A stretch of DNA of 34,261 nucleotides from a virus (taxonomy: Duplodnaviria > Caudoviricetes). Where the stretch lies: the IMG/VR virus record IMGVR_UViG_3300030109_001650, positions 1 to 34,261 of that record; one strand, written 5' to 3'. Each line of letters opens with the position of its first letter. The first letter of the stretch is position 1. A program made the position numbers and the translations under genes. Below are positions 1 to 34,261 of the stretch, piece after piece. The notes under the pieces were generated by a model. That model worked only from the letters and a program-made list of their open reading frames with translations, was not told the origin of the DNA and did no database searches.

Positions 1-58
1 GTTTATACCAGATGTATTTATGTCCTAACCTCATTGGATCACGATAATAATCATCTAA
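1..58. repeat. Terminal direct repeat, left copy (circular overlap with 34204-34261)
   Basis: gtttataccagatgtatttatgtcc...tcatctaa matches 34204-34261 at 56/58 positions (T/C at positions 13 and 17). Confidence 0.95.
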
Positions 59-355
59 TGCGTGCATTTTATTTATTTGTTTTTTGTACGTTGGATTAGC
101 CCAATCTACAGTTTGTGTATCATCTAACCCAGCTTCTTTTTTTACAGTGTTATGGTCAGGTATCTCATCTTGTGTAACAAAATGTACACTTTCAAAGTCA
201 CCACTGTCACCACCACCATTGAAACTAACAGCAAAGTAGATAACATCATGCTGTTTCATGAACCTATGAAACTCTGGTATTGAATGTTCTTTGAAAGATT
301 TATTCTGTCTTTCTCTACGTTCTTCCCATGTTTCTTCTTGTTTTGTTGCAGTCAT
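1..355 (-). CDS. 5' part of a DUF6878-like protein spanning the circular junction (188 aa in total, continues to 33992)
   Basis: Manual translation from ATG 355 (RBS AAGGAGG at ~361-367) gives MTATKQEETW...FAVSFNGGGDSGDFE...RDPMRLGHKYIWYK with no stop. It is in frame with ORF 33992-34237. Missing from the ORF track. Confidence 0.85.
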   Translation of the reverse strand, partial: MTATKQEETWEERRERQNKSFKEHSIPEFHRFMKQHDVIYFAVSFNGGGDSGDFESVHFVTQDEIPDHNTVKKEAGLDDTQTVDWANPTYKKQINKMHALDDYYRDPMRLGHKYIWYK

Positions 356-370
356 TACAACCTCCTTTGG

Positions 371-529
371 TTGTGCCTGCCCATCTCAAACCATAATAAA
401 CAGGCACGATTATATCTATACACCATGTATAGAATTCATTAAGGTAGATAGACAGCTGGGCGTCACAGCGTCCCTTACATCCTAGGTCTATCTACCCATC
501 ATGCCAAGCACTGGTACCTTACGTCTTGG
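371..529. other. Intergenic array of four stem-loops
   Basis: Stems gtgcctg/caggcac (373-379/401-407), tctataca/tgtataga (415-422/426-433), ggtagatagac/gtctatctacc (443-453/486-496) and ccaag/cttgg (504-508/525-529). Confidence 0.65.
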
Positions 530-539
530 ACTTACAGTC

Positions 540-896
540 TTAAAATAATTTGTGTTGTTGAATGTTAGAGTAAGCAATCTTATCAATAAGTTTCAGGACG
601 CAACCAGTCCATTCATCTCTCATGCTTAGTTTATGACAACTCCAAATGTTTTTATGTCTACGAGGTATGGCACTCCTAAACTGTAATCTTGTATCCTTTG
701 GACTTATCGTTGCTTGTATTACATCTGGTAAATGTTCATGTACAATACAGCCACAGAATTCCATGCCTGTAGCACTCCATCTAACAGCACGTATATCTAC
801 ATAAATATCTGACTGAGGTATAGACTTGACTTGCTCAAGTGTGCATCTCATATCTATACCTTGCCATTTTACATAGAGTAGTCTATGTATTTTCAT
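540..896 (-). CDS. Hypothetical early protein
   Basis: Track ORF 540-926; the more likely start is ATG 896 (MKIHRLL), which overlaps the upstream stop as ATGA. Confidence 0.6.
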   Translation of the reverse strand: MKIHRLLYVKWQGIDMRCTLEQVKSIPQSDIYVDIRAVRWSATGMEFCGCIVHEHLPDVIQATISPKDTRLQFRSAIPRRHKNIWSCHKLSMRDEWTGCVLKLIDKIAYSNIQQHKLF

Positions 897-1210
897 AAGC
901 CTTTTTCCTTTTCTATATCTAAACATTCACGTAAGCTACAAGGCTTCCAGAATTTATCTCTTTCAATCTTCAATCCCATAGCAAGAGTTGTTTCTTCTAT
1001 CTCATCTATACTTACAGAACCATACTCTGCGTCAGTGATAGAACATACACCCCATGCTATGTTAGTATCTGGATCCAGTTCAGACAGATACCAAGTACCC
1101 AGTCCGATTGGATTGAATAGTTTTACAACACCATCAAATTCTTTAGTACCATCTTGTTGTTGATGGTTCTTAATCATCTTCATGCGTTGTGCTTTCGTTA
1201 GTAGTTTCAT
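893..1210 (-). CDS. DUF2958-like protein
   Basis: Motifs VVKLFNPxG.GTWYLSELDP, AEYGSVSIDEI and IERDKFW resemble DUF2958; RBS AGGAGG lies 5 nt before ATG 1210. Confidence 0.8.
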   Translation of the reverse strand: MKLLTKAQRMKMIKNHQQQDGTKEFDGVVKLFNPIGLGTWYLSELDPDTNIAWGVCSITDAEYGSVSIDEIEETTLAMGLKIERDKFWKPCSLRECLDIEKEKGL

Positions 1211-1322
1211 CATTACCTCCTACTGTTATGACAGTAAATTCCCATTCACCATCTTTGTTTACATAATGCTTAGTGTCACCGCCAAGCTGTTCCAGAACAT
1301 TTATTGTTTTATCTAAGCTCAT
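1170..1322 (-). CDS. Small hypothetical protein (50 aa, MSLDKTINVLEQLGG...)
   Basis: RBS GGGAGGAG (1334-1327) precedes ATG 1322. The track's longer start at 1484 runs through a hairpin-rich region and lacks an RBS. Confidence 0.65.
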   Translation of the reverse strand: MSLDKTINVLEQLGGDTKHYVNKDGEWEFTVITVGGNDETTNESTTHEDD

Positions 1323-1349
1323 ATAGCTCCTCCCTACTTCATTTTCGAA

Positions 1350-1444
1350 GTAAATAAAATATGTTTCGCAAAACCGAGGACATATTTTATTTACGAAGAT
1401 ATCTGACCAGACGATCCATAGTTGAGGTTTCGACAGATATCTTC
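1350..1444. other. Two abutting stem-loops with perfect 15-bp and 11-bp stems
   Basis: gtaaataaaatatgt/acatattttatttac (1350-1364/1380-1394) is directly followed by gaagatatctg/cagatatcttc (1395-1405/1434-1444). Confidence 0.8.
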
Positions 1445-1553
1445 TACACCTTGACTCCTTGGTGCTATACCCAGCCACTGTCATAGTGTTTCAGGGTTTA
1501 AAATATGTTGATGTGCGTACTGAAAGCGAAACTAATTCAGAGGCACAAGCAAA

Positions 1554-1573
1554 GAGTCGACCGAAGCCGACTC
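1554..1573 (-). terminator. Hairpin with a cUUCGg tetraloop downstream of ORF 1587-2060; putative intrinsic terminator
   Basis: The - strand reads gagtcggc-TTCG-gtcgactc followed by tttgctt, 13 nt after the stop codon; the U tract is short. Confidence 0.55.
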
Positions 1574-1586
1574 AATGCAAGATGTG

Positions 1587-2060
1587 TTACTTAAGTAAGT
1601 TTTTTACTTGTTGGTAACTCATGCAATTATCAGGATTGCCTGCCTTTTTCGTATTGTCCTTGATGATAGGATTATACTCTTTGCCGAACGTATCCTTGTA
1701 TAACGATTGTGCGAACACCATGGTTCTTCTACTGACCTCAGCGTTACCAGATGTGTAGACGATAATAGCGCCATGCTTTTGCATAGCTTCGTCTGTTATG
1801 TGGTCGGTAACTGATTTGTGGAAACCCTCTTCTTCAAGGATGTCACGCAATCCAGCTTTGCTTAGTGCTTCAGTGTTTAACCAATAGTTAAGACTCCTTT
1901 TATTGTTGTAAATCAGCTTCTCCAAATAGTCTTTCGCGGGACTGAAATCAGAATCTTCCAGACTATATGGTGAGTTAGGTGAGACACCACACTCGCAGTA
2001 GAAGTCGAATTGGACCTTAACTGCTTTTAAAGAGTCACTTAGTGTTAATTGTTTTGCCAT
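1587..2060 (-). CDS. Hypothetical protein (157 aa) lying entirely within the left arm of the giant inverted repeat
   Basis: Strong RBS AGGAGG 6 nt before ATG 2060, TTGACA upstream, hairpin downstream; no family recognised. Confidence 0.8.
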   Translation of the reverse strand: MAKQLTLSDSLKAVKVQFDFYCECGVSPNSPYSLEDSDFSPAKDYLEKLIYNNKRSLNYWLNTEALSKAGLRDILEEEGFHKSVTDHITDEAMQKHGAIIVYTSGNAEVSRRTMVFAQSLYKDTFGKEYNPIIKDNTKKAGNPDNCMSYQQVKNLLK

Positions 2061-2103
2061 TTTTACCTCCTGCTAGTTAATCTAGCTGTTAAATGGTGCG
2101 AAT

Positions 2104-2195
2104 GTATAAACAATGCACGAAATGATATGTCAAGGACTAGGTCTTCGACTTTGCGTAGCAAATCCTTGACATTCATTCTCGGCATATGTTTTACT
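2104..2195. promoter_or_regulatory. Back-to-back sigma70-like divergent promoters at the hairpin apex
   Basis: TTGACA on - (2133-2128) and on + (2166-2171). The -10 candidates are imperfect: TATACA at a 19-nt spacer on -, TG-t-TTTACT at an 18-nt spacer on +. Confidence 0.5.
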
Positions 2196-2466
2196 CGCCA
2201 ATCCAATTAACAGCTTAGCTTAACAGCAAGAGGTGGAAATGGATTAAAACAAAAACACTAAGAGAGGATATTAAAACGTTAAGTCCAATGAGACTACTGC
2301 GAGAGTGTGTGTCTCGGTACCTAACCACTATATAAACCTGAAATGTGTCTGAAGCTTCTGTCAGTCCCGCCTTGTGAAAGACTGGGGAAGCTTGATTTAC
2401 TCAATAAAAGGGGGCATCATTGTGTTAATAAGCTGAAGCACAAGCAAGGATGTGATGAAGTAAGAC

Positions 2467-2868
2467 ATGAAGAAGATACAGGATTCCCAAATCAGTAACG
2501 ACCAGCTACAGACTAAGCTGACTGCAAAACAGAAGCTATTAGTGGATACACTGGTAGCCGAGGGATGTAGTATGAAAGAAGCTGGTATTCGCGCAGGATA
2601 CAAGGAAAACTCGGCAAGAATATCCGCACACAAGGCGCTACGAATTCCCAAGGTAGCAAACTACTACGCGAATGAGTTACGAATAAGTCTAAATCTGTCA
2701 TCACATCTTGCATTGAAAAGGATTCGGTCCCTCTGCTCTGGTGCCAAGTCTGAATACGTTCAGCTTGAAGCATCAAAGGACCTGCTCGATAGGGCAGGAC
2801 ATAAGCCACCAGAGCAACATCAGCATTTAGTCGCAGGGGATTTCTCCATTAAGATAGACTTGAGTTAA
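2467..2868 (+). CDS. terS: Terminase small subunit
   Basis: N-terminal HTH LTAKQKLLV...EAGIRAGY..SARISAHKALRIPKV and C-terminal SEYVQLEASKDLLDRAG; first gene of the packaging/structural operon. Confidence 0.85.
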   Translation: MKKIQDSQISNDQLQTKLTAKQKLLVDTLVAEGCSMKEAGIRAGYKENSARISAHKALRIPKVANYYANELRISLNLSSHLALKRIRSLCSGAKSEYVQLEASKDLLDRAGHKPPEQHQHLVAGDFSIKIDLS

Positions 2869-3042
2869 GATACCCTGTGGAAAATGACTGATGTAGGACC
2901 GAAACAATTGCATGGGGGTTGAAAAACTGACACACCCAAGATAGCAAACCTATTGCCCACGTAATATTTTCCTTTAAAGTCCGTCCTACCTGTGGTCAAA
3001 TAGTAATGGCGAAAAAATATTTTTTACCGTAGGAGGTATATT

Positions 3043-3135
3043 ATGCCAATGGGAAAAGGAACATATGGATCTAAGAAAGGTAGACCACCAATGAAGAAGA
3101 CTACTAAAACTCCAATGAAGAAAAAGAAAAAGTAA
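3043..3135 (+). CDS. Tiny lysine-rich peptide (30 aa, MPMGKGTYGSKKGRPPMKKTTKTPMKKKKK)
   Basis: RBS AGGAGG at 3031-3036; the stop overlaps the next start (TAATG). Below the ORF-track cutoff. Confidence 0.8.
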   Translation: MPMGKGTYGSKKGRPPMKKTTKTPMKKKKK

Positions 3136-3566
3136 TGGAGTCTTTACTTAAAAGAGGTAAGAAGTTCTATAAAGAGAATGAAACTGCTATCAATGTAGGT
3201 ATGCTATTTATTCCGGGTGTAGGGCTTCTAGGTCAAGGCGTTAAGCATGGTATTAAGTACGCTCTATCAGCTCAAAGAGCCACCGATACATTCAAAGCTG
3301 TTAATAAAATACCAAAGATTAAATACGTACCTCAACCTAAAGGTACATCTGGTAGTTGGCTAACACAAAATAGATTGAATACACAAAGAAGTTTCTTAAA
3401 AGAAAGAGATGTTTATAAGGTTAAATACAAACAATACAGAAAAGAACAATCGGATCTAGCTAATACAAGCATGAAAAAGATGATGCTATACACTGGTACA
3501 GGTTTGGGACTATCAGGAGCTGGTATCTATCAAGCAGGAAAGAAAAATAAGAACAACAGCAGGTAG
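3135..3566 (+). CDS. Basic hypothetical protein with Gly-rich hydrophobic segments
   Basis: 143-aa ORF, translationally coupled, typical codon usage. Confidence 0.75.
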   Translation: MESLLKRGKKFYKENETAINVGMLFIPGVGLLGQGVKHGIKYALSAQRATDTFKAVNKIPKIKYVPQPKGTSGSWLTQNRLNTQRSFLKERDVYKVKYKQYRKEQSDLANTSMKKMMLYTGTGLGLSGAGIYQAGKKNKNNSR

Positions 3567-3583
3567 GGAGTGTATACTAAGAT

Positions 3584-4330
3584 ATGGCTAAAATCAATAA
3601 GAACCTATTCAAAGGCAAACCTAAAGACACTATTATCAAAGGCGTCAATGTATCAAAAGGATTAAGGACTGGTAAGAAAGTTGGGAAGTTTGCATTAGGT
3701 TTAATTACTAAGATTCATCCAGTAGCACGTGTTGGTAGCTTATTGTATAAAGCAGGTCGTGTAGTCTATTTGAGACAACAAACTAGAAACTTAGGCATCA
3801 TAGCTAAAAGGGCATCTGATATCGTCCGTAGAACACCTGTAATGGGCAAAGTTGTTATTCAGCCAGCAAAGGGCAACAAGATTGTTAAAAGGGCAAAAAC
3901 AGGCAATCAGTACGCTAGTATGACCTATAACTATCTAAGGGGTATCAAACGTACTAAAGCATCACCACAGAAACTATTGGCTTATGAAAAAAAGATTCCG
4001 GGTGGTACTATGAAACCATCTAATAATATTCCTATAGGAAAACCTAAAATTTTAACCAATAGATCCACAGTAGCACTGGCTAGGAAAAGACGTGCATTAC
4101 GACAAGAAGCTTCAATTGGTATGGGCATCAAAGGAATTGTTGGACTGGGTGCATACAAAGGTGGCAAGAGATTAACACAAACTCAGTATGGTGCATTACC
4201 ACTAGATAGCAATGTAGCCAGACAAAACTTAATTATATCATCAGTTAGAAAAGCTAAAGGTAAGAAATATGGGACATCTAACTTGACTAAAGACCAAATG
4301 GATTCAATATTTAATAGGTTAAAACCATGA
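3584..4330 (+). CDS. Highly basic hypothetical protein
   Basis: 248-aa Lys/Arg-rich ORF with GGGAG upstream. Confidence 0.8.
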   Translation: MAKINKNLFKGKPKDTIIKGVNVSKGLRTGKKVGKFALGLITKIHPVARVGSLLYKAGRVVYLRQQTRNLGIIAKRASDIVRRTPVMGKVVIQPAKGNKIVKRAKTGNQYASMTYNYLRGIKRTKASPQKLLAYEKKIPGGTMKPSNNIPIGKPKILTNRSTVALARKRRALRQEASIGMGIKGIVGLGAYKGGKRLTQTQYGALPLDSNVARQNLIISSVRKAKGKKYGTSNLTKDQMDSIFNRLKP

Positions 4331-4503
4331 CAACTAAAATGGAGCAACGTGCCAAATGTATAATAAAAAACGAGCAAAAGGAAAAAAGGGCAAGAAGAAA
4401 CCTTGCTGTCAAAGACTTCATAGAATATAAAATGCTTAGAGGTCATAGTAGAGAAACAGCTAGTAAGATGGCACAATCCTTAATCGATGACAATAATTCC
4501 TAA
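4327..4503 (+). CDS. Small hypothetical protein (58 aa, MTTKMEQRAKCIIKNEQ...EYKMLRGHSRETASKMAQ...)
   Basis: Manual translation; ATGA overlap with the upstream stop; fills the gap between two ORFs. Confidence 0.7.
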   Translation: MTTKMEQRAKCIIKNEQKEKRARRNLAVKDFIEYKMLRGHSRETASKMAQSLIDDNNS

Positions 4504-5452
4504 AAAAAGAACCAAGAACCCAGCTACCCCACAAGAGATAGCTACGACCAAACGCAATGCAGCAATCATAGGCAATATATTAAGCTTTGCAGTACCCGTT
4601 GGTTATCTGGGCAATGTGGCTAGGATTATCAAACAAAACAAATCATTTGTTAAAGACTTACGTGCCAATATCAGAAAGACACAAGATCCAAAAGGAATAA
4701 GAGAGATGGATTATAATAATCCTAAAATTATACTAAAAGGCGATGTCTTAGTTAGAAAAGGAAAACTTAATGTCTACAGAGGTCAGGGTACTCCAACACT
4801 ACAAGATGCAATTACTTTATCTTCTACACAAACTTTTATAAAAAAAGGTGCTAGACCAATAGGTAGTCGTGTTAATAAACTATCTGGTAAACAACAGCCA
4901 ATTAATTCTTATAGACCAGAAGTAGCATCTGATAGAATGGCAGCAAAGATACAAGTATCTCAACTTGGAAGATATGCAACAACAGATCCAAGAAGAGGCA
5001 AGATGTACGCTACTATGAAAAGAAAAGGACAGTTAACCGCAGGTGGCGAACCCCAATATGATGCAGTAAGAAAAACATACAGAATTAAAATAGCTGATTA
5101 TTTTAAAGGTTTAAACGCTAAATCAAGAACAATTCGATTTGTTAATAAATCCTTTCCTAAAAATAGAGCAGATGAAATAAAACGAACAAGAGCAAAGATA
5201 TCATTTCCATATGGAGAGCCAATAGATGCAACAAAGTCTAATGTAAGTCTTGATGTCAAACGCCTTTTTAATGTAATACAAAAAAATAGAACATCTATTG
5301 GTAGAACGAGAGCAGGAAATCCGGGAGTCTATCCTGTAGCACCAAGAAATCCTTTTACTGGTAAACAGTTAATTGATAAAGGATATATCTTAAAAAATGT
5401 AGATAAACAATTCTTGATACCTAAAAAACTCGATAGAAAGCTTAGAAAATAA
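4487..5452 (+). CDS. Basic hypothetical protein, possible ADP-ribosyltransferase-like fold
   Basis: 321-aa ORF containing LNVYRG and GRYATTDPRRGKMYA; the fold call is tentative. Confidence 0.7.
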   Translation: MTIIPKKRTKNPATPQEIATTKRNAAIIGNILSFAVPVGYLGNVARIIKQNKSFVKDLRANIRKTQDPKGIREMDYNNPKIILKGDVLVRKGKLNVYRGQGTPTLQDAITLSSTQTFIKKGARPIGSRVNKLSGKQQPINSYRPEVASDRMAAKIQVSQLGRYATTDPRRGKMYATMKRKGQLTAGGEPQYDAVRKTYRIKIADYFKGLNAKSRTIRFVNKSFPKNRADEIKRTRAKISFPYGEPIDATKSNVSLDVKRLFNVIQKNRTSIGRTRAGNPGVYPVAPRNPFTGKQLIDKGYILKNVDKQFLIPKKLDRKLRK

Positions 5453-5658
5453 TGGCACACACAATAGAAGCATTAAGAAAATACAATACCCCAGCTATGA
5501 AAAAACTTATCATTGCTGTTAAGATGAGCCATATGAAAGGATTACCTAAAGAAGCAATGACTGATAGAGAGGCAGAAAGAGTGCTTGAATCCTTGACACC
5601 AGTAACACTTGAGAAGTTATATAAACTAGCAGTGGAACATGACCTCCTTAACTTATAA
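5452..5658 (+). CDS. Hypothetical protein preceding terL
   Basis: 68-aa ORF coupled to the upstream stop and overlapping the terL start. Confidence 0.75.
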   Translation: MAHTIEALRKYNTPAMKKLIIAVKMSHMKGLPKEAMTDREAERVLESLTPVTLEKLYKLAVEHDLLNL

Positions 5659-7141
5659 GCCAGACGGTAACGTAATCAAACAATTCATGAAAGATGATTC
5701 GTTCTTTCGTGGTCTACGTGGACCAGTAGGTAGCGGTAAATCAGTATCATGTTGTATTGAAATCCTTAGAAGAGCATTAGAGCAAAAGCCCGGAGCTGAT
5801 GGGATTGCTAGATCCAGATGGGCTGTAATAAGAAATACTAACCCACAACTTAAAACAACTACCATAAAGACTTGGATTGATTGGTTTCCAGAACAAGAGT
5901 GGGGTAAGTTTCAGTGGTCAGTACCTTATACTCATGTAATTAAAAAAGGCAAAATGGAACTAGAAGTTATCTTCTTAGCACTAGATAGACCAGAAGATGT
6001 TAAGAAACTGCTATCATTAGAGTTAACAGGAGTATGGATCAATGAAGCTAGAGAGATACCTAAGTCAATTGTTGACGCATGTACTATGCGTGTTGGACGT
6101 TATCCTAGTATGCGTGATGGTGGTCCTAGCTGGTATGGTGTTATAGCTGATACTAACCCACCAGATACAGACCATTGGTGGGCAATCCTAGCAGGTGAAA
6201 CTGTTATCCCAGATTACATTACAAAGCAAGAAGCTAAGATGTTAGTTAAGCCAGATAACTGGTTATTTTTCAATCAACCACCAGCAATGGAAGAAGTGTT
6301 TACTAAAGAGGGTGAGCTTGAGGGATACAATGATACTGACAAAAGAGAAAATGGTAAGAATCTTACAGAAAATTATTATAAAAATATCATCAGAGGTAAA
6401 ACTAAATCATGGATTGATGTCTATGTACTCAACAAACTAGGGCAAATTGAAGATGGCAAGCCAGTATATGAGATGTTTAGGCGTGATGTACACGTTGCTA
6501 AGTCTGATATAGCAGTCATGAAAGAGGCACCAATACATATGGGCATAGACTTTGGGCTTACTCCAGCATGTGTGTTTGGTCAAAGAGTACGTGGAAGATG
6601 GCTTATCATTGATGAATTAGTAGCTGAAGACATGGGTATACTTAGGTTTTCTGATTTAATGAAACAAAAAATGGCAGAGTATTTACCTAGAAACTTTACA
6701 ATATTTGGCGATCCAGCAGGAGACCACAGGGCGCAGACAGATGAATCTACCCCATTTCAGATACTTAGAGGTCGTGGTATTAGTGCAAGACCAACACATT
6801 CTAACGATGTTACGTTGAGATTAGAGAGTGTTAATGTTACTTTACAAAGAATGATAGATGGCGATTCTGGAATATTGATAGATCCAAAATGCATAAACCT
6901 TATCAAAGGTTTTGATGGTGGCTATCACTATCGTAGGATGCAAGTATCAGGGGAAAGATATGAAGAGAAACCTAGTAAGAATAGATTCTCGCATGTCCAT
7001 GATGCTCTTCAATACATGTTATTGGGCGCAGGGGAGGGGCGAGCATTGACATCAGGTGCAAAACAAAGTAAACCTGTAGTTGCTAGAAAGAATTTTAATG
7101 TTTTTGAATTAAAACCAAAAACAATATACGGGAGAAGATAA
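5639..7141 (+). CDS. terL: Terminase large subunit
   Basis: Walker A GPVGSGKS, Walker B-like VWINEARE, motif III DTNPP, nuclease motifs GIDFG and HVHDALQY. Confidence 0.97.
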   Translation: MTSLTYKPDGNVIKQFMKDDSFFRGLRGPVGSGKSVSCCIEILRRALEQKPGADGIARSRWAVIRNTNPQLKTTTIKTWIDWFPEQEWGKFQWSVPYTHVIKKGKMELEVIFLALDRPEDVKKLLSLELTGVWINEAREIPKSIVDACTMRVGRYPSMRDGGPSWYGVIADTNPPDTDHWWAILAGETVIPDYITKQEAKMLVKPDNWLFFNQPPAMEEVFTKEGELEGYNDTDKRENGKNLTENYYKNIIRGKTKSWIDVYVLNKLGQIEDGKPVYEMFRRDVHVAKSDIAVMKEAPIHMGIDFGLTPACVFGQRVRGRWLIIDELVAEDMGILRFSDLMKQKMAEYLPRNFTIFGDPAGDHRAQTDESTPFQILRGRGISARPTHSNDVTLRLESVNVTLQRMIDGDSGILIDPKCINLIKGFDGGYHYRRMQVSGERYEEKPSKNRFSHVHDALQYMLLGAGEGRALTSGAKQSKPVVARKNFNVFELKPKTIYGRR

Positions 7142-7401
7142 TGTGTGCAGGACCATTTAAACCAAGCAGACCACCAGCACCACCACCGCTTAAAGAGGAT
7201 ACGTCTGCTAAGGCGATGAGACAGCGTGAAAGAATTAGACAGCAAGAAGAAACTTCTAAACTTAAAGAACAGCGTTATGAAGAAAGAGTTGCCGCTGCTT
7301 ATGGGAGAATGGGAAGACGTAGTCTTTTATCTGGCAGAAGAGGTGGAACAGGTTTTCAATTACAAGAAAATTTAATGAGTAAGAAAACATTAGGAGCTTA
7401 A
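7141..7401 (+). CDS. Small Pro/Arg-rich protein upstream of portal (probable virion protein)
   Basis: MC-start, poly-Pro, GRRSLLSG and terminal TLG, as commonly seen in genes preceding podoviral portals. Confidence 0.75.
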   Translation: MCAGPFKPSRPPAPPPLKEDTSAKAMRQRERIRQQEETSKLKEQRYEERVAAAYGRMGRRSLLSGRRGGTGFQLQENLMSKKTLGA

Positions 7402-8979
7402 ATGCCAGTTCAACCAGCTAATCCGCCTGAGATTAATCCATTAGAGTCTCCTGTACAGCAGTTACTCAAAAGATATGAACATGCTCGTTCTATAAAAGAC
7501 CAATGGAAAGGTATCTTTGAAGAGTGTTATGAGTATGCTTTACCACAAAGAGAGAGTTTTTATACCGAAAATCCAGGAAGAAGACGTACGGATCGCATAT
7601 TTGATGAGACAGCAGTAGTGGGTGTACAAGAGTTTGCATCTAGATTACAGGCAGGAATCGTACCAAACTATACCAGATGGGCTGATTTTACTGCTGGTAG
7701 TGAAATACCAGAAGAAGATAAGAAAGAAGTCAACATGATGTTAGACAAGGTTACTGAGTATGTATTTGAAATATTACAGAACTCAAACTTCTCACAAGAA
7801 ATACATGAATCGTTTTTAGATATAGCACTTGGCACTGGTGTCATGTTAGTCGAAGAGGGTGATGCTGTTGCACCAATTAGATTCAAAGCAATACCATTAC
7901 CTCAAGTATATATGACCTCTGGTCATGATGATAAAGTGGATCATGTCTTCAGAAGACGTATGATTCGCATGAAAGAACTAGCAGTAGCTTATCCAAATGC
8001 AGAGATATCAGAGAAAATGGCTATGGATATGGCTAAAAATCCAGACAAAAACTGTGAAATCATAGAGGTAGTGTATAGAAATCACTACAATTTAAAGGAA
8101 GAAGAGAACTTTTTTTGTGCAATATCTAAGGAATATGAGGTAAAAATCTACGAAGAAACGTTCAAAGGACAAGGATCTAACCCATTTGTAGTATACAGAT
8201 GGAGTAAATGTGCAGGTGAAACCTATGGTCGTGGTCCATTAATGAACGCACTACCAGCTATTAAGACATCAAATCTTACAATGGAACTAATATTGGAAAA
8301 CGCACAAATGGCTATATCTGGCATGTATCAAGTAGAAGACGATGGAGTAGTCAACGTAGATAATATTCAATTAATTCCGGGAACTATTATACCAAAGGCA
8401 CCGGGCAGTGATGGATTACAACCTATTGGTGGTACAGGTAACTTTAATGTTTCAGATTTAGTTTTAAGAGAAATGAGAACTAATATTAAGAAAGCTTTAT
8501 ATAATGATATGCTTGGCACACCTAATGAAAAAACACCAATGTCAGCTACTGAGGTAGCAGAAAGACAAGCAGATTTGTCCAGACAAATAGGTGCAGCGTT
8601 TGGTAGATTACAATCAGAGATGGTAACACCAATATTACAGCGTGTTATTTATATTCTAAAAAAACAAGGTAGAGTAAAGATTCCTAAAATAAATGGACGT
8701 GAAGTTAAAGTTTCTTCATCTAGTCCATTAGCACAAGCTCAATATCAACAAGATGTCGCTACAGTAGACAGGTTTCTTGGCATGATACAGGGCAGAGTAG
8801 GACCAGAATTAGCTAATATTATTGTAGACCAGATGGCTGTTGCAAAATATATAGCTAATAAACTAGGTATCCCTGAAGAATTAGTACGTTCTCCAGAGGA
8901 AATGCAAGCAGCTGCGCAACAAATGGCACAGATGATGCAACAACAACAACCGCAGGAGGATGCACCTCCTGAACAATAG
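7402..8979 (+). CDS. Portal (head-tail connector) protein, T7 gp8-like
   Basis: 525 aa; RWSK..GETYGRGP and MSATEVAER motifs; Gln-rich C-terminus. Confidence 0.95.
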   Translation: MPVQPANPPEINPLESPVQQLLKRYEHARSIKDQWKGIFEECYEYALPQRESFYTENPGRRRTDRIFDETAVVGVQEFASRLQAGIVPNYTRWADFTAGSEIPEEDKKEVNMMLDKVTEYVFEILQNSNFSQEIHESFLDIALGTGVMLVEEGDAVAPIRFKAIPLPQVYMTSGHDDKVDHVFRRRMIRMKELAVAYPNAEISEKMAMDMAKNPDKNCEIIEVVYRNHYNLKEEENFFCAISKEYEVKIYEETFKGQGSNPFVVYRWSKCAGETYGRGPLMNALPAIKTSNLTMELILENAQMAISGMYQVEDDGVVNVDNIQLIPGTIIPKAPGSDGLQPIGGTGNFNVSDLVLREMRTNIKKALYNDMLGTPNEKTPMSATEVAERQADLSRQIGAAFGRLQSEMVTPILQRVIYILKKQGRVKIPKINGREVKVSSSSPLAQAQYQQDVATVDRFLGMIQGRVGPELANIIVDQMAVAKYIANKLGIPEELVRSPEEMQAAAQQMAQMMQQQQPQEDAPPEQ

Positions 8980-8987
8980 GAGTCATA

Positions 8988-9275
8988 ATGGCAGAGAAAA
9001 AGCCCAATATGCTTATAGGTTTGGACAATATCCAAAGAAAACCGCAAGATGAGGAGAACTTAAATACTTTGTTTTACAAACTGTTCACAACCACAGGTGG
9101 ATCTCAAGTATTAAAATATCTTAAATCTCTTTCTATCGAGGCAGTAGCTGGTCCAGAAGTATCGGACCAACAACTACGTCACTTAGAGGGACAGCGTTAT
9201 CTTGTAGGATTAATCCAAAGAAGAGTTAACAAAGGTATAAGTCAAAACGCAATACAGGAGAAATCAAATGGCTGA
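8988..9275 (+). CDS. Bbp19-like phage protein
   Basis: LF.T..G..VLKYL and LEGQRYLV motifs; located between portal and scaffold. Confidence 0.75.
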   Translation: MAEKKPNMLIGLDNIQRKPQDEENLNTLFYKLFTTTGGSQVLKYLKSLSIEAVAGPEVSDQQLRHLEGQRYLVGLIQRRVNKGISQNAIQEKSNG

Positions 9276-10047
9276 AGAACAAATACAAACAACTGAAGAG
9301 ACAACACAAGCAGAAGATGTTTCACGTGAAACATTAGATGTACCTGCACCAACTAGACCAGAATATGTACCAGAGAAGTTTTGGAATGATGAAACAGGTG
9401 AAGTAAAAACAGAAGACTTAGCTAAGTCCTATGTTAATCTAGAAAAATTTTCTACTGGTAAGAAAGAAGAAATGAAAGAACAACTGCTTACTGAATTACA
9501 AACAGAAGCAGAAGAGGGACTACCAGAAGATCCAGCAGGTTATAAACTACCATCATTAGTGGAGGGAATTACTGAAGAAATGGTAGAACAAAACCCATTA
9601 ACTGATTGGTGGCGTAATCATTGCCATGAATTGGGTTTACCTGAAGAAGTATTTCAATCTGGTGTTAATAATTACACTGATATTCTTATGCAAAATCAAC
9701 CAGATTTAGATGCTGAAGCAGAAAAATTAGGTGAAAATGCATCAGAAAGAATAGAAGCTGTAAATGCATGGGCATCTTCACAGTTTCCACCAGAGGAATT
9801 TGAAGCAATACAGATGATTGGTTCTAGTGCTATAGGTATATCTGCACTTGAAAGAATCATGGATATGCAAAAATCTTCTATGGGTAGATCGAGTGAAGTA
9901 GCTAAACCAGCGCAAGAACTAACAATCGATACAGTAAAAGAAATGATGAAAGACAAGAGGTATTTTGATCCAAGACACAGGGATTCTTCTTATGTAAAAC
10001 AAGTAGATGACGCGTGGGCTAGATTAAATATGGCTGGCAAAGTCTAA
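9268..10047 (+). CDS. Capsid scaffolding/assembly protein
   Basis: Acidic; RPEYVPEKFW, LAKSYVNLEK and C-terminal MKDKRYFD motifs; upstream of the capsid gene. Confidence 0.85.
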   Translation: MAEEQIQTTEETTQAEDVSRETLDVPAPTRPEYVPEKFWNDETGEVKTEDLAKSYVNLEKFSTGKKEEMKEQLLTELQTEAEEGLPEDPAGYKLPSLVEGITEEMVEQNPLTDWWRNHCHELGLPEEVFQSGVNNYTDILMQNQPDLDAEAEKLGENASERIEAVNAWASSQFPPEEFEAIQMIGSSAIGISALERIMDMQKSSMGRSSEVAKPAQELTIDTVKEMMKDKRYFDPRHRDSSYVKQVDDAWARLNMAGKV

Positions 10048-10574
10048 TGCTTTATGTTGAAAAGTCTACGCCAGAACATGCATTTGCTCTGGCGTTTGAC
10101 CTTAGACAAGAAGACAAATATGAGGTAGCACTAGCAGGTCATACACCACTAGATGCTTTAATTGCACCTTTTAGATATACAAGACAGGGTGTAAACACGT
10201 ATACTGTACTCAATACTGGAATACCAGTAGCTATGTTTGGCGTTATATCCACTCCACAAAACGTCAAACATGGCGCAGTATGGTTTCTTTCGTCCTACAA
10301 ATTAGACAATGACATGCGTTATTTTACTAAAAGAACTAAAAAATGGGTAGATTACTTCCTTGCAGACTACGAATATGTATATAACTACATAACAGTAGAA
10401 CATAAGAAGAACATAAGATGGCTTAAATGGTTAGGTTTTAAATTTAAAACAGAGAAAATTCTTGTTAAAAACGTTGAGGTGTTGTATTTTTATAGACAGA
10501 TACAGGGTGTATCTAAAGATATACAGCCCATAATAGGGGACATCGGTCCTAAATGGATAACCGATCTAAGCTAA
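10047..10574 (+). CDS. T7 gp13-like/DUF2833 GNAT-fold protein
   Basis: LRQED..EV, AMFGV, GAVWFLSS and YNYI....NIRWLKWLGF motifs. Confidence 0.75.
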   Translation: MLYVEKSTPEHAFALAFDLRQEDKYEVALAGHTPLDALIAPFRYTRQGVNTYTVLNTGIPVAMFGVISTPQNVKHGAVWFLSSYKLDNDMRYFTKRTKKWVDYFLADYEYVYNYITVEHKKNIRWLKWLGFKFKTEKILVKNVEVLYFYRQIQGVSKDIQPIIGDIGPKWITDLS

Positions 10575-10619
10575 GTTGGACAACTGTTAGTTTAACAATT
10601 AACAATTTGGAGGCTTAAT

Positions 10620-11444
10620 ATGGCAACGCAAATTAGTACCGCGTTTATTAAGCAGTTTGAAGCCGAAGTCCACATGGCTTATCAAAGGATGGGTTCCAAA
10701 CTGCGCAATACAGTGCGTAATACAAATAACGTTACAGGCAACCAAGCACGATTCCAAAAGGTTGGTAAAGGTTCAGCGTCTACTAAATCTAGACATGGAC
10801 AAGTCAACACAATGGAAGTTACACACTCTACAGTAGATGTAACATTGGCAGATTACTATGCTGCTGATTATGTTGATAGCTTAGATGAGCTAAAAACAAA
10901 CATCGATGAAAGACAAGTGTTAGCTACATCGGCTGCGGCTGCTTTAGGGCGTAAAATGGATCAATTAATTATTGATGTACTTGACGCTGGTTCAAACTCA
11001 AACAATGTGGTTCATGGTTCAGCAGCTTTAACATTAGCTAAAGCACTAACCGTATATGAAGCATTTGGTGAGGCAGATGTACCAGATGATGGTCAAAGAT
11101 ATTTTGTTGTATCACCAGCTGGATGGGCAGATTTACTACAAATCGACCAATTCAGTAGAGCAGAATACGTAGGAGAAACTGATTTACCATACGCTGGCGG
11201 AATGACAGCTAAAAGATGGCTTGGTTTCTTATGGTTTACTCATTCTGGACTATCAATTTCTAGTACAACTAGGGACTGTCATGCATACCACAGCTCGTCT
11301 GTTGGTCTTGCTACTGGTTCTGATGTACGTACAGAAATGAACTATGTACCAGAAAAAGTAAGTAATTTAATAACTTCATACTTTAGTGCAGGATCTGTCA
11401 TGATTGACAATGATGGTGCTATTGAATGTCAGATAACAGAATAA
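10620..11444 (+). CDS. Major capsid protein
   Basis: AFIKQFEAEVHMAYQRMGSKLR N-terminus, ALGRKMDQLII; RBS GGAGG. Confidence 0.93.
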   Translation: MATQISTAFIKQFEAEVHMAYQRMGSKLRNTVRNTNNVTGNQARFQKVGKGSASTKSRHGQVNTMEVTHSTVDVTLADYYAADYVDSLDELKTNIDERQVLATSAAAALGRKMDQLIIDVLDAGSNSNNVVHGSAALTLAKALTVYEAFGEADVPDDGQRYFVVSPAGWADLLQIDQFSRAEYVGETDLPYAGGMTAKRWLGFLWFTHSGLSISSTTRDCHAYHSSSVGLATGSDVRTEMNYVPEKVSNLITSYFSAGSVMIDNDGAIECQITE

Positions 11445-11454
11445 GGAGGATAAC

Positions 11455-11703
11455 ATGGCTTTAGATGCAACAAATCTTAAAAAGATAGCTGGTGCTGGCG
11501 ACATGAATCTCTTTGTTTATAAGAGTACTGACGCTATTGGAACAATTGTAGCTTCGGGTTATTTTAATAGCTCGACTGATGACTTAAAACAGTTTGATAC
11601 AATTATAGTAACTGGTGCCACAGGTGGTACAGCTACTGTAGATGTTATTACTGTTTCTAGTGCAACAGGTGCTACAACAGTTACAACAACTAACGGAACA
11701 TAG
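11455..11703 (+). CDS. Small Thr-rich virion protein (possible capsid decoration)
   Basis: Strong RBS AAGGAGG; directly after the capsid gene and before a hairpin; YKSTDA....ASGYFN motif. Confidence 0.7.
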   Translation: MALDATNLKKIAGAGDMNLFVYKSTDAIGTIVASGYFNSSTDDLKQFDTIIVTGATGGTATVDVITVSSATGATTVTTTNGT

Positions 11704-11711
11704 GATGTTCA

Positions 11712-11737
11712 GGGGCTGGTTTTTATTTACCAGCCCC
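11712..11737 (+). terminator. Putative intrinsic terminator/attenuator after the capsid genes
   Basis: 9-bp stem ggggctggt/accagcccc followed by actttaaatt. Confidence 0.65.
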
Positions 11738-11747
11738 ACTTTAAATT

Positions 11748-12359
11748 ATGGCAGACAGTAAATTTGATATATGTAGTAAAGCCCTAGTTTTAGTAGGAGC
11801 GAACACTATTACTTCATTTACTGAAAATACAACAGAATCAACAGTAGCAAATCAACTGTATGAATCTACATTAGAAAATATGTTATCTAGATGTAGGTGG
11901 AGATTTGCAACAAAACAACAACAATTATCAAGAGATACAGAAACACCTACAGCAAGATGGTCTGCAAAGTATTCAATACCTGCTGATGCCTTAATATTAC
12001 ATACTGTAACTGTAGGAGACTCTGTTATTGAATATGATAGATACGAGGACTATGTCTTATGTGATGCTTCATCAGGTGATACTGTAGTAGCTGATTTTAC
12101 ATTTCAGCCATCAGAAGCACACTTTCCACCCTATTTCAAACAAGCATTAGTATTTGAACTAGCATCTTTATTTGCTGGTGCAATAGCTAGAAACGATAGC
12201 TTGTCACAACTGTATCAACAAAGAGCAGTAGCTCAACTTGCTTATGCTAAAGCGCAAGACTCACAAGCACAAACAACAAGAAGAGTCGATACAACTAGAT
12301 TTAGAAATAGGAGGAACAGTGGTTCTTTAGGCACAGTTAAAGCCACTGTATCATCATAA
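11748..12359 (+). CDS. Tail tubular protein A (T7 gp11-like)
   Basis: DICSKALVLVG, WRFATK and FPPYFKQAL motifs; position after capsid. Confidence 0.85.
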   Translation: MADSKFDICSKALVLVGANTITSFTENTTESTVANQLYESTLENMLSRCRWRFATKQQQLSRDTETPTARWSAKYSIPADALILHTVTVGDSVIEYDRYEDYVLCDASSGDTVVADFTFQPSEAHFPPYFKQALVFELASLFAGAIARNDSLSQLYQQRAVAQLAYAKAQDSQAQTTRRVDTTRFRNRRNSGSLGTVKATVSS

Positions 12360-14858
12360 ATGCCAATAGCCAGATATCATCAAGCAGATTTTGCTACAGG
12401 AGAAATAGATCCAAAGTTTATATCTAGAACAGATGTAGAGAAATATCGTTCTAGTCTACAAAAAGCTCGTAATGTATTACTTAGAACACAAGGTGGTTTT
12501 GAAAGAAGACCGGGAACATTATTTAGAGCAGACCTAGGCGCAGCTTCTAGACTTGAACCATTTATATTTTCAGAAGACCAAGAGTATGTGTTTGCATTTC
12601 AACATCAAGCATTGAAGATTTATTCAACAGCAGGTGTATTGTTACAAACAATTACAAGTCAACCATGGACATCTAGTAACTACAATGAATTAAACTTTAC
12701 ACAACAAGGCGATACTATGATTGTCTGTCATTCTACGTTTATACCAAAAGTTATTAAAAGAACAGGTGCTACTACATTTACATCTACAGATTTTGCATTT
12801 GATACTAGTTTGAATGGCAAACGTACATATCAACCATATTTTAAATTTGCAGACGATACAGTTACACTTGATGTTAATACAGCATCTGCTGGAACTGGAG
12901 TAATTATAGATGCAAGTACATCATATTTTACATCTGATTATGTTGGTACAAAATTATTATTTAACGATAGAGTAGAAGCAACAATTACTGGATTTACAAA
13001 TGCATCAAGAGTTACTGCTACACTCAATGAAGATTTAGAAGTTGAATTAGATGAAGATCCATTTGCAACACAACAAGGTTCAGGTGTTGTAAAAGTTACT
13101 CATGTAGCACATGGATTAGGTACAGGTATGCAAGTAACTATATCTGGTGCAGAAGACATAATGACTCTGAACGATGCTGATCCTCCTGTAGATGAGGGAC
13201 TTGCTGCTAGTAACTTAAATGCTAATTTTAACATAACCGTAGTAGACGATGACCATTACGAAATAACTGCTGCAAATAGTGACACAGCTACAGAGTCTGT
13301 AGATGGCGGAGGTGTACGTGTTGTTGTAAAATCTCATGCACCTACTAGAAATTGGAAAGAACAAGTTGTATCAACAGTCAATGGATTTCCAAAAGCAATA
13401 GCATTTCATGAACAAAGATTATTTTTTGGTGGTGTTACAAACATTCCAGATTTACTTGCGGGATCTAAAGTAGGACAGTTTTTTAATTTTGATGTTGGTG
13501 ACTCTGATGATTCAGACTCTATACAAATACAAATTGCATCTGATGAAATTAATGAAATAAGACATATATTATCTGGTCAAAGATTAGAAATACTTACTAA
13601 TACAGCAGAGTGGTATTTAAGACCAGCTGTAGGTAAACCGATAACACCAGTTGATATAAGTGTAATTAAACAAAGTAATCTTGGTTCACAGCTATCAGGT
13701 ATTACTAGAAAGTTTGATGGCGGTACATTATTTGTACAAACTAATGGTAAAGTCATTCGATCATATGAATGGGATGGTGGTACAGAACAATATACTGCTG
13801 CACCAATAAGTTTATTATCTAGTCACTTGATACAAAATCCTACTGATTCAGATAGAATAAAAGCACTTAGCGAAAGCGATCAACAGTTAGCATTGTTTAC
13901 AAGTACAGATGGTTCACTTGCTATTTACTCAGCACACAAATTAGAAAACTTAAAAGGATGGGTTAAATGGACAACAGATGGTACATACTCATCAATAGCA
14001 TGTACAAGCAATAATATATATTCAGCAGTAACTAGGACTATAAATTCTGCAACAGTTTATTATTTAGAACAATTTGCTGATACAGCTTTTGATTTACCAA
14101 CAGATATGACAGTAACAAAAACGGTGTCGGGGAGTTACCAACCTCATGGTTCACCCCTTACAAATGGCGCGGTCTCAAGCTCCTCGACACTTATAATTGA
14201 TGGATGTACACAAGCACCACAAACAGGAGAAACCTTTCAGTTTGCTGGGACAGGCACTGTATACACAATACAATCATCTACAGCTACAGGTAATAGCAAT
14301 GAATATGCTATATCAATAAGTGGTGCAGTTAGTCAATCTGATGGCGTAGCGTTACAATTTGTAACAAGCAGAACATTTACAGGATTAAATAGCACACCTG
14401 ATATGCGTGCTAAAACAGTACACGCTACATCAGGATCAACTGAGGGCGGTAATATTAAATACTATGGGAGTGCAACAGTAGATACTAATGGGGTTGCAGT
14501 ATTTGATATTCCTGCAAGTGCTATTGATATTGGTCTAGATTATGATGTCGAAGTACAAACATTGCCACCAATAGTTTTATCACAACCAGCGGCAGGTCAA
14601 GCTGGGTTAATTGGCTACCCTAGAAAAATAGCCAAAGCTATTTTAGAATTATCATCAACATACAATATCAAAGTAAATACTAATGATGTTATAGTACAAA
14701 CAACATCACAGTTAGATACAAACACTACTATGAATAGTTATACAGGTAAAAAAGAAGTACATCTATTAGGTTATAATACAGAACCTACTCTAACTATTAC
14801 TCAAGGTATACCAACACCTATGAGAGTAATTGGCATAACTCAGGAGGTATATTATTAA
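12360..14858 (+). CDS. Tail tubular protein B (T7 gp12-like nozzle)
   Basis: 832 aa; FATGEIDP, GGFERRPGT, FTQQGD and FHEQRLFFGG motifs. Confidence 0.9.
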   Translation: MPIARYHQADFATGEIDPKFISRTDVEKYRSSLQKARNVLLRTQGGFERRPGTLFRADLGAASRLEPFIFSEDQEYVFAFQHQALKIYSTAGVLLQTITSQPWTSSNYNELNFTQQGDTMIVCHSTFIPKVIKRTGATTFTSTDFAFDTSLNGKRTYQPYFKFADDTVTLDVNTASAGTGVIIDASTSYFTSDYVGTKLLFNDRVEATITGFTNASRVTATLNEDLEVELDEDPFATQQGSGVVKVTHVAHGLGTGMQVTISGAEDIMTLNDADPPVDEGLAASNLNANFNITVVDDDHYEITAANSDTATESVDGGGVRVVVKSHAPTRNWKEQVVSTVNGFPKAIAFHEQRLFFGGVTNIPDLLAGSKVGQFFNFDVGDSDDSDSIQIQIASDEINEIRHILSGQRLEILTNTAEWYLRPAVGKPITPVDISVIKQSNLGSQLSGITRKFDGGTLFVQTNGKVIRSYEWDGGTEQYTAAPISLLSSHLIQNPTDSDRIKALSESDQQLALFTSTDGSLAIYSAHKLENLKGWVKWTTDGTYSSIACTSNNIYSAVTRTINSATVYYLEQFADTAFDLPTDMTVTKTVSGSYQPHGSPLTNGAVSSSSTLIIDGCTQAPQTGETFQFAGTGTVYTIQSSTATGNSNEYAISISGAVSQSDGVALQFVTSRTFTGLNSTPDMRAKTVHATSGSTEGGNIKYYGSATVDTNGVAVFDIPASAIDIGLDYDVEVQTLPPIVLSQPAAGQAGLIGYPRKIAKAILELSSTYNIKVNTNDVIVQTTSQLDTNTTMNSYTGKKEVHLLGYNTEPTLTITQGIPTPMRVIGITQEVYY

Positions 14859-15496
14859 TGTGTGATCCAGTAACATTAACAGCTGTTTCAAGTGGTATGT
14901 CTTATCTTGGTGGTACTTCTATGTTAGCCGGTACTTCAATTGGTACTGGTTTGATTAATGCATCTACATTTATTAATTCAAGTAGTAGTATATTTAAAGC
15001 AAGTCAAGCAGTGACTGGTGTACTATCTAGTCCAATAGCTAGTATAGGTTTAAGTGCAATGCAAGGTCGTCAATCAGGTGAAGCAGACTTACAAGCAGCA
15101 CAAAACGCAAGATTACAACAACAACAAGCTAGAGATAATGCTGATAGAGAAAGACTAAAATATAGATCAGAAGAATTAGAACGCAGAAAAAAATACATAA
15201 GTGACCTAAGTAGTTCCAGAGCATTGATGGCTAAATATGGTTACACATCACAAAGTCCATCAGCTAATGCATTACTTAGAAAAAATAGAGAAACATATAT
15301 GCTTGACCAAAATGCAATACGTATGACAGGAATAGACCAAGTACTTGCACAAGAAAGGTCAGCACAAACATTTGGTGAAGAAGCTAAACAACTAACTAAA
15401 CGTGGTAAACGCGCACCATTAAATGCAACATTGAAAGGTATATCAGATAACTTTAAAACATTTAGAGAAACCGCAGCGACCAAACTATTAAAATAA
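14858..15496 (+). CDS. Internal virion protein (gp14-like)
   Basis: MCDPVT start, Gly/Ser-rich N-terminus then coiled coil; follows tail tube B. Confidence 0.7.
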   Translation: MCDPVTLTAVSSGMSYLGGTSMLAGTSIGTGLINASTFINSSSSIFKASQAVTGVLSSPIASIGLSAMQGRQSGEADLQAAQNARLQQQQARDNADRERLKYRSEELERRKKYISDLSSSRALMAKYGYTSQSPSANALLRKNRETYMLDQNAIRMTGIDQVLAQERSAQTFGEEAKQLTKRGKRAPLNATLKGISDNFKTFRETAATKLLK

Positions 15497-15497
15497 A

Positions 15498-17747
15498 ATG
15501 GCACTCAAAGACGAAAGAACAAATAAATATGCAGGAGCAATAGGAGTAGTAAGCCCATCTACTGCACGTATTGATTCAAAAAGACAAGAAGCAAACCTGT
15601 TTGAAAGTCTTGCAGATAGTGTTGCAAAAAATGCGTATTCATCAGCAGTACAAACTGGAAAGATAAAAGCGTCATTAGCAGCAGATACCTATCAATTTAC
15701 TACAGAGAATAGAAAATTTACTATCAATAATCCAAATGGTACACAAACAGAATATGAAAAAGAAGTACCTATTCCTTATGAATTTCCACCTGAGTTATCT
15801 CAGTATTCAGATACAGCTACATTTGATGTATTTCAAGAAAAAGTTGCTAAGAGATATATAAGCGAATTAGAAACTGTTTCATCTGACATAATATTAAAAG
15901 AAGAATCTAGAGCCATAATGGATGGCGCAGAACAAATGGTATTTGAACAAGGCGTTAGAGGTGCATTAGGTGATTTTTATGAAAGCATATCACCAAACGT
16001 AGCAAACGTATTAAAACTATCAGATGAAAGATTAATAATACAAAGAGGCAGGATAGTACAAAACAATTATAATGAAAGACAGCTAACTGAATTAAACACC
16101 TATACGACAAATGCACAATCAAAAGCATATAATTATACACATGAATTGTTAATAAATGGTCAATCTACAAAAGAAGCAATAAATGATTACATAACCAGAC
16201 AAAATAATTCTTCTGGATCAGAAACTTTTAATAAGAAAAAAATAGAACAAACCACCAAAATTATACAAGACATGGAAAAGTTATATAAAATACTTGAGCC
16301 ACATATTGTACCTCATGCTAATGATGACACAGATAAACTTGCAGATAGCACATTAATAGCAAATGTATTTTTAGAGAAATCAGGCAAGTCAGTAACTTTA
16401 TCTAATAATAAAAAATTAGATATAACATTGTTAAATGATATAGATAACAAAGCAATTAACCAAATTAAAAACAGATTAACAACAGTTAATGGTGCAAATG
16501 AACAGTACCAAAAAGTAATACGTAATAAAGCTTTTATAAATAAAGCAATAGAAACTAATACTATAGAAAGATTTGGAACATCATCTGGTCAATCACCAAA
16601 GGATGTAGCTAAAATGTTATTTGAAACACCCGGTTTACTCAAAGATGTATATCAACAATACTTAACAGATATTCCTCAAGATGAAGACTATGTAGCACAA
16701 AATGATAACCCTTTAGCTGATAATGGATTTAGAACGTTATTATTTAATCAAGGACTTGTACCTGAGAATTTAAGAAATGATATATCTACTGCTATAAACA
16801 GTGAGGATCCAGAATTAATATATAGAAATATTATGTTTATAAAAGAGTTAAAAGGTTCAGGAGTTCAATTAAGCAAAATGGGATTTACAGAATCTGATGA
16901 AGATAAAATCCATGTATTAGGTATGGCTCAACCTAGTGGTCCAGATGGCACAGTACAGTCTACAGAAATACTTAGATACATAAATAATATAAAAACAGCA
17001 AAAGAATTAGTATCTAGAGAAAAACTTACAGAAAGATACTTAGCAGATGTAAAAGAAAAATATGGCTCATTAGATAAATTTGACAGAAAAATATCTGAAC
17101 GTTTAGATGTAATTGTAGCTAATCAAACAGAACAAGTACGTAATACATTAGACGATGTGTATTATGGAAGTGTAGTTACAGGTAGAGTAAGAAGAGCAAT
17201 TGTTAGAAGAATAAATAATGCAGGCGCAGAGTTAGATGACGATATGTTAGATGACGTTATAAACACTGAAGTTAATAAAATGTTAGGTAGTGGAGAATAT
17301 GCATTTAGTACAAGAGGTGTAAGATTTAGAAAAGAGGGTAATGTAGAAGACTCTTTTACACTAGGCGATATTATAAACCCATTACAATATGTTCCTGATT
17401 TTATATACAATGCAGATGCTATAGATAGACAAGGTGTATTTATGTACGATGCACCAGAAGCACATCATGGTATTAATGATAGTGTAGAGTATCTTGTGCC
17501 TTTTGCAGAACAGATAGTAAAAAATCACTTCGATGAATTACAAAAAGAATATCCAAATTCTAATATAGTACGACCTGAAAACATTGCAGATAATATTAGG
17601 TTTGAATCTATTAGAACTGGTAGAGGTGTTGATTTTGTAATTGTATTAGTTAGCCCAGATGGTAGTGAACAAATGTTATCTACACCTAGTGCTGGTTTGT
17701 TAAAAATGGACCATGAACAAATACAAGATATTAAGGATAGATTGTAA
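15498..17747 (+). CDS. Internal virion protein (gp15-like by position)
   Basis: 749-aa, predicted helical ORF in the ejection-protein position. Confidence 0.65.
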   Translation: MALKDERTNKYAGAIGVVSPSTARIDSKRQEANLFESLADSVAKNAYSSAVQTGKIKASLAADTYQFTTENRKFTINNPNGTQTEYEKEVPIPYEFPPELSQYSDTATFDVFQEKVAKRYISELETVSSDIILKEESRAIMDGAEQMVFEQGVRGALGDFYESISPNVANVLKLSDERLIIQRGRIVQNNYNERQLTELNTYTTNAQSKAYNYTHELLINGQSTKEAINDYITRQNNSSGSETFNKKKIEQTTKIIQDMEKLYKILEPHIVPHANDDTDKLADSTLIANVFLEKSGKSVTLSNNKKLDITLLNDIDNKAINQIKNRLTTVNGANEQYQKVIRNKAFINKAIETNTIERFGTSSGQSPKDVAKMLFETPGLLKDVYQQYLTDIPQDEDYVAQNDNPLADNGFRTLLFNQGLVPENLRNDISTAINSEDPELIYRNIMFIKELKGSGVQLSKMGFTESDEDKIHVLGMAQPSGPDGTVQSTEILRYINNIKTAKELVSREKLTERYLADVKEKYGSLDKFDRKISERLDVIVANQTEQVRNTLDDVYYGSVVTGRVRRAIVRRINNAGAELDDDMLDDVINTEVNKMLGSGEYAFSTRGVRFRKEGNVEDSFTLGDIINPLQYVPDFIYNADAIDRQGVFMYDAPEAHHGINDSVEYLVPFAEQIVKNHFDELQKEYPNSNIVRPENIADNIRFESIRTGRGVDFVIVLVSPDGSEQMLSTPSAGLLKMDHEQIQDIKDRL

Positions 17748-20700
17748 TGGCTGAATATATACCAAGTTATAAAAAGTCTACATATGTAGGAAATATGTCG
17801 AATAGAACATTCTTAGACAAAGCTAATGATGAGTTTTGGATGACATGGATGGGACAGATGATTGAGAATGAAGTTACTAATAGAGGAGTTTATAGTAAAA
17901 AAAGAGATCCATCATTTAATGCATTTGATCCAGAATATATAGCAGGGTTTGAAAGATACGCTAATGAATTTCTAGATGTAAAAAACCAAGAAGAAGCAGA
18001 CTTTGTTAAAGAAAGAATAAGAAGAAATCAATTAAGAAGAGAAAGACTAGACATGGGCGGTAGAGATATACTTCCGGGTTTGTTAGCAAACGTAGTCGAT
18101 CCTATAAATTTTATACCAATACCATTTGTAAAAGGTATGTCATTGATGAAACGAGTAACAGTAGGTGGTAGTGCATCAGCAGGTTTGATTGCAGCAACAG
18201 AACCTATAAGAAGAAATTATGATCCAACGTCAACAGATTTTGAGTCAGCAATGTATATTGGTGGAGGTTTCTTTTTTGGTGGATTGTTTTCTGGAATACT
18301 AGGAAAGTCTGGCACACGTGGATTAGATGCAGAATCAAGATATAAAATTAATCCTAAAAAATTAGGAGAAAATTATTACTCTGCATTTCATAATACAGAA
18401 ACAGGTATAGATTGGACTAAGCCATTTACTAAAAAGTTTTATGCAGAAGAACCAGATATAAAATTTGATGTAGCACCTACTAATACATTTGTAGATAAGA
18501 ATGGAGATATAATTACATATCAACAATACATTACTAATACAACAACAAGACAACAAGGTAGAAGTAGAACAGAAAGAAGAGCAACAAGTATACAGTCATA
18601 TAGAAAAGATAATGCGTATCAACCAATAAAATATAAAGATGTAGATGGTACAACTACAGTAACTGTTGATACTGCTTTTCTAACAAAAAAATTTAGAGAA
18701 AATTCACATTTAGATAAAAATGGAACCTTAAGACAAAACTCAGTGCCTTTTAATATTGCAACATTAATGAAGAATGAAAATGATTACATAGCATATTTAG
18801 TAAAAAAAGAAATATATAGAAACAGATATATACAAAAAAACAAAGGTGAAACTAGAGTAGATTATGAAACACGACTAAATGAAAAAATACATGAAGATAC
18901 ATTAAAAAAAATAAATGCAGACTTTACAACAGATACAGGAGACTTAGCAATAAATAAAGAAGTATTAAATTTTCTAGATAAATACACTGACACAGGTGGT
19001 GTTGTACAAGCATTACCAAAAGATAGCCCACAATTATCAGCATACGTAGGTAGAAAAATATTTGAATTAATAGGTGACTTTGGTGTACAGACAAGAAGTG
19101 ATGATGTAGCAATGCCACAGTCAGCACATTTAGAAACAACAACTAGATGGGAAGCGGGACTACATGAAGCATTGAATGAAATTAATGCAGCGTTTGTAGA
19201 GTATAGAACAGGATCAACAGAATCTACTATGTTGTCTGGTGGTAATTTATCAGCTAGAGCAATAAGAGCAAAAGATACAGCTAATGTATACAAGAAAAAA
19301 TTATTTGGTAAGAAAGAACAAATGCCATCTACTATTAGAAACTCATATGAAGACTTCAATAGGTATATATATAATGGTGTTGTAGATACAAATGATAAAA
19401 TATATAACGATCCAAACACACATGAAGCAGTAAAAAAAGGTATAGATGCTGTACGTAAGTTTTTTAAAGAATATGCAGATGAGGCAAATGATGTTGGAAT
19501 ATTTGCTACAAAACAAAACATAGCTAACAAAGTAGAATTACAACAAGAATTAGTAGCTATTATAAATACAGAATTAAAACGTGCAAAAAATCCATATCAA
19601 ACTAAACGTCTAGGTAATATAAAAGTACGTATTGAAGATAGATTAAAACGTTTAGAAACACAACAAAACGAAATAGAAACAAAATTTAATCAACCATTTT
19701 CTATGAATAAAAACTATGTAACTAGATATTTTAATAGAGAAGCATTACTAGATAATCCAAAAAGATTTAAACAAATATTAACAGATTGGTATACCAATAA
19801 TCCAAGACCGGGTGTTAAAGGAACAATAGAAGAAAGAGTAGAAGAAACCTATGAAACTATATTAAATGATTCTGCTCATATGGATTCTGATGGAATACTA
19901 GCTATGGGCAGAAACAAAAAGAATCAATTCGTAGCAGGTACAAGACCACTAATGCAAAGAAGTTTAGATATACCATCTGAATTATTAGAAGATTTTATAA
20001 TTAAAGATGTTACAGACATAATGAAAATGTATAAATCACGTATGAGTTACGCTATAGAAATTACCAGAAGATTTGGTGACAGACATATGGAAGATTTTTT
20101 GAACAGATTAGATTTAGATTTAACATTACAAACAGTAAAAAGTTCTGCTACTAATACTAAAGCTACAAAAATTATAAATCATTTTGAAGATGCTAAAGAT
20201 AAATTATATGGCACATTTAACACTGATGATCCAACATCAACAAATAAAAGAATAGCAGGGTTTATGAGAAACTGGACATCACTTACAAGCATGGGACGTG
20301 TCGTATACACAGCTCAAGCTGATATAGGTAGACCATTTATGACACATGGCATGTCTAGAATGTGGGATCATTTCTTAAGACCATTTTTTACTAATAGAGA
20401 ACTCTATGAAGAAATGTTCAAACAAGCACCATACTTAAATCCAGCAGCAGAACTTACAGTACAAGGCGGTGCTATGGATAGGTATCTTGGTTCGTTTGGT
20501 ACATCACCAAGAAAAGGCGGAATGTTAGATAAGTATTTAATAGCTCCTGTAAATAATTCACAAGGTCCATGGTTTTGGATGAATGGCTTAACTCCATGGA
20601 CTGTAATGATGAAGAGATTTACAGGGTATGTGTCACAACATAGATTTATTGAAGACTCTATAAAACTATCAAATGGTACATTAAACAAACAAGATATAAA

Positions 20701-21535
20701 AAGATTAGCAAGTTATGGTATAGATAAAAAAACAGCAGATACTATTGCTAAAATGCCATGGGAATTTACAGATGGTATTTATTTACCTAACGCACAAGCA
20801 TGGGGTAAAACAGGTGCTGGTCGTTCTGCATTACAAAAATACAGACAAGCAATAAAAGCTGATATTGAAAGAACAATTATTACACCATCACCTAACGATA
20901 AACTTAATATGATGTATGGAAAGGTTAGAATTAATGATGAAGATACTGCTAAATTATTTGATAATGATGTTGGTAGGATGCTTGGATTTACACGAACTAA
21001 ATATGGTGGTGCTAAATTTGGTAATGCATTTATGGCTCTACCATTTCAATTTTTTTCATGGATGATATCTGCTAATAGAAAATTACTTATGTCAGGTTCA
21101 GCAGGACGAGACTTTCATTTAGTACAAGGTGCTACTGCAATGGTTATGTTTGCTATGTGGGGTGACTTTCTTAAAGATCCAGCATTTTGGTATAGAAAAA
21201 ATAAAGATGAAAAATGGTTAGCAGCAGTAGAAAAGTCAGGTGTCCTTGCAGTATATGGTGATTTAAATCATATATTAGAAACTGTAACTGGTGGTGATAT
21301 GGGCATAAGACCATTGTTTGATATGGAAGATCCATACGGAGAACCAGAAGCGCACGACATATTTAGACCATTTTTAGGTGCAGCACCATTTAATGTTTTA
21401 GATGTATTTCAAGCATTTGATAGCGGTTCACCAAGAGAACAAAGAGATTCTATAAGAAGAATGTTGCCATTACAAAATTGGTTAGTCTGGGACAGGGCAT
21501 TTAAAAATGTATATAATAGCACCATAGACTATTGA
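17747..21535 (+). CDS. Large internal virion protein (gp16-like)
   Basis: 1262 aa; NGLTPWT, LPFQFFSW and RRMLPLQN resemble the C-terminal region of podoviral large ejection proteins. Confidence 0.75.
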   Translation: MAEYIPSYKKSTYVGNMSNRTFLDKANDEFWMTWMGQMIENEVTNRGVYSKKRDPSFNAFDPEYIAGFERYANEFLDVKNQEEADFVKERIRRNQLRRERLDMGGRDILPGLLANVVDPINFIPIPFVKGMSLMKRVTVGGSASAGLIAATEPIRRNYDPTSTDFESAMYIGGGFFFGGLFSGILGKSGTRGLDAESRYKINPKKLGENYYSAFHNTETGIDWTKPFTKKFYAEEPDIKFDVAPTNTFVDKNGDIITYQQYITNTTTRQQGRSRTERRATSIQSYRKDNAYQPIKYKDVDGTTTVTVDTAFLTKKFRENSHLDKNGTLRQNSVPFNIATLMKNENDYIAYLVKKEIYRNRYIQKNKGETRVDYETRLNEKIHEDTLKKINADFTTDTGDLAINKEVLNFLDKYTDTGGVVQALPKDSPQLSAYVGRKIFELIGDFGVQTRSDDVAMPQSAHLETTTRWEAGLHEALNEINAAFVEYRTGSTESTMLSGGNLSARAIRAKDTANVYKKKLFGKKEQMPSTIRNSYEDFNRYIYNGVVDTNDKIYNDPNTHEAVKKGIDAVRKFFKEYADEANDVGIFATKQNIANKVELQQELVAIINTELKRAKNPYQTKRLGNIKVRIEDRLKRLETQQNEIETKFNQPFSMNKNYVTRYFNREALLDNPKRFKQILTDWYTNNPRPGVKGTIEERVEETYETILNDSAHMDSDGILAMGRNKKNQFVAGTRPLMQRSLDIPSELLEDFIIKDVTDIMKMYKSRMSYAIEITRRFGDRHMEDFLNRLDLDLTLQTVKSSATNTKATKIINHFEDAKDKLYGTFNTDDPTSTNKRIAGFMRNWTSLTSMGRVVYTAQADIGRPFMTHGMSRMWDHFLRPFFTNRELYEEMFKQAPYLNPAAELTVQGGAMDRYLGSFGTSPRKGGMLDKYLIAPVNNSQGPWFWMNGLTPWTVMMKRFTGYVSQHRFIEDSIKLSNGTLNKQDIKRLASYGIDKKTADTIAKMPWEFTDGIYLPNAQAWGKTGAGRSALQKYRQAIKADIERTIITPSPNDKLNMMYGKVRINDEDTAKLFDNDVGRMLGFTRTKYGGAKFGNAFMALPFQFFSWMISANRKLLMSGSAGRDFHLVQGATAMVMFAMWGDFLKDPAFWYRKNKDEKWLAAVEKSGVLAVYGDLNHILETVTGGDMGIRPLFDMEDPYGEPEAHDIFRPFLGAAPFNVLDVFQAFDSGSPREQRDSIRRMLPLQNWLVWDRAFKNVYNSTIDY

Positions 21536-21566
21536 TAGGATTAAAAAATGAGGGTATTGTTGACAT

Positions 21567-23378
21567 ATGACTATAGCTAGTGCAAAAAACACACCAAGAG
21601 TATCGTATACTGCGTCTGGTAGCCAGACTGCTTTTACTATCCCATTTGAGTTTTTTAGCACAGGAGATATAAAAGTATTCAATGGAACAACTTTACTCAC
21701 TTATGAAGCAACTCCGAGTGCTGCTAACAAGTACAGCATTTCAGGAACAGCTAGTGCTAGCGATAGTGCTTATGAGTTTGGGGCTGGGGGTACTGTTACT
21801 CTGGGTGGTAGTGGAGCTACTGCTGGGGACATTATTACTATTGTTAGAGATATTACAATAGAAAGAACAACAGACTTTCCAGTATCTGGATCGTTTGATA
21901 TAACCTCACTTAACACAGATTTAGACAAAATATATGCAAAATTAGCTGATATTGACCAACAGTCAGATAGATCAGTTAAATTATTAGATACAGATTCTAT
22001 TGCAGCGACAGTAACATTACCGGCAAAAGCTACCAGAGCATCTAAGGTGCTTACATTTGATAGTGATGGCGATGTTCAAACAACAATCGCTGCCACAGAT
22101 GTAACAACAATTGCTGGTATAGCCAGTGATGTCACCACTGTATCTGGTATCGCTAGCAATGTTACATCTGTTGCTAGTAATTCAAGTAACATAAATACTG
22201 TTGCTGGAGTTATATCAAATGTAAATACTGTTGCAGGAATATCATCTGATGTTACAGCCGTAGCTGGAATATCTTCAAATGTAACAACTGTAGCTGGTAA
22301 AGCCTCATTAATTACATCTGACTTTGCAACTGATATATCATTAGTTACTTCTGATTTTGTAACTGATATGGCATTAGTTACAGCAGACTTTATATCTGAT
22401 GTTAATACATTAGCAACTTCTGATATAGTTACTGACCTTAATTTATTAGCAACATCTGATTTTGTATCAGATTTAAATCAGTTAGCAACAACTGATTTTG
22501 TAAGTGATTTAAATGCTCTAGAAGCAATAAAAGCTAATGTAAACACAGTAGCTGGTAGCATTGCTGATGTTAATAATTTTGCTAGTCAATATCGCATAGG
22601 TTCGAGTGATCCAACAAGTTCACTAGACGAGGGAGATTTATTTTATAATTCAACAAACAATGTATTGAAATATTATGATGGTTCATCATGGACAGCAATT
22701 ACTGCTGGAGGTATTACAAGTCTAGCACAAGATACAACACCTCAACTAGGTGGCAATCTGGACATGAATGGTCAAGATATTGTTACTACCTCTAATGCAG
22801 ATTTAGAGTTAGCACCTAATGGTACAGGTCATGTAACTGTAAAAGGTAACAGTTATCCGGGTGCTATACAGTTTAATTGTGAATCTAATTCACATGGACA
22901 AATAGTAAAATCACAACCACATAGTGCATCAGTAACAAACGAATTAACATTACCAGCTGGGGCTAATCAAGAGATTGTTGGAACAATAGCCACGCAAACA
23001 CTAACAAATAAAACAATTAGTGGATCTAGTAATACGCTTTCAAATATTGCAACATCATCATTGACAGGTACAATCACTAATGCTCAATTAGCAGGTTCTA
23101 TCGCAAACGATAAATTAGCAGGTTCAATTGCAAATGATAAACTGGCAAACTCGTCTATTACTTTAAATGGTAGTACGGTTGCTTTAGGTGGAAGTTCAAA
23201 CATAGCAGCGGGAGCTACTGGTGCTGGTGGGGACGAAGTGTTTGTTGAAAACGAAAGAGTGGTTACAACTAACTATACTTTATCTACTGGCAAATCAGCT
23301 ATGTGTGTTGGTCCACTTACAATTAATTCTGGAGTCGCAGTAACAGTCCCATCCGGAGAGAGGTTAATTATATTATGA
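21567..23378 (+). CDS. Tail fibre protein with T7 gp17-like N-terminal anchor
   Basis: PRVSYTASGSQTAFTIPFEFF N-terminus, VTTVAG-type repeats, DTTPQLGGNLD motif. Confidence 0.9.
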   Translation: MTIASAKNTPRVSYTASGSQTAFTIPFEFFSTGDIKVFNGTTLLTYEATPSAANKYSISGTASASDSAYEFGAGGTVTLGGSGATAGDIITIVRDITIERTTDFPVSGSFDITSLNTDLDKIYAKLADIDQQSDRSVKLLDTDSIAATVTLPAKATRASKVLTFDSDGDVQTTIAATDVTTIAGIASDVTTVSGIASNVTSVASNSSNINTVAGVISNVNTVAGISSDVTAVAGISSNVTTVAGKASLITSDFATDISLVTSDFVTDMALVTADFISDVNTLATSDIVTDLNLLATSDFVSDLNQLATTDFVSDLNALEAIKANVNTVAGSIADVNNFASQYRIGSSDPTSSLDEGDLFYNSTNNVLKYYDGSSWTAITAGGITSLAQDTTPQLGGNLDMNGQDIVTTSNADLELAPNGTGHVTVKGNSYPGAIQFNCESNSHGQIVKSQPHSASVTNELTLPAGANQEIVGTIATQTLTNKTISGSSNTLSNIATSSLTGTITNAQLAGSIANDKLAGSIANDKLANSSITLNGSTVALGGSSNIAAGATGAGGDEVFVENERVVTTNYTLSTGKSAMCVGPLTINSGVAVTVPSGERLIIL

Positions 23379-24175
23379 CAGTTAAAATTAATGCAGATAC
23401 ATCAGACGGATTAAAGCTAGAATCAGATACAAGTGGCACAGTAGACATACAGTCTAATGGCACAACAGTACAACAAGTTACATCATCATCTATTGTTGGC
23501 AAACAAGACATAATATTAGATGCAGGAAAAGAATTTTGTATCAATGCTGCTGACGATGTTCACATTGGCAGAGCAACTACTGATAGAATGACTTTTAATA
23601 CTGGTGGGACAGAGGCTGCAAGAATAGATGAAAACCAAGACCTCATGCTTGGAACATCAGTTAATATAAACTCATCAGGTGGTCCACTTCATGTAAAAAG
23701 CAGGAGTGGTAGCGAACACGTTGCATCATTTCAAAATGGTACATCAGATGGCGGTTTTGGTATAAATTTTTATAATGTTGCAGGTAGCGAAGTTGGAAGT
23801 ATTCGATGGACATCAAGTGCAACAAACTTTAATACATCATCAGATTATAGATTAAAAGAAAATGTAAGTTATAGTTTTGATGCTACAGCAAGATTAAAAC
23901 AACTCAAACCTTGCAGGTTTAACTGGATATCAGATAGCAGTAATACATTGTTAGATGGGTTTTTAGCACATGAAGTTTCGAGTATTGTGCCAGAGGCAGT
24001 AATGGGTACAAAAGATGGCACAAAAACACAAGATACATTCAATGATAGTGGCGATGTTACAGGATCTGAAACAGTGCCAGATTATCAATCTGTAGACCAA
24101 AGTAAACTTGTACCTCTATTGGTCAAAACTATACAAGAATTAGAGGCTAGAATAACAGCATTGGAGAGTGAATAA
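23375..24175 (+). CDS. Tail fibre protein with C-terminal intramolecular chaperone (peptidase S74)
   Basis: TSSDYRLKEN, LKPCRFNW, GFLAHEV and KLVPLLVKTIQEL motifs. Confidence 0.9.
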   Translation: MTVKINADTSDGLKLESDTSGTVDIQSNGTTVQQVTSSSIVGKQDIILDAGKEFCINAADDVHIGRATTDRMTFNTGGTEAARIDENQDLMLGTSVNINSSGGPLHVKSRSGSEHVASFQNGTSDGGFGINFYNVAGSEVGSIRWTSSATNFNTSSDYRLKENVSYSFDATARLKQLKPCRFNWISDSSNTLLDGFLAHEVSSIVPEAVMGTKDGTKTQDTFNDSGDVTGSETVPDYQSVDQSKLVPLLVKTIQELEARITALESE

Positions 24176-24720
24176 TGGCAATAGTAATAAATGGATCAGG
24201 AACAATAACAGGCGTATCTGCTGGTGGATTACCAGATGATAGTATTACTACAGCTGATATAGCTGATAGTGCAGTAACAGATGCTAAGATTACTGCTGTT
24301 ACATCATCTAAATTAAGTGGTAACTTACCGGCTCTAAATGCTTCAGCATTAACTAACTTAGCAGCAGCCAATATAACTGGTACATTACCAGCAATTGATG
24401 GTTCAGCACTAACTGGTATTTCTGCTGGATTAACTGCTAGTGCTTATAATGCTAATAGTAATGGATATATAACATTAAGTAATGGATTAATAATTCAGTG
24501 GGCTAGGCAAGGTAGTTTAGCAAATGGTGGTATAAGAAGTATAATTTTTCCAATTACATTTCCTAATGCTTTATTTTCATTTGCATCAAGCTGGACAGTA
24601 CAAACTAGTGGTTCATGGCATAGTGCTTTTCCTGACGGAAGTATGTCGACATCAGGGTTTGGCGCACACAATGTATCAGGTTCAACACAAGGTGTCGTTT
24701 ATGTAGCGACAGGTAGATAG
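24175..24720 (+). CDS. Tail fibre-related protein (gp53-like C-terminal domain)
   Basis: NGYITLSNGLIIQW...FPITFPNA motif. Confidence 0.8.
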   Translation: MAIVINGSGTITGVSAGGLPDDSITTADIADSAVTDAKITAVTSSKLSGNLPALNASALTNLAAANITGTLPAIDGSALTGISAGLTASAYNANSNGYITLSNGLIIQWARQGSLANGGIRSIIFPITFPNALFSFASSWTVQTSGSWHSAFPDGSMSTSGFGAHNVSGSTQGVVYVATGR

Positions 24721-24721
24721 T

Positions 24722-25090
24722 ATGAAATATGCACATTTAGATGGAGAAAAATTATTAGGTTGGTACACAAAAGATGTACATGGAGACAACATACCTACAC
24801 CCAATGTAGAAGTAACAGATGAAGTATGGCAAAAAGCTTTAGAAGATGGAGCTACTGCTTATGTTGATAATAAGTTTGTATACAAAGACTTTTCAACTAA
24901 TGACGAAAAAGCAGCCGCTATTAGAATCCAGAGAGATCAACTCTTAGAACAATCAGATTGGACACAAACAAAAGATATTACTTTAAGTAATGATGCTGAT
25001 TGGAAAACATACAGACAAGCATTAAGAGATATACCAGCACAATCTGGTTTTCCAACGGATGTAACATTCCCAACAAAACCCGGAGAATAA
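24722..25090 (+). CDS. Tail fibre assembly chaperone
   Basis: IR.QRDQLL.QSDWTQ..D....WKTYRQALRDIPAQSGFP..V.FP.KP motif. Confidence 0.9.
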   Translation: MKYAHLDGEKLLGWYTKDVHGDNIPTPNVEVTDEVWQKALEDGATAYVDNKFVYKDFSTNDEKAAAIRIQRDQLLEQSDWTQTKDITLSNDADWKTYRQALRDIPAQSGFPTDVTFPTKPGE

Positions 25091-25093
25091 TAA

Positions 25094-25648
25094 ATGGCAT
25101 TAGTAATTAAAGGATCAAGTTCAGGACAAGTAACAGTTGATGTACCAGCAGCAGCTGGAACTAACACTCTCACAATTCCTGCTGAATCTGGAAACATAAT
25201 AACTTCTGTTACGACAGGCACATTGTTAAATGTTGTATCAGAACAAAGTAACTCTACTATTTCTACTACATCAACGAGCTATGTTTCATCAGGGCTTACT
25301 GCTACGATTACCCCACAAACAGTTAATTCTAAATTTTTAGTCATGACTTCAGGTGGTAATACATTTCCAAATAATGATTCAACTGAAATACATATCAATC
25401 ACTATGTTAGTGTTGGCGGTGCTACCGCAGATGTAGTAATAGATTCAAATCCAAGAGGTTTGCTTAGACAAAATGGAACAAATGGAGAGGGTAAATTTAT
25501 GCAATCTACTTTATCTTTTTACGATGCTAATACAACAAGTCAATTAATTTTCGTGCCATATTTTAAAACATCACACAGTGCGAGTACTGCATATTTTAAT
25601 CAAGGTTCAGTATATGTTCAACTTACAGTTATGGAGTTTGCAGGATAA
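25094..25648 (+). CDS. Tail fibre-associated protein
   Basis: GLTATITP....SKFLV and terminal LTVMEFAG pattern typical of marine phage fibre modules. Confidence 0.7.
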   Translation: MALVIKGSSSGQVTVDVPAAAGTNTLTIPAESGNIITSVTTGTLLNVVSEQSNSTISTTSTSYVSSGLTATITPQTVNSKFLVMTSGGNTFPNNDSTEIHINHYVSVGGATADVVIDSNPRGLLRQNGTNGEGKFMQSTLSFYDANTTSQLIFVPYFKTSHSASTAYFNQGSVYVQLTVMEFAG

Positions 25649-25917
25649 TGTTAAGACACAATGCTATATATTTAACACACGATACAGTCGTAACTATTCG
25701 TGGAGATGGTGCAGATGAAAAATGTTACGACAAAGATGGAAACGTAGTTTCAATTAATGAATCAACGGTAACTGCTAAATTAGCAGAAACAGAATATCAA
25801 GATAAAAGAAAAGAAGAATATCCAAGTATTGAATCACAACTAGATGACATTTATCACAATGGTGTAGATGGTTGGAAAGCTACAATCAAAGCAGTAAAGG
25901 ATAAGTATCCTAAATGA
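25648..25917 (+). CDS. Small fibre-associated chaperone-like protein
   Basis: YQ..R..EYPSI..QLD.IYH.G...WK..I.AVK.KYPK motif. Confidence 0.7.
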   Translation: MLRHNAIYLTHDTVVTIRGDGADEKCYDKDGNVVSINESTVTAKLAETEYQDKRKEEYPSIESQLDDIYHNGVDGWKATIKAVKDKYPK

Positions 25918-26078
25918 GAACAGTAACTAATTCACAAATACTAGATAAGCTAGAATCTCTGGAAGAGAGGATCACTAAACTTGAAGAAGCTATAAACAAA
26001 GGCAAGGGTGCTATTACATTTATAGCATGGCTAGGTGGTATAGCTGCAATAGTAGGAGGCTATTTCTACAACTCATGA
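25914..26078 (+). CDS. Small coiled-coil plus transmembrane protein (54 aa)
   Basis: Manual translation MRTVTNSQILDKLESLEERITKLEEAINKGKGAITFIAWLGGIAAIVGGYFYNS; ATGA overlaps at both ends. Confidence 0.75.
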   Translation: MRTVTNSQILDKLESLEERITKLEEAINKGKGAITFIAWLGGIAAIVGGYFYNS

Positions 26079-26509
26079 TACCTATGGAATTATTAAGCAT
26101 GTTAGCTAGTACAGTACTAGGTGGTGTCCTATCTATCATGGCTCAGAAATCACAAGCTGAAGCAGAAAAACAAAAGATGTTTATGCAACGAGCTGAGTTT
26201 GCAGCAAAGCAAGTAGACAAAGCAAGAAATGTCACAGACCAATTTACAAAAAATACTAGACGTTACATAGCTTTGATAGCTGTAGTATCTATACTTGTTA
26301 TACCAAAGTTAGCACCATTTATAGATCCCTCAATGCCTATTTATGTAGGGTACACAGAAACAGTACAAGAGGGTTGGTGGATATTTGCATCAGACGTAGA
26401 CATGACGCAATGGAAACCAATGACAGGATTAGTAATTACACCATTAGACACCCATGTGGTAAGTTCCATAATAGGATTGTATTTTGGTGGCTCATTAGTA
26501 AGGAGATAA
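26075..26509 (+). CDS. Membrane protein, putative holin
   Basis: Three hydrophobic segments and terminal IIGLYFGG..RR. The start is more likely 26075 or 26084 than the track's 26027. Confidence 0.6.
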   Translation: MIPMELLSMLASTVLGGVLSIMAQKSQAEAEKQKMFMQRAEFAAKQVDKARNVTDQFTKNTRRYIALIAVVSILVIPKLAPFIDPSMPIYVGYTETVQEGWWIFASDVDMTQWKPMTGLVITPLDTHVVSSIIGLYFGGSLVRR

Positions 26510-26510
26510 T

Positions 26511-26645
26511 ATGGCAAAGTTATGTGCAAAAGGTAAAGCGGCAGCTAAAAGAAAGTTCAAGAAGTATCCATCTGCATACGCAAACATGTATGCATCTGGT
26601 GTTTGCTCTGGTCGAATCAAGCCCGGTGGTAAGAAGAAGAAGTAA
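26511..26645 (+). CDS. Tiny basic protein (44 aa, MAKLCAKGKAAAKRKFKKYPSAYANMYASGVCSG...)
   Basis: RBS AAGGAG; the stop overlaps the next ATG. Not in the ORF track. Confidence 0.8.
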   Translation: MAKLCAKGKAAAKRKFKKYPSAYANMYASGVCSGRIKPGGKKKK

Positions 26646-26884
26646 TGGCAAGAAAAGGTCTTAGAGCATGGGTAAAAGAAAAATGGGTAGATATAGGAGC
26701 GCCAAAAAAAGATGGTAAGTTTCAACCATGTGGTAGAAAAAAAGGAGATGGGCGTGCATACCCAAAATGTGTACCACTTGCTAAAGCAAGGAGCATGTCA
26801 CCCGGACAAAGAGCAGCTGCTGTTAGAAGAAAGCGTTCTAAAAACAATACTACAAAAGGTAGACCAAGTTACGCGAGGACATAA
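26645..26884 (+). CDS. Small basic protein (GL..W.KEKWVDI...CGR...YPKCVP)
   Basis: 79-aa coupled ORF. Confidence 0.8.
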   Translation: MARKGLRAWVKEKWVDIGAPKKDGKFQPCGRKKGDGRAYPKCVPLAKARSMSPGQRAAAVRRKRSKNNTTKGRPSYART

Positions 26885-27132
26885 TGGTAGCTAAGAGATA
26901 TCAAAATCCAAGTGGAGGTCTTAATGCAGCAGGTAGAGCCTACTTCAAACGTAAAGAGGGAGCTAATCTCAAAGCACCTGTAACAGGCAAAGCAAAGAAA
27001 GGATCTAAAGCTGCGGCTAGACGTAAAAGTTTTTGTGCCAGAATGTCTGGTATGAAAGGACCAATGAAAGATAGCAAAGGAAGACCAACACGTAAAGCGT
27101 TGGCATTAAGAAAATGGAAGTGTCGCACATAA
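26884..27132 (+). CDS. DUF6321-like small basic protein
   Basis: GGLNAAGR, RRKSFCARM and PTRKALALRKWKC motifs. Confidence 0.75.
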   Translation: MVAKRYQNPSGGLNAAGRAYFKRKEGANLKAPVTGKAKKGSKAAARRKSFCARMSGMKGPMKDSKGRPTRKALALRKWKCRT

Positions 27133-27734
27133 AAGGAGCATTAATTGTACTTGCAATATTTATTGCATTGTTAAGTATTGATAATGCATTAGGTGATGTC
27201 ACATCAAGTGGGGCTACTACTAATACTCAGTCGAATAATGCAGGAAGTAATACTGCTATTACGGGTGGGTACGAATCTAGCACTACATATCAGTCAGGAT
27301 CCAGCTCAAACTCTACTACATCTAATACAACTAATAACAGCACAAATCAAGAGACAGCAGTCAATGGCTCCTCAGCGCCCAGTATGAGCGTTTATGGACA
27401 AGACAGCTGTGTTATACCACTCGCAGCAGGAGTAACCGTAATCGGTTTCTCAGGCTCATTTGGTAGCTATATGAGAGATGATGAGTGTGAGCGTAGGAAA
27501 GCTACTTCGGTACTAGCAAAACTTGGTATGAAAGTTGCCGCAATTTCTTTGATGTGCCAAGACAAAAACGTCTGGCAATCAATGTGGGATGCAGGAACGC
27601 CATGCCCAATTGATGGGTTGATTGGTGAGAAAGCTAAAGCTAGATGGACAGAGATTGGTGGGTTTTATCAACCTGAAGCTGATGAATGGAACGGCAAACC
27701 TATACCCTCTGGAATGATAAATGAAAAAAATTAG
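27114..27734 (+). CDS. Exported Ser/Thr-rich, Cys-containing protein
   Basis: Signal-like N-terminus, low-complexity linker, C..., CERRK, LMCQD and AGTPCP motifs. Confidence 0.75.
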   Translation: MEVSHIKGALIVLAIFIALLSIDNALGDVTSSGATTNTQSNNAGSNTAITGGYESSTTYQSGSSSNSTTSNTTNNSTNQETAVNGSSAPSMSVYGQDSCVIPLAAGVTVIGFSGSFGSYMRDDECERRKATSVLAKLGMKVAAISLMCQDKNVWQSMWDAGTPCPIDGLIGEKAKARWTEIGGFYQPEADEWNGKPIPSGMINEKN

Positions 27735-29292
27735 TACAGTATTGCTGTTGATGATAAGCACAGCATATGCTGATGTAACAGGTAATCTTATTACGAACGG
27801 CACGTTTGATAATGGGACTACAGGGTGGACTACATCTGGTGATGCACAACGAATTGGAGATTGCTGTCCGGGTGGACATGACCTAGAGTTTGGAGACAGC
27901 GGATCTATCGAACAAGACTTCAATCTATACTCAGATACTATTACTCAACCAATGCTCAACAATGGTATTACTCTCAACTCTACAGTAGAAGTACAAAATG
28001 GTGAGTGTGGAGTGCAAGGATGTTGGGGTGGTAGTGGACCAGCTGACAGCTTTACAATTAGATTACAGATACGTGACGAGAATAGCAATGTCTTAGCTAC
28101 AACTACACAGGAGAGATATAATGTTACAGGAATTAATGGCAAAGATTTTACAGACAGTCTTACGTATACAGGGATTGGCAGTAATATTGGAAACATTTAT
28201 ATTAGTGGTGCTGATAGCAATAGTCCTGCTAGTCTTGGTGGTGCTAATGTAGATAATATATCAGTTACAATGACGTATGATCCAACAGTATTGAGCTTAG
28301 TCGAAACACAAATTATAGCTACAGCATTTGAACAGATAGAAGAAGTGCTAACTGTAGTTAGTCCAGAAGAATTATTTATATATGAAGAATTTATAGTAGA
28401 AGAATTTATACCCTTTGAAGAACCTGAATTAGTTATTGAAATGTTTAGTGAGATATATATAGAAGAAGTAGCAGTAGAAGAAATCAATGCTGGTGTTGTT
28501 AATGTATTTACATTAGCAGTGCCTGAAGAATTAATAGAGATAAGTCCTATAGCTATGATAGAAACATTTGAAGAGATGCCTATCATTCCTATAGAAATGT
28601 TTGAAGAAATACCAATGGAGGTAACATATGGTAATCAGGAGACAATCGAGGAAATCTCAACAGAAGTCGAAGTCCCAGAAGAAAGAGTTGAAGTTGAGCA
28701 AACCCAAAACAACGAGACAAGAGTTGAAGGATCTGAAAGCACAGAGGAAATCGCAAGTGAGCCAGAACAAAATCAACCTGTCGAACGAAACGCTAACGTT
28801 GAACAAGGAAGCGAAAGAGATACGAGAACAAGCTCAAGCGAAACAGAAACAATTGCAACAGAAGAACCAAGAGAATCTAACACCGAGACCGATAGGGACA
28901 TTGGATCTACAGAAGAAGTCGTTGTTGAAAGTAATGTTAGAGAAAATGTTCCAGATGTTTCGATAGCAGATATACAAAGACAAGTAGAACAAACAACACA
29001 ATCAATTGATAAACAATTAGTAAATGTACAGTTAGTAGTAGCAAAGGTAATGCAAAACAATACTGTACTTGAGGCATACTCTAATAAACAGTATAATGAT
29101 AACAATGAAAGAATGGTTAACATCAACATTGACGAGTATATACTTCAAGACTATACGGATAATCGTCAGATATACAGTGACATGCAGGGTATTCCTGTCG
29201 ACATTGTGGCTCAGTCTCAGACTAGAATATCTGAAGCGGTTTCCGAAAGGATAAGAACTGAAGAACACTTGAGAAGAATACGTGGATATTAA
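27721..29292 (+). CDS. Exported protein with carbohydrate-binding-like domain and long acidic stalk
   Basis: Signal peptide MKKISTVLLLMISTAYA, NLITNGTFDNGTTGWT...VDNISV beta-sandwich-like domain, Glu-rich central region. Confidence 0.75.
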   Translation: MKKISTVLLLMISTAYADVTGNLITNGTFDNGTTGWTTSGDAQRIGDCCPGGHDLEFGDSGSIEQDFNLYSDTITQPMLNNGITLNSTVEVQNGECGVQGCWGGSGPADSFTIRLQIRDENSNVLATTTQERYNVTGINGKDFTDSLTYTGIGSNIGNIYISGADSNSPASLGGANVDNISVTMTYDPTVLSLVETQIIATAFEQIEEVLTVVSPEELFIYEEFIVEEFIPFEEPELVIEMFSEIYIEEVAVEEINAGVVNVFTLAVPEELIEISPIAMIETFEEMPIIPIEMFEEIPMEVTYGNQETIEEISTEVEVPEERVEVEQTQNNETRVEGSESTEEIASEPEQNQPVERNANVEQGSERDTRTSSSETETIATEEPRESNTETDRDIGSTEEVVVESNVRENVPDVSIADIQRQVEQTTQSIDKQLVNVQLVVAKVMQNNTVLEAYSNKQYNDNNERMVNINIDEYILQDYTDNRQIYSDMQGIPVDIVAQSQTRISEAVSERIRTEEHLRRIRGY

Positions 29293-29506
29293 AACAATAG
29301 CAGGTATTATTGGTTTAGTTATAACTATAGGTGGGTTGTTTGTTTATCAAGGACAATTGATTCAAAGAGTAGAAGTATTAGAGTCACGTTCTGCTCCAAA
29401 CATTAAACCATTAGAACAAGATATAGCAATTAATAAAGCTGAGATAGCAGTAATCAATGCAAAGATTAATGAAATTAAAGCACGCTCTGATAATCCACTA
29501 AGATAA
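29282..29506 (+). CDS. Small TM plus coiled-coil protein
   Basis: GTG start, N-terminal hydrophobic helix, heptad pattern, C-terminal NPL. Confidence 0.7.
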   Translation: MDIKTIAGIIGLVITIGGLFVYQGQLIQRVEVLESRSAPNIKPLEQDIAINKAEIAVINAKINEIKARSDNPLR

Positions 29507-29539
29507 GCTACTAACAGGACTGCTATCACTGTTAGTAGT
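29507..29539. terminator. Stem-loop at the convergence of the late (+) and early (-) modules
   Basis: ctactaacag/ctgttagtag 10-bp stem (29508-29517/29529-29538); no strong U tract. Confidence 0.5.
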
Positions 29540-29864
29540 ATTCTTCCCAGTCGATAGATTCATACATTTCTTCCCATGTAGATAACAGATACTCTTCAGT
29601 ACCATACTTAGCTTCAAAGCTACGTCTACCCATACCATGATAACCCTTGTTACCACGATGATGGTCAACACATAAAGGTATACACTTTACATTTCTTTGA
29701 GACATACCCATACCCTGCCTTAAGTGATGTATCTCAGTAGGTGTAGTCTGTTTCTCTCCTGAGTCTCGACAAGCAATGCATCCAGTTTCAGCCATCCTTT
29801 GATACAAAGCTTGTCTTTTGTTTTTGATTACTATAGATAATCTTCTATCTTTCTTGCTTACCAT
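29532..29864 (-). CDS. Ref-like (recombination enhancement) HNH nuclease
   Basis: GCIAC, EIHH.R.G.GM, IPLC..HHR and G.H....FE.KYG.E..LL motifs. Confidence 0.85.
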   Translation of the reverse strand: MVSKKDRRLSIVIKNKRQALYQRMAETGCIACRDSGEKQTTPTEIHHLRQGMGMSQRNVKCIPLCVDHHRGNKGYHGMGRRSFEAKYGTEEYLLSTWEEMYESIDWEEYY

Positions 29865-30069
29865 CTTGGCTAACTAAGGTAATATTCCTTTGCATATTTG
29901 GTTTCATGTCTACGTATCCTAATACATATAATTTTTTTACTATCTTATGTGCGTGGGATTTACTGCTTAGCCCAACCTCATCAGTAATTTCCTGATAGGT
30001 TGGACTAACACCATGCGTGTCCAGATAGTTTTCAATATGACTAAGTACTGCCAATTGTAAATGTGTCAT
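29845..30069 (-). CDS. LexA-like winged-helix DNA-binding protein (no protease domain)
   Basis: MT..Q..VL..I......G.SPTY.EI...VGL.SKS..H..V..L...GY pattern; likely start ATG 30069. Confidence 0.8.
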   Translation of the reverse strand: MTHLQLAVLSHIENYLDTHGVSPTYQEITDEVGLSSKSHAHKIVKKLYVLGYVDMKPNMQRNITLVSQDGKQER

Positions 30070-30070
30070 T

Positions 30071-30481
30071 TTAGAATGGAACATCATCACCAGATGGCTT
30101 GGCTTTGAATGGATCTACACTTTCTTTGCTTGATGATTCTTCATCACGTTTGCCTAGAAAGATAACATCATTTATTTTTACACTAGGTACTCTGTTGCCA
30201 TCTTCTTTTTCCCAGTAGTTAAATGTACCAGATACGTGTACTTGTTTACCTTTGGTTAGATATGGCATGACTGCATCTATCCTAGACATAGGGTTCTCTG
30301 AATAACTATTAGGGAACATGGCACAGTTGTGCCACATAGGTGCAGTTTGTTTTGTGCTTGGATCATAAGTATCAGTAGCTAGGGAGAAGACAAGCATAGA
30401 GTTACCATTACGTAAATCTTTTAGCTCAGCATCTTTACCTAGTCTACCGATAAGTCTAATCTCACATAGTGAGTTAGGCAT
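30071..30481 (-). CDS. ssb: Single-stranded DNA-binding protein
   Basis: LIGRLGKDAEL, FSLAT, WHNC, LTKGKQVHVSG and acidic tail DDVPF. Confidence 0.93.
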   Translation of the reverse strand: MPNSLCEIRLIGRLGKDAELKDLRNGNSMLVFSLATDTYDPSTKQTAPMWHNCAMFPNSYSENPMSRIDAVMPYLTKGKQVHVSGTFNYWEKEDGNRVPSVKINDVIFLGKRDEESSSKESVDPFKAKPSGDDVPF

Positions 30482-30764
30482 TTTTCTTTTCCTCCTTTTC
30501 TTTAGCTACTTGTTCATCTATAGCTGCATTAATTTTCATGCACCTTTCATGCACTGCATTTAATCGTACTAACTCATCAGCTATATAGTGTGTCCACTGT
30601 GCTAATCTACTTCTGACTAGAAACCTTGACAAAGATTCTTCTTTATCTGTTACAGGATTTATGAATGTATATTCCTGATGGTCAGGATCTTTAGCCAAAC
30701 GATTTTCTTGTTCTTCTTTGACATAGTCATTAGGTGTTTTATCAATGTTGGTTATTTTGGTCAT
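30474..30764 (-). CDS. Hypothetical protein
   Basis: 96-aa ORF overlapping both neighbours in the operon. Confidence 0.7.
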   Translation of the reverse strand: MTKITNIDKTPNDYVKEEQENRLAKDPDHQEYTFINPVTDKEESLSRFLVRSRLAQWTHYIADELVRLNAVHERCMKINAAIDEQVAKEKEEKKNA

Positions 30765-31212
30765 TTAATTGTGCCTCCGCTATTTTATTTAGTTTGTTAT
30801 GTGCATCAGATTTCACTCTGTTGCCTGTTGGTTCTTTGAAGTCTACAGATTCTGAATCAGAATATATGTATGCATGAGCATTGAGTAGTTTCAAGATACA
30901 TCTATCGACTGCTCTTTTCTCTGCCATAGCATATGGGAATTGACTGACAGTATTCTTGCCTGTGCTTTCACCTAATGATTCAATGACTCTATCACCTGAC
31001 TGCGCTATACATTTAACAACAACATCTGGACTATAGTTTAATACTTCTAGTGTCCATGTAATGTTATCTTGTGCAGCGACTTTTTCTAAAGCGTTATGCT
31101 TTATTATCCACTGACTTTTACCGCCTCGTTTGAGTTGCCAAAAGTCTGTAGCTTCTAGTTTGTATGTAGTTTTAAACTCATTAACTAGACTATCACTATA
31201 ATTACTCTCCAT
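30742..31212 (-). CDS. Putative single-strand annealing protein (Rad52/ERF-superfamily-like)
   Basis: AMAEKRAVDR.ILKL..IYS.SE motif; sits between exonuclease and SSB. Confidence 0.55.
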   Translation of the reverse strand: MESNYSDSLVNEFKTTYKLEATDFWQLKRGGKSQWIIKHNALEKVAAQDNITWTLEVLNYSPDVVVKCIAQSGDRVIESLGESTGKNTVSQFPYAMAEKRAVDRCILKLLNAHAYIYSDSESVDFKEPTGNRVKSDAHNKLNKIAEAQLNDQNNQH

Positions 31213-31993
31213 TATTGGTCTCCTTTATGGTTAGTATGTTACGTTTATTGCGAGTAACAACGATACCCGCACCCTCTGCCTTACGACAATCATCTGGAAC
31301 AAGTCCTCTAATTGTTTTCTTGCAATTATCAAATGCTTTAGCTATTGGTTTACACTTGTTATATGTATCAGCTAAAGCAATCCATTCGACATCAGTATCC
31401 ATATCCTTTACAGTCATACCATTGAGAGGTATGTTCTTTGGTGGATCTGGTAACTCAGATTCAAAACCTTTAGGTTCAGTATTTGTTTCAACAAACATCC
31501 AGAAAGCTTTCTCTAGTTTATATAGCTTACGTTGATACTCTGGATCTACATCTATAACTGCATGCTCATGTCTGCTATTACCAAATATGACAGACAGATA
31601 TATATAATCTGTTTTGCTATGCATCATGTAGTGTTGTAGTTGTGGGTAATAATACTCTGCTACTTTTTCAAAATTATTTTGTTCGTAAGTATGCTTTGCT
31701 TCTATAAGAATACCAGCATGGTCTCCATCTGTTATGATTCCATCACAATGAGATGCCATAAATTCTTCTTGTAATACATTGTATTCATGTTGTATTCCAC
31801 AATCTAATTCATATTGTAAGAATTCTAGATTAACTTTCTCTGTTGCTATGCCTATTTGTACTGCTAGTTTTCTAGATAAATCTTCAGGTTCAGCACGACC
31901 TGTTTTTTCTTGCCATAATGCTAACCAATCACCATTGATTATTCTGCCAGCATCTGATCCACCTATATAACCTTTACGGTCTTTTATATTCAT
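31202..31993 (-). CDS. YqaJ-like (lambda-type) recombination exonuclease
   Basis: R.GYIGGSDA, LWQEKTG, ASHCDG, IEAKH and YYPQLQHYM motifs. Confidence 0.92.
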   Translation of the reverse strand: MNIKDRKGYIGGSDAGRIINGDWLALWQEKTGRAEPEDLSRKLAVQIGIATEKVNLEFLQYELDCGIQHEYNVLQEEFMASHCDGIITDGDHAGILIEAKHTYEQNNFEKVAEYYYPQLQHYMMHSKTDYIYLSVIFGNSRHEHAVIDVDPEYQRKLYKLEKAFWMFVETNTEPKGFESELPDPPKNIPLNGMTVKDMDTDVEWIALADTYNKCKPIAKAFDNCKKTIRGLVPDDCRKAEGAGIVVTRNKRNILTIKETNNGE

Positions 31994-32008
31994 GTTGCTA
32001 TCTCCATG

Positions 32009-32039
32009 TTGTTCTATAATTGTACTACTTTTTAGCTAT
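32009..32039 (-). promoter_or_regulatory. 31-bp repeated promoter/operator, copy 1 (upstream of the exonuclease operon)
   Basis: The - strand reads ATAGCTaAaAaGTAGTACAATtATAGAACAA, 27/31 identical to 33643-33673; contains TACAAT and GTAC-N7-GAAC. Confidence 0.7.
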
Positions 32040-32453
32040 ATAATCTACCAAATACTTGCTTGGTTGTATCTTTGCACCTGATTTAATAAAGCGTTGTAGC
32101 TTTATAAATGCATTGGTAATAGAGATAAGCCAGTCTCTATGTTCTTCGTAGTCAGGTTTGCACCTATCAACAAATTCTTTGGGCAATGGTAAACGTGGAT
32201 ATTTATATTCAACTAGTATATCTTGCACACATTTTTGCAGTACGAACATAGGATATTTAGTAAGCTCAGTCAGATATACTTCAATACCTATTTCATTAGG
32301 TACTTGTATCTGGAATGTAGAAGCAATAACTTCTAGTCCCTCAGCTACATCCATACGTGTACATGGTTGCATTAGTTTATTAGCAACAGTTAATATATCC
32401 AACCCAGCTACATCAATCCCTTTTCTTGTTTGAAATGTTGAGGATGTTTCCAT
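32025..32453 (-). CDS. Putative helicase loader/replication accessory protein
   Basis: Likely start ATG 32453 (GGAGGAG upstream); Y...L..YP..VL.......L.....P.LP.P.EF...C pattern; follows the DnaT-like gene. Confidence 0.5.
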   Translation of the reverse strand: METSSTFQTRKGIDVAGLDILTVANKLMQPCTRMDVAEGLEVIASTFQIQVPNEIGIEVYLTELTKYPMFVLQKCVQDILVEYKYPRLPLPKEFVDRCKPDYEEHRDWLISITNAFIKLQRFIKSGAKIQPSKYLVDYIAKK

Positions 32454-32760
32454 TTGATTTAGAATCTCCTCCTTTCGCAACTCTAACAAGACGTGACTTT
32501 CTGTCTGAAACATCCTTGGTAGACGTTGCAACGTGGCTTGATGGTTTGGATCTCCTACGTTTGTCAAAGTTTTCTGCACACCAGAACTCGAAACGAGCGT
32601 CCCAATCTGCATATACTTTTCCAGAAGCTCGGAACCATCGTCTGAATTGTTTATGCTCATATTGTATATCCTCAATAGTAGACTCAGGATAATCAGACCT
32701 GAGATTATTTACAGTGTCTGGGCTTGGCACCCAGTCATTTGGTATTTTAGTTCTTGCCAT
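32413..32760 (-). CDS. DnaT-like domain protein (putative replication initiator component)
   Basis: IPNDWVPS...FRRWF......YADWDARFEFW resembles DnaT-type domains of phage initiators; likely start ATG 32760. Confidence 0.6.
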   Translation of the reverse strand: MARTKIPNDWVPSPDTVNNLRSDYPESTIEDIQYEHKQFRRWFRASGKVYADWDARFEFWCAENFDKRRRSKPSSHVATSTKDVSDRKSRLVRVAKGGDSKSNGNILNISNKKRD

Positions 32761-33064
32761 GTGTACCTTTCCAGTATCGTATATCATCAGCAAAGTTGTA
32801 TGTATCAGCTAGACTGTCACGTGTTTGAAAGAAACCGGGACATGTTCTGTATGTCATATACATCCGCGCGTAATAAGCTTTGTAATTGTTATTGCATTTG
32901 ATTTGATCGCCAGTGGTATCAATATCACAATGCCATCTTACACGTTCCCATACCGCAGCAACACCATAGTGTTGATACACTTGTCTTACTTCATCTGCAA
33001 ACTGACAGAAGTATCCAAATACTTTAGGGTTTGCGCGATGAAATGATTTAAAGTTTGTCATCAT
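32747..33064 (-). CDS. Conserved phage hypothetical protein
   Basis: FH.ANP.V...F..FA, ERVRW, NNNYKAYYAR and GFFQTR pattern. Confidence 0.75.
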   Translation of the reverse strand: MMTNFKSFHRANPKVFGYFCQFADEVRQVYQHYGVAAVWERVRWHCDIDTTGDQIKCNNNYKAYYARMYMTYRTCPGFFQTRDSLADTYNFADDIRYWKGTHGKN

Positions 33065-33348
33065 TACTCCTTTTTGTTTGTTAATTTATCTAGTTCTTTC
33101 CATATCTGGTCAGTAACTATCTCGATTAATTTTTTGTGTGCTATTTGTTTGGCACGTTCTTTGAGTTCATGTCTACCAATAGGTTCATTGTCACCAAAGA
33201 AAGCACTACCATTTACAGTGACTTGCCAGTAATGACCAGTCGATCCATCATGGTGTCTAGGTACTTTAGCTAGTACTAATGTTATATCATGATTGATATA
33301 TACATGAGATGAGTATGTGCTAGATTTACCAGCAACTTTTTTCCACAT
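33064..33348 (-). CDS. Hypothetical protein
   Basis: 94-aa ORF with GGAGTGGA upstream, coupled downstream. Confidence 0.7.
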   Translation of the reverse strand: MWKKVAGKSSTYSSHVYINHDITLVLAKVPRHHDGSTGHYWQVTVNGSAFFGDNEPIGRHELKERAKQIAHKKLIEIVTDQIWKELDKLTNKKE

Positions 33349-33377
33349 AGTTTTCCACTCCTGCCTCTCGGCTCTGA

Positions 33378-33623
33378 TTATTTTTGATTCATCCTCTCTG
33401 CCATTTCATCTAACTCACTTGTAATATGTACATCCATATTCTCAATGACTTTGTATATAGTCATGAGACCATCACGATACCCGGTGTCATACGATATGTC
33501 ACACCTTGCTTCGAATGGGACAGAAGTATTTTTATATTTAGGTGGCAACTCACTGATCTTGTTGCGAAGTTTATCCTCACAAAACAACATCAACTGTTGC
33601 GTTAGTTTATAACTTGGTGTCAT
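33378..33623 (-). CDS. Hypothetical protein
   Basis: 81-aa ORF with GGAGAGAG upstream. Confidence 0.7.
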   Translation of the reverse strand: MTPSYKLTQQLMLFCEDKLRNKISELPPKYKNTSVPFEARCDISYDTGYRDGLMTIYKVIENMDVHITSELDEMAERMNQK

Positions 33624-33642
33624 TTTCTCTCTCCACTATTGT

Positions 33643-33673
33643 TTGTTCTATTATTGTACTACATATAAGCTAT
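33643..33673 (-). promoter_or_regulatory. 31-bp repeated promoter/operator, copy 2
   Basis: The - strand reads ATAGCTtAtAtGTAGTACAATaATAGAACAA; intergenic, upstream of ORF 33378-33623. Confidence 0.7.
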
Positions 33674-33999
33674 TTGAGGTAGCCCTTTCGCATCCATGAT
33701 TGGATCTGTATTGAATCCAGCCAGTCAGATACCTTTGGAATGTAACCACAATCTTCAGTTATATGTCGCTCAGCTATTAATCTTACAGGAACTTTACGTC
33801 CATCACTATTGGTTATCGTAGTGCCGAACACTTGTTCACACATAAAGCAACCCTCAGTGTGATGTCGCAAAGCCCTATGTTTTACAGTAGCTATATGTTT
33901 CTTACTATCATCAAACCAATCATGAATGGGTTGGTAATCCTCTGGGATTCCGCCCCATTTCTGGACTGATGATAGCGCATGATGATAACAATTAGCCAT
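33670..33999 (-). CDS. DUF6915-like protein
   Basis: HHALSS..KWGG.PEDY..IHDWFD.SK, HRALRHH.EG and VPVR.IAE.HI.ED.G.IP...DWL motifs. Confidence 0.85.
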   Translation of the reverse strand: MANCYHHALSSVQKWGGIPEDYQPIHDWFDDSKKHIATVKHRALRHHTEGCFMCEQVFGTTITNSDGRKVPVRLIAERHITEDCGYIPKVSDWLDSIQIQSWMRKGYLK

Positions 34000-34261
34000 T
34001 GTCTATCTCCTTAAATCTATGACATTCAGATTCTCGATAGTAAGTTTCGCAATCAATAATGAGTTCACCATCTTGATAGATTACATCACCATGACCACCT
34101 TCATTGTTATACCAATCAATAGATACATAGTTCATATAGTCACCAATAAACTCAGTGATATATTCAGACAACGTAGTAGACCTATGTTCTTCTGATTCAT
34201 GTGGTTTATACCAGACGTACTTATGTCCTAACCTCATTGGATCACGATAATAATCATCTAA
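33992..34261 (-). CDS. 3' part of the junction-spanning DUF6878-like protein
   Basis: In frame with 1-355 across the terminal repeat; DWYNNEGGHG motif. Confidence 0.85.
   Translation of the reverse strand, partial: LDDYYRDPMRLGHKYVWYKPHESEEHRSTTLSEYITEFIGDYMNYVSIDWYNNEGGHGDVIYQDGELIIDCETYYRESECHRFKEIDNG
34204..34261. repeat. Terminal direct repeat, right copy
   Basis: 56/58 identical to positions 1-58. Confidence 0.95.

Follow-up and report, generated by a model that had tools for sequence, protein, structure and literature searches.

The window, i.e. the whole stretch of 34,261 nucleotides analyzed here, represents an apparently complete phage genome of 34.2 kb with a 58-nt repeat at its ends. 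Genes for a T7-like virion are located on the + strand from the terminase small subunit gene terS (2467..2868, +; PF03592) onward, and the largest protein (1262 aa) matched an internal virion family. The early gene block is located on the − strand and includes genes for DUF6878 (83-358, −), DUF2958 (893-1213, −) and DUF6915 proteins (33670-33999, −), a LexA-like repressor (29845-30090), a DnaT-like initiator, a YqaJ exonuclease, and an SSB. None of the 47 ORFs scanned matched a primase, helicase or polymerase, and the phage proteins searched gave no match to an RNA polymerase family. Among cultured phages, Pelagibacter phage EXVC031P Hodr is most closely related (terL 80%, terS 60%, capsid 81%). 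Elsewhere in the genome, a tiny basic ORF (3044-3136, +) draws 10- to 100-fold more contigs of other phages than its neighbors, and the tail-fibre gene (22092-22514) contains degenerate repeats of 30-36 nt. Also, two adjoining hairpins of 40-50 nt (z ~ −4) are present at 1350-1443, ahead of the second early unit, and might form another structured promoter or operator.

The first early gene (1587..2060, −) encodes a protein of 157 aa. It is preceded by an RBS (2066-2071, −) and a small 5′ leader hairpin (2072-2086, −), and followed by an intrinsic-terminator-like hairpin with a UUCG loop (1554..1573, −). A long helical hairpin was predicted for the protein (pLDDT 79), which groups with the first genes of the Hodr type. 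Searches of Pfam, PHROGs and PADLOC, of the PDB using Foldseek, and of Atlas gave no match; VIA-align returned generic coiled-coil matches only (top Z 9.6, rmsd 2.0, 80 residues), and the matches in BFVD were unnamed or uncharacterised phage proteins. A Gam-like inhibitor identity was considered and found no support.

The rod at the divergence of early and late genes

Over positions 1524..2766, alignment and minimum free energy (MFE) folding revealed a bulged fold-back rod of ~1.25 kb, whose folding strand is probably the + strand, as judged from relatives. Its left arm (1524-2140) and right arm (2163-2766) are 68% identical (alignment, E = 3e-62) and form a stem of ~600 bp with many small bulges. 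A preliminary description of the locus had listed nine exact complementary blocks of at most 15 bp; all of them were recovered (9/9; sums of inner coordinates 4288-4307), and 15 bp is the longest perfect run. The weak pairing described out to ~1451/2817 was not reproduced, as background level is reached ~80 nt beyond the first-gene stop codon. Permissive alignment scoring over-extended the rods and was not used. RNA-library contigs from two studies, whose libraries may hold DNA, overlap the first gene (1709-2068 and 1693-1949); the right arm is uncovered among the pieces listed, where lack of cover is no evidence.

MFE values were −591 (+) and −556 (−) kcal/mol with RNA energies and −323 (+) and −310 (−) kcal/mol with DNA energies. 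Comparison with shuffled sequences, as proposed in the preliminary description, placed the fold far outside the shuffles. The DNA fold of 1501-2790 reached −305.8 kcal/mol vs −139.5 ± 5.8 kcal/mol for 12 dinucleotide shuffles, and for the inner 511 nt (1900-2410) z was −23.5, with 0/100 shuffles equally good. In codon-preserving nulls (300 each), the part of the rod in which coding sequence pairs with coding sequence scored 105 vs 20 ± 3 with both genes permuted, 23 ± 5 with terS alone permuted, and 51 ± 9 (maximum 101) with the early gene alone permuted; the whole rod scored 265 vs 78 ± 8. The self-alignment score of the rod was 507 vs 25-47 in 11 other windows of the genome, where it is the sole structure of its kind. 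Rfam covariance models gave 0 matches at E ≤ 1 in 1-5000.

A fold-back chimera of the assembly, already deemed unlikely in the preliminary description, can be rejected. The arms are just 68% identical, and the rod is present in independent contigs and in the cultured Hodr, where it occupies positions 11942-12635 of the record. Contigs from other runs span it with 38 (X7, 1300-3075) and 140 differences (X8, 859-3738), and L001 and L089 span it as well. The rod is real and under selection.

Distribution and evolution of the rod

From 80 terS loci, 11 with less than 750 nt of upstream sequence were dropped, so that a redundant set of 69 testable loci was obtained. A rod was scored at a strict threshold if its apex was located 150-900 nt upstream of terS codon 18. 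Thereby, rods were detected in 47/69 testable relatives, and compensatory changes extend into terS codons. The remaining 22/69 relatives carry none at this threshold, several of them (L009, L018, L028) despite a homologous first gene, so not every lineage needs the rod. Weakly homologous first genes without a rod were noted in these and in L030 and L055, some of them with AT-rich leaders; such relatives are natural controls that may show what the rod substitutes for. For most tests described below, 26 hand-picked representative lineages were used. Outside this group, no comparable rod was found in 10-12 kb around terL of MEP301, VA-RY-3, Pmp11, HTVC111P, Mwe-JY08 and Y3, in the whole Vibrio phage 434O48-1, or at the ends of HTVC035P, and HTVC010P has a weak AT-rich symmetry of 120 bp only. 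The rod is thus not general to this virion type.

The constant part of the rod is its left arm, which comprises the leader, the first early gene and, in full-length rods, the terminator. Across relatives the apex is located ~85-170 nt upstream of the first-gene ATG, and a terminator-like hairpin directly follows nearly all first genes. In the full-length rods (window, L191, L192, L032, L033, L077, L091), pairing reaches background 40-80 nt past the first-gene stop codon, and the rods end 32-72 nt past the gene end, just beyond the terminator hairpin; L072 was left out of this comparison because its contig stops 35 nt after the stop codon. Shorter rods retain the leader side, most of them through RBS and start. 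The distance from apex to terS varies from ~370 to ~820 nt, while the rod end stays at the terminator. The right arm is variable. In the clade of the window, and weakly in Hodr, it consists of a non-coding dead copy plus terS; in L032-34, L072, L077 and L091 the left arm pairs with the non-coding dead copy alone, and the rod ends before terS. The preliminary description had stressed that terS is an old essential gene; as a pairing partner it is dispensable in these lineages, and terS is incidental to the rod.

In the window, the non-coding part of the right arm (2163..2466, +) repeats the early leader and the 5′ half of the gene in inverted orientation. The copy is dead: its RBS and ATG (2239) are retained, but a stop follows at codon 3. 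The first ~100 codons of terS pair with the 3′ half of the first gene and its terminator. The terS genes of relatives do not pair with the left arm of the window (best 25 vs 105), so the fit of terS is lineage-specific; as its synonymous sites fit the partner arm, the pairing was rebuilt in the phage.

Double changes at paired positions were in excess between the window and L191 (44 observed vs 18 expected; 33 Watson-Crick), the window and L192 (55 vs 26; 36 Watson-Crick), and L032 and L033 (24 vs 4.2; 23 Watson-Crick). For the terS-coding part alone, 19 vs 8.5 expected (L191) and 22 vs 10 expected (L192) were counted. Among 21 other pairwise comparisons, most, not all, showed a compensatory excess, which was non-significant in several pairs (L002/L003, L002/L006, L077/L072, L026/L035). 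Concerted changes of this kind can also come from template switching between the arms. Covariation and codon-preserving nulls agree that pairing is kept across coding sequence, as had been proposed. The accompanying argument, that a decayed duplication could not easily explain a rod involving an old essential gene, did not stand: a dead inverted copy of the early unit can be seen in the non-coding part of the right arm, which therefore likely arose by duplication, with selection maintaining the pairing.

Downstream of terS, a conserved non-coding motif (2914..2983, +) consists of a G-run and an A-run followed ~50-60 nt further on by a AAGGTTCG-like sequence. It is present after terS in most relatives and represents a candidate packaging or genome-end signal. 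Contig ends from all runs gave no pile-up marking termini. Contig starts 0-300 nt upstream of terS codon 18 numbered 9 vs 3.2 expected and were scattered, and 0/42 motif-bearing stretches start within 300 nt upstream of the motif. The passages on phage termini in PMC7111524 hold no data for this clade.

Folding strand, candidate promoter signals and plasmid homologs

Counting G-T against A-C mismatches had been suggested as a way to identify the folding strand. The window itself is neutral in this respect (18:18, in another count 14:15, i.e. no strand bias; its isolated mismatch set of 19 sites is uninformative), and it is the relatives that point to the + strand. Among the 26 lineages, the + strand outscored the − strand in 21 and scored lower in 4. 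The ratio of G.T to A.C was 234:67, and 119:64 without L072 and L077, in which it was extreme (57:4 and 64:3). Control windows favor the template strand too (64 vs 9; background composition), which weakens the sign test; since a small bias in this direction is generic, L072 and L077 carry most weight. As the first gene uses the + strand as its template, folding of this strand gives the arrangement that transcription of a folded single strand requires.

To distinguish DNA from RNA, 294 isolated mismatches from 24 lineages, partly non-independent, were fitted. Log-likelihoods were −292.7 with DNA energies, −315.6 with RNA energies, and −323.0 for the null. Beyond base-composition and transition terms, DNA energies added +27.6 log-likelihood units and RNA energies +1.4, and the advantage of DNA persisted without L072 and L077. 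Mismatches in the phage set are biased to stable types, A.G being far above A.C (33:6), and transitions are not enriched. The plasmid fold-backs used as positive control (770 sites) gave no discrimination (+1.1 for DNA vs +0.2 for RNA after controls), and with energies alone RNA fitted them better than DNA. From the mismatch statistics across relatives, we infer that the + strand folds, and that it does so as DNA.

The Y-shaped apex (2141..2162, +) bears two mini-hairpins, one of which ends in a C(GTA)G triloop, a loop type that is stable in DNA. Next to it, a −35-like TTGACA in the left arm (2128..2133, −), a candidate promoter box, is paired with a TTGACA in the right arm (2166..2171, +), which would belong to the non-template strand when folded. 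Apex zones contain 6 C(GNA)G hairpins on the + and 3 on the − strand with 0.6 expected, and no C(UUCG)G in the lineages examined; terminator zones contain 4 C(UUCG)G on the mRNA strand, and all of these counts are small. Promoter-like sequences were scored using an approximate weight matrix based on E. coli frequencies. With this matrix, the best full matches of the window scored 11.1 in the right arm (18-nt spacer) and 8.5 in the left arm (19-nt spacer). The −10-like hexamer was better in the right arm in 14 and worse in 8 of the 26 lineages (p = 0.011), a modest difference, with 18 vs 14 in the coding control of this paired test. Many lineages have a left-arm bulge and then a right-arm insertion a little upstream of the RBS, yielding a −10-like hexamer in the right arm only in L023, L032, L014 and L077; the window has no such right-arm-only −10 (6.0 vs 6.4). 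The one sigma-70-like site on the + strand in 1200-3200 is at chance level. The promoter that follows beyond the rod in the Hodr group is of the canonical duplex type. A canonical TTGAC-17-TAAT promoter directly past the first terminator was observed in L002, L005, L006, L010, L011, L020, L047 and Hodr; its spacer holds a conserved AGAACAAA motif that might serve the LexA-like repressor as operator.

When 1.84 billion proteins were searched with a profile, 59 matches were obtained, two of which have a C-terminal PF10686 (YAcAr/SLOG) domain. The phage family aligned with the N-terminal domain of DUF2493 (HHalign 98.6%, E = 7e-16), and DUF2493 N-terminal domains were matched in 86/86 cases at 28-71 bits, compared to at most 7 for reversed controls. 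As the window protein itself has no direct match to the DUF2493 profile (E = 5.9), its link to DUF2493 runs through its phage family. The N-terminal domain alone is shared; a SLOG domain is absent from the 157-aa protein (no Pfam match).

DUF2493 homologs are present on 696 plasmid records, 440 of them typed conjugative. In 4/8 plasmids fetched, the gene points towards mobC or a relaxase gene within 9 kb, and several of the eight have ssb, ParB, ArdC-like, DUF932 or DUF6878 genes as neighbors. DUF6878 is common to the phage early block and the plasmid DUF2493 neighborhoods. A template-strand fold-back over the gene start was found in 77/78 DUF2493-related loci of alphaproteobacterial conjugative elements, which are related to one query (68-98% identity) and not independent. 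The median score was 108 vs 32 in controls, and where the score was at least 60 (66/76 loci), the fold-back extends into the ~925-nt gene by ~640 nt (median). In L103, the 3′ portion of the upstream toprim gene provides the other arm. Fold-backs at DUF2493 genes extending 300-900 nt into the gene were noted in L103:8300-9430 and in L111-L190, and further ones upstream of DUF736 and other genes (L103:~11870 and ~13430, L106:~10910, L105:~7910, L104:~11510, L110:~12470). In the plasmids, the fold-back strand would be the transferred strand. By these comparisons, a homologous gene with the same fold-back architecture resides on elements of a class known to enter cells single-stranded.

Function of the rod and comparison with known systems

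Four roles had been proposed for the rod: a folded ssDNA replication or priming origin, an ssDNA-active transcription unit, a packaging-initiation structure, and a rod-like read-through RNA. The ssDNA-active transcription unit is the one best supported; the rod boundaries track the first-gene unit, terminator included. More precisely, we regard the rod as an extended Frpo-type single-stranded-DNA transcription unit, with a probability of roughly 0.6. When the + strand is single, it would fold and present host RNA polymerase with a duplex promoter and a paired template. The first protein could thereby be made at once from the fold, and transcription would stop once the DNA is double-stranded. 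Pairing across gene and terminator would supply the non-template strand; by analogy, it may release the mRNA and let the terminator work, and short bulged helices may limit cruciform extrusion and deletion in the duplex state. Transcription on the fold is itself proposed by analogy. The work of Masai and Arai from 1997 reportedly supports the rebuilding of the Frpo promoter on ssDNA. As described in passages of PMC9849209, PMC12672017, PMC11541004 and bioRxiv 10.64898/2026.01.09.698686, Frpo hairpins rebuild a promoter on incoming ssDNA and are silent after conversion, and the expression that they drive is early and transient (PMC9849209, PMC12672017). Transcription of bare ssDNA leaves RNA:DNA hybrids, as the passages on N4 vRNAP in PMC4496689 show.

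The early genes read away from the terS side and the conserved motif follows terS, so that no more than 1.5 kb may separate the rod from the first-entering end. On the likeliest route, the virion DNA would enter rod end first, the 3′ end of the + strand lying on the terS side, and the + strand would be exposed by host 5′-3′ resection or packaged already folded. A gene-length fold-back under selection, shaping terS codons, would mean that the DNA of these phages is single-stranded for a time, on entry or shortly afterwards. The general view that tailed phages inject duplex DNA counts against an ssDNA reading. We advance only tentatively, with the odds somewhat against it, the full scheme in which this widespread marine podovirus clade delivers its first-entering end as a kilobase-scale single + strand that folds and transcribes a plasmid-related establishment protein. 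Equally tentative are its consequences, namely a self-made duplex gene, the lack of a free blunt end, and a conjugation-style program in a nominally dsDNA tailed phage.

Alternatively, the fold could serve DNA metabolism, as a single-strand origin primed by RNA polymerase, as a hairpin that caps the entering end against nucleases, or as an intermediate of terminal-repeat duplication or packaging. The rod adjoins terS and the conserved post-terS motif, the DNA-type mismatch spectrum fits equally, and the 47 ORFs offer only a DnaT-like initiator, SSB and YqaJ exonuclease and no primase, helicase or polymerase. Priming of replication and a block to conversion are likewise ascribed to Frpo in passages of PMC12672017 and bioRxiv 10.64898/2026.01.09.698686. 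As the boundaries track the transcription unit rather than terS or the motif, and the same gene family bears the fold-back on conjugative elements, we consider this unlikely as the main function; it is compatible with a transcription unit and not exclusive.

The + strand might instead be read through into an RNA rod, antisense to the first gene, which sequesters the terS leader or silences the early gene. The better RNA MFE on the + strand (−591 vs −556) would agree with this, the G.T excess suits G-U pairs, and the plasmid control failed to separate DNA from RNA. The phage set, however, is fitted better by DNA energies, with 33 A.G vs 6 A.C mismatches, the apex loops lack UUCG, the rod stops short of the terS RBS in several lineages, and the sole sigma-70-like + site in 1200-3200 is at chance level, which makes an RNA rod improbable.

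That the rod is an inherited or duplicated relic of little present function, its arms kept alike by template switching, appears very improbable. In its favor are the dead inverted copy in the right arm, a gene family and a fold-back that are common to plasmids and could have been imported together, and the 22/69 relatives that do without a rod. Against it, the synonymous sites of terS are fitted to the partner arm (105 vs 23 ± 5) and terS of relatives does not pair with the left arm of the window, so this phage rebuilt the pairing; moreover, the mismatches lean to stable types with transitions not enriched, and the rod ends coincide with the terminator. Least probable is an N4-style cruciform that exposes the template hairpin from supercoiled duplex, with no true single-stranded stage: N4 early promoters are supercoil-extruded hairpins needing a C-G-closed G-N-A loop (passages of PMC4496689), as present in the window apex, but these hairpins are small and depend on a virion polymerase, an enzyme not found here. 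Given an arm identity of ~68% and no helix above 15 bp, extrusion would cost each strand about one third of its pairs, and strand-biased mismatches disfavor the second arm.

In the literature searched, mainly open-access texts without supplements, we found no account of such a rod in tailed phages, nothing on Hodr, and neither DUF2493 by name nor fold-backs at DUF2493 genes. If the reading as a single-stranded transcription unit is true, there is an unrecognised single-stranded stage in infection by these tailed phages, and an unstudied protein domain is tied to the earliest step of phage infection and to alphaproteobacterial conjugation. With the SAR11 phage Hodr as a cultured carrier, this reading is testable now.

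HDV, viroids and Obelisks are circular RNA replicons that form an unbranched rod, ~70% paired, including coding sequence. Unlike these, the locus is part of a 34-kb phage DNA, has DNA-like mismatches, and has no Rfam match. Early promoters of phage N4 resemble it in being template-strand hairpins with a C-G-closed G-N-A loop at the earliest genes of a tailed phage (passages of PMC4496689), and differ in being short, supercoil-extruded and read by a virion RNA polymerase, compared to a stem of ~600 bp here. The plasmid fold-backs at DUF2493 genes share a homologous domain, a template-strand fold deep into the gene, and coding-to-coding pairing with an upstream gene. They reside in a plasmid or ICE, have a toprim partner and carry a fused SLOG domain, while the phage gene corresponds to the DUF2493 N-terminal domain alone.

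The preliminary description knew of no standard annotation class for such an element in tailed dsDNA phages; the single-stranded plasmid promoters Frpo and ssi are a close class. That host RNA polymerase uses long fold-back promoters is documented for conjugative plasmids in passages of PMC9849209, PMC12672017 and PMC11541004. Frpo1 and Frpo2 of F, ssi1-3, and the class 2/3 ssDNA promoters of ColIb-P9/pESBL are described there as imperfect template-strand fold-backs upstream of a first-expressed gene, and class 2/3 promoters have no sequence homology to Frpo/ssi (passages of PMC12672017). A stable imperfect template-strand stem-loop is present in the phage as well, its strand being taken from relatives with the window alone neutral, and the family of the phage gene occurs in plasmid regions upstream of mob genes (4/8 plasmids fetched). 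The rod would thus work like Frpo in a different context, as it is located in a phage genome with T7-like virion genes and not in the leading region of a conjugative element. Frpo-type hairpins are intergenic on conjugative elements and were searched for at 50-350 bp (passages of PMC11541004), whereas the phage fold of 1.25 kb spans a whole gene and its terminator, recruits terS codons, and has a candidate −10 only. The plasmid elements extend hundreds of bases into coding sequence; new in the phage are the gene-length extent up to the terminator, covariation inside terS, a cultured carrier, and gene homology between phage and plasmid.
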